64,000 nucleotides of DNA from an uncultured bacterium (GCA_964632485.1 CAZWDO010000018.1:1-64000); one strand, 5' to 3'. Shown: positions 1 through 64,000, counted from the first letter of the stretch. Notes: generated by a model from the sequence alone, not told the origin. Program-made: numbers and translations.

Positions 1-82
1 AAGCTAACTTTCATAATCCCAATGGATTATCGATTCAATGCGCTTGGAATATCCGATAGATCCTGCTAAAATCGATTTTTAC

Positions 83-111
83 TTGACAATAAAAGTATAT
101 TACCTTATATT
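83..111 (+). promoter_or_regulatory. sigma70-type promoter TTGACA-N17-TATATT
   Basis: TTGACA 83-88, 17-nt spacer, TATATT 106-111, upstream of the ORF at 301. Confidence 0.6.
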
Positions 112-300
112 TAAGCAACCACTATTATCGAAAAGGGATAAACATGGCGAACTTTAGAACCTACACCGCAATCGATATTTTTATTCAATCTCGCCAGTTC
201 AGTTTTATCTCTTCTATTCGGGTATTGGGTGGACCGGTTTTGAAAAACGGTTAATCATCAGACGCCCGCTGGAGAAAATCAGTAAACGAAAGGAAAAGAT

Positions 301-984
301 ATGCCTTGGGGCACACTGATCAATACAGCCGCCGTGCTTGTCGGCAGTCTGTTGGGACTTTTACTGCATCGTAGGTATCCCCAACGGATTAAAGAAATTG
401 TTTTTCAGGGTATCGGACTATTTACATTGATTATCGGCATGAGTATGGCGCTCAAGGCTGCCAATTTTCTGCAACTGGTATTCAGTATATTGTTGGGCGG
501 CATTTTGGGTGAAGGTTTGCGGTTGGATCAACGGATCGAATCATTGGGAGAGCGACTGAAAAAATTATTCCGTTCTCAAAACTCACGCTTTATCGATGGG
601 TTGGTAACGGCCTTTTTACTTTTTTGTGTCGGTTCAATGACGATTATCGGCGCGATTGATGAAGGATTGCGCGGTGACAGGACCCTGCTTTTAACCAAAT
701 CGCTGATGGACGGATTTAGTTCGATCGCCCTGGCATCCACTTTTGGCGGTGGAGTGGCCGTTTCCGCACTGTTCCTGTTTCTTTTCCAGAGTTCGATTAC
801 CCTTCTGGCCGGATATTTGGAAAATGTGTTTACTTCTTTTATGTTGATGCAAATAACCGCTATCGGCGGCGCGCTGATACTGGGCATTGGCATCAATCTG
901 CTGGAACTGCGTTCACTGCGGGTGATCAACCTTCTGCCGTCGCTGTTGATCGGGGTCATCCTGGCGTTGATCTTCCCGGGATAA
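301..984 (+). CDS. DUF554 family membrane protein (YdfK/YqgA-like)
   Basis: GTLINTAAVLVGSLLG N-terminus, LFCVGSMTIIG and KSLMDGFSS motifs, many hydrophobic segments; AAGGA RBS. Confidence 0.9.
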   Translation: MPWGTLINTAAVLVGSLLGLLLHRRYPQRIKEIVFQGIGLFTLIIGMSMALKAANFLQLVFSILLGGILGEGLRLDQRIESLGERLKKLFRSQNSRFIDGLVTAFLLFCVGSMTIIGAIDEGLRGDRTLLLTKSLMDGFSSIALASTFGGGVAVSALFLFLFQSSITLLAGYLENVFTSFMLMQITAIGGALILGIGINLLELRSLRVINLLPSLLIGVILALIFPG

Positions 985-999
985 AGATAAAATCAACGC

Positions 1000-2520
1000 T
1001 TATCTGAAATTTTTTAATTCAAGATGCTCAATCAGTTTTTCACCGCTCATCAGATAGAATTTTTCATACAAAATACGCATCACCTCATCCGCATAGTTAT
1101 GGGTTGATTTATCCAGCAGGTTATTTTTTTCTTTAATATCAGTAAAATAGCCTGGAGAAGTCCGGTCGATGCCCATAAAGAAAAAACCCTTATCGATTGC
1201 TGCCCGGCTGCTAATTGAATTATCATAAACCAATTCCCCCGATTCGGGAATCAGAATTCGCAGCATACCTTCCTGGCGCCGCACGACACCACTTTTTCCC
1301 ACGAGAAATGGCACTCCGTTCAGTCGTTCGACATTCATGCGGTCATCCAGAATCTGTCCGGCAATTATATAATCAACATTCAACGTACGACCCAAACGTT
1401 CAAGAGCGCTTTTCAATAAAATAGTTTGGGGAGTAATCGCCATTTCTTTAATGACGCGTTGAACGATTTCATCATCAATCAGACGGAAATCGCCCGAATA
1501 GGCAATTTTTTCCCTGAGCCGCCGGGAAATCAATTCTCCAACCCCGCCTTTGGTTTGATCCAGAAAATCGATGAAGGCAATGGTTACAATATTTTCCGGA
1601 GTAATAGGGTATTCCTTAATTTCAATGGGAACGGCAAACAAGTCTTTTGTAAAATTCACGCCCATTATGAGATTTGTCCGCGGCATGGTCTCAAAGAGAT
1701 CAAAATCGACGGCCATATTGAGCGAAAGGTTTTTACCCAGACGGAAGGTAAGTCCCGGGGTTAATGAGACAGGGTCATTGACTTGCGCTACTTCGGCCCT
1801 CAGCATGGCGCCGGCATATTCCAGGTAGATGCCGATGCGGGGATGAAGCTGATAATTCATAGAAATGACAAACGGAAACTGCGGGCAAGTGGTTCCCTGT
1901 GTATAATCAGCGGTGACTCCCTGGTATCCTTCGCCGATGCGAAAGATAGTCTGATCTTTGTGCATAAAACCATCTGAGAGGGGAAGGCGATAATAAGCCA
2001 GATTCAGAGCGAACGTTACCTGGTTGTATTGAAACGCCGTCTGATAACCCATCCAGAAAGCCAGTTTCCGCGCGCTATAGGGGCGAATAAAGGGATAGGA
2101 GAGCGCTAAAGGGTCTTCTTTAAAACCGGTAGGGAGAGTGGCCAAAACCTGAAAACTATTGGCCCAACTCGAAAATTTCAGAAAAGGGGGTATATATTTA
2201 AGTCCCAGAGAAAAATCTCCACTGCCGTAGCGAAAATTATCAATAACATCAACATAATAGGGGAAACTCAATTTTATATCCAAATCATTACGGAATCCAT
2301 AGACCAGCCCCCCACGGGTGGTCATATAATACTCACCCACATATTCCGGACGAAAATTATCCCGGGCATATTCCTGGTAAAGTGAAAGTCCCAACTTGCC
2401 CTTGCCAAGTCCCAGTGGAAGTATCCCTCGCAAATGCGAATACCCGCCATCGATTCCCCATGCGAAAACCGATAAATGCGCGAGAATGATCAGCCATATT
2501 ATATTAACAAAGCGCGTCAA
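1000..2520 (-). CDS. Exported protein: N-terminal putative outer-membrane beta-barrel fused to a CsgG/TolB-N/FlgO-like C-terminal domain
   Basis: Signal peptide; alternating aromatic beta-strand pattern in the N-half; IAFIDF...GELISRRLREKI...FRLID...LGRTLNVDYIIAGQI is typical of the CsgG/TolB-N fold; TTG start with AAGGAG RBS. Confidence 0.6.
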   Translation of the reverse strand: MTRFVNIIWLIILAHLSVFAWGIDGGYSHLRGILPLGLGKGKLGLSLYQEYARDNFRPEYVGEYYMTTRGGLVYGFRNDLDIKLSFPYYVDVIDNFRYGSGDFSLGLKYIPPFLKFSSWANSFQVLATLPTGFKEDPLALSYPFIRPYSARKLAFWMGYQTAFQYNQVTFALNLAYYRLPLSDGFMHKDQTIFRIGEGYQGVTADYTQGTTCPQFPFVISMNYQLHPRIGIYLEYAGAMLRAEVAQVNDPVSLTPGLTFRLGKNLSLNMAVDFDLFETMPRTNLIMGVNFTKDLFAVPIEIKEYPITPENIVTIAFIDFLDQTKGGVGELISRRLREKIAYSGDFRLIDDEIVQRVIKEMAITPQTILLKSALERLGRTLNVDYIIAGQILDDRMNVERLNGVPFLVGKSGVVRRQEGMLRILIPESGELVYDNSISSRAAIDKGFFFMGIDRTSPGYFTDIKEKNNLLDKSTHNYADEVMRILYEKFYLMSGEKLIEHLELKNFR

Positions 2521-2575
2521 CAGCGGGCTCCTTGTTGAAGGTTAAGTGCCAATGAGGTTCAGTTGATAAAATTAT

Positions 2576-2591
2576 TGCACAATTTGTGCCA
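2576..2591 (-). promoter_or_regulatory. sigma54 (-24/-12) promoter TGGCACAAATTGTGCA
   Basis: GG-N10-GC spacing with TGGCAC and TGCA, about 55 nt upstream of the 2520 start, in the intergenic gap. Confidence 0.7.
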
Positions 2592-2610
2592 AACCGACAA
2601 AAAAGCAACG

Positions 2611-2862
2611 CTATTTATGGCGCCGATAGATAAAGGCGAGCACTTCCGCCACAGCCTGATAGAGTGTTTCCGGAATGGGGTAGTCCAGTTCAAGAGGAAA
2701 CAACAAGGAAAGCAGCGCGGGGTCCTCATGGATGGGCACTCCATGAGTTTTAGCCAGTTCGATCATTTTCTCCGCGATCAAACCCTGGCCTTTGGCGCTT
2801 ATTTTGGGCGCGACATCCCGGGATGAATCGTATTTTAAGGCGACAGCTTTTTTTCGTTCCAT
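2611..2862 (-). CDS. FlhB C-terminal-domain-only protein (EscU/YscU/HrcU family, FlhX/YlqH-like)
   Basis: KAVALKY...APKISAKG.GLIAEKMIELAK.HGVPIHED...IPETLYQAVAEVLAFIY. Confidence 0.9.
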   Translation of the reverse strand: MERKKAVALKYDSSRDVAPKISAKGQGLIAEKMIELAKTHGVPIHEDPALLSLLFPLELDYPIPETLYQAVAEVLAFIYRRHK

Positions 2863-2873
2863 TAAATCCTCGT

Positions 2874-3926
2874 CTATACCTGGAAATCAATTTGACCGCC
2901 TTGCGACATTGCCGGCCAAAATTGTTGGGGAAGAGGAATTACATCACCCACTTCGGTTGTTATTTTCTGGAGAGGAATGGAAAGACCCGCCAATTTTTCG
3001 ATCAATTCATCGCTTGACAGGGATAAACGTTGCAGGAGTTCCTCATCAGGCGAACGAAATTTTAGCAGCAACGCCGCATCCGGACGATAAAAAAAGTGTG
3101 TTTCCAACCAGGTTTGATTCAGCGGGGTCTGAAAAATCAGATAGACGGTATCGGCCTCCCTGTTTTTGCGTTGAGCCATCCAGCCCTGCCGCCATTGTTC
3201 CGCTTCCCGGTAAAGCCAGGGGTAAAGCATGAAAGGTGAAATATCGAGACGGTTAAAAAGTTGGATACCCCAAATCGTTTGCCAGGATTGATGCCAGAGA
3301 GCAGCCAATTCTTTAGTTTCAGAACCCTCGCCACTATTTTTCATTAAACCTTGGCTCCACTCGAGTAATTGTCGAAAACCCACCAGATTTTTTTGGCCCT
3401 TATCCTCCGGCATCAAGGCCGTGACCCACCGATGGGGGAAAAGCAACGGTGTCTCGCCCCCGTCTCCTTCCAGTTGGGAGATCAGGGTTTGTTTATCCTC
3501 TGGGACCAATTCCTGCAGTAGATTCAGGAAACGGTCCAGTTCAAATTGTCCGGAAAGGAGTTGCCCCAGGGATTTCTGAAAAAAAGGATGCTGGAAGGGA
3601 GTATCCGTCAGCCATTGAGAGATTTGACGATTGATTTGTTGGTTGAAAAGATTATCAGTAGCGGTCAATTCGCCCTCGGTATCACCCGTCAGGGGATTAA
3701 GCAGTTGGAATATCAATTGAGGGAAATTCCCTTTAACACGGGCTATAACCGCTTGGCCGGGTTGCAGCGATACCTGAGAGAACGCGATCCAGCGTTTGTC
3801 TTTAACCTGGATAAGATAATGATTATCATCCAGGACCCGCACAATGGTTCCCCTCACGGTTTTACCCGGTAATAACATTGAAGCCGAAGATTTAGAAGAT
3901 GAGGAGGATGGAGGTATATTCACCAT
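2874..3926 (-). CDS. Putative FliK-like / YlqG-like flagellar protein
   Basis: N-terminal OB-like segment (GKTVRGTIV...LQPGQAVIARV), FliK-C-like end (LIEKLAGLSIPLQKI...IDFQV), directly upstream of the FlhB-C gene. Confidence 0.55.
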   Translation of the reverse strand: MVNIPPSSSSSKSSASMLLPGKTVRGTIVRVLDDNHYLIQVKDKRWIAFSQVSLQPGQAVIARVKGNFPQLIFQLLNPLTGDTEGELTATDNLFNQQINRQISQWLTDTPFQHPFFQKSLGQLLSGQFELDRFLNLLQELVPEDKQTLISQLEGDGGETPLLFPHRWVTALMPEDKGQKNLVGFRQLLEWSQGLMKNSGEGSETKELAALWHQSWQTIWGIQLFNRLDISPFMLYPWLYREAEQWRQGWMAQRKNREADTVYLIFQTPLNQTWLETHFFYRPDAALLLKFRSPDEELLQRLSLSSDELIEKLAGLSIPLQKITTEVGDVIPLPQQFWPAMSQGGQIDFQV

Positions 3927-4013
3927 GATTCCTTAGGGAGTTCGCGATGGCTCACATTTTCAATCCTGACAGCGGTCGGGCCCGGCGCAGGGATCCAGAG
4001 GGATATAATCTCC

Positions 4014-5408
4014 TCAGGATTTGGTTGGGGGGAGATGAATCGGTAATCCCAGAGCCATTTCTGCAGATTCGCGGACAATTTCAGATAAAGTCGGGTGAGC
4101 GATGCAGGTATGCGCCAGTTGTTGGACCGTGATCTGCTGACTCATGGCTAAGGCATAAAGCGCAATCAGTTCTGTTGCCTGGGCACCGACAATCTGAACG
4201 GCCAGGATTTGGCCGTTTTCCGGATTAAAGGTCAGTTTGAGTTTTCCCATGTAATCGTCAATAGCAATTGCCTTGCCAATAGCTTGATAAGGGAAAACGA
4301 CTGTTCGCGCGCCACTATCTTCAACTCGGGAGGGTCCAACAGCCGCAAATTGGGGGCTGGAATATATGCAGCGGGGGATCAAATTATAATCAATCGGGAG
4401 CTGACTTTGGTCTATCAAGTTTTCAAGGACATTCAAGGCTTCATCGGAAGCCGCGTGGGCCAGTTGAAGGGTAGGAATCATATCACCGATGGCCCAGACG
4501 TTTTCAATGCCCGTAGCCAGTTGAGCATCGGTTGTTACAAACCCCTTTTCGCAGCGCAACGAGAGGGATTGAACGGTTGTTTCATCAACAACAGGTTGAC
4601 GGCCAATGGCAACCAGAACCCGATCGACCTGCAAATTGGAGGATTGCGCTCCTTGCTTCAAGACAAGATTTGAATGGGTTTCATTATATTGAAGTTCTTC
4701 CAGCCGTGTATCAGTTAAAAAACGAATCTTCATCTTTTTTAGCTGAGCAGTCACCAGTTCCGCGAATTCGGGGTCTTCCAGGGGGAGGACATGGGGCATC
4801 ACTTCGATCACGCTTACTTCCACCCCTACCGCAGCGAAGATATAAGCGAATTCCAAACCGATAGCCCCGGCCCCGATTATAGCCAGACGCTCCGGCAAGT
4901 CTTTCATTAACAAAGCCTCATTGCTGGAAATAATACGATCACCGTCAAAAGGGATCCCCGGCAGCCCGCGGGGCTCGGAACCGGTGGCCAAAACCAGGTT
5001 TTTATAGGTGATTTCCTGCTCATCTTCCCCTGAACGGATACGAATTCTATATGGAGCGATCGCCTGGCCATATCCCTGAAAAACGGCCACCCCATTCTCA
5101 CGGAGCAGATAGCCGATGCTTTTCGCGAGCCGATCCGCCACACGGCGGCTTTTATCAATCAATTGCGGCCAGTTTATAGTCGGCAATATATCAAATATTT
5201 TATTCTGTACTCCTTTTTTCAGCTCCTGGTACAAATCAATATAATGGATAATGGATTTAGTGGGAATACAGCCGATATTCAGACAGGTTCCGCCCAGTTT
5301 GTCTTTTTCAACAAGAGCCGTACGCAGACCTTTTTGCGCGGCGCGAATAGCAGCGACGTAACCGCCCGGCCCCCCGCCGATAACCACGACATCAAATTCC
5401 TGAGGCAT
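4014..5408 (-). CDS. lpdA: Dihydrolipoyl dehydrogenase
   Basis: GGGPGGYVAAIRAAQ, GGTCLNIGCIP disulfide motif, GAGAIG, HPTLSE; ATG 5408 with AAGGAG RBS. Confidence 0.95.
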   Translation of the reverse strand: MPQEFDVVVIGGGPGGYVAAIRAAQKGLRTALVEKDKLGGTCLNIGCIPTKSIIHYIDLYQELKKGVQNKIFDILPTINWPQLIDKSRRVADRLAKSIGYLLRENGVAVFQGYGQAIAPYRIRIRSGEDEQEITYKNLVLATGSEPRGLPGIPFDGDRIISSNEALLMKDLPERLAIIGAGAIGLEFAYIFAAVGVEVSVIEVMPHVLPLEDPEFAELVTAQLKKMKIRFLTDTRLEELQYNETHSNLVLKQGAQSSNLQVDRVLVAIGRQPVVDETTVQSLSLRCEKGFVTTDAQLATGIENVWAIGDMIPTLQLAHAASDEALNVLENLIDQSQLPIDYNLIPRCIYSSPQFAAVGPSRVEDSGARTVVFPYQAIGKAIAIDDYMGKLKLTFNPENGQILAVQIVGAQATELIALYALAMSQQITVQQLAHTCIAHPTLSEIVRESAEMALGLPIHLPPTKS

Positions 5409-5429
5409 AACCAACTCCTTATAAAAACA

Positions 5430-6479
5430 TTATAAAGTCATTTTCTTTCGATGATAAACCGGCAAGGTATGTTTTCGGCTCCACCAACTGGCAAATTGGC
5501 GAGAAAACCAGTACCACAGATTTTGGCCTCCACGGCAATTCCGGCATACCGGGTGATGCAGTCGGCCGCTGGTGAAATCTTCACGCAAGCGTTCGGCTAA
5601 AGGAGAATCCAGAGCATCTTCCAGGCTATTCTGTCGCAGATCGCCCAGTACAATCTGGCCGTCAAAATCGTTGCAGCAGGGAACAACCCGACCATCCCAC
5701 AAAATTCCCAATTGATTGACTAAGGCATTACAACTGCCAAAATAAGCGGGATAATTTTTCTTCTCGCCCTGGGTTCCGCCAAAGGTCGTCACTTGTCTGG
5801 AAATTAAATGGATATGAGGCAATATTTCAACGGAATAAGCCTGATTGAACGTATAAGGCAAAGGTGGAAATCCCTTGTCTTTATCTATAGTCGCGCGGGA
5901 CCATTCTTCAAACTGGCGGTAAATAAAACGGAAACTATGGGTTACATAGCGATTGAGCGAGAGATCGCGGAAAATCTGCCAGGGAGTTTTTGAAAAAAAA
6001 TGGATATAAACATGCTGTTCCGATTTCCGCCGGTAATGTTGTTCGAGATAAGCAAGAATCCCCTGCCAATAATTCTCCCAATCCATCTGGGTCGGCGCTT
6101 TGAGACGAAAAGCCTCCGGACCGTAGGTTTGGAGGCTGATATGTAGTTCATCCAACGGGGAATCCAGTAACTGCTGGTTCATCTCCGGTGAAAATTTTCC
6201 CGCGTTGGTGTGGATAATGCTGTTCAACCCGAGCTGATGAATTTTATCCAGTAATTCAAACAGATAGGGAACCAGCAACGGTTCTCCCATCAGGAAAAGC
6301 ACGATCCGTTGTGATATATTCTTTTCCCTGATTTCATGGAGGACGCGTTCAGCCAGTTGTTGATCCATGATACCCTTCGGACGGCTCATAATGTCATAGG
6401 GACAAAAAGGGCAATGAAAATTACAGATATTGGTGATTTCCAGAAAAATATCGTAAACCCGCCGGGGTGGATGTATCAT
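5430..6479 (-). CDS. Radical SAM protein with SPASM/twitch domain
   Basis: CNFHCPFC (CxxxCxxC), GEPLL, C-terminal C...DGRVVPCC.D...LGDL...CRNC. Confidence 0.9.
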   Translation of the reverse strand: MIHPPRRVYDIFLEITNICNFHCPFCPYDIMSRPKGIMDQQLAERVLHEIREKNISQRIVLFLMGEPLLVPYLFELLDKIHQLGLNSIIHTNAGKFSPEMNQQLLDSPLDELHISLQTYGPEAFRLKAPTQMDWENYWQGILAYLEQHYRRKSEQHVYIHFFSKTPWQIFRDLSLNRYVTHSFRFIYRQFEEWSRATIDKDKGFPPLPYTFNQAYSVEILPHIHLISRQVTTFGGTQGEKKNYPAYFGSCNALVNQLGILWDGRVVPCCNDFDGQIVLGDLRQNSLEDALDSPLAERLREDFTSGRLHHPVCRNCRGGQNLWYWFSRQFASWWSRKHTLPVYHRKKMTL

Positions 6480-6482
6480 GGG

Positions 6483-7943
6483 TTATCGTTCCAACCAATA
6501 GTTGGGCGCTTCCCGGGTAATCGTAATATCATGGGGATGGTTTTCACGGAAAGAGGCATTGGAAATCTGGATAAACTCCCCGGTTTTACGGAGGGTTTCG
6601 ATATCTTTGGCGCCGCAATAGCCCATGCCGGCGCGCAATCCACCGATTAATTGATAGATATAGTCATTCACCGGACCTTTATAGGGCACACGTCCTTCAA
6701 TGCCTTCCGGGACAAATTTGGAGGATTCGACATCGCTCTGAAAATAACGGTCTTTCGAGCCTTTCTTCATCGCTTCGACGGACCCCATCCCACGATAGGT
6801 TTTGAATTTGCGTCCCTGATAGAGAATTGTTTCCCCAGGGCTTTCATCGGTACCAGCAAAAAGAAACCCGATCATAACGCAAGAAGCCCCGGCGGCCAGG
6901 GCTTTAGTGATATCGCCTGAGTACTTGATTCCGCCATCGGCGATAACTGGTATATCATAACGGTTCGCCACGTCAGCGCAATCCATGATCGCGCTGATTT
7001 GAGGAACACCGATACCGGCAATCACGCGGGTGGTGCAGATCGCGGAAGGGCCCATCCCCACTTTAATGGCATCCGCGCCGGCATCAATGAGAAATTGAGC
7101 CGCTTCTCCGGTCGCAATATTTCCGGCAATCACATCAACGGAGGGAAAACTTAGTTTTAATTTTTTGATGGCATCGAAAACCATTTGGGAATGGCCGTGG
7201 GCCGTATCGACCACCAGAACATCCACTCCGGCAGAGATCAATTCTGCCGCCCGTTCGGCGAAATCACCCGCCACACCCACCGCGGCGCCGCAAAGCAAAC
7301 GTCCTTGTTTGTCAATACTCGCCGCAGGATAATTCCGTTTCTTTAATATATCTTTTATCGTAATCAAACCTTTAAGATTAAAATCATGATCAACGACCAT
7401 CAGTTTTTCAATCTTATTGCGATGCAACAATTCCTTGGCTTCATCGGGCGAAACACCTTCCAGGGCAGTGATCAAATTATCCTTGGTCATTATATCTCGG
7501 ACCAAGGCCGTCAGTTTCGTTTCGAATCGCAGATCGCGGTTAGTCAGAATACCTGCCAGTTTTTGTCCTTCCACCACAGGGACACCGGAGATGTTATGCT
7601 CTTTCATCAAATTCAAGGTATCGGCGATTGTATCGTCTGGACCGACTGTGATGGGATTGCTAATCATCCCGCTTTCAAAGCGTTTAACCAGATGTACTTC
7701 TTTTTTTTGTTCCAGAATAGTTAAATTCTTATGAATAATACCAATGCCGCCTTCCAACGCAAGGGCAATCGCCATACGTGATTCTGAAACCGTATCCATC
7801 GCCGCGCTGAGAAGGGGGATATTCAATCTAATTTTCCGGGTCAATTGAGTTTTTACATTGGCATCTCCCGGTAATACGGAAGATTGACGGGGAATAAGCA
7901 ATACATCGTCAAAGGTAATCCCTTGTTTTAAAATCTTGGCCAT
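6483..7943 (-). CDS. guaB: IMP dehydrogenase with CBS pair
   Basis: [52 protein letters not shown] 7943 with AAGGAG RBS. Confidence 0.97.
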
Positions 7944-7954
7944 AAGGGCTCCTT

Positions 7955-8452
7955 TCAATGAGTAACCATGACATCAAAAGCTTGTTTTAATTTTGAATAC
8001 GTTTTGTCAAGGGCTTCGGAAATAACCCGCGTATCGCCCAGGACAGGCATAAAATTTGTATCACCGTTCCAGCGGGGAACAATATGCAAATGCAAATGAT
8101 CCACCAATCCGGCGCCGGCCGTGCGGCCGATATTATAGCCCAGATTGAAACCATGGGGATTGAAAAGCTGATTCATAAGTCGAACCACCATCTGGGAAAG
8201 CCGATCGATTTCAGCCAATGATGCCGCCGGCAACTCCTCAAAGATAACTCCATGCAAGATGGGAGCAATCATCAAATGTCCGTTGTTGTAGGGATAACGA
8301 TTCATAATAACCATAGCCGTTTCATTGCGATAGACAACCAGATTCCGGGCATCCTGCTCCTTGGGAGCTTGAAAAGCCGCGCAAATAAAACAAGCAGAGC
8401 AACTCGCTTTCTCAATATACTCCATGCGCCAGGGAGCCCATAATCGTTCCAT
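7955..8452 (-). CDS. HIT family hydrolase (Ap4A phosphorylase-like)
   Basis: LWAPWRMEYI, CFIC, NRYPYNNGHLM, HLHLHIVPRW.GDTNFM. Confidence 0.92.
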   Translation of the reverse strand: MERLWAPWRMEYIEKASCSACFICAAFQAPKEQDARNLVVYRNETAMVIMNRYPYNNGHLMIAPILHGVIFEELPAASLAEIDRLSQMVVRLMNQLFNPHGFNLGYNIGRTAGAGLVDHLHLHIVPRWNGDTNFMPVLGDTRVISEALDKTYSKLKQAFDVMVTH

Positions 8453-9291
8453 CAGCGTTCCTCTGCGGATGGCTGCCGAGTATCCGTATTTCGTTTCAAT
8501 AACCGGATAATCAGTTCGTTCTGATTGATCATCACGGCTAATTGATGTCGGATCATATCTAATTGCACCAGTTGATAGTTCTCCTCAATGTTGGGAATCT
8601 CCGCATAGTATTTCATCCGTTCCATAATGAACAACCGTTGATCTATCATTTTTTCAATCGCGTCATCTCCCATGTCTGATTCGTAATAAGTATGTTCCTG
8701 ACAAGGTGGTGGAATCAATTCTTTATCATAGGCCTCATCCTGAGCAATTCCCGATCCCTCCTCTGAATAGTGTCGATGTTCATTGGATGGAAGCTCTGTT
8801 GAAACATTTTCAATGCGATCTCCTCCGGTGGAGATGATCATTTCATCGCCAATTTTCGTTTCCTTTGGGGGAAAAACAGTGGGGGTTTCCGCGCCAATCT
8901 CGATATTCTTTTCCAGAACCGACGCAGGTTCAGGGGCGCTCTCCGCTGGATCTGAAATTTCAGATTTCCGGGAAGAAGAAACACGCGGTTTCCTGTGTTT
9001 ACGTTGAGTGGGATGGGGCGTAAGAAAAAAATCCGGCTCCGGAGCCAGGGCGCTTTCACCGGCCGGGTCTCCATCGCCTAAACCCTGCCCGGCCGCCGAC
9101 GTAGTTTCGGTGGGAATCACCTTTTCCAACAAATGGCGTAAAGCCTCCTGATTATTTTGTGAATCCGCTACTTCTTTCTGCCATTCCGGCGCCTGGGCCT
9201 GAAAACAGCTAAAACAAAGCTGGCCGGTATAACGGTCTTTAGAAAAAAGATTCAGGGATTGTCCACATATCTTACAATTTTCCAAATCCAT
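8452..9291 (-). CDS. Hypothetical protein with N-terminal CxxC-x16-CxxC zinc finger and acidic disordered middle
   Basis: CKIC...CFSC; P/E/S-rich centre; first gene of the HIT-guaB operon, 1-nt overlap with HIT; GGAG RBS. Confidence 0.7.
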   Translation of the reverse strand: MDLENCKICGQSLNLFSKDRYTGQLCFSCFQAQAPEWQKEVADSQNNQEALRHLLEKVIPTETTSAAGQGLGDGDPAGESALAPEPDFFLTPHPTQRKHRKPRVSSSRKSEISDPAESAPEPASVLEKNIEIGAETPTVFPPKETKIGDEMIISTGGDRIENVSTELPSNEHRHYSEEGSGIAQDEAYDKELIPPPCQEHTYYESDMGDDAIEKMIDQRLFIMERMKYYAEIPNIEENYQLVQLDMIRHQLAVMINQNELIIRLLKRNTDTRQPSAEER

Positions 9292-9323
9292 AGTATCTCC
9301 ACGTTAAAGAAGTTGTTGACCAA

Positions 9324-9352
9324 TATATATAAAAAAGTCCTGAATTTGTCAA
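9324..9352 (-). promoter_or_regulatory. sigma70-type promoter TTGACA-N17-TATATA
   Basis: Reverse-strand match about 30 nt upstream of the 9291 start. Confidence 0.55.
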
Positions 9353-9552
9353 TAAATTTTTTCCATTTTCTTTCTTCCAGCCGCATTTATTCACTAAGTT
9401 TTTTGTAGGTCCTTAGTTTGCTATGAATGAGTCCGATCCAAAAGAAACGACACGCCAGACCCTCCAACTATTCTCAGCAAAAAGAATGAGTCAATGGAAT
9501 AAAGCAACGGAACAAGCATAAAAAATTGAAAGTGAAAGACTGGAAAAATTGC

Positions 9553-9581
9553 TTGACTTTTGACCATATATTAGGTAATAT
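9553..9581 (+). promoter_or_regulatory. sigma70-type promoter TTGACT-N17-TAATAT
   Basis: Upstream of thioredoxin-TPR/dnaE; identical hexamers and spacing recur at 16967-16995. Confidence 0.55.
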
Positions 9582-9640
9582 AAATCGATGCCGGATTGTA
9601 GCTGTTCCGGCAAACCAAAATTATTCACAAGGAGAGCAAT

Positions 9641-10486
9641 ATGAATCGTCGTTGGTATCTATTTTTTTTATTAATGAGCAGCGCATTTCTTTTCAACCTC
9701 TGCGAAAAACCTCAGCCGACGGTTCAGAAATGGCACACCGATTACAGTCAACTCATACAGGAAGCGCAAAAAAACCAAAAGCCAATCGTGTTGAAGTTCT
9801 ATACCGATTGGTGCGTCTGGTGCAAAAAACTGGACAGCGTCACATTACAGGACAGCGCCGTCAAGGAATATTTAACAGGTTTTAATCTAGGCAGCTTCAA
9901 CGCCGAAAAGGATACAGCTCTGGCCCATCGTTATGGCATTATCGCTTTTCCGACTGTCGTTATTTGCAATTATCAGGGCCAGGAAATCGATCGGATTCAT
10001 TATGAAGAACCGGCGAATTTTATCCAGGTTATACAAGGCTATTTTGATAATAAAGGGACGCTGGACGCTATGTTGACAGCAGAAAAAGAGCGCCCCGATT
10101 CCGCCCAGCTTCTATTCGATATCGCAGATAAATACACCTATCGCAACCAACGGGATGTCGCTCAAACCTATTACGAAAAAATTATTCAAATTGATTCCGC
10201 CAATCAACTGAAACTAAAAGAGCAATCGGTTTTTCAAATTGCCTATATTTACCGAAAAAACAAAGAATATGATACAGCGATCGCATATTTCCAAAAATTT
10301 ATGGAACAATTTCCCCAATCAGAGCAGGCATCCGATGCGTATTACTATATCGGCTCCCTCACGGCCGACAAAGGAGATAGCGTCCAGGCGCTGGTATTAC
10401 TGAAAGACTGGTTAAAGCGTTATCCAGACTCTCCCGATACGGTTTATATCCGGGATAAAATAGCGAAACTCAGTCAGGGAGAATAA
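9641..10486 (+). CDS. Exported thioredoxin-fold protein with TPR repeats (possible lipoprotein)
   Basis: Signal peptide ending in Cys, FYTDWCVWCKKL active-site motif, FPT cis-Pro loop, C-terminal TPRs (AIAYFQKFMEQFPQS). Confidence 0.85.
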   Translation: MNRRWYLFFLLMSSAFLFNLCEKPQPTVQKWHTDYSQLIQEAQKNQKPIVLKFYTDWCVWCKKLDSVTLQDSAVKEYLTGFNLGSFNAEKDTALAHRYGIIAFPTVVICNYQGQEIDRIHYEEPANFIQVIQGYFDNKGTLDAMLTAEKERPDSAQLLFDIADKYTYRNQRDVAQTYYEKIIQIDSANQLKLKEQSVFQIAYIYRKNKEYDTAIAYFQKFMEQFPQSEQASDAYYYIGSLTADKGDSVQALVLLKDWLKRYPDSPDTVYIRDKIAKLSQGE

Positions 10487-10492
10487 AGCAGT

Positions 10493-13400
10493 ATGGGCAA
10501 TTTCATCCATCTTCACAATCATAGCGAATACAGTTTATTGGACGGCGCCTGCCGGATCAAAGACATGCTCGCTAAGGCCAAGGAATTGGGAATGAAGGCG
10601 CTGGCGCTAACCGATCATGGCAATCTGTTTGGTTCAATCGAGTTCTACCAAACAGCGAAAGCGATGGGTATAAAGCCGATCATAGGAATGGAAGCGTATG
10701 TTTGTGAAGATATGAAAAGCCGCACATCACTCCCGAACAATCAATCGGGCAGTTATCATCTCACACTGCTGGTTAAAAACGAAACAGGATACCGCAATTT
10801 ACTGAAGATATCATCCGTCGCCTATTTAGAAGGATTTTATTATAAGCCGCGGGTGGACAAGGCATATCTCGCCAAACACGCCGAAGGGCTGATCGCTCTT
10901 TCCGGCTGCCTGAAAGGGGAAATCCCCAATCTATTGTTGGGTGGCGAAATAGAAAAAGCCAAAAAAGTTATTGATACCTACCGGGATATCTTCGGTTCCC
11001 AGAATTTTTATATTGAATTGATGAACCACGGTATGGAGGAAGAACGGCAGATACTTGAACCCTTGATTTCTTTGGCCGGTGAAATGCAAGTTCCGTATGT
11101 TGCCACTAATGACATCCATTATATAAATCCAGAGGACACGGAATTGCAGGAAGTCATGCTGTGTATTCAAACAGGCAAGACGATGAACGATGAGAAACGA
11201 ATGAAATTCTCCAGCGATCAGTTCTATTTTCGCACCGAAGAAGAAATGGAAAAGGTTTTTGAATGGACCCCGGACGCGCTGGATAACTCGGCAATAATAG
11301 CTGATCAATGCAATCTGGAATTGGAATTCGATCAATACCTCGTGCCCTCATTTCCGCTCCCCGAAGGATTTCAGGACCATGCCCTCTATTTACGGAACCT
11401 GGTGGAAGAGGGATTAAAGAAGCATTATCCGGATTTAGATGAAAAAATCCGCCAACGGGTGGAATATGAAATGGCAGTCATCGAAAAAATGGGCTATGTG
11501 GGCTATTTTCTGATTGTCTGGGATTTCATACATTATGCCCGCTCGAATAGCATTCCCGTGGGACCGGGACGAGGTTCCGCGGCGGGTAGTATCGTTTCAT
11601 ATTGCCTTGGCATTACCAATATCGATCCCTTAAGATACGATCTGCTTTTCGAACGCTTTCTGAATCCAGAACGTATCAGCATGCCGGATATCGATATAGA
11701 TTTCTGTATCAACGGGCGGGAAAAAGTCATTAACTATGTGCAGCAGAAATATGGCGAGAAAAATGTTTGCCAGATCATAACCTTTGGCCGCATGATGGCA
11801 AAGAACTCGGTACGTGACGTCGGACGGGTACTGGGGTATCCCTATGAATATGTCAATCAGTTAGCAAAATTGATTCCCGATGGCCCGGATGTTACATTGG
11901 CAAAGACCTTTTCCCCTGACAAATCTGATCCTGAGAGTGAAGAGATTCGGAAACAGTACCAGGAATCGGAAATGGCGAAAAAAATCCTTGACCTTGCCCT
12001 GCGTATTGAAGGGATGGCCCGCCAGGTGGGCAAACATGCCGCAGGGGTTGTTATTGCCCCCAAACCGTTGACCAATTTCGTAGCGCTGTTTAACGGGAAG
12101 GAAGGAATCACCAGTCAAATAGACATGAAATATCTGGAATCGCTGGGACTCCTTAAAATGGATTTTCTGGGACTGAAAACCTTAACCGTGATTGATCAGG
12201 CATTGAAACTGATCGAACAAAACCATGGAAAAGCCATCGATCTGGAGCGGTTGCCCTTAGATGATTCCAAGGTTTTCGAACTACTCTCCCGGGGGCAGAC
12301 TAATGGCATTTTCCAGTTTGAAAGCCCCAAAATGCAGGAATACTTACAAAAGCTCAAACCCTCGGTTTTCGAGGATATCATCGCCATGAATGCTCTCTAC
12401 CGCCCAGGGCCCATCAAAAATAAAATGGTCGATGAATTCATTGATCGCAAACATGATCCCAAAAAAATTGACTATATGATGCCGGAGCTGGAACCAATTC
12501 TCAAAGAAACGTATGGCATTATTGTCTATCAGGAACAGGTCATGCGCATTGCCGGCGCAATCGCAGGATTCACCATGGGAGAAGCAGATACCCTCCGAAA
12601 AGCCATGGGGAAAAAGAAACGCGATTTGATGGAAAAATTTCAAGCAAAATTTGTGGAAGGCGCTGCCAAAAACAATTTTGACAAAGACAAAGCAGCAACA
12701 CTATATAACATGATCGCCCAATTTGCCGAATATGGATTCAATAAATCCCATTCCGCTTGCTATGCTTTGGTAGCCTACTATACGGCATACCTGAAAGCCC
12801 ATTATCCCGTCGAATTTATAAGCGCTCTCAGTACCAGTGTTCTTTCAGAAGCCGATAAAGTCGTTAAATATATCGAAGAAGCCAAAAATATTGGAATTGA
12901 AGTTCTGCCGCCGGATATCAACACAAGCTACTATGAATTTACCGTGGAGAAAAATGGGATTCGCTTTGCTCTGGGGGGAATTAAAACTGTCGGGGAAGCA
13001 GCAATCAACGATATTATCAGTTTTAGAAATGAAAAAGGGGTCTATACTACTTTTTTTGATTTCATCAAACGAGCGATGAGCGGCGGAGCTGTTAAAAAAA
13101 ATACGATCGAAGCGCTGATCTGGTCCGGAGTATTAGATGCCTTTGGCAAACGATCACAGATGAAAGCAGCTCTGGATGATGCAATCCAATTAGCCCAGAA
13201 AATCAATCAAAAAGAACATTCCCAACAGGCATCACTCTTCGACATGTTCGAAGACAGCGCGTCGGCCATGGATTATAATTTCACCCTGCCTCAGGCCGAA
13301 GAGCTTAAATTTAAAGAAAAACTGGATATGGAAAAGCACTTTCTCGGATTTTTTCTAACCGGCCATCCCTTGGATGACTACAAGGATTTCCTCGCGCTGA

Positions 13401-13945
13401 TAACCCCTGTCAACGAACTGGCTGAGAATCCCAGCGAAAAATTTTATTTGGGGGGCATGATTACGGATTTCAAACCCAAAGTCTCCAAAAAAGATACTAA
13501 CCGCCGTTTCGCTTTTTTTACGTTAGAAGACCAGACCGGCAGTCAGGAATTTATGATTTTCAGTGAAGGATTGGACAAATATGAGTCGTTGTTGCAGCAA
13601 ATGCGCATTGTTGTCTGCTTAGTTAACAAAAATCAATATGATAACAATACGAATTATATCGCAGAGAAAGTGTTCCCCATTGAAGAAACCCTGGCGCATA
13701 TCAATTTGCAGATGATTATCCGCATAAAATTGGAAGAAATAAATAACAAGTATATCGATCAGATCGTTGAGACCATAAACCGATATCCGGGCTCTATCGG
13801 AGTTCGCCTGGAATTAGGATTAAACGGCAGAGAAACACCCTTAGAAATTCGTACAAAAAAATATAAAGTTGCGCCAGCGTATAAATTGCTTCAGGAATTA
13901 AAAACTGTTCCCGGCATTACCCACGCCAGGTATGAAGCAGTATGA
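10493..13945 (+). CDS. dnaE: DNA polymerase III alpha subunit
   Basis: HLHNHSEYSLLDG PHP domain, GPGRGSAAGS, SMPDIDIDF, YGFNKSHS; no intein visible. Confidence 0.98.
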   Translation: MGNFIHLHNHSEYSLLDGACRIKDMLAKAKELGMKALALTDHGNLFGSIEFYQTAKAMGIKPIIGMEAYVCEDMKSRTSLPNNQSGSYHLTLLVKNETGYRNLLKISSVAYLEGFYYKPRVDKAYLAKHAEGLIALSGCLKGEIPNLLLGGEIEKAKKVIDTYRDIFGSQNFYIELMNHGMEEERQILEPLISLAGEMQVPYVATNDIHYINPEDTELQEVMLCIQTGKTMNDEKRMKFSSDQFYFRTEEEMEKVFEWTPDALDNSAIIADQCNLELEFDQYLVPSFPLPEGFQDHALYLRNLVEEGLKKHYPDLDEKIRQRVEYEMAVIEKMGYVGYFLIVWDFIHYARSNSIPVGPGRGSAAGSIVSYCLGITNIDPLRYDLLFERFLNPERISMPDIDIDFCINGREKVINYVQQKYGEKNVCQIITFGRMMAKNSVRDVGRVLGYPYEYVNQLAKLIPDGPDVTLAKTFSPDKSDPESEEIRKQYQESEMAKKILDLALRIEGMARQVGKHAAGVVIAPKPLTNFVALFNGKEGITSQIDMKYLESLGLLKMDFLGLKTLTVIDQALKLIEQNHGKAIDLERLPLDDSKVFELLSRGQTNGIFQFESPKMQEYLQKLKPSVFEDIIAMNALYRPGPIKNKMVDEFIDRKHDPKKIDYMMPELEPILKETYGIIVYQEQVMRIAGAIAGFTMGEADTLRKAMGKKKRDLMEKFQAKFVEGAAKNNFDKDKAATLYNMIAQFAEYGFNKSHSACYALVAYYTAYLKAHYPVEFISALSTSVLSEADKVVKYIEEAKNIGIEVLPPDINTSYYEFTVEKNGIRFALGGIKTVGEAAINDIISFRNEKGVYTTFFDFIKRAMSGGAVKKNTIEALIWSGVLDAFGKRSQMKAALDDAIQLAQKINQKEHSQQASLFDMFEDSASAMDYNFTLPQAEELKFKEKLDMEKHFLGFFLTGHPLDDYKDFLALITPVNELAENPSEKFYLGGMITDFKPKVSKKDTNRRFAFFTLEDQTGSQEFMIFSEGLDKYESLLQQMRIVVCLVNKNQYDNNTNYIAEKVFPIEETLAHINLQMIIRIKLEEINNKYIDQIVETINRYPGSIGVRLELGLNGRETPLEIRTKKYKVAPAYKLLQELKTVPGITHARYEAV

Positions 13946-13994
13946 TGGCCCAAAAATTCTATAATAGTCATTCACTTTTAATAAGGAGCGATCT

Positions 13995-15959
13995 ATGAGA
14001 TATGTAATTCTACTCTTCATGTTGATTGAAATCAGCATGACCGCAGCGAAGGTCCCGGACAGATCATGGCGCGATTTGAAAGCCCAGCGCCAGGCGCAAA
14101 CCCTCGTGGAGTACGTTCGCAACAAGTCGTCCCTGACTTCGGTAAGTCAGGACAATTATGATGTGAACTGGTATGGCCTGGAGTTTTCGTTTAATATCAG
14201 CGCCAAAATTATTTACGGAATTGTTGAAATGGAATATACCATCACCCAGGACAATACCAATACCATCAGTATTGATATGCTTAACAATTTAATACTGGAT
14301 TCGATCAGCGGCAATATAACGAGCTACGTACGAGAAAACAGCAACCGATTGCTGACTATAACTCTTGACAAAATCTATAATAGTGGCCAAACCGCCTCTG
14401 TACGAATCGTTTATCACGGGAACCCCCAGACAGGAGGATTCGGCGCCTTCGGTATCGATAACAGCGCTTCCGGGGGTACGCTGATTTGGTCCTTAAGCGA
14501 GCCCTACTATTCCAGTAGTTGGTGGCCCTGTAAAGACACTCCCGGAGATAAAGCTGATTCCGCCGACATTTACATAACGGTACCCACAGGACTGTTGGTC
14601 GCCAGCAACGGAACCAAAATCGATTCTGTTATCCAGTCAGGAAATGTCCGCTATCATTGGCAGGTCCGCTATCCAATCCCTCCCTATCTAATCAGCCTGG
14701 CCATCAGCGATTACAAATACCAGGAGACCACCTGGTCCTATAATGGGCAATCGATGCCCTCAGTTTGCTATTATTATTCCACCGTCAACGACAATACTGC
14801 GGCGCAGTGCATTCAAACGCAGAACCAGGGGCTGACCGTTTTCTCTGATCTTTTCGGCCTCTACCCCTTTATCAACGAAAAATATGGTTCCGCCCAATTC
14901 AATTGGGGAGGCGGAATGGAGCACCAAACTATCACTTCGTTGGGCGGGCATGGAACTTATCTTATCATCCACGAACTGGCGCACCAGTGGTGGGGGGATT
15001 ACATTACCTGCGCTAATTGGCATGAAATATGGCTCAACGAAGGGTTTGCCAGTTATTCCGAAGCGCTCTACGTAGAAGCGGTGGATGGTCGGGACGACTT
15101 TCACGATTATGTCAATCAAAATTTTCGATCCGGGCTGGATAACAGAGTATATGTGGACGATACGACGAATGTGAGTAGTATTTTTAGCAGCACAGTCTAT
15201 GACAAAGGCGCCTGGGTGCTGCACATGCTGCGATATATGACTGGCGATTCCGTTTTTTTTGCCATTTTGCGGACCTATTTTCAGCAAATTCCTTATGGCG
15301 TAGCCACGACCGAACAATTTCGCGCAATATGCGAAAACATTTCAGGACAGGATTTACAGCAATTCTTCCAACATTGGATTTATTCCCCTTTTCGGCCGGC
15401 TTTCAATTTATCTTATCATGTCCATTCACAAGAAGATACCCTTTACCAAGTCGATCTGACACTCACTCAGAGCGAGCGCGGTATAGTACTGGATATGCCG
15501 ATCCCTATTCAGCTAACATTCAGTGATGAAAGCGATACAACTGTCACGTTGTTTTTCCATACCAGCAATGTCAGCGGGAGTTTCCTGGTCACCAAGGAAC
15601 CGGTAGAGATAACTCTGGACCCCTACAATTGGATACTAAAGAGAAGCGTCACCTATACGAATGTTCAAGAAAATGGGGGAATTCACCTTCTTCAACACCC
15701 CATCGTGATCAACAGCATCGGCCCAAATCCATTACAATCACAGGGCAAACTGCGATTTTCTCTGACAACGCCACAAACCCTGCGATTGGAAATTTTTAAT
15801 CTGCTGGGAGAAACCGTTTATGCTACCAGCGAGCAAAAATATCCGGCCGGACAAAACCAACTGACATGGAATACCGCTACACTTCCTGGGGGGATCTATC
15901 TTTATCAGTTACGGTCGAACCTCTCCCGTGCGAGCGGAAAAATAACGATAGCGCGATGA
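13995..15959 (+). CDS. Secreted M1 family metalloaminopeptidase with T9SS type-A-like C-terminal domain
   Basis: Signal peptide, GGMEH, HELAHQWWG-x-NEGFA zinc motif, YDKG; C-terminal PNP...LEIFNLLGE...GIYLYQL...KITIAR. Confidence 0.9.
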   Translation: MRYVILLFMLIEISMTAAKVPDRSWRDLKAQRQAQTLVEYVRNKSSLTSVSQDNYDVNWYGLEFSFNISAKIIYGIVEMEYTITQDNTNTISIDMLNNLILDSISGNITSYVRENSNRLLTITLDKIYNSGQTASVRIVYHGNPQTGGFGAFGIDNSASGGTLIWSLSEPYYSSSWWPCKDTPGDKADSADIYITVPTGLLVASNGTKIDSVIQSGNVRYHWQVRYPIPPYLISLAISDYKYQETTWSYNGQSMPSVCYYYSTVNDNTAAQCIQTQNQGLTVFSDLFGLYPFINEKYGSAQFNWGGGMEHQTITSLGGHGTYLIIHELAHQWWGDYITCANWHEIWLNEGFASYSEALYVEAVDGRDDFHDYVNQNFRSGLDNRVYVDDTTNVSSIFSSTVYDKGAWVLHMLRYMTGDSVFFAILRTYFQQIPYGVATTEQFRAICENISGQDLQQFFQHWIYSPFRPAFNLSYHVHSQEDTLYQVDLTLTQSERGIVLDMPIPIQLTFSDESDTTVTLFFHTSNVSGSFLVTKEPVEITLDPYNWILKRSVTYTNVQENGGIHLLQHPIVINSIGPNPLQSQGKLRFSLTTPQTLRLEIFNLLGETVYATSEQKYPAGQNQLTWNTATLPGGIYLYQLRSNLSRASGKITIAR

Positions 15960-16936
15960 AAACCGTTCTTCACCTTTATCAGGAACTCCCCAAAGCATTC
16001 AGTGGGTTATTTTCACCCGGGTCAAAATGGCTGAATCCCGGTGGACAATTCGATATTATTTATGTGAAATGGCTCAAACCGGTTAACGGAATGGTTCGTT
16101 TTTCAGTCAATGATTTGTCTCAGATGGGTAATAACCTCCAGATGATGGCCACCCCCCTACCCGTCTTGGTTACGACAATTAATGAACCTGTGGATTTAAT
16201 CGTACGCCAATCACCGACTATCGGGGAGGGCCTTCTAAAATCAATTCCGACACACCCCAAATGCCGGACTATCACTGTTATTCCTAATTCATTTATTCCC
16301 AAACTTTTAAATGGTATTTCCTCCGGGGAACGGACATGGCGTAACACCCTTGCCCATAGCGACGGTATAACGCTGTGTTCAAAGCTACATTTTATCTATC
16401 TCAAGGGGATATCAACTATTCCCCATGCCTTGATTTATCCGGGAGGAACCATCAGCAAAGGCAAACAGAATTTTACCCTGCATTCTCCGCCGCGCATCGC
16501 TCTGATGGGAGATTCATTGCCTTCTTCCTTTTTAAAAAAAATAGACCACTACTTACACTCTTACGGATTGCGCCCCCAATGGCATGTAATTACTAATCGG
16601 GAATTACATCATTCAACCGATTGGGATGAATATGACTTAGGGCTGGCATATCTTCAAAAAAGACGATTCCCCGATCAATTTTTAGCCGCGATGGCCGCCG
16701 GCTTGCCTCTGGTGGCCAACGAACCCCGTGATTTCTTTATCATCGAATGGAATCGCAATGTAGTTAAGTTTACCACTTCTTCGCCGGCATCAATGGCGGA
16801 AGGCCTGCTACACATGCTGCAAGACGGCAGTTTACGGCAAAAAAAAAGCCTTTTGATCCGGGATTACTATAAGCGGTATTTCGACCCGCAAATGCTGAAT
16901 GAACAATGGACTCACTTTCTAAAACAATTGACCTGA
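15956..16936 (+). CDS. Divergent glycosyltransferase (GT-B, GT4-like) fold protein
   Basis: ATGA overlap with upstream gene; FPDQFLAAMAAGLPLVA resembles the GT4 E-x7-EAMAxGxPV motif but lacks the glutamates. Confidence 0.5.
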   Translation: MKTVLHLYQELPKAFSGLFSPGSKWLNPGGQFDIIYVKWLKPVNGMVRFSVNDLSQMGNNLQMMATPLPVLVTTINEPVDLIVRQSPTIGEGLLKSIPTHPKCRTITVIPNSFIPKLLNGISSGERTWRNTLAHSDGITLCSKLHFIYLKGISTIPHALIYPGGTISKGKQNFTLHSPPRIALMGDSLPSSFLKKIDHYLHSYGLRPQWHVITNRELHHSTDWDEYDLGLAYLQKRRFPDQFLAAMAAGLPLVANEPRDFFIIEWNRNVVKFTTSSPASMAEGLLHMLQDGSLRQKKSLLIRDYYKRYFDPQMLNEQWTHFLKQLT

Positions 16937-16966
16937 ATGAATTGAGATAAAGATTGAAATTTTGCC

Positions 16967-16995
16967 TTGACTTTATAAAAATGTTTTGTTAATAT
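16967..16995 (+). promoter_or_regulatory. sigma70-type promoter TTGACT-N17-TAATAT
   Basis: In the intergenic region upstream of the deacylase-symporter pair. Confidence 0.55.
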
Positions 16996-17148
16996 AAACA
17001 AGTCAAATTCAGTCTGAATGATACTCCCAATCAAGAATTTCGTTCCGGCAGGCATGGAGAATGCCACAGATTGGCACTCTTTATTGAAAATGCTCATGAC
17101 CGGTGAATTGGCTTAATGCGGTAAACTAAAAAACGCTTCGGAGTGTTA

Positions 17149-18504
17149 ATGAATTCCATAATAATAAAAAATGGCTGGGTGATTGACCCGGCGCAAAAAA
17201 TCAACTCAATTCAGGATATTTTAATTCAGAATGAACGAATAGCTGATATAGGACGGATTGAATCCCCGGCGGATCATGAAATTGATGCCACCGGGCAGAT
17301 CGTGTGTCCCGGTTTTGTGGATATACATATGCATGAGGAATCGTTTCTTCCCGCTGAAGATCGATTCGCTACCAGCATATTTGAATGTATGCTCAGAATG
17401 GGCGTAACCACAGCAATTGGAGGGAATTGCGGAACCGGTCCACTGAACCCGGCCGATTATCTCGAGTGCGTGGACCGGCTGGGACTACCGATCAATTTCG
17501 GAATACAAGTCCCTCATGAATCCTTGCGTTCACAGCTTGGCGCCGATGATAAATATCGTCCCATGAACACTGAGGATATTTTAGGGATGAAAAAATTAGC
17601 TCTTGGGTATCTTGATCAGGGTTGCCTAGGCATTTCCCTGGGAATTCGGTATGTCCCGGGCGCCACTCCTGCCGAATGGCGCGCCCTGAGTGAAGCCGCG
17701 GCTGAAAAACATGCCCTATTGAGCGCTCATATCCGTGATGATGCGGACGCCGTTTACAGTTCGACCGATGAATTTATTCAACTGGCTAAGACTAGTGGAT
17801 GTTCGATCCAAGTTTCTCATATTGGCAGCATGGCCGGCTTTGGACAAATGCAATCCTGGTTGGAACACTATGACCGATACCGGCTCAGCGGACTTGATAT
17901 TGGCGCGGATTGTTATCCCTATCAGGCTTTTAGTACCGGGATTGGTGAAACGACCTATGATGAGGGTTTTCTGGAACGCTATAAAATTGATTATTCGGCC
18001 ATTGAAATTGCCGAGGGCCCGCATCGGGGAGAACGCTGCAATGAACAGTTATTTTATAGACTCAGGCAAACGGAGCCAGAGCTGATCACGATCGCTCACG
18101 TCATGAAAAAGGAAGATATTGATCTGGCATTGACGCATCCGGCAGTTCTTTTAGCCAGTGATGGGTTTATGCGCAATTACCAGGGCCATCCGCGGGCTGC
18201 CGGTACATTTCCCCGTTTTTTACACAACTATGCTGTTGAAAAATCTAAACTTTCACTTTCCGAAGCGATTGCTAAAATGACCTGGTTGCCCGCGCAGCGA
18301 TTCGGGCTGGACAGTGGAACGTTGATAAAAGGCAGACAAGCGGATATCGTAATTTTTAATCGGGAGCAGCTTTGTGATCGCGCTACTTTTGCCGAACCCG
18401 CCTTACCTCCCGAAGGCATTAGATATGTCATCATTAATGGGCAAATCGCTATTGAAAATCAAAAAATTATCACATTACGCGCCGGAAACGCCATTCGCTG
18501 GTAA
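17149..18504 (+). CDS. Amidohydrolase, N-acyl-D-amino-acid deacylase family
   Basis: PGFVDIHMH, GVTTAIGGNCG, HIRD, DCYPY, ASDG...GHPRAAGTFPRFL, ADIVIF. Confidence 0.88.
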   Translation: MNSIIIKNGWVIDPAQKINSIQDILIQNERIADIGRIESPADHEIDATGQIVCPGFVDIHMHEESFLPAEDRFATSIFECMLRMGVTTAIGGNCGTGPLNPADYLECVDRLGLPINFGIQVPHESLRSQLGADDKYRPMNTEDILGMKKLALGYLDQGCLGISLGIRYVPGATPAEWRALSEAAAEKHALLSAHIRDDADAVYSSTDEFIQLAKTSGCSIQVSHIGSMAGFGQMQSWLEHYDRYRLSGLDIGADCYPYQAFSTGIGETTYDEGFLERYKIDYSAIEIAEGPHRGERCNEQLFYRLRQTEPELITIAHVMKKEDIDLALTHPAVLLASDGFMRNYQGHPRAAGTFPRFLHNYAVEKSKLSLSEAIAKMTWLPAQRFGLDSGTLIKGRQADIVIFNREQLCDRATFAEPALPPEGIRYVIINGQIAIENQKIITLRAGNAIRW

Positions 18505-18614
18505 TTAACCAAACAAAATATAACAAAAACGATTTCTGTTGAAAGATGGTATGCGAACAGCTATAAACGTTTAGCCTTCAGTTTAAACCCAGACATAAGA
18601 AAGGACAAATCTGC

Positions 18615-20159
18615 ATGGAACAAAGCAATTTGCTGATGTCTTTCATGACCACGCTTGTCGATTGGATGTGGGGATGGCCCCTAATCATTACATTACTCGC
18701 CACAGGATTATTTTTTACAATTGCTTCCGGGTTTTTCCAGTTTAGATTTTTTGGACATGTCATGATGGAAACTTTCGGCAAATTGTTAAGAAGAAAAAAG
18801 GATGAAGAGGGGGAAGTGGGTATATTAAGCCCTTTTGAAGCCATCAGCATCGCCATCGGAGGTACAATTGGAGTGGGAAATATTGGCGGTGTCGCCACTG
18901 CCATCGCTGTTGGCGGACCGGGCGCCCTTTTTTGGTTGCTGGTTGCAGGTGTTGCCGGCCAAATTATTAAGATGGTAGAAGTCACACTGGCTGTCTATTA
19001 CCGCAGCAAGGACGAATACGGAAATCCATACGGAGGCCCGCCCTATTACATGAAAAAAGGGATTATGGAATACTATCGATCCTCTATGTTGGCCAAGGTA
19101 TTAATTTTTGTATTCCTTTTTGGAATGTTTTCCTCTATTTTTATCACCATGCAAAATTATACCGTGTCCGAAGCAATTGCCAGCACATTGGCAAAAATCC
19201 AGATACAAATAGAAAATCCAACGCTGACGTCATTTAGCGCCGGCGAGTTGAGCAATACCAGCTATCAACACTATTTTAATAATTATCAACTGGGAATCAG
19301 CATTATCTACACAATACTTGTTTATATCATGATTGCCGGCGGATTAAAAAAACTGGGAAGAATTGCCAGCATAATCGTGCCGTTTATGTGCTTATTCTAT
19401 TTAACGGGCGGCCTGTTTATCGTCCTGAAATATATCTCAATATTACCGCAGGTTCTCCGGTTAGTGGTCAACAGCGCCTTTAATGGCACAGCGGCAATTG
19501 GCGGTTTTGCCGGCGCCGCTTTTATCGTTGTCATTCAAAAAGGATTGGCGCGAGCGGTCTTCAGCAATGAAGCCGGTTGGGGAACATCACCGATGATCCA
19601 TTCAACGGCCAGAACCGTCCATCCCATCCGGCAGGGACTATGGGGCGTGTTTGAAGTCACAATATCCACGATGCTGGTGTGTACCATCACCGCTTTAGCG
19701 ATCATTATTACCGGCGAATGGAGTTCGGGACTGAGCGGCGCCACACTGACTCTCAACGCCTTTGAACATGGGATGGGCAGTACGGGTCGTATTATCCTCA
19801 CTGTCGGCATTTTCCTTTTCGGCATTACGACAACTTCCGGCTGGTACACTTATTATGAAATATTATTACGCTATGTTCTGGGAACTCATTCTTCCATGAA
19901 AACATCGATTCTTAAAATCTATAAATGGACATTTCCGATTCCTGGAATGGGTCTGGTCTTCTATGCGGTATATTTTGGATTACCCAGTCAGAAAATTTGG
20001 CTTTTTGCCGATTTTTCGACCGGATTGCCGACATTTGCCAATATTGTTGCCATCTTACTACTCGCCCCTAAATTTTTAGAACTGTTACGCGACTATAAAG
20101 CCCGGTATTTGAATATTGGGACGGTAAAAAGCTCTACTAAAATCTTCCACGAAAGTTGA
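18615..20159 (+). CDS. Alanine/glycine:cation symporter (AGCS family)
   Basis: GGTIGVGNIGGVATAIAVGGPGALFW, GGPPYY, RAVFSNEAGWGTSPMIH. Confidence 0.92.
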   Translation: MEQSNLLMSFMTTLVDWMWGWPLIITLLATGLFFTIASGFFQFRFFGHVMMETFGKLLRRKKDEEGEVGILSPFEAISIAIGGTIGVGNIGGVATAIAVGGPGALFWLLVAGVAGQIIKMVEVTLAVYYRSKDEYGNPYGGPPYYMKKGIMEYYRSSMLAKVLIFVFLFGMFSSIFITMQNYTVSEAIASTLAKIQIQIENPTLTSFSAGELSNTSYQHYFNNYQLGISIIYTILVYIMIAGGLKKLGRIASIIVPFMCLFYLTGGLFIVLKYISILPQVLRLVVNSAFNGTAAIGGFAGAAFIVVIQKGLARAVFSNEAGWGTSPMIHSTARTVHPIRQGLWGVFEVTISTMLVCTITALAIIITGEWSSGLSGATLTLNAFEHGMGSTGRIILTVGIFLFGITTTSGWYTYYEILLRYVLGTHSSMKTSILKIYKWTFPIPGMGLVFYAVYFGLPSQKIWLFADFSTGLPTFANIVAILLLAPKFLELLRDYKARYLNIGTVKSSTKIFHES

Positions 20160-20195
20160 CAATTTCTTTACCCATAAAATTTTTAATCAAAATAA

Positions 20196-20235
20196 CGAGA
20201 TGAGTGGCGCCGGAATTTGCGATGCGCCACTCTCG
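20196..20235. terminator. Hairpin between convergent genes
   Basis: GAGTGGCGC 20202-20210 / GCGCCACTC 20224-20232; T-rich tail on the minus strand. Confidence 0.65.
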
Positions 20236-20236
20236 C

Positions 20237-21652
20237 TTATAACGATATAAATTTAAAATAAAGCATCCCTTCACGCCATTTTAGATTCGCAGGAAAGGCC
20301 ACTATCAGGGCGGCCCATTGCGTATTGTGACTTAGAGGGATCGACCAATGAACACCCCAATCCTTGAGCTGGCTGGGCAAATTCAGATTATTCACAATTC
20401 CATACCATTCAAAATAGAGATGCAGATGCGTTGCGGGTGGAAGGCCCCATTGCAAAGCAGCTCTAATTCCTGCTAATTGTCGCGCCCAGATCAACGACGA
20501 AGGATATGCCGCCAGGCGGTCGTCCCCGCCAACAAGTATCTGATCGTAAATAGGAATAGCCCGGCCGGGGGGTGAAAAACCTTCGACCTCACCTCCGATT
20601 TTTGCAATAAAATGCTGATTAATGGAAATAAGCTGCTCTCCCTGGCACCGCCAATGATGTATTTTTTGAGAGACCCGCCAACCGTATTGGATACTCCATG
20701 GCCAGGCGGGCCAGACTAAAGCCGGCATAACCTGCCGCAAATAACCGCCCCAACTGAAATCATCCGAGCCGGGGACAATTCCCCCTTGATGCGATAAGGG
20801 ATAGAAAACTCGTTTTTCCAGAGTAGCGCCCAACTGCCAGACACCATTGCCCAATATCCAGGATAGATCCACACTAAACAAAAATTGCTGAAATTTTTGA
20901 GACTCTTTCAACTGGTGGAATTCAAATCTCATATCAACAGGCAGACCCTTGAGATAGGGATAGGCTACCGATGCGTTCATTTTGGAATAAAGAGGTGAAA
21001 TTTTTTGGTATTGAAAATTAAAATCGAGTCCCTGGTTTAAAAGATTGGCTTCATGAAAATCTAAGCGCCCTAACCATGTTGCGTCACTATAATAGGCCAT
21101 TCCCTCAAATTTCAGGCTATTCCTTTCTATTCCTTTTAGCAGCAAGTCAGCTTGATGTCGGTTATCATGAATCAAAACAGCAGCAAGTTCCAATGAATCA
21201 ATAAATGAATACCGATTCAATACTTGCAGTCGTTTCAGAATCATAGAAGAATGGTAGTCACGATGGATCATTTGAGCAAAAATCCGTTGAATCAATTGAC
21301 ACTGCACTCCCTCAATCTGCAGACCCCGAATCTGAATTCGGGGTCCGGAACTACCTTCCAGCAGGAGAGTGTCGGCTGACAGGGGGACAAGACGGCAGCG
21401 GGCCAAAGGAAATCCATTATCATCAAACCAATTCATAAGTTCTTTTAAACGACATTGAAGCGGCTCAGGCGGAATTTTTTTGCTCCAATCGACGATAGCG
21501 CTCTCTGTTGGAATTTTGCGGGTCCATTCCACAAAAAGCGGATCAATTTTGATAAAACGGTTTGCATCTTCGCCCGATATTCGGACAAAAAGGAAAAAAA
21601 TAAAAACCAAAAACCGAATTGGATTCGGAGAAAAAGATTTAAAAAATAGCAC
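20237..21652 (-). CDS. Divergent Omp85/BamA-TamA-like outer-membrane protein
   Basis: POTRA-like segment (NGFPLAR...GPRIQIRGLQIEG), LDFHEANLLNQG barrel start, VGGDDRLAAY loop resembling GGxxxVRGY. Confidence 0.6.
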   Translation of the reverse strand: MLFFKSFSPNPIRFLVFIFFLFVRISGEDANRFIKIDPLFVEWTRKIPTESAIVDWSKKIPPEPLQCRLKELMNWFDDNGFPLARCRLVPLSADTLLLEGSSGPRIQIRGLQIEGVQCQLIQRIFAQMIHRDYHSSMILKRLQVLNRYSFIDSLELAAVLIHDNRHQADLLLKGIERNSLKFEGMAYYSDATWLGRLDFHEANLLNQGLDFNFQYQKISPLYSKMNASVAYPYLKGLPVDMRFEFHQLKESQKFQQFLFSVDLSWILGNGVWQLGATLEKRVFYPLSHQGGIVPGSDDFSWGGYLRQVMPALVWPAWPWSIQYGWRVSQKIHHWRCQGEQLISINQHFIAKIGGEVEGFSPPGRAIPIYDQILVGGDDRLAAYPSSLIWARQLAGIRAALQWGLPPATHLHLYFEWYGIVNNLNLPSQLKDWGVHWSIPLSHNTQWAALIVAFPANLKWREGMLYFKFISL

Positions 21653-24600
21653 GCCAACTCATTTGTAAAAAGGTTTGTGGATCAAGTTGACTATAATGTC
21701 GGCGAAACCACCGCAATGAGAGCTCGGACTTCTGTCCGACCGCAAACCCCACATCAAGGGTCGCTTCATTATTAAAGCCCAATCGTTTACCGGAGGTTAA
21801 AAAATAATGATACTGATAAGCGCCCTGTGAAAGCTGCAGATAATCCAGCGAATAGCTAAAAGCAACTTTCCATTTGCTTTTTAATCTGGGAGTCAGACGC
21901 AACGACGAATTGACTGACCATATCCGGGAATTTTCGAGACTATATCGCTGGGTAGCAAGCCGCCATTCGCTCGCGATAAGATCGGGCCAGGTCAGATCAA
22001 GGAGGGAGCTCCACTCGCTGAACTCATAGTTCAAAGCGCTCATTCGCTGCCACTCCCGGTCGACACGCCCGAATTCTCCCCGCCAGGTTTGATAGGCCTG
22101 CGCGTTCCAGGGATGTTGGAATACGACAAAGAATGAATGTTTTATGTATTGTTGAGCATCATTGAGATAATAAGCTAAATTCTGTCGATCCGATAAAAAT
22201 CCACTTTCCAAACAACTGGAAGAGGGAATATGCCACTGATAAAAAAGTGAATCCAGAGCAACGGTTACCTTCAGTTCAATTCGAGTTGAGAGTTTCGACA
22301 CTTCTCCATTTAACGGAGTGAGTGGAAAGGCCAGGTTTTTCCAAAAAGCATAATGGGCAGCGACTTTTTTTTCCATTTCATGTCGATAGCTAAAGTTAAT
22401 AGCCTGCCAGGCCGCAAGTTTTAGAAAGGGAGAAAAAACCGCTTGAAGTTGATCCTGCACCGAACTTAACGTCTGAGTATTTTTTAAAAATTCTTTTATT
22501 AGAATATAATCGCCATAATCGTCCGGCACATAATCCAGCATTAACGAATCATAGCGATAATTCCCGTTTCCGGCGCTGGTCGGTTGAAAGCGTTTCGTAA
22601 GTTGAAACGCATCTTCCAGATTAAAGTTTTTTTGCCATGTTAATTGGAAAAAAGGGATAACCGGTTGATAGTGAAACTGATGATGATATAAAAAATAATT
22701 ATCGGGACTGCCCGACTGGCCATTAAATTTTTGTCGCCAATTGATCTGGTAGTCCGCCCAGCAATTTTCATCTTTGCGTATATGCCCGTTTTGCAACAGG
22801 CTCCAACTCCAATGGTTAGCGTTTTGCAGGGATTCCCCGCTCCAAATTTCACGACGGAACATTATTTCCACATTTTCCTGCCAGCCAGTCATCAACCTTA
22901 ATAGCGAAAACGCGCTCAGCTCTGAAATCCAATAACTGCTATCCGTCATCTCCCCGGATTGTTTCAACCATTCATTTCGTCCCTTTAAACCATCAGTCGC
23001 ATTGAACTGCCACTCGAACCAGGAATCCAGCAATTTATTTTCTGACGAATTTAAGCGGGATTGACTGAAGACCATTGCATGGGAACATTCCAGGACCCGG
23101 TCCTCTTTTTTTGTATGATACTGGATCTGGTTGCGCCAACTGGTCCATTCCTGATTGAAAGAAAGGATTTGTTGACTTAGATTCCATGAATCCCAGGAAA
23201 AATTTAAGGTTGATTTTAACAAATCCATTACCGAAACAGGAAAGGAAACAGCGAAATCGCGGGTTTCTTCAGGAGTGAGAAGAGGATAATAACTTTTAAA
23301 CCAACGGTTTTTATAGAGCCATGAAAATCTCCAGCGGCCCGAGACCGCTCCCGTTCGGCCATCGGTCATCCAGCCATGCTGGCGATAATCGATTCCCTGG
23401 TTCGGTTTATACCCGGCATAGACCCAAGAGACTTCCACAGGCAGGGCAATCGTATCCCGCCAGTTTGTCTGAGCAAAAAGCCATTGTTGAGGAGTCGGAA
23501 TTTTTCTTCCGATGCGATATGACCCTTTACCATTTCCCACATAGAGAAATTCGCCATTGCCAGCATAGACATAATCGCCAGCTCCGGGTGAGGTCAAATA
23601 AAAATCGAGCTGCACATCCCCTTGCCCGGGGCCAGTATATATAAAAGCAGAATCTTCCTGTCTATAGTTTCCTTCACCCTGATTGACCGGGCGGATGCCA
23701 GGCAGAAATAATTCAGAAGCGCCGGGAGACAGGCTACGAAGGGCATCTTTATCTGTAGAAGTAAGATCGTAAAGCAGGAAACGATCGGTTTGATCGCCCG
23801 CCACATAGCCGAATGCGGAAACGCCATGGCCAATTTCACCCTTGGCCGCTGAAATATAGCGTTCGTAATAACGGGAAGTATATTCAAATTCAACATAAAA
23901 CCGATCCTCTTCCCGCACTAGCAATGAAATATTAAACGTTAGTGAAGCGGCGGCATAGTCGATAAGATAATCGCCATCATCACCGGTTTTCAGTAATTTA
24001 CCGTTACGGTAAACCCTTTCGCTTTCAGGGACAATTATAATTGAGGGATCGCCATTTTCAGTAGTCAGCAAATAGGGGCCGGGATTCCCCTCACGTCCAT
24101 TGAAGCGACAGGTTGTAAATTGTCCCAATTGACGGCCGGCCATCGCCTGGTAAGGACCCAATTGCAACGCAATACCCTGAAGTTTCTGCTGGTTAGGAAG
24201 AAAAATAGTCAATGGAGGGGTATAAAAAAAATCTCCCATTTGAAGCTTGAGTCGGGGTCCATCAATCTGAAAATAAATCTGGTCAAGAGACCGAAGTTTC
24301 TGACCTTCTGAAAACTCTGTTAATGGGGTCTGATTATCTTTCACGACCCCTGTTATTCTGAATTGATCCCGCAAATGGCCTTCCAGACTTAGATAGAGAG
24401 ATTGACTTAACCCTCCCTGGGCTTGTTCTCCCATCGTAAAGCTTATTGATTTCCAACCCTGGATATTGAAACGGGGGACAAGAATGGCTTCCGGGTTCAG
24501 TGAATCCTTAACTCTGCTCACTGTTTGTCCGGGCAATATCTGCATCGTATCATAAACTATTGGTACTGCTGATTGAGTCGGAGTTACCAGCCAGGAGGAA

Positions 24601-24686
24601 TCATACTCAACCTGAGCTTGTAATCGGAGCTCCCCAGACCAATAGACGGGGATGCAAAAAAAAATAACGGTGAGAAAGAATTTCAT
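21639..24686 (-). CDS. Large exported hypothetical protein, probable outer-membrane barrel (1015 aa)
   Basis: Signal peptide, W/Y/F-rich beta-strands, terminal Phe (MSWRAIF); internal ESERVYRNG..L..G...DYLIDY motif; overlaps both neighbours. Confidence 0.7.
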   Translation of the reverse strand: MKFFLTVIFFCIPVYWSGELRLQAQVEYDSSWLVTPTQSAVPIVYDTMQILPGQTVSRVKDSLNPEAILVPRFNIQGWKSISFTMGEQAQGGLSQSLYLSLEGHLRDQFRITGVVKDNQTPLTEFSEGQKLRSLDQIYFQIDGPRLKLQMGDFFYTPPLTIFLPNQQKLQGIALQLGPYQAMAGRQLGQFTTCRFNGREGNPGPYLLTTENGDPSIIIVPESERVYRNGKLLKTGDDGDYLIDYAAASLTFNISLLVREEDRFYVEFEYTSRYYERYISAAKGEIGHGVSAFGYVAGDQTDRFLLYDLTSTDKDALRSLSPGASELFLPGIRPVNQGEGNYRQEDSAFIYTGPGQGDVQLDFYLTSPGAGDYVYAGNGEFLYVGNGKGSYRIGRKIPTPQQWLFAQTNWRDTIALPVEVSWVYAGYKPNQGIDYRQHGWMTDGRTGAVSGRWRFSWLYKNRWFKSYYPLLTPEETRDFAVSFPVSVMDLLKSTLNFSWDSWNLSQQILSFNQEWTSWRNQIQYHTKKEDRVLECSHAMVFSQSRLNSSENKLLDSWFEWQFNATDGLKGRNEWLKQSGEMTDSSYWISELSAFSLLRLMTGWQENVEIMFRREIWSGESLQNANHWSWSLLQNGHIRKDENCWADYQINWRQKFNGQSGSPDNYFLYHHQFHYQPVIPFFQLTWQKNFNLEDAFQLTKRFQPTSAGNGNYRYDSLMLDYVPDDYGDYILIKEFLKNTQTLSSVQDQLQAVFSPFLKLAAWQAINFSYRHEMEKKVAAHYAFWKNLAFPLTPLNGEVSKLSTRIELKVTVALDSLFYQWHIPSSSCLESGFLSDRQNLAYYLNDAQQYIKHSFFVVFQHPWNAQAYQTWRGEFGRVDREWQRMSALNYEFSEWSSLLDLTWPDLIASEWRLATQRYSLENSRIWSVNSSLRLTPRLKSKWKVAFSYSLDYLQLSQGAYQYHYFLTSGKRLGFNNEATLDVGFAVGQKSELSLRWFRRHYSQLDPQTFLQMSWRAIF

Positions 24687-25546
24687 GGATTAGAAAAGAG
24701 AAAGACCCGCGCCCGGGTGGACATCAAAAAAAGAGTAGAATCGGTTAGGCAGAATGAACTCCACTCATGCGTTTCCGGGAGCGCCAGATTTATAGTCTGC
24801 CATTGGCAGGTCCCCCCTAATAGGGGCCTTGAGGCTCGAAGGAGATAATTGCCTCTGCGGGGTAAAATCCAAAGGATCGAATGGCGGCCAATCGCTTGCT
24901 GAATTTGGATGGAATCGGGAGCATCTAAAGTCTCTGCGGATCGTTGATTTGCAAGATAAAAAAACAAAGAAGGCTCATGAGAATGCCGGAAAATCAATTC
25001 CTGTTCATCAGTTTTTCCAACCATTTGCCAATTATTATCCACAGGAATCCGTATGTTTTTATCTGTTTGTAGTATCAGATCCGGATAATAAAGAAGAATC
25101 CGTCCCCTATTATAAAAAAGAAATATTTCAGCCGGATCGAAGAAATAAAGAGAATGGGGCGGTTCCCCCAAACGGCATGGAACTCTGTCAGTAATCCATG
25201 AAAGTTGCGAATCAGTAAAATAAAAACTACGAGACCCATAATGATAAAAAACGAACCCCGTCATTGAGGAATAATCACAGAGTTCCGGTTTGAAGTAAAG
25301 GGTCTCACTCCCGTAACGGAACGAAGCGGTTCTCCGGACAAGGCCCCGATCGCGGTGATAAATCAACAATTCTCCGCGGGGCTGGTTAAGAATGATAAAA
25401 AGCGAATCATTTTCGGAAAATATTTGCCCGGAGCGTGAATCGACCGAAATGGTATGACGTGGGGACAGTTTAGATTCAGAATGAATGGGATACGATAGAA
25501 GTACAAGCAGAATAAAAATTTTCAGCGTGATATGAGCTTCGCACAT
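24683..25546 (-). CDS. Hypothetical exported protein, possible beta-propeller
   Basis: Long ORF coupled to the downstream gene by ATGA overlap; hydrophobic LKIFILLVLLS near the start; start codon uncertain and overlaps the lipA 3' end. Confidence 0.55.
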   Translation of the reverse strand: MCEAHITLKIFILLVLLSYPIHSESKLSPRHTISVDSRSGQIFSENDSLFIILNQPRGELLIYHRDRGLVRRTASFRYGSETLYFKPELCDYSSMTGFVFYHYGSRSFYFTDSQLSWITDRVPCRLGEPPHSLYFFDPAEIFLFYNRGRILLYYPDLILQTDKNIRIPVDNNWQMVGKTDEQELIFRHSHEPSLFFYLANQRSAETLDAPDSIQIQQAIGRHSILWILPRRGNYLLRASRPLLGGTCQWQTINLALPETHEWSSFCLTDSTLFLMSTRARVFLFSNP

Positions 25547-26333
25547 ACGTTCCGGCCGCCACGAGATTGATACCCAGTGATCTTGCCATATTTTCAATAT
25601 CTTTAAAAAAGTTCTCATCTTTCATCTCAACTAACGGAAATGCTTGTGGGGAAGGTGGAAAATACTGACCGATAGTCAGAATATCACAATGGATATCAAC
25701 CAGGTCACGAAAGACAGATTCCAATTGGATTACGGTTTCACCCAGACCTACCATAAGCCCTGACTTTACGATTAAGTGAGGATTCAACTCCTTCATTTTG
25801 CCTAGTAACCGCAGGGAGGTTTCATAGCGGGCGAAGGGCCGGATTTGCGCGTATAAATCCGGTACGGTTTCAAGGTTGTGATTAAATACTTGAAATGGGG
25901 CCCAGGCCAATTGGGAAAGGAGATGATGATTACGTTGAAAATCTGGGGTTAAAATCTCTATTTGGATTTCTGGCATTTGCGTATGAAGCCAATCCACCGT
26001 TCGTAAAAAATGACCAACACCCTCATCTTCCAAATCATCACGGGTTACCGAAGTCAAAACGACATAGGAAAGTCCCAATTCTTTAACAGCAACCGCAATT
26101 CGCTCCGGTTCGTGAGGATCCGGCAATGATTGCGGGCATCCTTTTTCGACACCGCAAAATCTGCATTGGCGGGTGCAGATATCCCCCATCAATAAAAAAG
26201 TGGCCGTTTGGTGATTAAAACATTCTGTCAGATTTGGACAACGGGCCGATTGGCATACTGTATGAAGCCCCTGAGATCGAATTAAGCGCATAATGCGGTT
26301 AACTTCCGGAGTAAAGATCATTTTCTTCTTCAT
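25476..26333 (-). CDS. lipA: Lipoyl synthase
   Basis: CQSARCPNLTEC, CTRQCRFC, LTSVTRDDL, HNLETV, KSGLMVGLGET, VRSSY. Confidence 0.96.
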   Translation of the reverse strand: MKKKMIFTPEVNRIMRLIRSQGLHTVCQSARCPNLTECFNHQTATFLLMGDICTRQCRFCGVEKGCPQSLPDPHEPERIAVAVKELGLSYVVLTSVTRDDLEDEGVGHFLRTVDWLHTQMPEIQIEILTPDFQRNHHLLSQLAWAPFQVFNHNLETVPDLYAQIRPFARYETSLRLLGKMKELNPHLIVKSGLMVGLGETVIQLESVFRDLVDIHCDILTIGQYFPPSPQAFPLVEMKDENFFKDIENMARSLGINLVAAGTYVRSSYHAENFYSACTSIVSHSF

Positions 26334-27940
26334 AGAGGATCGCCATAAATCCGAAAATCAATTGCTGGAAACAGAGTATATTGCCGTTCTCGTTCCTCGA
26401 GAAAATTCCGGCGCTCTTGACCGGGTTGAGATTGGAGCATTCCAACAAACTGATGAAATGCGTTGAGATGTTCTTTAAGACGACTTTGCGCGTATTGAGC
26501 CGTGGTTTGCATACGGATCATAAAGGGCCAATCGGAGGCTTGCGCCAACAACAATTCCCGGCTCATCTGATTCAAAATTCGTTCGCTAAGTGGTTCTACA
26601 GCAAGGTTTGCGTAATGATTGGCCAAATTAAGCATAATTGTCCCGGCTTGATGCAAAAGCGGATAAATCCAATCATTGGTGTGATTGAGCCATACTTCGT
26701 TATATCCATTTTTCCCCCAACTGGAAGCGGCTGGTTCGCATACTTGCGTTGTTGGATACTGTTTCAAATAGTCATTAAAAAAGGTAAAATTAACAGGAAG
26801 CTTATCCCGATGGGCAATTCGGGCAACCTGATCGAGAAAATCCGGACCTTCAAACCACCAATGTCCAAACAGTTCGGCATCAAATGGCGCACTAATGATT
26901 GGGGATGTTCGAATCACTGCCGATAATTGATCCAGATGATAAACAATTTTATTCAGAAAATCATGGGCATGGATTCGCGTTTGTTTTTGCGCGGCCAAGG
27001 GTTCATACCAGGCTTTTTCGCTGGAAAGCTTATCGGTAATACGTCGGTATTTCATCCCGGTATGCATTATAAAACCAGCGGGATGGACGCATGGAGCCAG
27101 TTCTTCAGGTGTACGGTCATACGCTATATCAGAATAAAACTCGCGATAAAAAGGATCGCCGGGATAACCACTTTCACTGCTCCAGATTTGTTGGGCGACC
27201 AACAAATCCCTGGCGAATACTGTTAAATCCCGCTTTGTATGCACAGGCAAATAGACAGAACCGGGCGGACGCGGATTGCCAAACAGCAAGGAATGGCTTT
27301 CCAAAATCGTAAGATCGATTCCAACATCTTTCATTAACGCATCCAATCCCGAATAATACCCACATTCTGACAACCAGAACCCACAGGGCTCCATTCCAAA
27401 AAAGTCGCGAAAGGAATCTAAAGCCACTTTAAGTTGGGCTTTAACGATTTTAGGCTGATGCTGAAACAAGGGTAAAAAACAATGCGTGGCGCTGGTTGAC
27501 CATAGCTGGATAGTTCCTGATGCAGCCAATTCGCGGAATCCATTAATAATATCCCGCTTCAATGTTCCTGTATAAAAATCATAGATTTTTTGATAAAAAT
27601 TATGATAGAAATCACTCAGTTCCAATAGTGATGAATTATGCTTATTCCGAGCCTTTTCCTTCGCTGCTAATTCAATATGATTTTCCAAATAACGTTCAAA
27701 ACGAACTGATAGCAATTCATCTGCCATCATATATAACAAAGGGGGAGACAACGAGAGCTGCAACGGGAATGCGATTGATTCTTCACGAAGAGCGTACCCA
27801 CGTTTCAGCAGGGGCAAATAGGTTTCAGCCACCGCTTCATAGTACCATAGTTCTTCAATGAAAAAAGGATCATCCGGATGTCGCACAAAAGGCAAATGAC
27901 CATGCAACAGAAAAGCAAAGGATCCTAAGGCCATCGTCAA
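26330..27940 (-). CDS. GH57 1,4-alpha-glucan branching enzyme (DUF1957)
   Basis: LHGHLPFVRHP, ETYLPLL, GFWLSECGY, YREFY, PFDAELFGHWWFEG, ELLLAQASDWPF. Confidence 0.93.
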   Translation of the reverse strand: MTMALGSFAFLLHGHLPFVRHPDDPFFIEELWYYEAVAETYLPLLKRGYALREESIAFPLQLSLSPPLLYMMADELLSVRFERYLENHIELAAKEKARNKHNSSLLELSDFYHNFYQKIYDFYTGTLKRDIINGFRELAASGTIQLWSTSATHCFLPLFQHQPKIVKAQLKVALDSFRDFFGMEPCGFWLSECGYYSGLDALMKDVGIDLTILESHSLLFGNPRPPGSVYLPVHTKRDLTVFARDLLVAQQIWSSESGYPGDPFYREFYSDIAYDRTPEELAPCVHPAGFIMHTGMKYRRITDKLSSEKAWYEPLAAQKQTRIHAHDFLNKIVYHLDQLSAVIRTSPIISAPFDAELFGHWWFEGPDFLDQVARIAHRDKLPVNFTFFNDYLKQYPTTQVCEPAASSWGKNGYNEVWLNHTNDWIYPLLHQAGTIMLNLANHYANLAVEPLSERILNQMSRELLLAQASDWPFMIRMQTTAQYAQSRLKEHLNAFHQFVGMLQSQPGQERRNFLEERERQYTLFPAIDFRIYGDPL

Positions 27941-27942
27941 TT

Positions 27943-29136
27943 TTAAAAATTGTCGGTTTTACGAAAGATAATGGGACGGATAATTTTAGAATACTTTTTG
28001 TCCGCGGAAACAGCCAGAGTTTTAACTTCCACGATCCCATCAGGCAACGGCATACGGATTTGAAATTTTTGTTCGTTATCCAACGACAATTCCTGATTCT
28101 CATTGATGAACACTCGACCCCCCGGTTTAACCTGTCCCTTGATAATCACTTCACAATCTAAATGATACCAGAAATCATCACTTTCCAAATTATCAGAATA
28201 GTGAGCGATTGCAGCAGTCAAAGAAGCTTGGGAAGAAACTTGTGAGGAAACCTGCGAAGATATATCCTTTAACAGGTTCTCCTGAAGTTTGGCAGAAGAC
28301 AAATTAACTTCTGTTTGATACCCGCCGGTTAAAACCAGGATTTTTTCTGTTTCCTCTTTAGAAATGGCATGGGGAGGCGCTGGCGCAAATTGAGTATCTG
28401 GGGGGAAAAAACTCATCTCCGGGACAGCCGCCGTATCGTGAACGGTCGGGCTAACGCTCGCGCTTGGAACAAAAATCGGATTAGAACGAGCGATGATATA
28501 AAAACGATGCCGCATACGATAGCCGATTTCAATGCTATAGGTGTGTTGAGGTCGGGGAATGTTAATATACCAACTACTGGCCTCGGCATGTACGGGAATA
28601 TCAAAATAAACCTGCCGATGATCTTGCTCAGAAGCAGTCAGATTATAAATCCGCAGATTCAAATCAGCGGATTGAAACTGCTTGCCAATATATTGCTCCG
28701 CTTCTTTTCTGGCATCCTCTGTAATATTCCAATAAGCAAAGGCCCAATAGGGATTCTGCACCAGGGCAACAACGTAATTATTGGCGCTGGCTTGGAAATT
28801 AACTTGAGAATGTTCAATTTCTTCCGGGGAAGATGTTTGGTCAGGCGTGTCATATTTAGCTTTTTCAATTTCCATTTCGGGAGTCTCAATTTTTGCGCGC
28901 GCCGCCGGTTTTCGTCTTTCTGGAGTTTTCACTACCGGGGATTCCGTAGTCTTCGCGACTTCTTTCTGAGCAGTAGCTTGAAGTTGTTTACTTAGAATCG
29001 CTTCAATGATACTATTTTTGGAATCGCTTTCTACAACCGCTATTTTTGACTGAAGAGCCAATTCCAACAATTGCTCTTTTTTCATCTTTGTGAGCGCGGT
29101 TTTGCTCAAGTTCATTGAATTACTTTCTTTAGCCAT
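27943..29136 (-). CDS. DUF4912 domain protein with Rho-N-like N-terminus
   Basis: LTKMKKEQLLELA...KNSIIEAI; LVQNPYWAFAYW...WYI...YSIEIGY...IARSN; usual neighbour of GH57. Confidence 0.85.
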   Translation of the reverse strand: MAKESNSMNLSKTALTKMKKEQLLELALQSKIAVVESDSKNSIIEAILSKQLQATAQKEVAKTTESPVVKTPERRKPAARAKIETPEMEIEKAKYDTPDQTSSPEEIEHSQVNFQASANNYVVALVQNPYWAFAYWNITEDARKEAEQYIGKQFQSADLNLRIYNLTASEQDHRQVYFDIPVHAEASSWYINIPRPQHTYSIEIGYRMRHRFYIIARSNPIFVPSASVSPTVHDTAAVPEMSFFPPDTQFAPAPPHAISKEETEKILVLTGGYQTEVNLSSAKLQENLLKDISSQVSSQVSSQASLTAAIAHYSDNLESDDFWYHLDCEVIIKGQVKPGGRVFINENQELSLDNEQKFQIRMPLPDGIVEVKTLAVSADKKYSKIIRPIIFRKTDNF

Positions 29137-29326
29137 GGTCTATCCTCCTTATGTTACAAGACTAAATTAAGAAAAAAAAGGAATTTTAGCAAGTGAAAAA
29201 TTTATTTAAATTTATTATTACACCTGAAAATTTAAATATAGAATATTTCTAATACTTATATACCTTGCGCAACACCCCATTGTACTTACCTCTCCATTAC
29301 AATCCAACCGATTCAAAAACAATGGA

Positions 29327-30109
29327 TCAATCGAACAAATCATTGGGAATCAAGAAGTTAAACTCTCTAAAATAATAATTAAGGGTAACACCCGCCTGAA
29401 ACAAAGAGTATAGAGAGGCATCCTTATATTCACTCTGAAAAATAAAAGAAAGTTCAAAGGATATCCGATAAAACGCCAAGTATTCCATCCCGATTCCCAA
29501 CTGAACTCCAGGAGAAAACCCAGGAGACTGATAGACCTGGTCTCCCGACGCATTTTTTAAAATATCGGTTTCGATTTGATCTCGAACCTCTTTTTCTGTT
29601 ACGACTTCCCCGGCGACAAACGTGGGAAAATAATTAAACCAGGAAGTTCCCAGCGTACCTAAAATAGTAAAACTTAAGCGATGACGCATTGGGAAATAGA
29701 CCTTAATTCCAGTATAGAGATTAAACCGTTTTACATCCAGCGTATTCAACACATCCGAGTAGTCAAACAGTTCAAAAGCGCTAATCTGATTCAAAGCGGA
29801 ATAGGAAGCATAAGAGATGGAAGAATACCAGGTGAGTGACCGGTAGTAACGATGTTTGAATGCAAAATCAAACTGCAGTCCATTATCAAATAAATCAGCA
29901 TTATTTCCCAAAGGAATGCTTTGGTGAGCGCTAAACATAAATGAGTTGGTAAAAAGACGTCGCTGTTTTTCCGAAAGTGAGCGGTTCTGTTTAAACAAGG
30001 AAGAACCGGAGGAAGGTCCGTAAAAACTTTGAGCATAAAAAACAGATACTCCAAAGATCAGATAAAAGAAAACAAAAAACATACTATGGGAAATAGTTGG
30101 GAATTTCAT
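29327..30109 (-). CDS. Putative outer-membrane beta-barrel protein
   Basis: Signal peptide, amphipathic strands (NLYTGIKVYF, QLGIGMEY, QAGVTLNYYF); ATG 30109 with AAGGAG RBS. Confidence 0.65.
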   Translation of the reverse strand: MKFPTISHSMFFVFFYLIFGVSVFYAQSFYGPSSGSSLFKQNRSLSEKQRRLFTNSFMFSAHQSIPLGNNADLFDNGLQFDFAFKHRYYRSLTWYSSISYASYSALNQISAFELFDYSDVLNTLDVKRFNLYTGIKVYFPMRHRLSFTILGTLGTSWFNYFPTFVAGEVVTEKEVRDQIETDILKNASGDQVYQSPGFSPGVQLGIGMEYLAFYRISFELSFIFQSEYKDASLYSLFQAGVTLNYYFREFNFLIPNDLFD

Positions 30110-30122
30110 AGACCACTCCTTG

Positions 30123-31226
30123 TTAATCATAGTGTTTAATCGTAATTTTCTTTAAAGAATTTATATAGTTCGTGCGGATAAATTGATCTTGAACCACATA
30201 AACAGCGCCTTGAGAGGTAGAGATTTCGAGATTGGGAATGACGACTTGATAAAGGGTTGTTCGATCTGATTTAGAGATATTCGCTTTCACCCGATATTGA
30301 GGAGATTCTCCATCAAGCGTATAAGGGCCATCATAAAAGAAAACAATTTGAGAAATATCCTTCCAGGAAACGGACCGGAATTTTTTAGCGCTAAGAGCAA
30401 AATAACCGAGATGTTCTTTTCCGGGTCTGAAAGTAACATTCGACGTTTGCCCCTGGATAGTTTCCAAAACCAAGGGGAGTTCGATCACCACCGGTTCTTT
30501 CACCACAGGCAGTGGAGTTATTACAGCCAACGTTTCCTTGGGAAGATCATTGCTATCAATTTTAAGCTGGAGAGGTTTTTCATGCGCAGGTTTTTTGGGA
30601 ATTTTTTTTGATGGTTTTTTTGATGTAGTTTTTTTTCGGGCCCGAAGTGACTCGGCTTTTTTTAGAGAGTCTGCAGTGGCAGCAGCCCGGGCGCTATCTG
30701 CCTGTAGTAAAAGTCTGACGCTATCATTGAAAACTTTTGCGCTATCGCTGGCCACCAGAGAATCCGCATTATTGGCAGCATTAACGGTATCTGTTTGAGC
30801 CGACGATGTATCCGCAGAGCTATCGGAAACGGAATCTAATACTGAATCAGCCATAAAAGAAAAATCATTATAACCCAAACTGTCGCTGAACATATCAGAA
30901 AGAGAATCATTTGGGAGCTGAGGGATGGAGGTGGGTTTGTAATAGACCCAATAGAAAATAGCAACTGAAATAATGATCAGGGCGAGGACAGCCAATAAAA
31001 TAAGCAGAAGTTTCCTGTTTTTGGATTCCCTGGGTTTATCATGATTGTCCAGCACCAAATCGTCATCCAATTCGATCATACTGTCATCTTGAGACATATC
31101 CGAATTCTTATTTTCCATCTGTGCCATAGTAGTAAACTCCTCTGGTAATTTAGCCCCGCATTCGGGACAGATATTTATATCCAAACTCCCTGGGGGAATT
31201 GCAAAACCGCATTCAGGACAATTCAT
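30123..31226 (-). CDS. Zinc-ribbon, single-TM protein with D/S-rich linker and unknown C-terminal domain
   Basis: MNCPECG...CPECGAKL, TM LLLILLAVLALIIISVAIF, DS-rich then K-rich linker. Confidence 0.75.
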   Translation of the reverse strand: MNCPECGFAIPPGSLDINICPECGAKLPEEFTTMAQMENKNSDMSQDDSMIELDDDLVLDNHDKPRESKNRKLLLILLAVLALIIISVAIFYWVYYKPTSIPQLPNDSLSDMFSDSLGYNDFSFMADSVLDSVSDSSADTSSAQTDTVNAANNADSLVASDSAKVFNDSVRLLLQADSARAAATADSLKKAESLRARKKTTSKKPSKKIPKKPAHEKPLQLKIDSNDLPKETLAVITPLPVVKEPVVIELPLVLETIQGQTSNVTFRPGKEHLGYFALSAKKFRSVSWKDISQIVFFYDGPYTLDGESPQYRVKANISKSDRTTLYQVVIPNLEISTSQGAVYVVQDQFIRTNYINSLKKITIKHYD

Positions 31227-31227
31227 A

Positions 31228-31932
31228 TCAATCCTCAGGTTCCAGAAGGGGACTATGAATCCACCCTTCGAACCGAACCTTTTCCCAATCGCCATTACGG
31301 TCGATCACATTAACGCTAATTCCGCGATCCAGTTTACCAATCTGCCGGCCACCGGGAGTTTTCCGGAAATAGATTACAGATCGCGACTTTTTCGTTTGAG
31401 GCTTGATAACAGACGAATTCATTGAGTTATGTTCTGGAGAGAAATCATCCATAGAGGCGCTGATGGGTAACGGGAACATTTGAGGGATAAAAAAAATTCC
31501 CTTAATGATGTTCACGTTCTCGATAGTTTGCATACCATCATATATTAAAAACTCCTGAATTTTCCCATCTTCCGATTTCAGCCAAACCGAGAGCGGATCC
31601 AAAAAGGCTTGCGCGATTATTTCTCCGGAATGTAAATATAAAGTCGCCCATACATTCACTTGGGCGGCCTGGTTGAAAAGATTCAGCGTATTTCCATAGA
31701 TCAGATCGATTTTTTGAATCATCGGAACCTGGATCAATCTAAGATGATTGCTTCCCTGGGCCAATACGGGAATCCGATTATTCGCTTTGCCATATTGGGA
31801 AAGCGCGATAGCGCCTTTAAGCATCTCATTGTTGCGAAGAATGATAATCCCACTGCGAAAAACAAGCTCCTGAGAAAAAGTCAATCCGGTAATCAGCGCA
31901 AGTATCACAACCACATAAACCGATTTCGGCAT
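31228..31932 (-). CDS. Exported hypothetical protein with C-terminal SH3b-like domain
   Basis: Signal peptide; FRKTPGGRQIGKLDRG.SVNVIDRNGDWEKVRFEGWI. Confidence 0.7.
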   Translation of the reverse strand: MPKSVYVVVILALITGLTFSQELVFRSGIIILRNNEMLKGAIALSQYGKANNRIPVLAQGSNHLRLIQVPMIQKIDLIYGNTLNLFNQAAQVNVWATLYLHSGEIIAQAFLDPLSVWLKSEDGKIQEFLIYDGMQTIENVNIIKGIFFIPQMFPLPISASMDDFSPEHNSMNSSVIKPQTKKSRSVIYFRKTPGGRQIGKLDRGISVNVIDRNGDWEKVRFEGWIHSPLLEPED

Positions 31933-31951
31933 TTTGATATCCTTTCCGTGC

Positions 31952-32257
31952 CTACTTCAGCGAGATTGCTGGCAGTTTAAGGTAATTACGGGGATAAAGG
32001 CGCTCTTTTTTCAGGATATTTATCCATTTTTCCGAGGACAGCTCTTTCTTTTCGAGCCATTTTTTAATAGTGTAAACCTTTTCAATCACAGCGTTTCCTC
32101 CATGAAGCGCAACATAATCAGAGGGATTGAAGCAGGAAACAGTTTCAAAGCGATTCCCTTCGGATGTTACAACCCGCAGACGATAGACAAGAGTCTCAGC
32201 AAGGGTCATCGAATAGAAACAAAGAATCATTCCAAGCAGAAAACTATTCTTGATCAT
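31952..32257 (-). CDS. Small exported hypothetical protein
   Basis: Signal peptide ending TLA-E; overlaps upstream gene in the operon. Confidence 0.65.
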   Translation of the reverse strand: MIKNSFLLGMILCFYSMTLAETLVYRLRVVTSEGNRFETVSCFNPSDYVALHGGNAVIEKVYTIKKWLEKKELSSEKWINILKKERLYPRNYLKLPAISLK

Positions 32258-32885
32258 AAATAATATACTGCGTTTTCAATTCTGGCTGAATTTCCCAAGT
32301 TGCAATAACTTTATGCCAGTACATCGATTTTAAGGTAATGAATCGAACCTCTTCATCACCTAACAGAGAAACGGGAAATTCCAGACCAAAGGTTTTTTCC
32401 CAGGCCAAATCATCATAGACATGGCCGTCCACATCAATTGGCTGATATCTGGGCAATGTTCCCCGGCCGATAACATCCGCCCGCACGCGGACTCCCAGGT
32501 TGTTTTCTAATACAAACAAATCATTATTAGCCCAAAGGAGATCCTCAACATGGTCAGATCGCACGGTGACCTCAAACCATAAACGTCGCCGGGAATAATC
32601 GAAATTCCGTTCGATCAATTGCATTAAGCGGGATTTTGACATCTTACCATAACGCCCCAAATCAGAATAGTATTGTTGAATATATTCAGGCGTATTGAAA
32701 AGGACCTGTACATTAATTCCAGCATCGCCAAACCCGCTCAAATTAACACACGAATTATAAACGGTATAATTATGAAGGTTCGATTGATCGAAATTCAACG
32801 AAATTCCACTACTGGTATTGACGCCATTTGATTGAGCGAGCAGTGGCATACAAAAAAACAACCATAGATACACTATTTTTTTCAT
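32244..32885 (-). CDS. Exported hypothetical protein, paralog of 32904-33518
   Basis: Signal peptide LLA-Q; shares PRYxPxxVDGHxYDxxxWEKTFGLxFP with the next gene; AGGAG RBS. Confidence 0.8.
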   Translation of the reverse strand: MKKIVYLWLFFCMPLLAQSNGVNTSSGISLNFDQSNLHNYTVYNSCVNLSGFGDAGINVQVLFNTPEYIQQYYSDLGRYGKMSKSRLMQLIERNFDYSRRRLWFEVTVRSDHVEDLLWANNDLFVLENNLGVRVRADVIGRGTLPRYQPIDVDGHVYDDLAWEKTFGLEFPVSLLGDEEVRFITLKSMYWHKVIATWEIQPELKTQYIIYDQE

Positions 32886-32903
32886 AAAAATTCTCCTAAT
32901 CGT

Positions 32904-33518
32904 TTAGTTGCCACAATCACTATCGCAATCATCGAGTTTATAATACTGACGCAGCTTATCGATCTCCCAGACACCCAGGATCGATTGATCCATGGCGGAT
33001 ACTAAATAAAAGCATTTATTATCACAGTTTTCACACAGAACCGTCAATGGGAAGCGCAATCCAAACGTTTTTTCCCAGGAAATTCTGTCATAGATGTGAC
33101 CATCTACTTCAAGCGGCCGATAGCGCGGATAGCTACCACTTCCCGCAAACTCCGGATAAAAGCGGGCGCCTTTATCGGTTATGAGAATGAACTGTTCGCA
33201 TTCATTCCAGACTAATTCTTCCATTGAACCTGCTCGGGCCGTGATATTGAACCAGAGGAAATGTTGGGAGAAATTCACTTTCCGCGCCAGCAATTGCTCT
33301 TTTTCAGCCATGCCCATCCCCATAGCTTGTGAGATATGCTGGTAATACCATTCAATATAGTCCGGTGAATTCAAAACAACCTGAAATGAAATATCACGGA
33401 CACTTTTACAAGCAATTTGAGACCGGGCATAGTCATTAGACACAACCTGCCGGCTGCTTGAACAAGTGATAGAACCAATCAACAGTGAACAAATAAGAAT
33501 AAAAATTTTTATACGCAT
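32904..33518 (-). CDS. Putative lipoprotein, paralog of 32244-32885
   Basis: MRIKIFILICSLLIGSITC-SSS; AGGAGG RBS; shared motif; Cys-rich C-terminus. Confidence 0.8.
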   Translation of the reverse strand: MRIKIFILICSLLIGSITCSSSRQVVSNDYARSQIACKSVRDISFQVVLNSPDYIEWYYQHISQAMGMGMAEKEQLLARKVNFSQHFLWFNITARAGSMEELVWNECEQFILITDKGARFYPEFAGSGSYPRYRPLEVDGHIYDRISWEKTFGLRFPLTVLCENCDNKCFYLVSAMDQSILGVWEIDKLRQYYKLDDCDSDCGN

Positions 33519-33569
33519 TAGCGCCCTCCTGCTAAGAGTTGACATACTGATACACACATTCTAATATAA

Positions 33570-33597
33570 TCATCGACAAAAAAAAACACAAAATTTA
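33570..33597 (-). promoter_or_regulatory. sigma28-like promoter TAAA-N16-GTCGATGA
   Basis: Same GTCGAT -10 as the flagellin promoter; spacer one base long but contains a 9-nt homopolymer. Confidence 0.5.
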
Positions 33598-33626
33598 ATT
33601 ATTTTTTTAAAAAAAGATAAATTGGC

Positions 33627-33655
33627 TTGACAAAAAGATTCAATTTAACTATATT
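33627..33655 (+). promoter_or_regulatory. sigma70-type promoter TTGACA-N17-TATATT
   Basis: Upstream of the PilZ-like gene and rho. Confidence 0.6.
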
Positions 33656-33702
33656 AAATCAGGAAATAATTAAATAGTAACGATAAAAGTACAAAGAAAA
33701 TC

Positions 33703-34866
33703 ATGAGCTTATTTAAAAAAACAACGACATCCGAACAAACAAAACTTACCAAAGCAGACGAAATTGAAAACGCCATCGCAAATCTAATTGAAAATAAGAC
33801 AGAAATCAATACCCAGTTTGATGGTAGCAAGTACTTCGGAGAAGTGATTAAAATCGAAAAAGATCAAACTATGATCCTCTCATTTGAAGACAATGTTCCA
33901 ATAGACATACTGGCGCATTCAAAATTGGTCCGCTTCGAATACAAACTGGGGCATGAGTGTTACTATGGAATGCTTAAATACAAAAAATATATCAAAGAAG
34001 GAACTCAAACTCAGTTTGCCTTCGCCATTCCAACCGAAATCATACGAGACCCAAGATTCCGGTATTATCGTGTTATCCCATTAGTAAACAAACCATTACA
34101 TATCAAATTTATCATGATGAGCCGCAGCAAACCGATGGGAGAAATGGTTCAGTTTCGCATCCGCGACATTTCAATCGAAGGGACTACATTCACTTTTCCC
34201 AATATCAACGTTCCATTTTATCCAGGGTATCCCTTAAAAAGCATTTCAATCGATGGACTGGACCAGGATTTTATTTGTGATGCTAAAGTTCGTTCCGTTG
34301 ATCGCAATACGTGTACGATAATGTTCAATAATCTGGCAGAGAAACAAGTGGATAGTTTAAACCAATATATTATCAGTGTAATGTACCACCAGAAAAAGAT
34401 GAAAGAAGAGCGGAAGGCCGATGAGTTGTTGGCCATTTCATCCGAAGGGGAGACGAACGATACTGCCACTGGCATTGAAACTGCCCCCCCCAGGAAGGAA
34501 CCAGAAATCAAGCATCCGATTCGGATTTTAATCATCGACAACAATCCTGACGAATCAGTCACGCAGATTGAAAAAAAATTTAGAGTTCGATTTGTCAATT
34601 TTGAAAAATTCCCATTGATTTTCCATACCATGATGCCTAATCTGGTTCTATTCAATCCCTGTTATATGAAAAGTTACGATACGCTGAAAAACCTGTTTCA
34701 GTTGAACCAGGAAAAGAATATCCCTGTTTGGCTAATATACTCGCAAATCAGTGATAGTTTTATTAATCAGATCCGTGATGAATTTAAAATTATCGAAATG
34801 GTCCAGTTACCCTTGAACCTCGCTGAATTTGAAAAAAAAGTATTATCGTTAGTAACAACCATGTAA
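33703..34866 (+). CDS. YcgR/PilZ-like protein with C-terminal pseudo-receiver domain
   Basis: PTEI...RFRYYRV and DISIEG PilZ motifs; IRILIIDNN...PNLVLFN receiver-like tail. Confidence 0.65.
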   Translation: MSLFKKTTTSEQTKLTKADEIENAIANLIENKTEINTQFDGSKYFGEVIKIEKDQTMILSFEDNVPIDILAHSKLVRFEYKLGHECYYGMLKYKKYIKEGTQTQFAFAIPTEIIRDPRFRYYRVIPLVNKPLHIKFIMMSRSKPMGEMVQFRIRDISIEGTTFTFPNINVPFYPGYPLKSISIDGLDQDFICDAKVRSVDRNTCTIMFNNLAEKQVDSLNQYIISVMYHQKKMKEERKADELLAISSEGETNDTATGIETAPPRKEPEIKHPIRILIIDNNPDESVTQIEKKFRVRFVNFEKFPLIFHTMMPNLVLFNPCYMKSYDTLKNLFQLNQEKNIPVWLIYSQISDSFINQIRDEFKIIEMVQLPLNLAEFEKKVLSLVTTM

Positions 34867-35085
34867 TGAAGAGCTATGTTTTAAACTTCAGGATAAATGA
34901 CGCTCGTCAAAGAGACATACAGATCGACTCGTCATTCTCGATCTGAAGTGTGAAAAGGCTGAATTCACACTTCCAGCCCCACAAGACGTATTAAGTACAA
35001 TTTTGAAAATTGTTGTAAATAAGTTACTTAAAAAATTGGCTATGAACATATCTCCATGATATGTTAAATGAAGAAAGGAGAAAAA

Positions 35086-36339
35086 ATGGATATAGTTAGT
35101 TTGCAAAGTATGACTATATCAGAACTTTTAGGAATAGCTGAAAAGCTGAATATTCCCGATTTTTCAGGATTGAAAAAGCAGGAATTAATTTTTAAAATTC
35201 TACAAACCCAAACAGAGAAAAACGGATTAATATTTACGGAAGGTGTCGTTGAAATCACAACTGAAGGGTATGGATTTCTACGTTCACCTGAAACAAACTA
35301 TTTAGCGGGACCGGATGATGTTTATATAAGTCCCTCTCAAATCAAGCGATTCAGTTTACGCACCGGAGATACAGTTTCTGGCCAAGTCCGGTCGCCAAAA
35401 GAAGGAGAACGGTATTTCGCGTTATTGAAAGTGGAAACCATCAATTGCCAGGACCCGGTGGAAGCTAAATCTCGTCCTCTTTTTGACAATCTGACTCCTT
35501 TATATCCGGAAACCCAGATTATGCTTGAGAATCAACTCAACAAGCAGGGAATTTCGATGCGGATTCTGGATTTATTATGTCCTGTCGGAATGGGGCAACG
35601 TGGGCTGATAACTGCTCCTCCCCGCGCCGGTAAAACGATTTTATTGCAGAGTATCGCCAATAGTATCGCGGCGAATTATACGAAAATAAAATTAATCGTT
35701 CTTCTAATTGATGAACGGCCGGAAGAAGTAACCGATATGAAGCGTAACGTTAAGGCTGAAGTGATTAGTTCTACCTTCGACGAACCGCCGGAACGGCATG
35801 TGCAGGTGGCAGATATGGTATTAGAAAAAGCTAAACGCTTAGTCGAGCATAAATTCGATGTGGTTGTGCTATTAGATAGTATTACCCGTTTAGCCCGGGC
35901 GCACAACACCGTAGTACCGCATTCGGGTAAAATACTTTCGGGAGGTGTCGATTCCAATGCTCTTCATCGTCCCAAACGATTTTTCGGCGCAGCTCGAAAT
36001 GTTGAAGAAGGGGGCAGTCTGACTATCATCGCAACGGCGCTTATTGAAACGGGAAGCCGAATGGATGAAGTCATTTTTGAAGAGTTCAAAGGAACCGGCA
36101 ACATGGAATTGGTACTGGATCGCCGACTGAGCGACAAACGCATATTCCCGGCAATCGATATTAATCGATCCGGCACACGTAAAGAAGAACTCTTGATCTC
36201 AGACGATGATTTGAATCGCATTTGGATATTGAGAAAACTTTTAAATGAAATGACTCCGGTCGAAGCCATGGAATTTCTGCTCACAAGAATGAATAATACA
36301 AAATCTAATAAGAAGTTTTTATTATCAATGAGCGATTAG
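35086..36339 (+). CDS. rho: Transcription termination factor Rho
   Basis: [61 protein letters not shown]. Confidence 0.98.
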
Positions 36340-36363
36340 TAGCAACAATAAATTCTGTATCTG

Positions 36364-36401
36364 AACGAAAAAGATTGACTTAAAAATCAATCTTTTTCGT
36401 T
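36364..36401. terminator. Bidirectional terminator between rho and flgM
   Basis: Perfect 15-bp inverted repeat AACGAAAAAGATTGA / TCAATCTTTTTCGTT. Confidence 0.8.
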
Positions 36402-36728
36402 TCAGTCTTCCAATAGAGGCAATAACCGGTTCGCCACCAGATCATGAATGCTTGAGGAGGGCTGGTAGAAACCATCCTGAATTTTGTTTCTTACTTCCTG
36501 CAACTTATCCTGTCGAACATCATTAATATCTTTAAGGTAAGCCATTGCCAATTTCATCGTTTGAATTTGATCAGAAAGCACTTTTCCTTTTTCTGAAATA
36601 TCGATTTGAACCGATTCAGGATTATTCTTGCCTGCAATTTCCGTTTTATTTCGGCTCACCGTCTCGGATTTGTTTTTTTGGTTCTTGTACTCTTTGAGAA
36701 AGAAAGAATTAACTGTTTCTATTTGCAT
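36402..36728 (-). CDS. flgM: Anti-sigma28 factor FlgM
   Basis: ESVQIDISEKG...DVRQDKLQEVRNKIQDGFY...VANRLL; flagellar context. Confidence 0.8.
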   Translation of the reverse strand: MQIETVNSFFLKEYKNQKNKSETVSRNKTEIAGKNNPESVQIDISEKGKVLSDQIQTMKLAMAYLKDINDVRQDKLQEVRNKIQDGFYQPSSSIHDLVANRLLPLLED

Positions 36729-36751
36729 GGCAAGCCATCCTTTCGACCCAA

Positions 36752-37141
36752 TCAGGCTTTTTCATCGGTGATAAGCCCGGTTAATTCAGCCAACGATTTT
36801 TCAATTTTCAAAAGATAGTCAGGGGGTATCTGACGAATTACCTTATCCCGCTCCATATCAACCACTTGTATCACAGTTTGATTATTATAGTCACGCATGA
36901 TTTTGAATTGTACTTTACTGTTGATTTGATTGATATAGGCATTAATGTTCTCCACCATTTGGTTCATTTTGTCAGAGGAAGGTTTCCAGTCACTATTTTT
37001 TTTCAATTGACTTTCATTAAAATTATCCAGCGCCTTTTGCGTTTCAATTTTTTGATCAGCGGCAACAGACGCTTTCATTTCATGGACCGGTGTCAGTGGC
37101 TCGGGAAAGGTAAAAGATGAGTTAATACTTTTCGTATCCAT
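36752..37141 (-). CDS. flaG: Flagellar protein FlaG
   Basis: KVQFKI...VIQVVD.ERDKVIRQIPP...L.GLITDEKA. Confidence 0.9.
   Translation of the reverse strand: MDTKSINSSFTFPEPLTPVHEMKASVAADQKIETQKALDNFNESQLKKNSDWKPSSDKMNQMVENINAYINQINSKVQFKIMRDYNNQTVIQVVDMERDKVIRQIPPDYLLKIEKSLAELTGLITDEKA
36762..36788 (-). promoter_or_regulatory. Possible internal sigma28 promoter for flgM (TGAA-N15-ACCGATGA)
   Basis: Correct 15-nt spacing, 34 nt upstream of the flgM start, inside the flaG 3' end. Confidence 0.35.
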
Positions 37142-37162
37142 AACATGCCACCTTACTAAAAA

Positions 37163-37600
37163 TTACGCTGAATAGACCCGATTTGATTCGCCATTGACGA
37201 CTTCAGTTTCCTGGGGAAGGTGTTTTTTCCCCTCCTGGGTCAGAGCTTGATCCCAGGCGTCCTTGATTCCAACCAACAAATCAACCACTTCGTCAATCGG
37301 TTGCATCAAATTGAGTCCGACATTCACTTGGTTTAAACGATAGTTCATATAATCATACAAACGGAATAAAGGAATCGATATATCCTCAATTTCCATATTT
37401 AAAGAATTTTGCAATTCACGAATAATACGTTTCGCTTTGAGCACGTATTGAAAAGATTCGTAGAATTTCTTTTTTTGCTGTTCCAATCTGGCTAGTTTGA
37501 GAAATTTAATCGCATGCTCGTAGGCCATGATCAGTAATTTTTCTTTACTCACCACGTTCAGTTTCATATTATTATAAGCTTGAATTCCTGTGTCAACCAT
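37163..37600 (-). CDS. fliS: Flagellin export chaperone FliS
   Basis: KLLIMAYEHAIKFL...IIRELQNSLNME...LFRLYDYM...IKDAW. Confidence 0.92.
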   Translation of the reverse strand: MVDTGIQAYNNMKLNVVSKEKLLIMAYEHAIKFLKLARLEQQKKKFYESFQYVLKAKRIIRELQNSLNMEIEDISIPLFRLYDYMNYRLNQVNVGLNLMQPIDEVVDLLVGIKDAWDQALTQEGKKHLPQETEVVNGESNRVYSA

Positions 37601-37662
37601 TTTCTACCAATCCTTTCTCTATTCAATCCGGTTGATCTCCGGCGCATTGACTTCAACCAGCG

Positions 37663-37689
37663 AGGGATGGTACCCTCAGGTCCATCCCT
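37663..37689. terminator. Hairpin downstream of flagellin (mRNA stabiliser or partial terminator)
   Basis: AGGGATGG 37663-37670 / CCATCCCT 37682-37689; no U-tract on the minus strand. Confidence 0.45.
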
Positions 37690-37722
37690 TTTAACCGGTC
37701 ATCGTCATTTCCCAGGTTTGTC

Positions 37723-38964
37723 TTATTTAAAGAGCGACAGTATATTCTGGGGAAGGAACATTGATTGCGCCATCATGGAGAGGCCGGACTGCTGCAAAAT
37801 TTGCAGAGTAGAAGATTGCAGTTGTTCTTTTGCGACATCGGCATCTTCGATACGGCTGGCCGCAGCGCGCACGTTCGTTTCAGCGGTAGCCAGAAAATCT
37901 TCTTTAAAGGAAAGACGCTGGCCCTTGGCGCCGACATTGGCCGTCATGTGGTTCACTTTTGTAATGGCCTGATCAATGATACTCATCGTTTCGATAGCAT
38001 TACCGTGATGCGACAAGTCCATCTTGGTAGCCTGGGCTCCGCGCACTTCAAAGGTTGTGGTCGCATTCGGCGTCAAGGCATACACTGGATTATCAGCATC
38101 GGTTGTATCCGGCGAATTGAAATCAATCTTTAAACCCTCGATCAAAGTGGTATTATTCGTCAATCCATTGGGATTGTTGGATTTTTGCTCATTGAGATAC
38201 AAATCGTTTAAATTAATTGTCTTTCGCCAGGTTGTTCCTCCTGCTACATTATAACCATTACTATCGAAATCGATTACAACATGCGAATTGGCTTTGTCAG
38301 TGCCAACATCCTGAAGCGTGCGGATACGATAGTATCCATTGGCGGCAATGGCCTTCGTATTTGAATTGAGGTCAATGCCGGCTACCGTCGTGTTGTTATC
38401 AATACTCAGATTGGTAACATCCCCAGCGCGAGAAGTTTCCCAACCCAACTGGCCGATTCCGATATCAGAGGCATAGAAACTATCCATGATATTGAAATTA
38501 GTGCGATCGGTATAATCAGGCCCGGTTTGGAAAAACTTGCTTTGGAAGGTTCCATCCAATAATTTTTGGGAACCCCAACGCGTAGTCTCCACTACCTGAT
38601 CAATTTCATCCGCTAACTCTTCAACGATTGATTGAATCTCAATCCGCTCATCCGAAGATAATGAATCATCGGCTGCCCGGGCGACATTCTTACGAACTTC
38701 TTCAATAAGTTTTGAAATATTGTTGGCGCCGCCTTCAGCCACGCCCAGCACATTGCGCGCATTTCCTACATTCTCGGAAGCAGAAGCCAAACCATCGGCC
38801 CGCACATTCAATTTTCGAGACAAAATAAAGCCGGCAGGATCATCGGCAGCCGCATTAATTCGCTTACCGGTGGACAATCGTTCCTGCGTAGCCGTCATCG
38901 ATTTCGTTGTGAAAAACAACGAATTATAAGCTTTAAGCGCGGAAACATTCGTGTTTATACGCAT
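37723..38964 (-). CDS. fliC: Flagellin
   Basis: MRINTNVSAL, ERLSTGKRINAAADDPAG, AAASRIEDADVAKE, ILQQSG; AGGAGG RBS. Confidence 0.96.
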   Translation of the reverse strand: MRINTNVSALKAYNSLFFTTKSMTATQERLSTGKRINAAADDPAGFILSRKLNVRADGLASASENVGNARNVLGVAEGGANNISKLIEEVRKNVARAADDSLSSDERIEIQSIVEELADEIDQVVETTRWGSQKLLDGTFQSKFFQTGPDYTDRTNFNIMDSFYASDIGIGQLGWETSRAGDVTNLSIDNNTTVAGIDLNSNTKAIAANGYYRIRTLQDVGTDKANSHVVIDFDSNGYNVAGGTTWRKTINLNDLYLNEQKSNNPNGLTNNTTLIEGLKIDFNSPDTTDADNPVYALTPNATTTFEVRGAQATKMDLSHHGNAIETMSIIDQAITKVNHMTANVGAKGQRLSFKEDFLATAETNVRAAASRIEDADVAKEQLQSSTLQILQQSGLSMMAQSMFLPQNILSLFK

Positions 38965-39064
38965 TTTAACTCCTCCTGAATTCATGAGTTAACTAACCTG
39001 TTAACCTTACGGTAGACTTTAGACCTTACACCAGACGTTAATTCTTTTCGACCTTCTATTATTT

Positions 39065-39091
39065 ATATCGACAGATCAAGGAGTTACTTTA
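39065..39091 (-). promoter_or_regulatory. sigma28 (FliA) promoter of flagellin TAAA-N15-GTCGATAT
   Basis: Matches TAAA-N15-GCCGATAA consensus, about 100 nt upstream of fliC. Confidence 0.85.
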
Positions 39092-39106
39092 GGATTTATT
39101 TGGGAT

Positions 39107-39529
39107 TTAGACTAATTTTTTTTTTAAATCGTTGATTTCATAAAACAGATAAAACTTTACCGGATAATGGTCCTGGAGAATTTTTTGCCCCCCCCAGCGA
39201 TTATAGCGATTGATAAAAAGCGGCATGCGCAAGTTCAACGAAATCAATTCAATTTCATCGGGTATGCTTACCAAAACAAAGAGTTCCAAGTCATCCGGAG
39301 AAATCAGATCGATTTTATCCTTTTCTTCAGCGGTTAACGCAATATCATATTCATAAAGAACGATATGAGGATTGAGCAATAGAAAAAACAATCCCTGTTG
39401 CTCCAGGCTGATTAGATAATAATAGGGGGAATCCCCGACGGATTGGAAAAGATAAAAATAGCGGAATTGGGGATATCCAATCACACCATCAGGGAAGTAG
39501 TACACACGCTGAAAATCATTAAAGAGCAT
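39107..39529 (-). CDS. fliW: Flagellar assembly factor FliW
   Basis: FPDGVIGY...LISLE...FLLLNP...SLNLRMPLFIN...GGQKIL. Confidence 0.88.
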   Translation of the reverse strand: MLFNDFQRVYYFPDGVIGYPQFRYFYLFQSVGDSPYYYLISLEQQGLFFLLLNPHIVLYEYDIALTAEEKDKIDLISPDDLELFVLVSIPDEIELISLNLRMPLFINRYNRWGGQKILQDHYPVKFYLFYEINDLKKKLV

Positions 39530-39541
39530 AGTAAACCTGCA

Positions 39542-40684
39542 TTATCGCAGAAAATTAACCAGAGTGGATTCAAAAATAGCCCGACTGGCATAACTGGCTG
39601 CCTGGTAAACATTTTGCAATTGTTGAAGATCCAATGCAGCTTTCGCGACATCAATATCTTCAATTGAAGAGCGAAGGGATTCAACACTGGTTTTATTATT
39701 AACCAGCCGATCCGCCGTCATATTCAGCCGCAAAATTTTCGACCCGGCCAGCGCATTATTATCCATGATTTGGCGAATGCCGCTCTGAGTTTCTTTAACC
39801 ATTAGATTCACACCTTCCTGGTCGTTTGCGCTGAGTCGGTTCCTCAAATCGATCAGACTTTGAAAAAGATCCACCTGATCGTTAAACACTTCCCGACCCG
39901 TTAAATTCATCGCGACAGTAATTCCTTCATCAATCTCCTGGTAATATCGGTCATCAATCCCCTTGCTGTTTTCATCGACGCCGACAATCTGCTCCACATC
40001 AAAATTAACCTTATACGTACTGAAGGAAACAGAATAGCGTGTACCGGCAGTTGCGGACCCATCGGAAAGAAACTGGATTTGTCCTTTTTCGTAATTGACA
40101 ATATAGTCCTTACCGATTTGCAATTCCGATCCGTCGACGCGATGAATTGAAAATTCTCCAGTTTTACGCAAATCATCATGTGATAATTGAACCGGTTGCT
40201 GCAAATCCGCCGGGACAATCGATTCATCGCTTATATTGGTATAGGCGCGATAAGGCAATTCGGTAGTCCAGGTTCCCCCGAACAAATATTTATCCTGGTA
40301 CTTTTTTCGAGAAAGGTCCAGCATTTCCTGTAATAATTGATCGACCTGAAAGGATAATGATTCCCGTTCTTCATGATCAAGCGCTGAATCGGCGCCTTTT
40401 AAGCTAATTTCGTAGCTTTTCTTCACCACGGTCAATGTATCGTTAAGGGTCGCCTGAGTAAACTCCAGCAAAGCTTTCCCCTCATCAATATTTTTTTGAA
40501 ACTGTTCAATATAACCGACACGGCCTTTTAAATCCAGCAACCGTGAAGTTTGCACCGGATTGTCGGAGGGTCGGTTAATTATTTTCCCTGAGGCGACTCG
40601 TTCCTGTAAAATCGCTAATTTTTCCATATTTCCATTTAAATTCGTTAAATAAATATTATTGAGATAATTATTGGTAATACGCAT
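39542..40684 (-). CDS. flgL: Hook-associated protein 3 FlgL with inserted domain
   Basis: MRITN, SGKIINRPSDNP, YLFGG, SSIEDIDVAKA...YQAA. Confidence 0.93.
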   Translation of the reverse strand: MRITNNYLNNIYLTNLNGNMEKLAILQERVASGKIINRPSDNPVQTSRLLDLKGRVGYIEQFQKNIDEGKALLEFTQATLNDTLTVVKKSYEISLKGADSALDHEERESLSFQVDQLLQEMLDLSRKKYQDKYLFGGTWTTELPYRAYTNISDESIVPADLQQPVQLSHDDLRKTGEFSIHRVDGSELQIGKDYIVNYEKGQIQFLSDGSATAGTRYSVSFSTYKVNFDVEQIVGVDENSKGIDDRYYQEIDEGITVAMNLTGREVFNDQVDLFQSLIDLRNRLSANDQEGVNLMVKETQSGIRQIMDNNALAGSKILRLNMTADRLVNNKTSVESLRSSIEDIDVAKAALDLQQLQNVYQAASYASRAIFESTLVNFLR

Positions 40685-40701
40685 GGCTTATTCCTTCCGC
40701 T

Positions 40702-42102
40702 TTAACCACCCATACGGTTGATGATAGTATCCAGGAGTTTATCAACAGTAGTCACAACTCGCGCCGCTGCCTGATAGGCGCTTTGAAGTCGGATTAAATT
40801 CGTGAGTTCGGCATCCAGTTGAACACCACTTGCGCTTTCCTTAAAGTTTTTGACCTGCTCGGTCAATATATCCTGATTTTTTTTATTTTTTGTTGCTTGA
40901 TCGGCCTTCAATCCGACATTATTGATAATTGTCTCATAATAACGGCTAAATGTCATTGTCCCGTTTTCCATCACTTTTTGATCTTTTAACTGACTGATGG
41001 CAAGCGCGATCTGATTATCTCCCGGAGCGCCAGTCGCTGAGGCGGCGACAAGTTCCGGGGTTTTTTCCAATTGCATATTTACCTGAATATCTCTGGCGCC
41101 ACTAATTACAGTATTAAAAAAAGGAATATCCGAATAGAGTTGATTTTCACTACCATATCCTTTGCGGTGGAGCGTATTGACTTCCTGGACAAAAGCAATG
41201 GCCATGGCATCCAGTTTTTTCATCTGCTCGACAATATAATCGTCCCGAATATCCATCAATCCTTTCAATTCACCACCCTCTATCCGGGCGGTTTTATTCA
41301 TAAAATCAGGAAATACGACTCCTAATCGGTCATAGTCAAAAGTGCTCAATTTTTTATTCAATTCAATTTTATAAATCTGGTCGCTTTCAACTACCGACAT
41401 CCCTCCCAGAGTGACCTTGACCATTCCCCCCTTCATTTCGGTCGCTTTAACGTCGCCGATCTGCGCCATTTCAGCAACGAGCTTATCCCGCTGGTCACGC
41501 AAATCATTGGCATGCAAATTCTGACTGTATTCGACATTAGCGACTCCAATATTCAATTTGCGCACTTCTTCCGCCAACTCATTGAAACGCTCTACGCGAT
41601 CAACCACCTGCTCTTCAATTCGATAGCGTAAATTGTTCAATTGACTGTCCAAACGATGAAAATTGTCCGTCATGTTTTTTGTTTTTTCTATCACACTGAT
41701 TTTCAATGATTTCAATTCAGGGTGATTGGCCAAATCGCTCCATACATTGAAAAACTCATTCATATTTTTGCTCATGCCGAAATCACTCGGTTCATTCATA
41801 ATTGCTTCCAGCTCCTGAAGCAGAGTATCCTTGCGATCCCATTCGCCGCTCTGCCCCAATTCATAGATATAGTGGTCATAGAGCAGTTTGTCGGTTTGGC
41901 GCTTAATTTCTTTAATATCCACCCCGCTACCCACTTGACCGAAAATTTTATTTTCAGGTAGGGTACTCTTCAGAACCACTTGTTGCCGCGAATAGCCTTC
42001 CGTATCGGAATTGGCAATATTATGACTGGTAGTACTGATTCCAGCCTGATGAGCGTTCAAAGCTCGTTTACTGGTCTCCAAATTTCCAAACAAACCGCTC
42101 AT
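40702..42102 (-). CDS. flgK: Hook-associated protein 1 FlgK
   Basis: TSHNIANSDTEGYSRQ, GSGV, NDLRDQRD, SGVQLDAEL.NLI..Q.AYQAAARV. Confidence 0.95.
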   Translation of the reverse strand: MSGLFGNLETSKRALNAHQAGISTTSHNIANSDTEGYSRQQVVLKSTLPENKIFGQVGSGVDIKEIKRQTDKLLYDHYIYELGQSGEWDRKDTLLQELEAIMNEPSDFGMSKNMNEFFNVWSDLANHPELKSLKISVIEKTKNMTDNFHRLDSQLNNLRYRIEEQVVDRVERFNELAEEVRKLNIGVANVEYSQNLHANDLRDQRDKLVAEMAQIGDVKATEMKGGMVKVTLGGMSVVESDQIYKIELNKKLSTFDYDRLGVVFPDFMNKTARIEGGELKGLMDIRDDYIVEQMKKLDAMAIAFVQEVNTLHRKGYGSENQLYSDIPFFNTVISGARDIQVNMQLEKTPELVAASATGAPGDNQIALAISQLKDQKVMENGTMTFSRYYETIINNVGLKADQATKNKKNQDILTEQVKNFKESASGVQLDAELTNLIRLQSAYQAAARVVTTVDKLLDTIINRMGG

Positions 42103-42131
42103 GATTTACCTCGACATCCAGCAAAAAAGTT

Positions 42132-42626
42132 TCATACTTGTTCGTTAACCATTGAAATTTGCTGTTTTTCAATCAATTCGCCCCGTTGATGGTAGGTAGT
42201 TTTATTAGCGCTTACCGTCAGAATTTTTAATTCTTCATGAACCAATTGAGTGGCGCGCTTTAAAAGCAACCGGTTTCGGGCATTTATTTCGTCTACTTCA
42301 AAAGCCGCCATTTTGATTTGATTCCGCAACTGTTTAATCTTAAGTTTATTGATCTCGGGAACCAATTCTATTAACTGATCAAGCGTTATGTCCGGAGAGG
42401 GAATCAATGTAGCCTCTACCATTTTTTTTAATAACTGGACACGGTATTGTTCAGTCTGGAAATTTTTAAATAGAATCTCCTTTTCTTCTTCCAGAGCATC
42501 TTTTAGCAATACTGGTTGATTGATAATCAAAAAGTTTTGCTGCCGCAACAAATTCGTACGTAAACGCTCCAGATAGCCCAATTCGATTTCCAGAGTATTG
42601 AAAAGATCCTTCCAATGGCTTTCCAT
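42132..42626 (-). CDS. flgN: Flagellar export chaperone FlgN
   Basis: Helical protein with INARNRLLL...TTY..RG motif, immediately upstream of flgK. Confidence 0.8.
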   Translation of the reverse strand: MESHWKDLFNTLEIELGYLERLRTNLLRQQNFLIINQPVLLKDALEEEKEILFKNFQTEQYRVQLLKKMVEATLIPSPDITLDQLIELVPEINKLKIKQLRNQIKMAAFEVDEINARNRLLLKRATQLVHEELKILTVSANKTTYHQRGELIEKQQISMVNEQV

Positions 42627-42646
42627 AGGTAATCTCCTTTTCTTTA

Positions 42647-43486
42647 TTAATCGACCGATTGGTCAAACGCTAAACCCTGATCCATGCGGGAAAGCGTCAG
42701 TTTTTTTTGATAGGATTGAACTTTTTCTACATAACGTACCGTTTCCTGAAAGGGAGGAACTCCTCCATATTCTTTCACACGCGTAGGCCCGGCATTGTAT
42801 GCCGCCAGCGCCAAATCCAGCTTATGATCAAATTGATCCAGGAGTTTCGCTAAATACTCACTTCCCTTCAGAATATTTTCATGGGGATTAAAGGGGTTTT
42901 CAAGAGAAAGCCATTTTGCCGTATCCGGCATAATCTGCATAAGACCCTGGGCGCCGGAAGGAGAAACCGCATTAGGGTTACCCCCCGATTCGGTCATAAT
43001 GACCGCTTGAATGAGTTGGGGTGGAAGATTAAATTTTTTTGCCGCATCCTGAACACTCTCTTTAAAGGGTTTTAAACGAGAATGAAGGATTTGGTCCTCA
43101 ATTGACGATTGCTGCTGTTGATACTGTTCAAGTTTTTTAAGGCGCATTTTTCGAGTAATTTGGGTAATGGGGGTTGAAGATTCACCTTCGGTATCGGGAA
43201 GCTGATACCGGCGGGCCATTTCAGTTTCCAACTGCTCTGCCAGTCCAAGCTGACGGGCTTCGGCCATTTTATTCCCATATTGTTCAAACAACATATCGCG
43301 AAACATAGCCTCCCCGGCTCCCCCACTAAATAAGGAATTGCGTTCGACTCCCTGATCCATTTTTTTTAATATCATATTTAAGAAAAGTGATTCAAACTCC
43401 CGGCAGGCGTGCCGGAGGGAGGCGCGATGGGAATCAGCAGCGCCGGATGCGGCTGAAGAGCCGGGAAGCGATTGAATTTGTAACAT
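42647..43486 (-). CDS. flgJ: FlgJ rod-binding domain fused to SLT lytic transglycosylase
   Basis: LRHACREFESLFLNMILKKM...FRDMLFEQY...LGLAEQL; VIMTESGGNPNAVSPSGAQGLMQIMP...ALAAYNAG...ETVRYV. Confidence 0.85.
   Translation of the reverse strand: MLQIQSLPGSSAASGAADSHRASLRHACREFESLFLNMILKKMDQGVERNSLFSGGAGEAMFRDMLFEQYGNKMAEARQLGLAEQLETEMARRYQLPDTEGESSTPITQITRKMRLKKLEQYQQQQSSIEDQILHSRLKPFKESVQDAAKKFNLPPQLIQAVIMTESGGNPNAVSPSGAQGLMQIMPDTAKWLSLENPFNPHENILKGSEYLAKLLDQFDHKLDLALAAYNAGPTRVKEYGGVPPFQETVRYVEKVQSYQKKLTLSRMDQGLAFDQSVD
42648..42674 (-). promoter_or_regulatory. Possible internal sigma28 promoter for flgN-K-L-fliW (TTTA-N15-GTCGATTA)
   Basis: GTCGAT -10 as for fliC, 15-nt spacer, 22 nt upstream of flgN. 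Confidence 0.45.
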
Positions 43487-43487
43487 G

Positions 43488-44546
43488 TCAAAGTACCTCA
43501 ATATCGGCGAATAAAGCGCCGGCTTGTTTCAAGGCCTGGAAAATTGCTACCATATCACGGGGGGAAGCTCCGATGGCATTCAATGCCTTGGCCAATTCTT
43601 CCACATTCACTTTTTCATCCAACACGATAGAGCGAGCAGCGCCGCTTGATCCCTGTCCTTCCCCATCGCCGATCTGCAAAGAAATACTGTTATGCGCCAA
43701 AGAAACTTTTGAGATACCAACATTTTGGCCAGCAACAATAGTGCCCGTCCGCTCATTAATCACAATTCGCGCACGATCGTCCGGAATTACCGTTAAATTT
43801 TCAATCTCAGAAATCATTTTAACAATGCCCTGAGTGCTGTTATATTCCGCGGGAATCGAAACAACAACCAAACCGGCATCCTGAGGAATGCTGATTGAAT
43901 TTCCGAATTTTTCATCAATGGCTTGCGCCAGGCGGATAATTGTCGTAAAATCGGGATTATTCAGGGATATACTCAGGTGGTTTTCATTCAGCGCGCCCTG
44001 ACTGAGACTATACTCCAATTCCTGTTCCAGATTCGCGCCGTTGGGTATGGTTCCTACCATATCATAGTTCTGCCGATCGGAGCGGGCTGAGCCCATATTG
44101 AGCCCTCCGATTGAAAGAGGCCCCTGGGCAACGGCATAAATTACATTATCCGGTCCCCGTAACGGAGTCATAATCAGAATACCGCCTTCAAGACTGGTGG
44201 CATCACCCAAAGAAGAAACCTGTACATCCAACTTATTACCTTTTTTCATAAATGGACGCAATTTTCCGGTCACCATCACTGCGGCAACATTTTTCACCCG
44301 AGCTTTATCCGCATCAACCGCAACTCCCATCTGCTGGAGCATTTTAGTAATTGACTGAACGGTAAAAACAGTACGTTGCTTGTCGCCGGTGCCATTCAAG
44401 CCAACAACCAAGCCATATCCAACCAGTTGCATCTCCTCTATTCCATGTATAGCGGCAATGTCCTTAACTCTGACTTCCGCCCGGGAAAGTAGCGAACATA
44501 AAGAATTTAACACAATAAAACCAATTATGAATTTTCTCATCCTCAC
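43488..44546 (-). CDS. flgI: Flagellar P-ring protein
   Basis: RVKDIA...QLVGYGLVVGLNGTGD, KNVAAVMVT, INERTGTIVAG, QALKQAGAL. Confidence 0.96.
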   Translation of the reverse strand: MRMRKFIIGFIVLNSLCSLLSRAEVRVKDIAAIHGIEEMQLVGYGLVVGLNGTGDKQRTVFTVQSITKMLQQMGVAVDADKARVKNVAAVMVTGKLRPFMKKGNKLDVQVSSLGDATSLEGGILIMTPLRGPDNVIYAVAQGPLSIGGLNMGSARSDRQNYDMVGTIPNGANLEQELEYSLSQGALNENHLSISLNNPDFTTIIRLAQAIDEKFGNSISIPQDAGLVVVSIPAEYNSTQGIVKMISEIENLTVIPDDRARIVINERTGTIVAGQNVGISKVSLAHNSISLQIGDGEGQGSSGAARSIVLDEKVNVEELAKALNAIGASPRDMVAIFQALKQAGALFADIEVL

Positions 44547-44557
44547 ACCATCCTAAC

Positions 44558-45140
44558 TTAAAATAACCAGTTGAATAAACATGTAATCAAACCGGCNNNN
44601 NNNNNNTTTTGCTCCATCGTACATGGCGCCTTGCCCTTTATAACTGATCTCAACGTTGGCAAGTTTCGTTGAGGAAACGGTATTATTGGCGCCAATATCG
44701 TCGGGTCGCACTTCGCCGGAGATATTAATCAACTCTTCTTCACCATTGATCATTAATTTTTTAGTGCCTTCAATCTGAAAATTTCCATTTTCCATCACTT
44801 TCAGGATTTTTGCGGTAATTGTGGTCTGGATACTGCCACTTTTAGCGGTAGTACCGCTCCCTTTATAGCTATTGTCCCATTTAGTTCCTGCGCCAAATTC
44901 ACCCACAGCTCCGCTCCAGCCGCCGATTCCGGGGCCCACCGAAAAATTTGTCCCTTGTTGGGTTGAGGAATTATTGGCCGTGGAATTTTGCGCATTGGCC
45001 TGCTCGGAAACGACGATTGTCACCAAATCGTTCACTTGGCGGGCTTTATTGTCCGAAAACATATAATAAAGCGGACGGTTTCCCTGCGCATTTAAAACAA
45101 GAACAAAACTTACGATATTTAAAAAAATAAACCGTTTCAT
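44558..45140 (-). CDS. flgH: Flagellar L-ring protein (spans assembly gap)
   Basis: FSDNKARQVNDLVTIVVSE, NGNFQIEG, ISGEVRPDDI..NNTVSS.KLAN; after the N gap the frame AGLITCLFNWLF-stop (44558) fits the FlgH C-terminus. Confidence 0.9.
44597..44606. other. Assembly gap (10 N)
   Basis: Run of N in the sequence. Confidence 1.
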
Positions 45141-46075
45141 TCAACAACTCCCTTCGCATAATCATTTAGGATTACCGAGATAATTTTGTGGCTTTGAGGA
45201 TTTCTCACATTGATGCGATCTCCCCGGCGCCCTTTTTGCAAAGCTTCACATTGCAGCATCATTTTAACATTGCCTTGCTGGTATTTTACAGCGACCATTT
45301 GGCCTTTATCAACCAATATTGGAAAATCAAAAAAACTCTCAAACAGCATATCTCCCGGCTTCAATGTCCGACGAGCGCGAGCATCCCTTAATTTTCCAGG
45401 ATCCTTCAAAGGCGTTCGATGGGAATTAAGAATAAAAAATTTTCCCATTGCCAGCGCGGAATCTGCAACGGCTTCCCTGGCCGCAATTAACCGATTAACG
45501 GTCAGATAATAATCATAGGCCCTAACCCGGACACGATACTCATAGTGTGAGTATTCGCTGCCGTTGATCCAGGCAGTGAGTATGACCCGGTTAAAATTAT
45601 TCAATTTAATTTTACCGATACAATGCACAATCATGGAATCCGGGGAATCGGGTAAATAAAAAGATTCCGGGACATTACGGAAATTGAGGACAATCAATGA
45701 ATCTGCATAGGTTAATGATTGCCCAAGATAATTTCGTAATAGCTCTTCCTGTTTTCTCCCATCGACTAAGAAATCGTGTTGTTGCAAATATACCGTATCC
45801 ACTCCCAGAATTTTATAGGAGAGCTCAGGAAAAGAATTTGACAGCCAGGACGTTAAGTCTTCTTTTAACAGAAATCCGTTGGAACGCGCTATTTTTAACA
45901 GATCAAATTGCAGGAGATCATCAGAAAGGGGTGTTCCAGATAGCCAGGCGATCTGAGAAAAATTCAAGTCATGATGATAAACACTACTCGATTTGAGATA
46001 AATCAAGCTTCCTTTCGCCGCCAAAGAAACATAAAGCAAAAAGATGACGCTTAGGAGGCGGATCATGTTAAACAC
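45137..46075 (-). CDS. flgA: P-ring formation chaperone FlgA
   Basis: SAF-like segment, LVDKGQMVAV...EALQKGRRGDRINVRNPQSHKII; between flgG and flgH. Confidence 0.88.
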   Translation of the reverse strand: MFNMIRLLSVIFLLYVSLAAKGSLIYLKSSSVYHHDLNFSQIAWLSGTPLSDDLLQFDLLKIARSNGFLLKEDLTSWLSNSFPELSYKILGVDTVYLQQHDFLVDGRKQEELLRNYLGQSLTYADSLIVLNFRNVPESFYLPDSPDSMIVHCIGKIKLNNFNRVILTAWINGSEYSHYEYRVRVRAYDYYLTVNRLIAAREAVADSALAMGKFFILNSHRTPLKDPGKLRDARARRTLKPGDMLFESFFDFPILVDKGQMVAVKYQQGNVKMMLQCEALQKGRRGDRINVRNPQSHKIISVILNDYAKGVVE

Positions 46076-46079
46076 CGGG

Positions 46080-46868
46080 TTATCTCCTCAGATTATTAGC
46101 GATCGACATCATGTCATCGGATACCGAAATCGCTTTGGAATTGATTTCATAGGCGCGTTGAGCGGTAATCATATTGACCATTTCTTCCACAATCTGAACA
46201 TTCGATTTTTCCAGATATTTTTGCAAAGCTTCAGCGAATCCGTCCTGATTGGGCACTCCTAAAATTGGATCACCTGAAGCCATTGTGGAAACATATAGAT
46301 TTCTACCAATATTTTTCAATCCAGCGGAATTGATAAAGCGGGCAAGTTCGATCTGCCCCAATTCGGTAGGTTCCACCGCATCGGGAGTGATAATCGAGAC
46401 AGTTCCATCAGCTCCGATTACAATATCCGTGGCGTTTTCAGGAACCGCCATTTCAGGCTGTATGGTGTAACCATCCTTGGTAACAATCGTACCATCAGCG
46501 TTGAGTTCAAACGCGCCATCGCGGGTATAATAGACAGAGCCATCAGGCGCTAATACCTGAAAGAATCCATCTCCGTTCAAGGCCACATCCAGCGAACGAT
46601 TAGTAGGAAATACATCCCCCTGGGTAAATAGCTTCGGAGTGGCGGCTATTCTTACACCGTTACCCACCTGCAATTCAGAGGGAACTTCAGCGCCCTGGAC
46701 AAACGTAGTACCGGCTGCGCGCACGGTTTGATACAACAAGTCCTGGAATTCAACCTGATTTTTTTTAAATCCAGTCGTATTCACATTCGCCAAATTATTC
46801 GCAATTGTATCGACATTGAACTGTTGGGCGATCATGCCGGTTGCGGCAGAACGCATCGCTCGTATCAT
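46080..46868 (-). CDS. flgG: Distal rod protein FlgG
   Basis: IANNLANVNTTGFK, FQDLLYQT, YTRDGAF, SNV..VEEMVNMITAQRAYEINSK. Confidence 0.97.
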   Translation of the reverse strand: MIRAMRSAATGMIAQQFNVDTIANNLANVNTTGFKKNQVEFQDLLYQTVRAAGTTFVQGAEVPSELQVGNGVRIAATPKLFTQGDVFPTNRSLDVALNGDGFFQVLAPDGSVYYTRDGAFELNADGTIVTKDGYTIQPEMAVPENATDIVIGADGTVSIITPDAVEPTELGQIELARFINSAGLKNIGRNLYVSTMASGDPILGVPNQDGFAEALQKYLEKSNVQIVEEMVNMITAQRAYEINSKAISVSDDMMSIANNLRR

Positions 46869-46883
46869 TTCAAACTCCTTTCA

Positions 46884-47612
46884 TTATTCCAATCGACCCA
46901 CTTGATTGATTAGGGTATTCAGGGTCTCATCCTGGGCGGTAATCAGTTTTTGTCCGCTTTCAAAATGCCGGAATGTTTCCAGCATATCGACCATCTCTTC
47001 AATCATATTTACATTTGAGTCTTCTAAAAACCCTTGTTTGACGCGCGCTTCGGACTCAGTTTCTAACGCCATAGGCTCCCGTTTCGCCAACAACCCTTCT
47101 CCGGTTTTTACCAGTTCATAAGGTTTTTCAAAATCTACTACACGAATTTGATCTACCATCTGATCATCCACAAAAACCTGTCCGTTTTCACCGATTGCCA
47201 CGGTCTCTCCCTGAATAGCAATAGGGCCATTGAGACCCAACACAGGTTGGTTTTGAGAGTTGACTAAAATTCCATCATGATTCAGCTTAAAATTTCCATT
47301 ACGGGTATAGCGTTCTCCAGCGAATGTTTGAACCACGAAGAACCCCTCGCCGTCTAAAGCCAGATCCATTGGATTCTCTGTTTGATGGTAGCTGCCCTGC
47401 CGATAATCCGCATGAGTCGCATCTGCCATGCTCCGCTGTTCCCAACGGGGCGTCCCGTTTTTTTTGTTCTCCAGGTTCTGCATCTCACGGATAAACAAAC
47501 CATCTTTCTTGTAACCCGATGTATTGATATTGGCTAAATTAGTAGCGCTAATCTCCTGTTTCATTCCCAGGACATTCAAACCATAGGCGCTTTGATATAT
47601 TCCTTTTAGCAT
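46884..47612 (-). CDS. flgF: Proximal rod protein FlgF
   Basis: NLANINTSGYK, TENPMDLALDGEGFF, YTRNGNF, QGFLEDSNVN; ATG 47612 with AGGAG RBS. Confidence 0.9.
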   Translation of the reverse strand: MLKGIYQSAYGLNVLGMKQEISATNLANINTSGYKKDGLFIREMQNLENKKNGTPRWEQRSMADATHADYRQGSYHQTENPMDLALDGEGFFVVQTFAGERYTRNGNFKLNHDGILVNSQNQPVLGLNGPIAIQGETVAIGENGQVFVDDQMVDQIRVVDFEKPYELVKTGEGLLAKREPMALETESEARVKQGFLEDSNVNMIEEMVDMLETFRHFESGQKLITAQDETLNTLINQVGRLE

Positions 47613-47646
47613 ATTAATCTCCTGATAACAATTCAACAAGACTTAT

Positions 47647-47662
47647 TGCAATATATATGCCA
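47647..47662 (-). promoter_or_regulatory. sigma54 promoter TGGCATATATATTGCA of the flgF operon
   Basis: Full TGGCAY-N5-TTGCA consensus 35 nt upstream of flgF. Confidence 0.85.
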
Positions 47663-47754
47663 CAGGTGAAAAGGTTTAAAAAGATTAAGAAAGGAAAGAG
47701 GGGGATTATAGAAGGCGGAAAAAAATGCCTAATTTTGAAGCAAATTAAGAGCGC

Positions 47755-48549
47755 TTACAGAGAAAATTTTGCCCGGCCAAATTGCATGAAAAAGCGTTTA
47801 ATTTTATTGGTAATAAAGGAGGTCTGATGACGATCCATCTCTTTAATCACATTTAAAATTTTCGGATCATACAATTTTTCCAGAATCACTAAAAGTTTAA
47901 ATTTTTGAGCCTGGGAAGAAATTTCCCAAATTTTACTTAAATAGGATAATCCTTCAAAATCAAAATATTTAGTCAAAAGAGTCAGAACAAATTCGCTGAC
48001 ATCGCTATCCGGGTCATTGCAAGCGCCCAGCAGATGAAGGAGATTCCGGGCGCTTTTACGCGGAAACAAAGATTTTGCAGCCGCCATCCGAACAAATTTA
48101 TTGTCAGAATCAGTCATCCGCTCAATCAAAGCCTTCGTCGGCAAATTACGGGTAATAATATCCACTTCAATATTGATATAACGGGATGCAGGAGGCCTTT
48201 TCCAATCATCCCTCTCACTACCGGTTGTTTTAGTTGCCTCAGGATGAGGCTGGAAGCCCCTGGATTCAACGGGATTTGCCCCCCCGGCCAATGGGGCCGC
48301 CGGATAAGAAGCAGTGTGATATGGGTCCGTCTGGTAACGCTCATGAACGATCACATCAGACCGTAAGGAAAGCTCTCTCAAAATCTGATAGGCTTCCTGA
48401 ATCTCTTTAAAGCGGACTATATGGTTGGTATTTTGAGCGCACACATCAGGATGATAGATATGGACATATTGCCGATAGGCCTTCTTAACCATATCAAAAG
48501 GGGAATTGGGAGGCAACCGCAAAACTTTATAACAAGTCTCGTAATTCAT
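47755..48549 (-). CDS. J-domain protein with C-terminal HEAT-like repeats
   Basis: CYKVL...VKKAYRQ..HIYHPD...FKEIQEAYQIL; SDNKFVRMAAAKSL...CNDPDSDV. Confidence 0.85.
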   Translation of the reverse strand: MNYETCYKVLRLPPNSPFDMVKKAYRQYVHIYHPDVCAQNTNHIVRFKEIQEAYQILRELSLRSDVIVHERYQTDPYHTASYPAAPLAGGANPVESRGFQPHPEATKTTGSERDDWKRPPASRYINIEVDIITRNLPTKALIERMTDSDNKFVRMAAAKSLFPRKSARNLLHLLGACNDPDSDVSEFVLTLLTKYFDFEGLSYLSKIWEISSQAQKFKLLVILEKLYDPKILNVIKEMDRHQTSFITNKIKRFFMQFGRAKFSL

Positions 48550-48552
48550 GGG

Positions 48553-50406
48553 TTACTCCTTTTGCTCCAATATCTCCAAGTCCTCGGGAGAAAGGCTGGG
48601 ATCGCCGTTTTTTTCAATCTTTACCTTCTCATCACCATTAATATCAACGCCAATAGATTCAGCACCAGGTCGTTCCCGTACATCATCGAATTGCTGCAAA
48701 ATGGATTGCGTCGTTTCCACCATAGCGCCAAGATTTTCCATGTCTTCCCGTTCTTTGTATTTTTGCAATTCACCCAACGCTTCTTTTAAATCAATCAACA
48801 GAGATGCATGCGATTCAGTCAAATCCTTTTCCTGGCACAGAAAAAGAAGATCATTTCCTTCCAGCAGCAGACCCTCAGCTTTATTCGTCAGATTCAGTTT
48901 CATCAGCCATTGCCGATCCTGCTCTTCATAACGGTTCGCTTCTTCCACCATGTGCTTGATCTCTTCCGGAGAAAGACCTGAGGCGTCTTTAATGATGATG
49001 GTTTGTTTTACATTCGTATCCAGGTCTTTAGCGGAAACATGCAAAATCCCATCTACATCAACATCGAAAGTCACCTCGACACGGGGTTCCCCTTTGCGAC
49101 TATTCCTAATCCCGGTCAATTGGAAATTTCCTAAAAACTTATTGGCAATTGCGAGTTTACGCTCCCCCTGGTAGATTTTTACTTCCACCATTTCCTGGTC
49201 ATCGGAAATGGTTGTGAAGAGCTTAGTCTTGCTGACTGGAATGGGGGTGTTCCGATCGATAATCGGTACGAATCCTCCCCCTTCCACTTCGATACCCAAC
49301 GCCATGGGGATGACATCAACCAGGACTATTCCCTTGGTAGTTCCCTTGATTATCGCTGATTGAATGGCAGCTCCCAGAGCAACGCATTCATCGGGATTGA
49401 TATTTTTATATAATTCCTTTTTAGTGATCTGAGCAATTTTATCCTGAAAAACCGGGATGCGAGTAGTTCCCCCTACTAATAGAACCTTGTCAATCTGGTC
49501 AACTGAAAGTTTCGCATCTTTTAAGGCAATTTTTGCCGGTTCCTCGATAGCTTCAACCAAATCTTTAATCAAATTCTCAAAAAGACTGCGGGAAATCTTC
49601 ATTTCCAGGTGCCGGGGTCCTTTTTCAGTAGCGGTGATGAAGGGAATACTCAACTGAGTGATCGGTGATTCAGAAAGTTCAATCTTGGCTTTTTCAACTT
49701 CTTCCAATAATCGTTGCAAGGCCATTCGGTCCTGCTTCAAGTCGAGTTTTTCTTTTTTTTTATATTCCTCGATCACATAGTTTAGAAGCCGCTGATCCAA
49801 ATCATCGCCTCCGAGGTGATTGTTTCCGGAAGTGGCAAGCACTTGAAAAACGCCATTGCCAATTTCCAGAATTGAAACATCATAGGTCCCCCCACCAATA
49901 TCATATACCATCACAATTTGCTCTTCAGTGTCTTTTAAACCATAAGCCAGAGCGGCGGCAGTCGGTTCATTAACAATGCGTAGCACCTCAATTCCGGCGA
50001 TTTTACCGGCATTGATTGTTGCCTGACGCTGGGCATCGTTAAAATAGGACGGAACCGTGATAACCGCCTGTTTTACATCACAACCGAGATACTCTTCCGC
50101 ATCTTTTTTTAATTTCCGCAAAATCAGCGCCGAGATTTCTTCCGGTGAATATTTTTTGGCATCAATAGTGATCTGATTTTTAGTTCCCATCGCCCTTTTT
50201 ATTGAACTGATCGTACGGGAGCTATTAATAATGGCCTGATTTTTAGCGGCCTGACCCACTAATATCTCCCCTTCTTTAGAAAAAGCGACGACAGACGGCG
50301 TCAAACGACCTCCCCGATTATTGGGAACGATTTGAGGCGTATTGCCTTCAAAGACGGCTACCACGGAATTCGTTGTACCTAAATCTATACCAATAACTTT
50401 CTGCAT
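48553..50406 (-). CDS. dnaK: Hsp70/DnaK family chaperone (probable paralog)
   Basis: IGIDLGTTNS, TVPSYFNDAQRQAT, NEPTAAALAYG, LVGGTTRIP, NPDECVALGAA, YQGER. Confidence 0.92.
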   Translation of the reverse strand: MQKVIGIDLGTTNSVVAVFEGNTPQIVPNNRGGRLTPSVVAFSKEGEILVGQAAKNQAIINSSRTISSIKRAMGTKNQITIDAKKYSPEEISALILRKLKKDAEEYLGCDVKQAVITVPSYFNDAQRQATINAGKIAGIEVLRIVNEPTAAALAYGLKDTEEQIVMVYDIGGGTYDVSILEIGNGVFQVLATSGNNHLGGDDLDQRLLNYVIEEYKKKEKLDLKQDRMALQRLLEEVEKAKIELSESPITQLSIPFITATEKGPRHLEMKISRSLFENLIKDLVEAIEEPAKIALKDAKLSVDQIDKVLLVGGTTRIPVFQDKIAQITKKELYKNINPDECVALGAAIQSAIIKGTTKGIVLVDVIPMALGIEVEGGGFVPIIDRNTPIPVSKTKLFTTISDDQEMVEVKIYQGERKLAIANKFLGNFQLTGIRNSRKGEPRVEVTFDVDVDGILHVSAKDLDTNVKQTIIIKDASGLSPEEIKHMVEEANRYEEQDRQWLMKLNLTNKAEGLLLEGNDLLFLCQEKDLTESHASLLIDLKEALGELQKYKEREDMENLGAMVETTQSILQQFDDVRERPGAESIGVDINGDEKVKIEKNGDPSLSPEDLEILEQKE

Positions 50407-50456
50407 GGGGTATCGCTCCTTTCTAAGCTAAAACCATATCAATGGTTATCTCGCAT

Positions 50457-51293
50457 TTAGTTCTTTTTCAAAAAAATAAATTCAACCCTGCGATTGTTGC
50501 TACGATTTTCTTCGTTAGCATTTTGTTGAATGGGCCGTGTATCGGCAACACCGGCTACGGTTACCCGTTCTTTGGGAATTTTACAATACTGGAGAAGAAA
50601 CCGCGCCACACCAGCCGCCCGGGCCGAAGAAAGTTCCCAATTCGATGGATATTGACGGGTACGTATCGGCAGATCATCCGTATGGCCTTCGATTAAAATG
50701 TCATCATTCACCTGATTCATCAACTGCCCAATTTTGTACAACACGCGATACGATTCTTTTTTCACATCAGCCCGACCGATATCAAATAAATTTCGATCGG
50801 TAATCCGTACGGCAATACCCCGGGGATCAATCACAACCTTAACCATATCCTCCATTTTTTCACTGGCGATGATGGAATTGAGTTGCGCAATCAATTGGCT
50901 GGTTTGATTCGCCTGAACTTGTTCTGTTATCTTCCCGGAAATTATCAACTGATCATCTTTTGATTCCATCTTTACGAATTTTTGAAGATTACTGTCTTGA
51001 ATCATCTCAGATATTGTTTTTGCGATTTGCTGCATCGCCTGATTTTCATTCGTAATCTGATCAGTTGTTACCGGCATAGATTTTTCATATTGCGCCGTTT
51101 CTTCTGTTGTAGAACCAAAAGCCCCGGTCAGGGATTCAACGACCTGGCGATATTTAACAAGGTCGGTGGACGACATACTTAACAACATGATAAAAAAGGT
51201 CAACAATAACGACATCATATCGGAAAACGTCACGATCCACTCGGGCGCGCCTTCTTCTCCCCCCGGTTCATCCTGTAGCATATCATCTGGCAT
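50457..51293 (-). CDS. motB: Flagellar stator B subunit (MotB/PomB-like)
   Basis: WIVTFSDMMSLLLTFFIML, IEGHTDD, SNWELSSARA, NRRVE. Confidence 0.95.
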   Translation of the reverse strand: MPDDMLQDEPGGEEGAPEWIVTFSDMMSLLLTFFIMLLSMSSTDLVKYRQVVESLTGAFGSTTEETAQYEKSMPVTTDQITNENQAMQQIAKTISEMIQDSNLQKFVKMESKDDQLIISGKITEQVQANQTSQLIAQLNSIIASEKMEDMVKVVIDPRGIAVRITDRNLFDIGRADVKKESYRVLYKIGQLMNQVNDDILIEGHTDDLPIRTRQYPSNWELSSARAAGVARFLLQYCKIPKERVTVAGVADTRPIQQNANEENRSNNRRVEFIFLKKN

Positions 51294-51294
51294 T

Positions 51295-52059
51295 TTATTT
51301 CCCTTTTTTCTTCCCGCCACGCATATCAGGCGACAAAAAAGACAATAGCTTTTCTTCGAGCACGCGGGGATTATCGCCCGCTTGTATGGATAATACGCCT
51401 TCAACCATAATTTGCATAATCAATTGTTCATCCCCGGACCTCATTTCCAGTTTGTCTGCAATCGGTAAAAAGACCAAATTTGAAAAAAGAGCTCCGTAAA
51501 AGGTTGTAATAAGAGCTACCGCCATGGCCGGCCCGATATTAGCGGGATCTGACATGGATTGCAACATCTGCACCAAGCCGATTAGAGTACCGATCATTCC
51601 AAAAGCCGGAGCGGATGAGCCCATCGCTTTAAATAATTTCTGACCGCTTTGATGCCGCGATTTCATAAAGGCAATCTCGGTATATAAAATAGATTTAACC
51701 AAATCCGGCGCGATGCCGTCAACGATCAGTTGCGTGCCTTTTCTCATCAAATCCTGAGTAATTTTATAACTTGCCAAAGAAAGGATGCTCTCCTTACGCG
51801 CTTTATTGGCCATATCCACTAATTGTTTGATTACTTTTTGCGGATCTTCCTTACTATCGAAAAAAGCATTCTTCAGAACGCCGACGGTTCCAAAAACAGT
51901 TTTCATGTTAAATTTTATAAAAGTTGTTGCAATTGTTCCTCCAATAACAATGAGAAACGATGGCAAATCCCAAAAAACCATCAATGAACTTCCCATCATA
52001 ATAGAATATATGATTAAAGCCATTCCTGAAACGATTCCAAGCAGTGTCCCTATATCCAT
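51295..52059 (-). CDS. motA: Flagellar stator A subunit (MotA/PomA-like)
   Basis: SFLIVIGGT, APAFGMIGTLIGLVQML, MAVALITTFYG, IQAGDNP. Confidence 0.95.
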   Translation of the reverse strand: MDIGTLLGIVSGMALIIYSIMMGSSLMVFWDLPSFLIVIGGTIATTFIKFNMKTVFGTVGVLKNAFFDSKEDPQKVIKQLVDMANKARKESILSLASYKITQDLMRKGTQLIVDGIAPDLVKSILYTEIAFMKSRHQSGQKLFKAMGSSAPAFGMIGTLIGLVQMLQSMSDPANIGPAMAVALITTFYGALFSNLVFLPIADKLEMRSGDEQLIMQIMVEGVLSIQAGDNPRVLEEKLLSFLSPDMRGGKKKGK

Positions 52060-52063
52060 ATCC

Positions 52064-53506
52064 TTACTCCAACTTTAAAGACTCTATGTGGTTATCTGTT
52101 TCCACGATCAACATTCCTTCCATGGTTTCGCCTACAGTCCACTCTGTATTACGAATCAAAATTCTCACACCCGGAAAAATTGTCGAACGGGCGACAATAC
52201 GGCCATATTCGTTTTTATGACTGTTAATTTCATCGGTAAATTTAATTTCCAGTTTTTGCAGTAATTGACGCTTCTTCACAAGCGTATCCTTAAGACGGGG
52301 GATTCGATCCTGTATTTCAATTCGTCGGGAATCCAAATCATTAATATGCAGATCAATTTCGGTCTCAATCGGAGATTGAAGAAATTTTACAATAAAATCA
52401 AGTTGCTGTTCCAGCTTTCGCCGTTGCTCATTCAAAACCTTGATCTCATGATATGTCGTTTCTATTTGGCTTTTTAGAAAGGGATCAATCCCCACTTCTA
52501 AAACAGTCTGAGTATTGTGGAAATTACCGATAATATAGGTTTCAACATTTTTTCCGACAATTGTTTTTCCGCCAATAATTGATGCTCTGTGTTCATGTTC
52601 ATCTCCGACAAATAATTGCCCCCCAATTTTCAGCATTGAGTGGTGGGAATACTTAGCGACTCGCATATCCCCCTGGCAATTGACCAGCGCATTTTCCACA
52701 TAAAAGGTTGAACAGTTACCTTTAACCGTAATCGTCGATAACGGACTTCCAATAATCCCTCCTTTTACCGTAAGATTTCCATTGCATTCAACGACCGCTT
52801 TTTCAATTAAACCTTCAATAGTCAGATTGCCACCTGTTTTAACCTCAAAACCCTCTTTAATATCGCCTTTAATCAGCAAATCGCCAATAAACAGAAGATT
52901 TCCAGTTTTATAATCAATATCACCATCGACTACAAAACTCGGCAGGACACTGACATTAACACCATCATACAGCAAATAGCCGTTAATTGCCGAGACTAAC
53001 AGATTTTGATCATAGTCAGCAATATGAGTATTCTGGCCAGGAGGAAAAGCTGCGTAATGTACGGGAGGCTGGATGGCATCGCTATGGATATCCATTCCCG
53101 AACACCCCGGGCGGCTCAATTTTCTTTGGACTAATATTTGCTGCATTACCACGTTTTCCAGAAAATTCTTTTCCTTAAAATTAATTCGCTGATCGGGAGT
53201 AATGGTCGGTTCTTTTTTAAGACTCGTATCAAAATAGTTTTCAAATTCATTCCATTCTTCAGCAACCGGAGCCTTTCCCTGGGCAACTAAAATCTTTTCA
53301 CCCTTATCCGGTTTTTGCAAAAAAAGTTCAATAACAGAATCCATAATACCATAGGTAATCTGGGCTTGCGAAAATAGTTCCAATAGAGTTGGACGATCAA
53401 TCCCCGAGCCATCAGATTGAGAGCGGGCGATTAACCAAGCAGACATATCATCTTTTGAAACCAGCAATAAAAGTTCATTTTTTTCATATTTTATCCAAGC
53501 ATCCAT
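52064..53506 (-). CDS. Flagellar assembly protein A family (DUF342/FapA)
   Basis: VSKDDMSA, ITYGI, VAQGKAP, GDIDYKTGNL.F.GD..IKGDI..GFEVK. Confidence 0.88.
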   Translation of the reverse strand: MDAWIKYEKNELLLLVSKDDMSAWLIARSQSDGSGIDRPTLLELFSQAQITYGIMDSVIELFLQKPDKGEKILVAQGKAPVAEEWNEFENYFDTSLKKEPTITPDQRINFKEKNFLENVVMQQILVQRKLSRPGCSGMDIHSDAIQPPVHYAAFPPGQNTHIADYDQNLLVSAINGYLLYDGVNVSVLPSFVVDGDIDYKTGNLLFIGDLLIKGDIKEGFEVKTGGNLTIEGLIEKAVVECNGNLTVKGGIIGSPLSTITVKGNCSTFYVENALVNCQGDMRVAKYSHHSMLKIGGQLFVGDEHEHRASIIGGKTIVGKNVETYIIGNFHNTQTVLEVGIDPFLKSQIETTYHEIKVLNEQRRKLEQQLDFIVKFLQSPIETEIDLHINDLDSRRIEIQDRIPRLKDTLVKKRQLLQKLEIKFTDEINSHKNEYGRIVARSTIFPGVRILIRNTEWTVGETMEGMLIVETDNHIESLKLE

Positions 53507-53764
53507 TGTATCCTCGATATCGCGAACCTGCTATTTTCTATATAAAATAGATATTACATAGAAATTGCATTTAAATTTGCTGAACATCCCGAATACCAGG
53601 CAGAAAGAACATTCTTCAAGAAACCCTGTGGATAATGCTGTGTCCGAACATAATGCTCTTATACCTGAAGTGTGCAGACTTTTCATTAAATCTGTCCCTT
53701 ACCTGCGATTTTCAGGTTTTACATTAATATAACCTAAAAAAAAAAATATCAAGAAAAAAAACAC

Positions 53765-53797
53765 AAAAAAAAGCCCCGGAACGTGCCGGGGCTTTTT
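53765..53797 (-). terminator. Intrinsic terminator after the giant secreted-protein gene
   Basis: AAAAGCCCCGG-AACGTG-CCGGGGCTTTT with A/T tracts on both sides. Confidence 0.85.
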
Positions 53798-53843
53798 GAA
53801 ATATAGAAGGTGACCTGAAAATCACCATTTTTTTCATGCCAGA

Positions 53844-56800
53844 TTATTTCAGCAAGAGCATTTTCTTAGTCTTGTTGAACTTACCTGTTTCAATCTGATA
53901 GAAATAAACGCCTGCGGCAACAGATCGACCCTTATCATTAGTGCCATTCCATGTCATGGAATAGTTGCCGGCGGCCTTACGTTCGTCAACTAAAGTTTTT
54001 ACTAATTCTCCCGCGATATTGTATATCTTGAGAGTAATTTTAGCATCTTCGGGTAAGGCGAAATGAATTTCAGTGGACGGATTGAACGGATTCGGATAGT
54101 TCTGGGCTAAATCGTAGGTTTTGGGCAGACCCAGCTTGGCCAAATAGTGTCCATCCACACGGAAAGCCTCTTCACGAACCAATTCGTTCTTGCCGTTGAA
54201 GTATTGATAATTGAAAACCCAATCGGAAGTGACATCGCTCTTAGCGCGCAGATAAACGCGGGCAATGACGCCGGAACCGTTCAGAATCGAACGATTTTGG
54301 GCAAAGCGAGTCGCTGCCAAATCCAATTGTCCCAAAGTCATGTCCTTGAACAATGCACTGCTGGCGCTGCCGCGGCTCATGAAATCTTTTTCCTCAACCA
54401 TCGCCACTTCGATTTCATCACTATTGAAATCCAATATAGCGCGAACGATACTTAAATCCTCAACCTTGTTGGCATAGATGTCAAAAACCGCTTCCTGACC
54501 ATCGGTTAATTTACCTGAAACATAGCGGAATTGAATCGGTGATTCAGCGTTGACCTCATAAGCCAGAGCAGCTCCTTCTTTCTTCAGCAAGGTATTGCTC
54601 GGATTGAAACCGCGGAACCAGGAATACATCTCGCCAAAGGTGATGACATCATCGGGTTCCCACTTACAATCGGGACGGGCAAACAAGTAAGGAGCGCGAA
54701 GACCGCTCTTCCACGAGAATGACGGGAAAATATCCGCCACAGGGTCCTGATAGCCCAGGTTGTTGTCAACGAAACCATTCCAACCGAAGACATAAGCCAG
54801 GACATCTTCATTGTCAATGCGTCCGTCCGGATCGGGAATCATATTCGGCGCCGGATAATTGCGATAGAAGTTGTTATAATAGTTGGCGCTGGCAATATCG
54901 CCCAACATAACCATGAACAAGGAGGCGCCTTTCCAATCCTTTACTTCGAGCGTGTCATAGATATTGTTGCCATTCTTGATATTGCGAATCATTAGGCTAT
55001 TGCTGGTATTGATTGTAATACCCTGATACGCAGTACCCGGATCCGATTTCTTATAACGCGCGGAATTAGGCTGGGTTTTATCATCCGTATTAATACCGGT
55101 CGTATCGACGCGGTAACTGATACGGGCCAAAGCGCCCGAGCACATAATTCCTTCGTTAGTAGCCGGAAACTTGACCACACCGGAAATGGCAAACATACCG
55201 GTACTATTGATTTGTTCAACAGAGGGCGTGAAATAGAATTCATACGCTTCTCCGCCAATATTGCCGAGCGCGTCGCCGGCGACAATATCAACGATTTCAA
55301 TAATCGAGGTATCAAAAGTAGCTTCCACATTGACGTATATAATCTTGTCGGGATTTTCCAGATAAACAAGAATATTACGCAAATCCTCGCCACCCTGTCC
55401 CTGGCCTTCACCTTCGTACACCAGGATGATCGAATCACCGGGTTCTCCCTGGCAATTGTAGTCGGAGAGGAATTTGATGGTGGGACGGCTATCATTGATA
55501 ATCAGGGATTGTGTAGAATAATCGCTGCCGTTTTGGCCGTACTTGTCTAAGATAACACCCAACAAGTAACCGGTATCCGGTACAACCATGCCGGATGTGG
55601 TACTGGGCATCCAGGAGTAGGTACCATTACCACCGGTTGGAGCCGCGATACCACTCTCGATCAACAAGCAGTTGGAAAGAGAGGAAGTATCGGTAGGGGC
55701 AAAGTAGAAACCGACAGTAGCAGTTGCCAATTCATCGTCGGTAACGGAGTAATTGAAGCTGAATGCGCTTTCTGGATGACGATAGATATAGTTACCGCCG
55801 CCGCAGGAACCTCCACCGGTAAGACTCAGTGTAATGGTCGGAACCTGATTGGAGATGCCTTCGAGCTTGGTTATGCGTCCGCTATTGGACCCGCCCCAAT
55901 CGGCAACATAGAGATCGATTTTCTGGCCGCCGAAACCCACGCCATTAACACCTGTGCCGGTAGTATAGAGGCCACGATGCTGGGCCCGTTCGCCAACCAC
56001 GGCGCAAACATCGGTCGGACGGTAGAACTGTCCGAGTTCGGTTCCCGTGCCGCCCAGTTCGATAAATTTTTCCGGAACCGTAGTTAAAGCGGGATTCAAG
56101 GCTTGTTCGTCGCGGAAGACGATGACTTTGTCATGGCTGTAATCGGCCACATAGACATAAACATCCGATGAATCCACGATATTGGTGTTCTTGAAATACT
56201 TGCCAACAGAAATCGATACCGGATCGAGTCCCTGTCCGAATTTACTCTGGTAGCGGAACTTGTAAGACCAGCCCGCATTTTCGTCCCAGGTATATTTCTT
56301 TACTACGGAATGACCGCGATCGCCGACATAAACATCGACCAGACCGGTAATGTCATTATATCGCGCGGCGATACCCGTAGGTTGCGAAATTTGTCCCGAA
56401 GCGCCTGAAGTACTGTCCGCATAGGTATTGTCAAAGACAAACATATCCGGGCAGGGATAGTAGGCAATCTTGGCGGTCCAGTTGGTACCCTTGGCCGGTT
56501 TGCGTCCATGCACGCCGTTACCGAAGAGCAAACGGCCGCCGCCATATTCCGTATAGGCATCGGTAGTTGTGAATGAACCATCAGGATCGGCGAAGCGGTT
56601 GAGTTCATAAGCGCCGGTATCGCCGACCACTGTCAGATTGGCCACGCGCACCCATTCTTCCTGGTCCTCAAATGTACCATCGGCATCTTCATCCACCCAA
56701 ACCGTCGGCCATTCTACTACGGAGAAGGATTGTTCATGACGGTTGAAATAAATCTGCTGATTGATGCTATCGCCGGAGAGAGTATAAGTGATTGTATCCG

Positions 56801-58301
56801 GGAAGAAGGAAAGACGCGAACCGCCGCGCGCTGTACGGTGATTGTGATGCCATTGAATAATGGCCGCATCTCCCTGGGTTTCAATATCATCATAGGGCCC
56901 GGTACGATCGGGATAATTGGCCAGGTTATAAATCGTGCCAATTCCCATTTCCGCATCAATACCGATACTGCCATTGATAACGCGAATTTTGCCGGAACCG
57001 GCTTCCGTTAAGAAGATACGGATACTATCCGTCACTGTATAAGATGTATAGGCATTATCAACAGTAGTCGTGAAACGCACTCCCTGGTCACTGTTACGGG
57101 CGCTGATGACCGAAATCGCGGTAGGATTGCTTAAAGAGCCGCGATAACGCTGGGCCTGTGTGATCGACAAACTGGTGAAACTGTTGTCGTATTTCGCCCA
57201 GGAATAGTTAAAGAGGTAAGACGAATCATCAGGCGGGGCCGTGTCCAGGCCATAGATATTAATGTATTGGTTAGCATTGGCTCCGGTATTGTAGCGTTTC
57301 AGCACTTCAATATCTGAGATGCGTCCCCAATAATCAAAGAAACCACGCTGCAACGCGGTGGTCGGCATGGGGCCGTAAGTACCCGCCGGGGTCGGAGCCA
57401 GTATGGACACCTGGCTTGTATCACGTTGCATATCATCATAAATGTAGCCACCGTAGCGTACGCCCGGATCGATGATATCCGTAGCCTTGTCGGACGAAAG
57501 TACGCATTCGACCAATAGATACTGCGAACTATCCAGATCGCGTAACGTAACCAAGCCACTACCATAATCTATTGCATAGCATTTTGCAGTAGAAGGCAGA
57601 GCGGCCAGCGCCGTCTCATTCGCCACGCGGGACCATTTGCTCCCCGCCACTTTAACGATTTCCGAATTGGGAATCACGTCCCAACTATTCAAATTAACGC
57701 CGCCGGTGACCAAACCGCCACCTGCCACATAAATCTGAGCGGTCGGATAGGTTCCACCGGTATAATTAATGTCCAGGCTATCGAGAAATGGTGTCTGAGG
57801 ACTATCCACCGAATCGAGCACCACCCGCACAAAATGGGGTTCAAAAATTTTGATATCACGCGCCACACCATCCGCAACTAACGCTACATAGGCGCGGGTC
57901 GTATCGGCGGTTGTGGTTGTAATTGCTCCAGCATTGCTCTGGATCAAACCCAGCGAGGTATCCACAAAGACCGCGATACCCAAGGCTGATTCCAGCGCCC
58001 GCGGGCGGTAATGGACATCAGACAGTTCGGAAGCCGAAGTGGTTCCTTCTGCCGATCCTGAGTTAGTTCCGTCATTGTACCCAGGAGTCTCCTGGTGCTT
58101 TGCACGGACTTCTTTCATATCGGGACGATTTCCCGACAATACATTATAATTCAACCCGTCCCACCATCCGGTATAACGATACACCAGGGGTTGGCGAGGG
58201 GTATTATTCAGGCTTTGACCCTGCATCATCAGCAAGGGTACGCCGACTATCATGAGCCCGAATATCACTATCAGCGCTATTTTTATTTTTTTGGACTTCA
58301 T
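53844..58301 (-). CDS. 1485-aa secreted protein: NHL-like repeats, cohesin-like/dockerin-like/cohesin-like modules, T9SS type-A (FlgD-Ig) CTD
   Basis: N-terminal signal; QPTGIA, GQFYRPTDV, YVAD repeats; GD...PDGRIDNEDV...ADI..PDCKWEPDDV; LAQNYPNPFNPST...KIYNIAGELVKTL...GVYFYQI...KKMLLLK; AAGGAGG RBS. Confidence 0.85.
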   Translation of the reverse strand: MKSKKIKIALIVIFGLMIVGVPLLMMQGQSLNNTPRQPLVYRYTGWWDGLNYNVLSGNRPDMKEVRAKHQETPGYNDGTNSGSAEGTTSASELSDVHYRPRALESALGIAVFVDTSLGLIQSNAGAITTTTADTTRAYVALVADGVARDIKIFEPHFVRVVLDSVDSPQTPFLDSLDINYTGGTYPTAQIYVAGGGLVTGGVNLNSWDVIPNSEIVKVAGSKWSRVANETALAALPSTAKCYAIDYGSGLVTLRDLDSSQYLLVECVLSSDKATDIIDPGVRYGGYIYDDMQRDTSQVSILAPTPAGTYGPMPTTALQRGFFDYWGRISDIEVLKRYNTGANANQYINIYGLDTAPPDDSSYLFNYSWAKYDNSFTSLSITQAQRYRGSLSNPTAISVISARNSDQGVRFTTTVDNAYTSYTVTDSIRIFLTEAGSGKIRVINGSIGIDAEMGIGTIYNLANYPDRTGPYDDIETQGDAAIIQWHHNHRTARGGSRLSFFPDTITYTLSGDSINQQIYFNRHEQSFSVVEWPTVWVDEDADGTFEDQEEWVRVANLTVVGDTGAYELNRFADPDGSFTTTDAYTEYGGGRLLFGNGVHGRKPAKGTNWTAKIAYYPCPDMFVFDNTYADSTSGASGQISQPTGIAARYNDITGLVDVYVGDRGHSVVKKYTWDENAGWSYKFRYQSKFGQGLDPVSISVGKYFKNTNIVDSSDVYVYVADYSHDKVIVFRDEQALNPALTTVPEKFIELGGTGTELGQFYRPTDVCAVVGERAQHRGLYTTGTGVNGVGFGGQKIDLYVADWGGSNSGRITKLEGISNQVPTITLSLTGGGSCGGGNYIYRHPESAFSFNYSVTDDELATATVGFYFAPTDTSSLSNCLLIESGIAAPTGGNGTYSWMPSTTSGMVVPDTGYLLGVILDKYGQNGSDYSTQSLIINDSRPTIKFLSDYNCQGEPGDSIILVYEGEGQGQGGEDLRNILVYLENPDKIIYVNVEATFDTSIIEIVDIVAGDALGNIGGEAYEFYFTPSVEQINSTGMFAISGVVKFPATNEGIMCSGALARISYRVDTTGINTDDKTQPNSARYKKSDPGTAYQGITINTSNSLMIRNIKNGNNIYDTLEVKDWKGASLFMVMLGDIASANYYNNFYRNYPAPNMIPDPDGRIDNEDVLAYVFGWNGFVDNNLGYQDPVADIFPSFSWKSGLRAPYLFARPDCKWEPDDVITFGEMYSWFRGFNPSNTLLKKEGAALAYEVNAESPIQFRYVSGKLTDGQEAVFDIYANKVEDLSIVRAILDFNSDEIEVAMVEEKDFMSRGSASSALFKDMTLGQLDLAATRFAQNRSILNGSGVIARVYLRAKSDVTSDWVFNYQYFNGKNELVREEAFRVDGHYLAKLGLPKTYDLAQNYPNPFNPSTEIHFALPEDAKITLKIYNIAGELVKTLVDERKAAGNYSMTWNGTNDKGRSVAAGVYFYQIETGKFNKTKKMLLLK

Positions 58302-58476
58302 TGTCTTTTCCTCCTTAGAACGGTTAAGACGACGGTTTTGCCCACGCCGGGCAAACTCTCGCTCGCGCCATGCACTTTCTGATCAACCTTCGTGTTTTAG
58401 GCCAAGGGCCTCCTTTCTTCTTTTCTTTCTATTCGTTTGTTCCTAAGTTTTTCGGTATAAGGTCGTCTAATTTATT

Positions 58477-58503
58477 AAATCGACCTGTTGGCCTAAAACT
58501 TTA
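58477..58503 (-). promoter_or_regulatory. sigma28 promoter TAAA-N15-GTCGATTT of the giant secreted-protein gene
   Basis: TAAAGT...GTCGAT with 15-nt spacer, matching the flagellin promoter; intergenic and correctly oriented. Confidence 0.75.
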
Positions 58504-58526
58504 ATGTTTTTTTCTTTTCCCTCCTT

Positions 58527-59621
58527 TTATTGAAGATATACCGGAATCATCGCCGGCTCATAAATCTTGATCTGATTCTGAGCGGCATCCAGTAATTCAA
58601 ATGTATTAAAGGTTAAACTCGTCTCGCCAGCGGCCATCACTTTGAATTTCAGAACACACAAGGCCACCGCTCGACTATCAATATCCACATCTGTACCCAA
58701 AGGTTTATCCCCATCAAACTGAATAAGCCAGGTCGATACAAAACCCACCTTGCTGTTATCATAGCGGGGTTCTCTTAAACAATTAATTTTTTTGTAACGA
58801 GTATCTGTAAGTAGCGTACTATCCACTTTATCGATAAATTCCAGATAATTGCGATTAACATTGCAGATAAAACGCAGAGCAAACAAATCGGAAATATTGG
58901 TCAACTGGACCACTAAACTGATTGTATCTCCAACTTTACCCTGAACCGTTTCCGGATACAGGCTCAGACTACCCTTGTCTTTGGTATCAAAATAGTAATC
59001 ATCAGAAGTCGTCGAATGATTCCACTTCGTAGTCGAAATAACCCGGAAATGATACCGCTGATTCGGATCTAAATTAGCAAGACTCATATTATGTTCCAAA
59101 ACATAATAATCCAAATCCACAACATCCGAACCATAACCCGTCGTTTTACCATATTCAATCAGGCTGTTTGAAAGCTGATCCGTATCCCAGCCAATAATTG
59201 CCGACGAGGAAGTAACCGATAATACACGAATATTGGAAAGTACTGGTCCCTGAGTACTGGCAGCCAGTGTTGTGAATTCCTTCATCTCCGATTCTTTTTC
59301 AGTACCGGAAGAATCATGAGACACTACCTTATAATAATAAGTCGTATTCTCTGAAAGCCCTGTCAATGGCACCTGATGATCCTTAACCAGGGTCGAATTT
59401 TCTTGTGTGCTTCGATTCAATTGATTATCAGTACCATATACAACCTGCGACGTCGATTTCAAATTGGTTTTCCAGGTGATCACCGCCGCGTCTTCACTCT
59501 GCACACTCGAATTCACATTCGAAACTGACAACTGCTCGTCCGTGCGAACCGTGCCCATACTGCCACAAGCAACCACAAACGCAACAATTACTCCTGCCAG
59601 ATAGACGGGTATCCGATTCAT
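58527..59621 (-). CDS. Lipoprotein with two Fn3 (PAP-N-like) domains and C-terminal cohesin-like domain
   Basis: Lipobox VVA-C; two repeats of A.I.W.T...S.S.V.YG...H.V.L..L...T.YY..V.S; VGDTISLVVQLTNISDLFALRF...LCVLKFKVMAAGETSLTF; AGGAGG RBS. Confidence 0.85.
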   Translation of the reverse strand: MNRIPVYLAGVIVAFVVACGSMGTVRTDEQLSVSNVNSSVQSEDAAVITWKTNLKSTSQVVYGTDNQLNRSTQENSTLVKDHQVPLTGLSENTTYYYKVVSHDSSGTEKESEMKEFTTLAASTQGPVLSNIRVLSVTSSSAIIGWDTDQLSNSLIEYGKTTGYGSDVVDLDYYVLEHNMSLANLDPNQRYHFRVISTTKWNHSTTSDDYYFDTKDKGSLSLYPETVQGKVGDTISLVVQLTNISDLFALRFICNVNRNYLEFIDKVDSTLLTDTRYKKINCLREPRYDNSKVGFVSTWLIQFDGDKPLGTDVDIDSRAVALCVLKFKVMAAGETSLTFNTFELLDAAQNQIKIYEPAMIPVYLQ

Positions 59622-59676
59622 GTATAGCCTCCTTTTTCTAAAAGTGTTGTTATGCATAATTAACCGTTTTAAGATC

Positions 59677-59692
59677 TGCACCTTTTATGCCA
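59677..59692 (-). promoter_or_regulatory. sigma54 promoter TGGCATAAAAGGTGCA
   Basis: GG-N10-GC spacing, TGGCAT and TGCA, 56 nt upstream of the lipoprotein start. Confidence 0.65.
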
Positions 59693-59797
59693 ACAGTTAA
59701 AATGCATGGATTAAATGCGCAAATCACTCCGCGGGACAAATAGTTAATTAGTTTAATCGAAACTCGTCTCATATCCTATCACACTGTCCCTACCCAA

Positions 59798-59824
59798 TTA
59801 TCGACCGCTTCTATTTTTCCTATA
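59798..59824 (-). promoter_or_regulatory. Possible sigma28 promoter TATA-N15-GTCGATAA
   Basis: Good -10, one mismatch in -35, 15-nt spacer, upstream of the lipoprotein gene. Confidence 0.4.
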
Positions 59825-60004
59825 GGCAATTTCTGCATGTTTGCTTTACATCCTTTGGCGTTTTAATCACCAATAAATGAAATCTATTCTATATTTATTT
59901 TTAATTGCAACTTGATAGTGAAAAAATGAAGGCATAATAACATTTAAAAAAATTTTACTTGAACATTGAGCAATATGGTTTATATTTCAATATGGGAGAT
60001 ATCC

Positions 60005-61888
60005 ATGCGAAGATTAAATATTGACCGTTTTTACACTATAATGCGATTATTAAAAGCTATTTTCACGTTATACTGGCTGGTTTTCACTATTAATTATTGC
60101 CTGATTGCCACAGCTTTCGGCCAAACTGTCGATAAGGTACAAAGGGTGGAATACCCGATCGGCGAGCAGGGGTGCATCTATAACCGGTTTATTCAAATTA
60201 CGGACGATATATTTGTTTTTGACGGATCGTGCGGCGTTTCCCTCCTGAAAAACTTCACCCGCATCCTCAACGAAGCGGCCCAACCTCAGCATGAAATTTT
60301 TCATGAAGGCTCTTACTACAAAGGGCTCTCCGCTTTTGTGCGTAAGGGCCGCTACCTGATTGCCCAATCTTCAGTTAACCGTTACGGCTACTTTCCTTCT
60401 ATCAAGGGTGAAATCAATCTCTTCGAATATAATTTTCAGAAGCGCGCTCTTACTAATAGCTCACTGAACCCATCTTTGACGGGCGAACTCTACGGGCGAT
60501 CGATCACCTCCGGCGACCTGAATGGAGATATGCAAATAGATTTGGTCTATGCCCGCGGCGATACCCTGGTCGTTTTTCTCGCCACTGCCACCGGATTTAA
60601 ACGTTATGATTTCCTGCAAAACCGACAACCAGGTTATACTAATCTGGGAGACATCCTGCTCTGCGATCTGACCGGCGATCGCCTGCCAGAGATTATCTGC
60701 GGCTACTACTGCTCCGTATGGCGCAATCGCAGCCGCCCGGACTCGCTGATCCTCGAGGAATCATCCCCCGAATACCCACCCACTTATGTGGAAAACGTCA
60801 ACACCTATGGCATGGACGGTTTATGCAGCGGATATTTCGACCCACAGCATCCCTATCCCATGGTGGCCATGATCCTGGGGAAAATGCAAAACTATAATAC
60901 CAAAGACGGTTTGCTTTATTTCCTGAAATATGATCCAAATGGGGATCGATTTGAATTACAGTATGCCCAAAAGCTCAACACTATTCGGGGAACGGAAATG
61001 CGTACGGTGTTTCTGGAAGGCAGCGACTTGCCCTCTATTCTCAATTTTTCCGAAGACTCGATTACCACCGCCACCGGATACGCCGCAATCCTGAAGAATA
61101 TCGGCAATCTGATATTTGAGCTATTGCCTTCCCTGACCCGTTACGTCCAGCATTACGACACAAGCGGCGCTGCCATCCGCAACAGCAACAGCGACTGTAT
61201 TCTCCTGCATGACCTGGATGGCGACCATTATGACGAAATCATCTATAGTTTCAAAGACACGCTGGCGGTCATCAGCATCCTTTCCGGCGTTTCCCTGCGC
61301 TCCCATTGGGGACAAACCCCCTTTCTCGTGGAAGTATCGCCCGCCGCAGATACGACTATACCCCTTGATAGCCATTGGCCCTCTGATCAGATAAATCTCT
61401 CGCCTGTCTATTACGACGGCAGCGATGGAATAACGGTCGAACTCAACGCGCAAGCGCTTCATATTACTACGCAAACGCAAATAGAACGCGACCGCTATGA
61501 TTCGTTCCAGATATTCGACCTAACTCACGGGGAAAGCCGTATCATCACAATCCATATCCCTCCCGATTCAAGCCCCGATACCAGCGTGGATGTGTGCCAA
61601 AACCAGATATTTCCCCCCATCATCACCCCGAACGGAGATTGGCTGAATGACTCCCTTTATTTCAAACTTTGTCCCGATTCCCAGCCGCAAAAAATCGACA
61701 TTTTTCATCCTTGGGGATATCGGATACGTACACTTACTCAGCCAATCGAGGCTTACCCCTACCTGACCTATGTATGGGACGGAAAAAACGAGGAGCGTCG
61801 CGTGGTTCCCAGGGGGAGTTATTATTTCTTCGTGTTCGACCAAACACAAACGATCATTCAAAAAGGAGCAATTACGGTATTTTATTGA
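60005..61888 (+). CDS. Secreted FG-GAP/VCBS-repeat protein with T9SS type-B (gliding-motility-associated) CTD
   Basis: GDLNGDMQIDL, DLTGDRLPEI, DLDGDHYDEI; IITPNGDWLND...IF.PWG...WDG...G.YYF...KGAITV; GGGAG RBS. Confidence 0.85.
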   Translation: MRRLNIDRFYTIMRLLKAIFTLYWLVFTINYCLIATAFGQTVDKVQRVEYPIGEQGCIYNRFIQITDDIFVFDGSCGVSLLKNFTRILNEAAQPQHEIFHEGSYYKGLSAFVRKGRYLIAQSSVNRYGYFPSIKGEINLFEYNFQKRALTNSSLNPSLTGELYGRSITSGDLNGDMQIDLVYARGDTLVVFLATATGFKRYDFLQNRQPGYTNLGDILLCDLTGDRLPEIICGYYCSVWRNRSRPDSLILEESSPEYPPTYVENVNTYGMDGLCSGYFDPQHPYPMVAMILGKMQNYNTKDGLLYFLKYDPNGDRFELQYAQKLNTIRGTEMRTVFLEGSDLPSILNFSEDSITTATGYAAILKNIGNLIFELLPSLTRYVQHYDTSGAAIRNSNSDCILLHDLDGDHYDEIIYSFKDTLAVISILSGVSLRSHWGQTPFLVEVSPAADTTIPLDSHWPSDQINLSPVYYDGSDGITVELNAQALHITTQTQIERDRYDSFQIFDLTHGESRIITIHIPPDSSPDTSVDVCQNQIFPPIITPNGDWLNDSLYFKLCPDSQPQKIDIFHPWGYRIRTLTQPIEAYPYLTYVWDGKNEERRVVPRGSYYFFVFDQTQTIIQKGAITVFY

Positions 61889-61980
61889 TTCAAATGACAA
61901 TCGATGCCAGTCGTATAGCAATGCTATATTCGCGCAGCGAAGTTAACACCAAACACGTTCGGGTACTCCGAAAAAACCAA

Positions 61981-63988
61981 ATGATACCTGCTTTCAATAA
62001 ACATATCCGCGCCCTGCTATCGGCCTTGACGGCCGTACTGATCAGGAGCTGGGCGCTGAACTGCCTGTTGATCCTCACGCTTTTCTCACAGCCTGTAGCG
62101 CTCTTCGAATCCAACCCGGCCTCTATCATTCATCGCTTCCCCCCCTTCAGCCTCTATTTCCGTGAAACAATTCTAAGCCCGGACATTACCCCCTTCCATA
62201 CCACGCAACTGGAATTAACCCATCGACACCAATTCGGCTTCATCGGCGCCGGCATTTCAATTCATCGCGCCGCCGCATTCCGTCAAAATCAATACTACCT
62301 GCAACTGGCAGGGCGTCTCAGCGACCATTTCATCATCGGGCTGCAACCAATCCTGATGGACGACTATGTTGCCCCGGGCGACAATCCATCGATCAATCGC
62401 CTTGATCCCCTGCTCAATCGCCACTATCGCAATTTGGCCTGGGCCGGGGGATGGCTTTACTCCCATTCATGGTTGACAACCGGCATCCATTACCACCATC
62501 TCCCCCACGCCACCTATCCATATTCACACAAAGATTACCTGAGGATTCATCTGGCCGGTAAATTTCTCCACCATCATATAGAAGCCCTGATCGCCCTGGA
62601 ACGGGGGTTCTATCCGCAACCTTCGGTGACGCCTTTTATCCAGGTCGGATACCATATCCATTCATTTCATTTAGCCGCCCAAATCAGGGACGACCAATTC
62701 ACTTTTCATATCACGACCTCAATCGGAACTCGTCAAATTTTTGGAATAGCCTATGATTATCTTGTCCCAATGCCGGGGGTGGGCAATTATTCCCTTGCCG
62801 GGCTGATTGCTTTGGGACAGGAGGGCCCGATCATCCGTCCCCGCCAATACCCAATCCGGGGCCGGATAGCAGTCTGCCCCCCACTCATCCATCGGTATCA
62901 AACCCGCATCATCCGCGCTCATTTGCGCGCGCCACTTTTTATCTTCTACGATTCCGCCTCCCTAGCAATCAGCGATCTGAATAAAGATCCGAGAACCCTC
63001 TTCCTTTTCGACGAACACCCTCTATCCACTGAATTTTCCCAACTCGAACATTTAGCCCGACAAATGCGCGCCCAGAATTTTAAAATCGAACTGATCGGAA
63101 ATACAATTCAGGAACCCGCAGGAACAGGACTGGCCAGAGCCAATCGCTTAAAACAAAACTTGATCGACCAAGGAGTGGATGATTCCCTGATTGAGGTCAC
63201 CGAAAAACGCATCGATCCATCTTCTCTGAATTACCGGCTTCCCGAATGCATAGAGGAATACCGACGAGTGGAGATTCATTCGCTGGATAGCGCGCGTCAA
63301 GCGCCAATGGAAAGCATCGATTCAATCCTGACACGGGAAACCGCCATTGACCCAGCCGAACTTGACGTCGATTTGTTTGCCGTTTCAGACACATCGTGGT
63401 CGCAGATTCGCCTGGAAACCCTGTTCGACACTTTAGAGCTGCAAACCCCGGATTCCACTCTCCCGTTTAAACAGAAACTCATGCTGCCAGTATCGGAAGC
63501 GCAACTCGTTCACGACTCTTTTACAGTGAAGTTTCTCATCCGCAATCGCGTCGATTCACTCTGGAGCGAAACCGCCTCCGTACCTGTTGTATGGACAGAC
63601 AGCGAGCGAATTATTCCGGATACCGTGGATATTTATCACCTATTGACCTATTCCTACGATCAGGGGGGATGCTAAAATAGAGATCAATGCCACCCAGTTG
63701 ACTCAAATCATCCACATCCTGCAACGCGATCCATCGCTGCAGATTCGGATCGAAGGGCATACCTGTTCTCTCGGCGACTCGCTTTACAACCTCAACCTGG
63801 CCCGGGAACGAGCCGAAAGCATGAAACAATTGCTGATGGAACAGGGAATTCAAAGCGAACGAATTGGAATTCAAGCCTTCGGCGAACAACGCCCACTGGC
63901 GGACAACAGGTACCCACTGGGACGCATTTTAAACCGCCGCGTCCGTCTGGTATTGTACACGCCTACAGAGGGATCCTCACCGCGCTGA
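61981..63988 (+). pseudogene. PorP/SprF-like barrel fused to OmpA-like domains, frameshifted at a G6 run (63663-63668); error, phase variation or pseudogene unresolved
   Basis: Signal peptide, FESNPA motif, beta-strands, degenerate OmpA domain (LARANRLKQNL..QGV...RRVEI); removing one G joins it to IEGHTCSLG..YNLNLARERA...NRRV at 63698-63988; start codon uncertain (61894, 61921 or 61981). Confidence 0.65.
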
Positions 63989-64000
63989 ACCTCGAAAACT

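Follow-up and report, generated by a model that had tools for sequence, protein, structure and literature searches.

Why should a gene for a giant surface protein carry a promoter of the kind that precedes flagellin? The question arises in a 64,000-nt stretch of DNA from an uncultured bacterium (GCA_964632485.1, CAZWDO010000018.1:1-64000; hereafter the window), where an ORF call at 53844..58301 on the minus strand gives an orphan surface protein of 1485 aa (P0001, here called the giant). An earlier note on this DNA had read it as an abundant surface, sheath or adhesin protein, exported by a T9SS-like route and switched on with the flagellar filament. The open reading frame, C-terminal sorting domain (CTD), Shine-Dalgarno sequence, terminator and promoter motif that it described were all confirmed in place. 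Of its interpretation, the parts that draw on a conserved promoter, fliA, the CTD and the flagellar context held up in our analysis, whereas abundance did not. We consider it reasonably likely that the giant is monocistronic, belongs to the late class of the flagellar regulon and is exported by a T9SS-like route; its lineage is small and uncultured.

Class III (late) flagellar promoters, such as those of fliC in enterobacteria and hag in Bacillus subtilis, are read by FliA/sigma-28 or SigD. The sigma-28 consensus is TAAAGTTT-N11-GCCGATAA, with a -35 block TAAA(GTTT) and a -10 block (G)CCGATA(A) separated by 11 nt. Ahead of the giant, the element TAAAGTTT-N11-GTCGATTT at 58477..58503 (minus strand), recognised by motif, matrix and conservation, has both blocks and the 11-nt gap. 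Its close likeness to the promoter of the cluster flagellin gene (TAAAGTAA-N11-GTCGATAT; 39065..39091, minus strand; a comparison site conserved in the related genomes G001 and G002) had been pointed out before, and both blocks and the N11 gap indeed agree. The genome has 23 copies of TAAAGT-N15-CGAT (6 of them outside crude genes), compared with 5-15 copies (0-3 outside crude genes) at each of six other spacings (N12-N18); the enrichment was specific to the canonical spacing. A weight matrix built from five other sites of this genome (G000), with the giant's own site left out, scored that site at 18.8 and ranked it 6 among 3136 upstream regions, with the next score at 16.9; with a seven-site matrix, again leaving the site out, it ranked 7-8 among all positions of the two strands. 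When the full set of upstream regions was shuffled eight times, one match at the giant's score appeared in the third round and none in the other seven, a chance expectation of ~0.1 matches per genome's worth of upstream DNA. By the weight-matrix check that the note had recommended, the motif is therefore better than chance would produce. The flgN and flgM sites that it had named for such a matrix did not fare as well, both being weak (score <13) in a matrix scan of the window.

Orthologues of the giant (55-61% identical) were found in only two lineages, G001 and G002, of the same family and same order; one giant-bearing relative is labelled Candidatus Delongbacteria. Full-length homologues, which might have turned out to be common in genomes lacking flagella, are confined to genomes in which the gene heads the same flagellar cluster. 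Promoter and synteny are both kept in the two orthologous lineages (2/2 with upstream DNA), as the note's reading had anticipated, and the conserved order runs upstream gene, giant, fapA, (motAB), dnaK, dnaJ and flgF-N. TAAAGTTTT and GTCGAT are unchanged across the three genomes and the spacer between them has diverged (1/10 columns invariant). The orthologous sites reach 23.0, the matrix maximum, and each is the single best match in its locus (19.5 kb in G001, 19.9 kb in G002); the site in G000 scores lower (18.8-19.3) because its -10 element ends in TTT, where other strong sites have ATA or ATC. On a further metagenome contig (L107), near-identical upstream DNA bears the promoter of G002 and repeats that site, and another sequence (L106) has too little upstream DNA to judge. 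No such site was found by matrix scan at three loci of giant paralogues. We note that the promoter footprint rests on few sequences, since there are only three independent lineages. Nonetheless, because a flagellin-type promoter is conserved in the only known relatives, the giant is probably co-expressed with the filament.

Would FliA be the factor that reads this motif? The genome encodes FliA (TIGR02479, 265.4 bits against a cut-off of 189.6; G000:C7:149424-150095), with its gene behind flhA, flhF and flhG, and a FlgM-like anti-sigma-28 protein of 108 aa is encoded at 36402..36728 (minus strand; TIGR03824 at 33.5 bits, below the cut-off of 40.75). A promoter of this type also precedes the cluster flagellin gene in 3/3 genomes. 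Other strong sigma-28-type sites precede a flagellinolysin-like HExxH protein and a SprA-related protein, the latter site being found again in G001. The resemblance to class III systems extends from the two blocks, the 11-nt gap and the flagellin promoter to the presence of fliA and of a candidate, flgM-like gene. Unlike in those systems, the giant is neither a flagellar nor a chemotaxis gene and would be a predicted FliA target, and no strong sigma-28-type site precedes flgM, flgK/L or motAB within the window; with these classical late genes without a strong site, the predicted regulon is therefore unusual. Their lack of a strong site, together with five weaker sigma-70-family matches to the FliA model in the genome and a tie between motif and FliA in this lineage that is drawn from sequence, could favour a reading in which another sigma factor or a DNA-binding protein recognises the motif, or in which a chance look-alike was kept for some other reason. 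We regard this as very improbable, considering that both the sequence and the spacing of the motif are those of the textbook sigma-28 consensus, that its best other copies lie ahead of flagellin in 3/3 genomes, and that its enrichment is limited to the canonical spacing with so few matches expected by chance.

The giant has its own intrinsic terminator, as had been claimed, at 53797-53765 (53765..53797, minus strand; a stem of 12 pairs, 7 of them G-C, followed by a T run), and a terminator with a different stem sequence stands at the equivalent place in G001 and G002 (3/3 genomes). On the 3' side of it, a sigma-70-like promoter identified by eye (CTTGAT-N16-TATATT; 53726..53753, minus strand) is predicted to serve fapA and the downstream flagellar genes, and a similar CTTGAT...TATATT element, also seen by eye, follows the giant's terminator in all three genomes. 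The genes for FapA, MotA, MotB and FlgF-N come next, which places the giant directly upstream of the flagellar cluster, in agreement with the note.

On its other side, the giant is adjoined in 3/3 genomes by a lipoprotein gene (364 aa from its ATG; 58527..59621, minus strand; assigned by Pfam and lipobox). Its product has an invariant lipobox Cys19, two FN3-like domains and a cohesin-like C-terminus whose cohesin match is sub-threshold (E 0.0024; 18.5 bits against 24.1). A sigma-54-type site, TGGCAT-N5-GTGCA, was identified by motif before this gene (59677..59692, minus strand), and matching sites precede its orthologues (L057, 15914; L058, 16116), so that the site is kept in 3/3 genomes. No terminator was found between the upstream gene and the giant's promoter, and its stop codon lies 23 nt from the -35 element. 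Read-through from the sigma-54-type promoter could therefore feed or even dominate transcription of the giant, which would then chiefly be transcribed as the second of two genes in an operon, with the sigma-28-like motif as a minor or weak internal promoter. Such an arrangement, to which the conservation of the gene pair and the sigma-54-type sites before further large genes for T9SS cargo also lend weight, appears unlikely to us as the main account: the identical hexamers, the diverged spacer and the long conserved leader point to a promoter that is under selection and in use. Contigs from the RNA libraries reach the giant ORF and not the upstream gene, a weak hint in the same direction, missing cover being no evidence. 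The operon and the sigma-28 reading are, in any case, not mutually exclusive.

If transcription starts 7-9 nt past the -10 element, the leader would be ~168-170 nt long. This predicted 5' leader (58302..58476, minus strand) contains conserved blocks in the three-genome alignment; it matched no Rfam family, and its consensus fold is weak (-0.67 kcal/mol). The strong ribosome-binding site described in the note is a Shine-Dalgarno sequence, AAGGAGG, 8 nt 5' of the ATG (58310..58316, minus strand), and AAGGAGGAA is invariant across the three genomes. As a separate observation, one conserved 12-nt leader block (GACCTTAYACCG; 58453..58464, minus strand) and a repeat in the flagellin leader (GGTGTAAGGTC; 39022..39032, minus strand) are reverse complements of each other, a potential pairing observed in the sequences only. 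In Campylobacter jejuni, the flagellar sRNAs CJnc230 (RpoN-dependent) and CJnc170 (FliA-dependent; PMC11187230) offer a precedent for RNA-level cross-talk among hierarchical flagellar transcripts that bears on this complementarity, with the difference that the candidate pairing element here would be the 5' leader of the giant's own mRNA and not a separate sRNA.

The protein itself begins with a signal peptide of ~29 residues (58215..58301, minus strand) that, judged by eye from the translation and the orthologue alignment, has the features of a Sec signal, with a hydrophobic core; the orthologues keep a hydrophobic N-terminus and have an Ala-Gln junction. It ends in a type-A T9SS CTD (residues 1402-1481; 53859..54098, minus strand), with the motif NYPNPFNP from residue 1401 and matches to Por_Secre_tail (PF18962; 32 bits, cut-off 27) and TIGR04183 (40.6 bits, cut-off 23). 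The FlgD Ig-like model PF13860 (46.2 bits, residues 1411-1471) covers the same stretch. An identification of the giant as the hook-capping protein FlgD was rejected, given that only the Ig-like part is present, the FlgD N-terminal domain is absent, and FlgD equivalog models give at most 30 bits against cut-offs of at least 230. Outside the CTD, domain-library searches returned no domain above any library cut-off. Residues 95-640 had zero relatives among 1.84 billion representatives, and two structure predictions (pLDDT 31.5 and 43.0) yielded no usable fold model. Pfam cohesin (PF00963) and dockerin (PF00404) did not match the giant up to E = 5. In P0005, the giant's one distant homologue, a Pfam cohesin domain (E 8.5e-11) aligns with giant residues ~1280-1390, and a dockerin-like region aligns with residues 1150-1230. 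In our reading, the N-terminal half of the body is an orphan, and the body would also include stretches that resemble an NHL propeller and a dockerin, along with a cohesin-like module. The likeness to cohesin/dockerin scaffolds, to which the sub-threshold cohesin of the neighbouring lipoprotein adds, is suggested through P0005, with the difference that the giant itself matches neither module. The function proposed for the giant derives from weak similarity to one distant homologue.

Could the giant, instead of being a general adhesin, belong to the flagellum or serve it as an accessory, for instance as a sheath, outer-membrane collar or filament-associated protein, and be delivered outside the flagellar export channel via the T9SS-like route? 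Its fixed place at the head of the cluster beside fapA and motAB in 3/3 genomes would fit this, as would its flagellin-like, late-class promoter, the confinement of its family to a flagellated lineage, and a paralogue elsewhere in the genome that goes without the promoter. The idea nevertheless seems quite unlikely, as the sole flagellar domain is an FlgD-Ig-like fold common to many T9SS CTDs (the tail of the PorU model matched at 50 places in the genome, all CTD-bearing frames, the giant included) and the fold models are unusable.

With regard to the export machinery that the note expected, SprA and PorU are both present above cut-off (592.7 bits summed across one 1984-aa frame, and 638.3 bits against 420, respectively), and the best of 21 PorV-like matches, from a gene directly beside porU, gives 145 bits against a cut-off of 250. 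The trans-envelope motor components GldL and GldM were found in none of the three genomes, GldL being limited to a single match (E 0.006) in G000, with nothing in G001 or G002, and GldK has sub-cut-off matches only (at most 88 bits against 350). One GldM candidate (E 0.0036) was rejected, as Pfam assigned it to a chemoreceptor. The proposed route draws support from the CTD, SprA and PorU; in view of the motor results we call it T9SS-like and not an established complete T9SS.

The giant is richer in C-ending codons than its neighbours, as had been seen by eye: its C3 of 0.319 lies at the 92.7th percentile among 2717 crude genes, with fapA at 0.139 and the upstream gene at 0.130. A prophage is among the genes with the highest C3. 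The codon adaptation index of the giant, with 25 ribosomal-protein genes as reference, is an ordinary 0.722 (78.5th percentile), equal to that of the upstream gene (78.8) and below that of fapA (88.1), and lends no support to the suggestion that the protein is abundant. As a hint of expression, two metatranscriptomic runs of a single study have contigs with error-free pieces of the giant ORF (at least 99% identity); these RNA libraries consist of contigs only, none of which reaches the leader.

In the mechanism that we propose for the giant as a late-class gene, FliA-RNA polymerase would start at TAAAGTTT-N11-GTCGAT once the FlgM-like factor has been exported through the finished hook-basal body, and the giant would therefore be made with the cluster flagellin. 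The ~170-nt leader and strong Shine-Dalgarno sequence would lead to translation of a Sec-exported protein of 1485 aa, which the type-A CTD would pass to SprA/PorV/PorU of the T9SS-like pathway for display at the cell surface. There the giant would most likely serve the motile cell in binding or adhesion, perhaps together with the FN3/cohesin-like lipoprotein encoded next to it; to name a sheath or adhesin role more firmly would be pure conjecture.

Non-flagellar genes co-expressed with flagella include the 'flagellar coexpressed determinants' of C. jejuni, which depend on sigma-28, and, in B. subtilis, the SigD-dependent autolysins. Gingipains and SprB-type adhesins are type-A CTD cargo of the Bacteroidota T9SS. 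As in the first group, the giant's promoter would make expression of a non-structural gene coincide with filament assembly; the giant differs from these genes in encoding a large, CTD-bearing orphan surface protein with a T9SS-like route. The giant shares with type-A cargo a signal peptide, a CTD over the cut-offs, and SprA and PorU in the genome. Unlike that cargo, it has no known body domain and its genome gave no GldL or GldM, and it sits in, and is predicted to be co-regulated with, a flagellar cluster. PdeH of E. coli is a further FliA-dependent, non-flagellar gene tied to flagella (PMC12422006). In our literature search, no paper connected T9SS cargo with FliA or sigma-28, consistent with the note's view that such coupling is undescribed. 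Flagella and CTD cargo in one organism are already in print for Melioribacter roseus, whose CTD-bearing enzymes serve as our T9SS comparison (PMC3534657). What is new is the regulatory coupling alone, by which the giant and the flagellar filament are probably turned on at the same time.

The giant T9SS-CTD protein (1485 aa) is encoded at 53844..58301 (-), directly upstream of a flagellar cluster that spans ~36.4 kb to 53.5 kb of the window on the minus strand. This cluster includes the genes for an FlgM-like protein, FlaG, FliS, flagellin, FliW, and FlgL, K, N, J, I, H, A, G, and F, as well as a DnaJ-domain protein, Hsp70, MotB, MotA, and FapA. The source genome (G000), in which the window corresponds to C18:1-64000, is a draft of 4.45 Mb (43.8% G+C, 66 contigs), and its flgH gene contains a run of 10 N (window 44597-44606). 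The genes for Hsp70 (617 aa) and the DnaJ-domain protein (264 aa) lie at 47755-50406 (-), between motB and flgF, and occupy the identical cluster position in two related genomes, G001 (same family) and G002 (same order). The giant gene has a Shine-Dalgarno sequence (AAGGAGG, 8 nt 5' of the ATG), a terminator with a 12-pair stem at 53797-53765, and a sigma-28 (FliA)-type motif at 58503-58477 (TAAAGTTT-N11-GTCGATTT) that is of the type found before the cluster flagellin at 39091-39065 (TAAAGTAA-N11-GTCGATAT), both on the minus strand. An earlier note had described this reading frame, its signals, and its place by the flagellar cluster from the sequence, and that description and its coordinates were correct. 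The N-terminus appears by eye to be a hydrophobic signal peptide, and library matches were confined to the C-terminus (PF13860, 46.2 bits; PF18962, 32 bits with a cut-off of 27; TIGR04183, 40.6 bits with a cut-off of 23).

The pattern TAAAGT-N15-CGAT occurred 23 times in G000, 6 of them outside our crude gene calls, compared with 8, 7, 8, 5, 10, and 15 copies (0-3 outside genes) when the same blocks were spaced by 12, 13, 14, 16, 17, and 18 nt. Using a matrix built from seven sites (the flagellin promoters of the three genomes and four G000 sites, with the giant site left out), the giant site scored 19.3 and ranked 7-8 among all positions on both strands. The top eight included five training sites, and the other two non-training sites were C3:172051, which is within a gene, and C2:138155. 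A second matrix, made from five G000 sites taken by coordinates, was run on the 300-nt regions 5' to each of 3136 crude genes. Here the giant site (18.8) ranked sixth, with 16.9 at rank seven; when each of these regions was shuffled, eight rounds yielded 0, 0, 1, 0, 0, 0, 0, and 0 hits at that score. Matches of this strength are rare in shuffled upstream DNA, which speaks against a chance motif.

Giant-like matches were present in 27 of the 61 genomes searched, mostly to the CTD alone; only G000, G001 (61% identity), and G002 (57%) had full-length versions. Each of these three also encodes a paralogue, with 31-36% identity over the part that begins near residue 580, and the matrix scan found no site comparable to the giant's motif upstream of the three paralogue loci. 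At the orthologous loci, the motif lies at -202 from the ATG in G000, -198 in G001, and -176 in G002, with TAAAGTTTT and GTCGAT identical in all three and a spacer that is invariant at one of ten columns. The sites in G001 and G002 reach the matrix maximum of 23.0, and each is the single best match within its locus (19.5 kb and 19.9 kb). The gene order (FN3 lipoprotein, giant, fapA, motAB, dnaK, dnaJ, flgF onward) is also conserved, except that G001 has no motAB there. Conservation of promoter and synteny, which had been put forward as a check, was thus borne out in all three genomes. Searches of sequence collections returned two genome loci, of which one is titled Candidatus Delongbacteria bacterium, plus three metagenome contigs that duplicate the G001-like and G002-like sequences.

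A terminator follows the giant gene in all three genomes, with differing stem sequences, and 3' of it lies a CTTGAT...TATATT element that is likely a sigma-70-type promoter for fapA. Given the conserved motif, the conserved downstream terminator, and this promoter-like element, the giant transcription unit would thus consist of promoter, ~170-nt leader, gene, and terminator. Transcription may also enter from upstream. There is no terminator between the upstream lipoprotein gene and the giant promoter, and a sigma-54-type site (59677-59692, -) precedes the lipoprotein gene in all three genomes, so that read-through into the giant gene is possible. RNA runs X4 and X5, from one study, gave short error-free contigs inside the giant reading frame; these were available as contigs alone and cover parts of the frame but neither the leader nor the upstream gene, a gap that counts neither for nor against the promoter. 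Overall, a sigma-28 promoter for the giant is well supported as a prediction, with genome comparison rather than experiment as its anchor.

Another sigma-54-type site in the window (47647-47662, -) precedes the flgF rod operon and, like the one before the lipoprotein gene, is conserved in G001 and G002. Genome-wide, 120 such sites were counted (42 outside crude genes), and several precede other very large T9SS cargo genes (C3:94519, 209127, 217004). A second flagellin gene (G000:C5:64087-65328 (-), G001:C62, and G002:C7; loci L091-L093) is 67-70% identical to the cluster flagellin, and in all three genomes it has a sigma-54-type TGGYAT-N5-(A/T)TGCA site where the cluster gene has a sigma-28-type one. 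Together, the cluster and second flagellins resemble a two-flagellin, two-sigma arrangement.

With regard to the machinery implied by this promoter and CTD, whose presence the earlier note had proposed to confirm, the genome encodes fliA (265 bits; cut-off 189.6) behind flhA, flhF, and flhG. SprA, at a summed 592.7 bits, and PorU, at 638 bits, both exceeded their cut-offs. The top PorV-like match reached 145 bits against a cut-off of 250 and adjoins porU. With 50 places in the genome matching the PorU model tail, CTD-bearing proteins are numerous. Neither GldM nor GldL was found in G000, G001, or G002 (92-98% complete), and GldK gave sub-cut-off matches alone; for this reason we speak of a T9SS-like route. 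The sole GldM match was a chemoreceptor and was set aside. Export may proceed without a motor of the Bacteroidota type, or with a very divergent one. To our knowledge, type IX-like export has been studied almost exclusively in non-flagellated, gliding Bacteroidota.

The other top sigma-28-type sites (G000:C16:14082, C29:18313, C6:88767, and C8:90793; loci L096-L098 and L101) precede genes for a flagellinolysin-like HExxH protein (379 aa), an SprA-related PF12118 protein (193 aa), a 61-aa ORF, and a 491-aa protein without a family. The HExxH protein scored 64.8 bits against the flagellinolysin model (cut-off 205); its orthologues have near-consensus upstream sites by eye, each with one -35 mismatch, that the pattern did not pick up. 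Promoters of this type precede the cluster flagellin gene in all three genomes, and the site before the SprA-related gene recurs in G001; the query used for that gene had no match in G002. The regulon proteins had no tblastn match at the pattern-matching loci of G001 and G002. The late regulon predicted from these sites is compact and unusual, and would comprise flagellin, a flagellinolysin-like protease, an SprA-related protein, the giant, and a few unknown proteins. Sigma-28 regulons include a few non-flagellar passengers, and the giant is best filed as one of them, an orphan T9SS-type surface protein.

A perfect sigma-28-type site (23.0; G000:C7:158431 (+), locus L103) also lies between fliO and fliP on the opposite strand, and might give rise to a FliA-dependent antisense RNA or other short transcript within the export-gate operon. 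Sigma-28-like sites that are weaker and have a gap of 12 nt were seen before two further T9SS cargo genes, at G000:C17:20396-29995 and G000:C12:46716-49715, which encode a 3199-aa cadherin-like protein and a 999-aa dockerin/FN3 protein; the gene for the latter adjoins the giant's paralogue.

The giant is enriched in C-ending codons, as had been noted by eye (C3 0.319, 92.7th percentile). Abundance of the protein does not follow from codon use, because its adaptation index, with 25 ribosomal-protein genes as reference, was 0.722 (78.5th percentile) and not above its neighbours. Codon bias of the genome is weak, and C3 is unsafe as a sign of expression since the highest-C3 genes include a prophage portal gene. 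This portal gene belongs to a block of very high C3 (0.47-0.54) at G000:C19:17698-34916, which is probably a prophage.

The body of the giant had no match in Pfam (E up to 5), the ESM Atlas search gave no usable match, and a profile search of the PDB returned FlgD Ig-like chains at the CTD alone (E 0.02 or worse). AlphaFold models of residues 95-830 and 821-1400, from a 3-sequence alignment each, failed (pLDDT 31.5 and 43.0). Among 5.8 billion clustered proteins (7999 candidates scored), three whole-length homologues were found at 55-59% identity, and a profile of residues 95-640 matched its own cluster alone among 1.84 billion representatives. The same clustered-protein search returned the distant homologue P0005 (64% coverage of the giant, 26% identity), whose Pfam cohesin domain aligns with giant residues ~1280-1390, with an NHL-like stretch opposite ~640-815 and a dockerin-like stretch opposite ~1150-1230. 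The product of the upstream gene is a lipoprotein whose lipobox Cys is invariant; it has two FN3-like domains and a cohesin match below threshold. We infer that the giant is a surface binding protein, perhaps paired with this lipoprotein.

In comparisons of the window with loci L057, L058, L089, and L090, the first conserved block of the giant leader, GACCTTAYACCG (58464-58453, -), was the reverse complement of a repeat in the flagellin leader. In each of the three genomes, the flagellin leader has 2-3 copies of this GTGTAAGGT-like repeat (G000 copy, 39022-39032, -). The longest complementary run was 15 nt in G002 (reached by 0 of 1000 shuffles), 10 nt in G001 (8 of 1000), and 12 nt including two G-U pairs in G000 (18 of 1000); with Watson-Crick pairs alone, the G000 run is 7 nt and not significant. 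The flagellin leader was in the top 22 of 3157 G000 upstream regions by run length and in the top 6 by duplex energy. Whole-leader duplex energies of giant and flagellin were like those of shuffles (z -0.8, +0.2, and -1.5), the leader consensus fold was weak (-0.67 kcal/mol), and no known RNA family was matched in the leaders (three sub-threshold matches lay elsewhere). Judging from these sequences, the complementarity may reflect RNA pairing, a shared DNA site that serves in either orientation, or a coincidence of the SD/anti-SD kind.

The FliW gene (39107-39529, -) adjoins the cluster flagellin gene (37723-38964), and CsrA (PF02599) was found in none of the three genomes (92-98% complete). 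CsrA is the usual partner of FliW, and this partner seems to be missing from the lineage; CsrA sites in the leaders were dropped as a candidate for the same reason. In Campylobacter jejuni, flagellar genes are reported to be tuned by small RNAs that RpoN and FliA control (PMC11187230).

A broader reading is that the T9SS-like pathway delivers a dedicated, lineage-specific outer flagellar component or partner, timed by the checkpoint sigma factor, and that the giant leader pairs with the GUGUAAGGU repeat of the flagellin leader. We consider this combination rather unlikely. If true, two export machines would serve one organelle programme, and the leader pairing would be post-transcriptional coupling of two late transcripts in a lineage with FliW and without detectable CsrA.

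A link between sigma-28 (FliA) and type IX secretion was not found in the literature searched, which included PMC12422006. Among the papers listed on T9SS CTDs in flagellated bacteria and Ignavibacteria, none concerned regulation, and the name Delongbacteria was in no title or abstract among the matches listed. Flagella and Por-CTD enzymes are reported to occur in one organism, Melioribacter roseus (PMC3534657). As far as the literature searched goes, a conserved sigma-28 passenger that is a surface protein of the T9SS type, here a prediction from genome sequence, would be undescribed. Its confirmation would provide a first link in regulation between the assembly of flagella and type IX-like export. 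The orphan giant family gains a testable context, in that production of the protein is expected to coincide with that of the filament, and the lineage, with its compact predicted regulon and FliW without CsrA, could reveal how late flagellar control operates beyond the model phyla.
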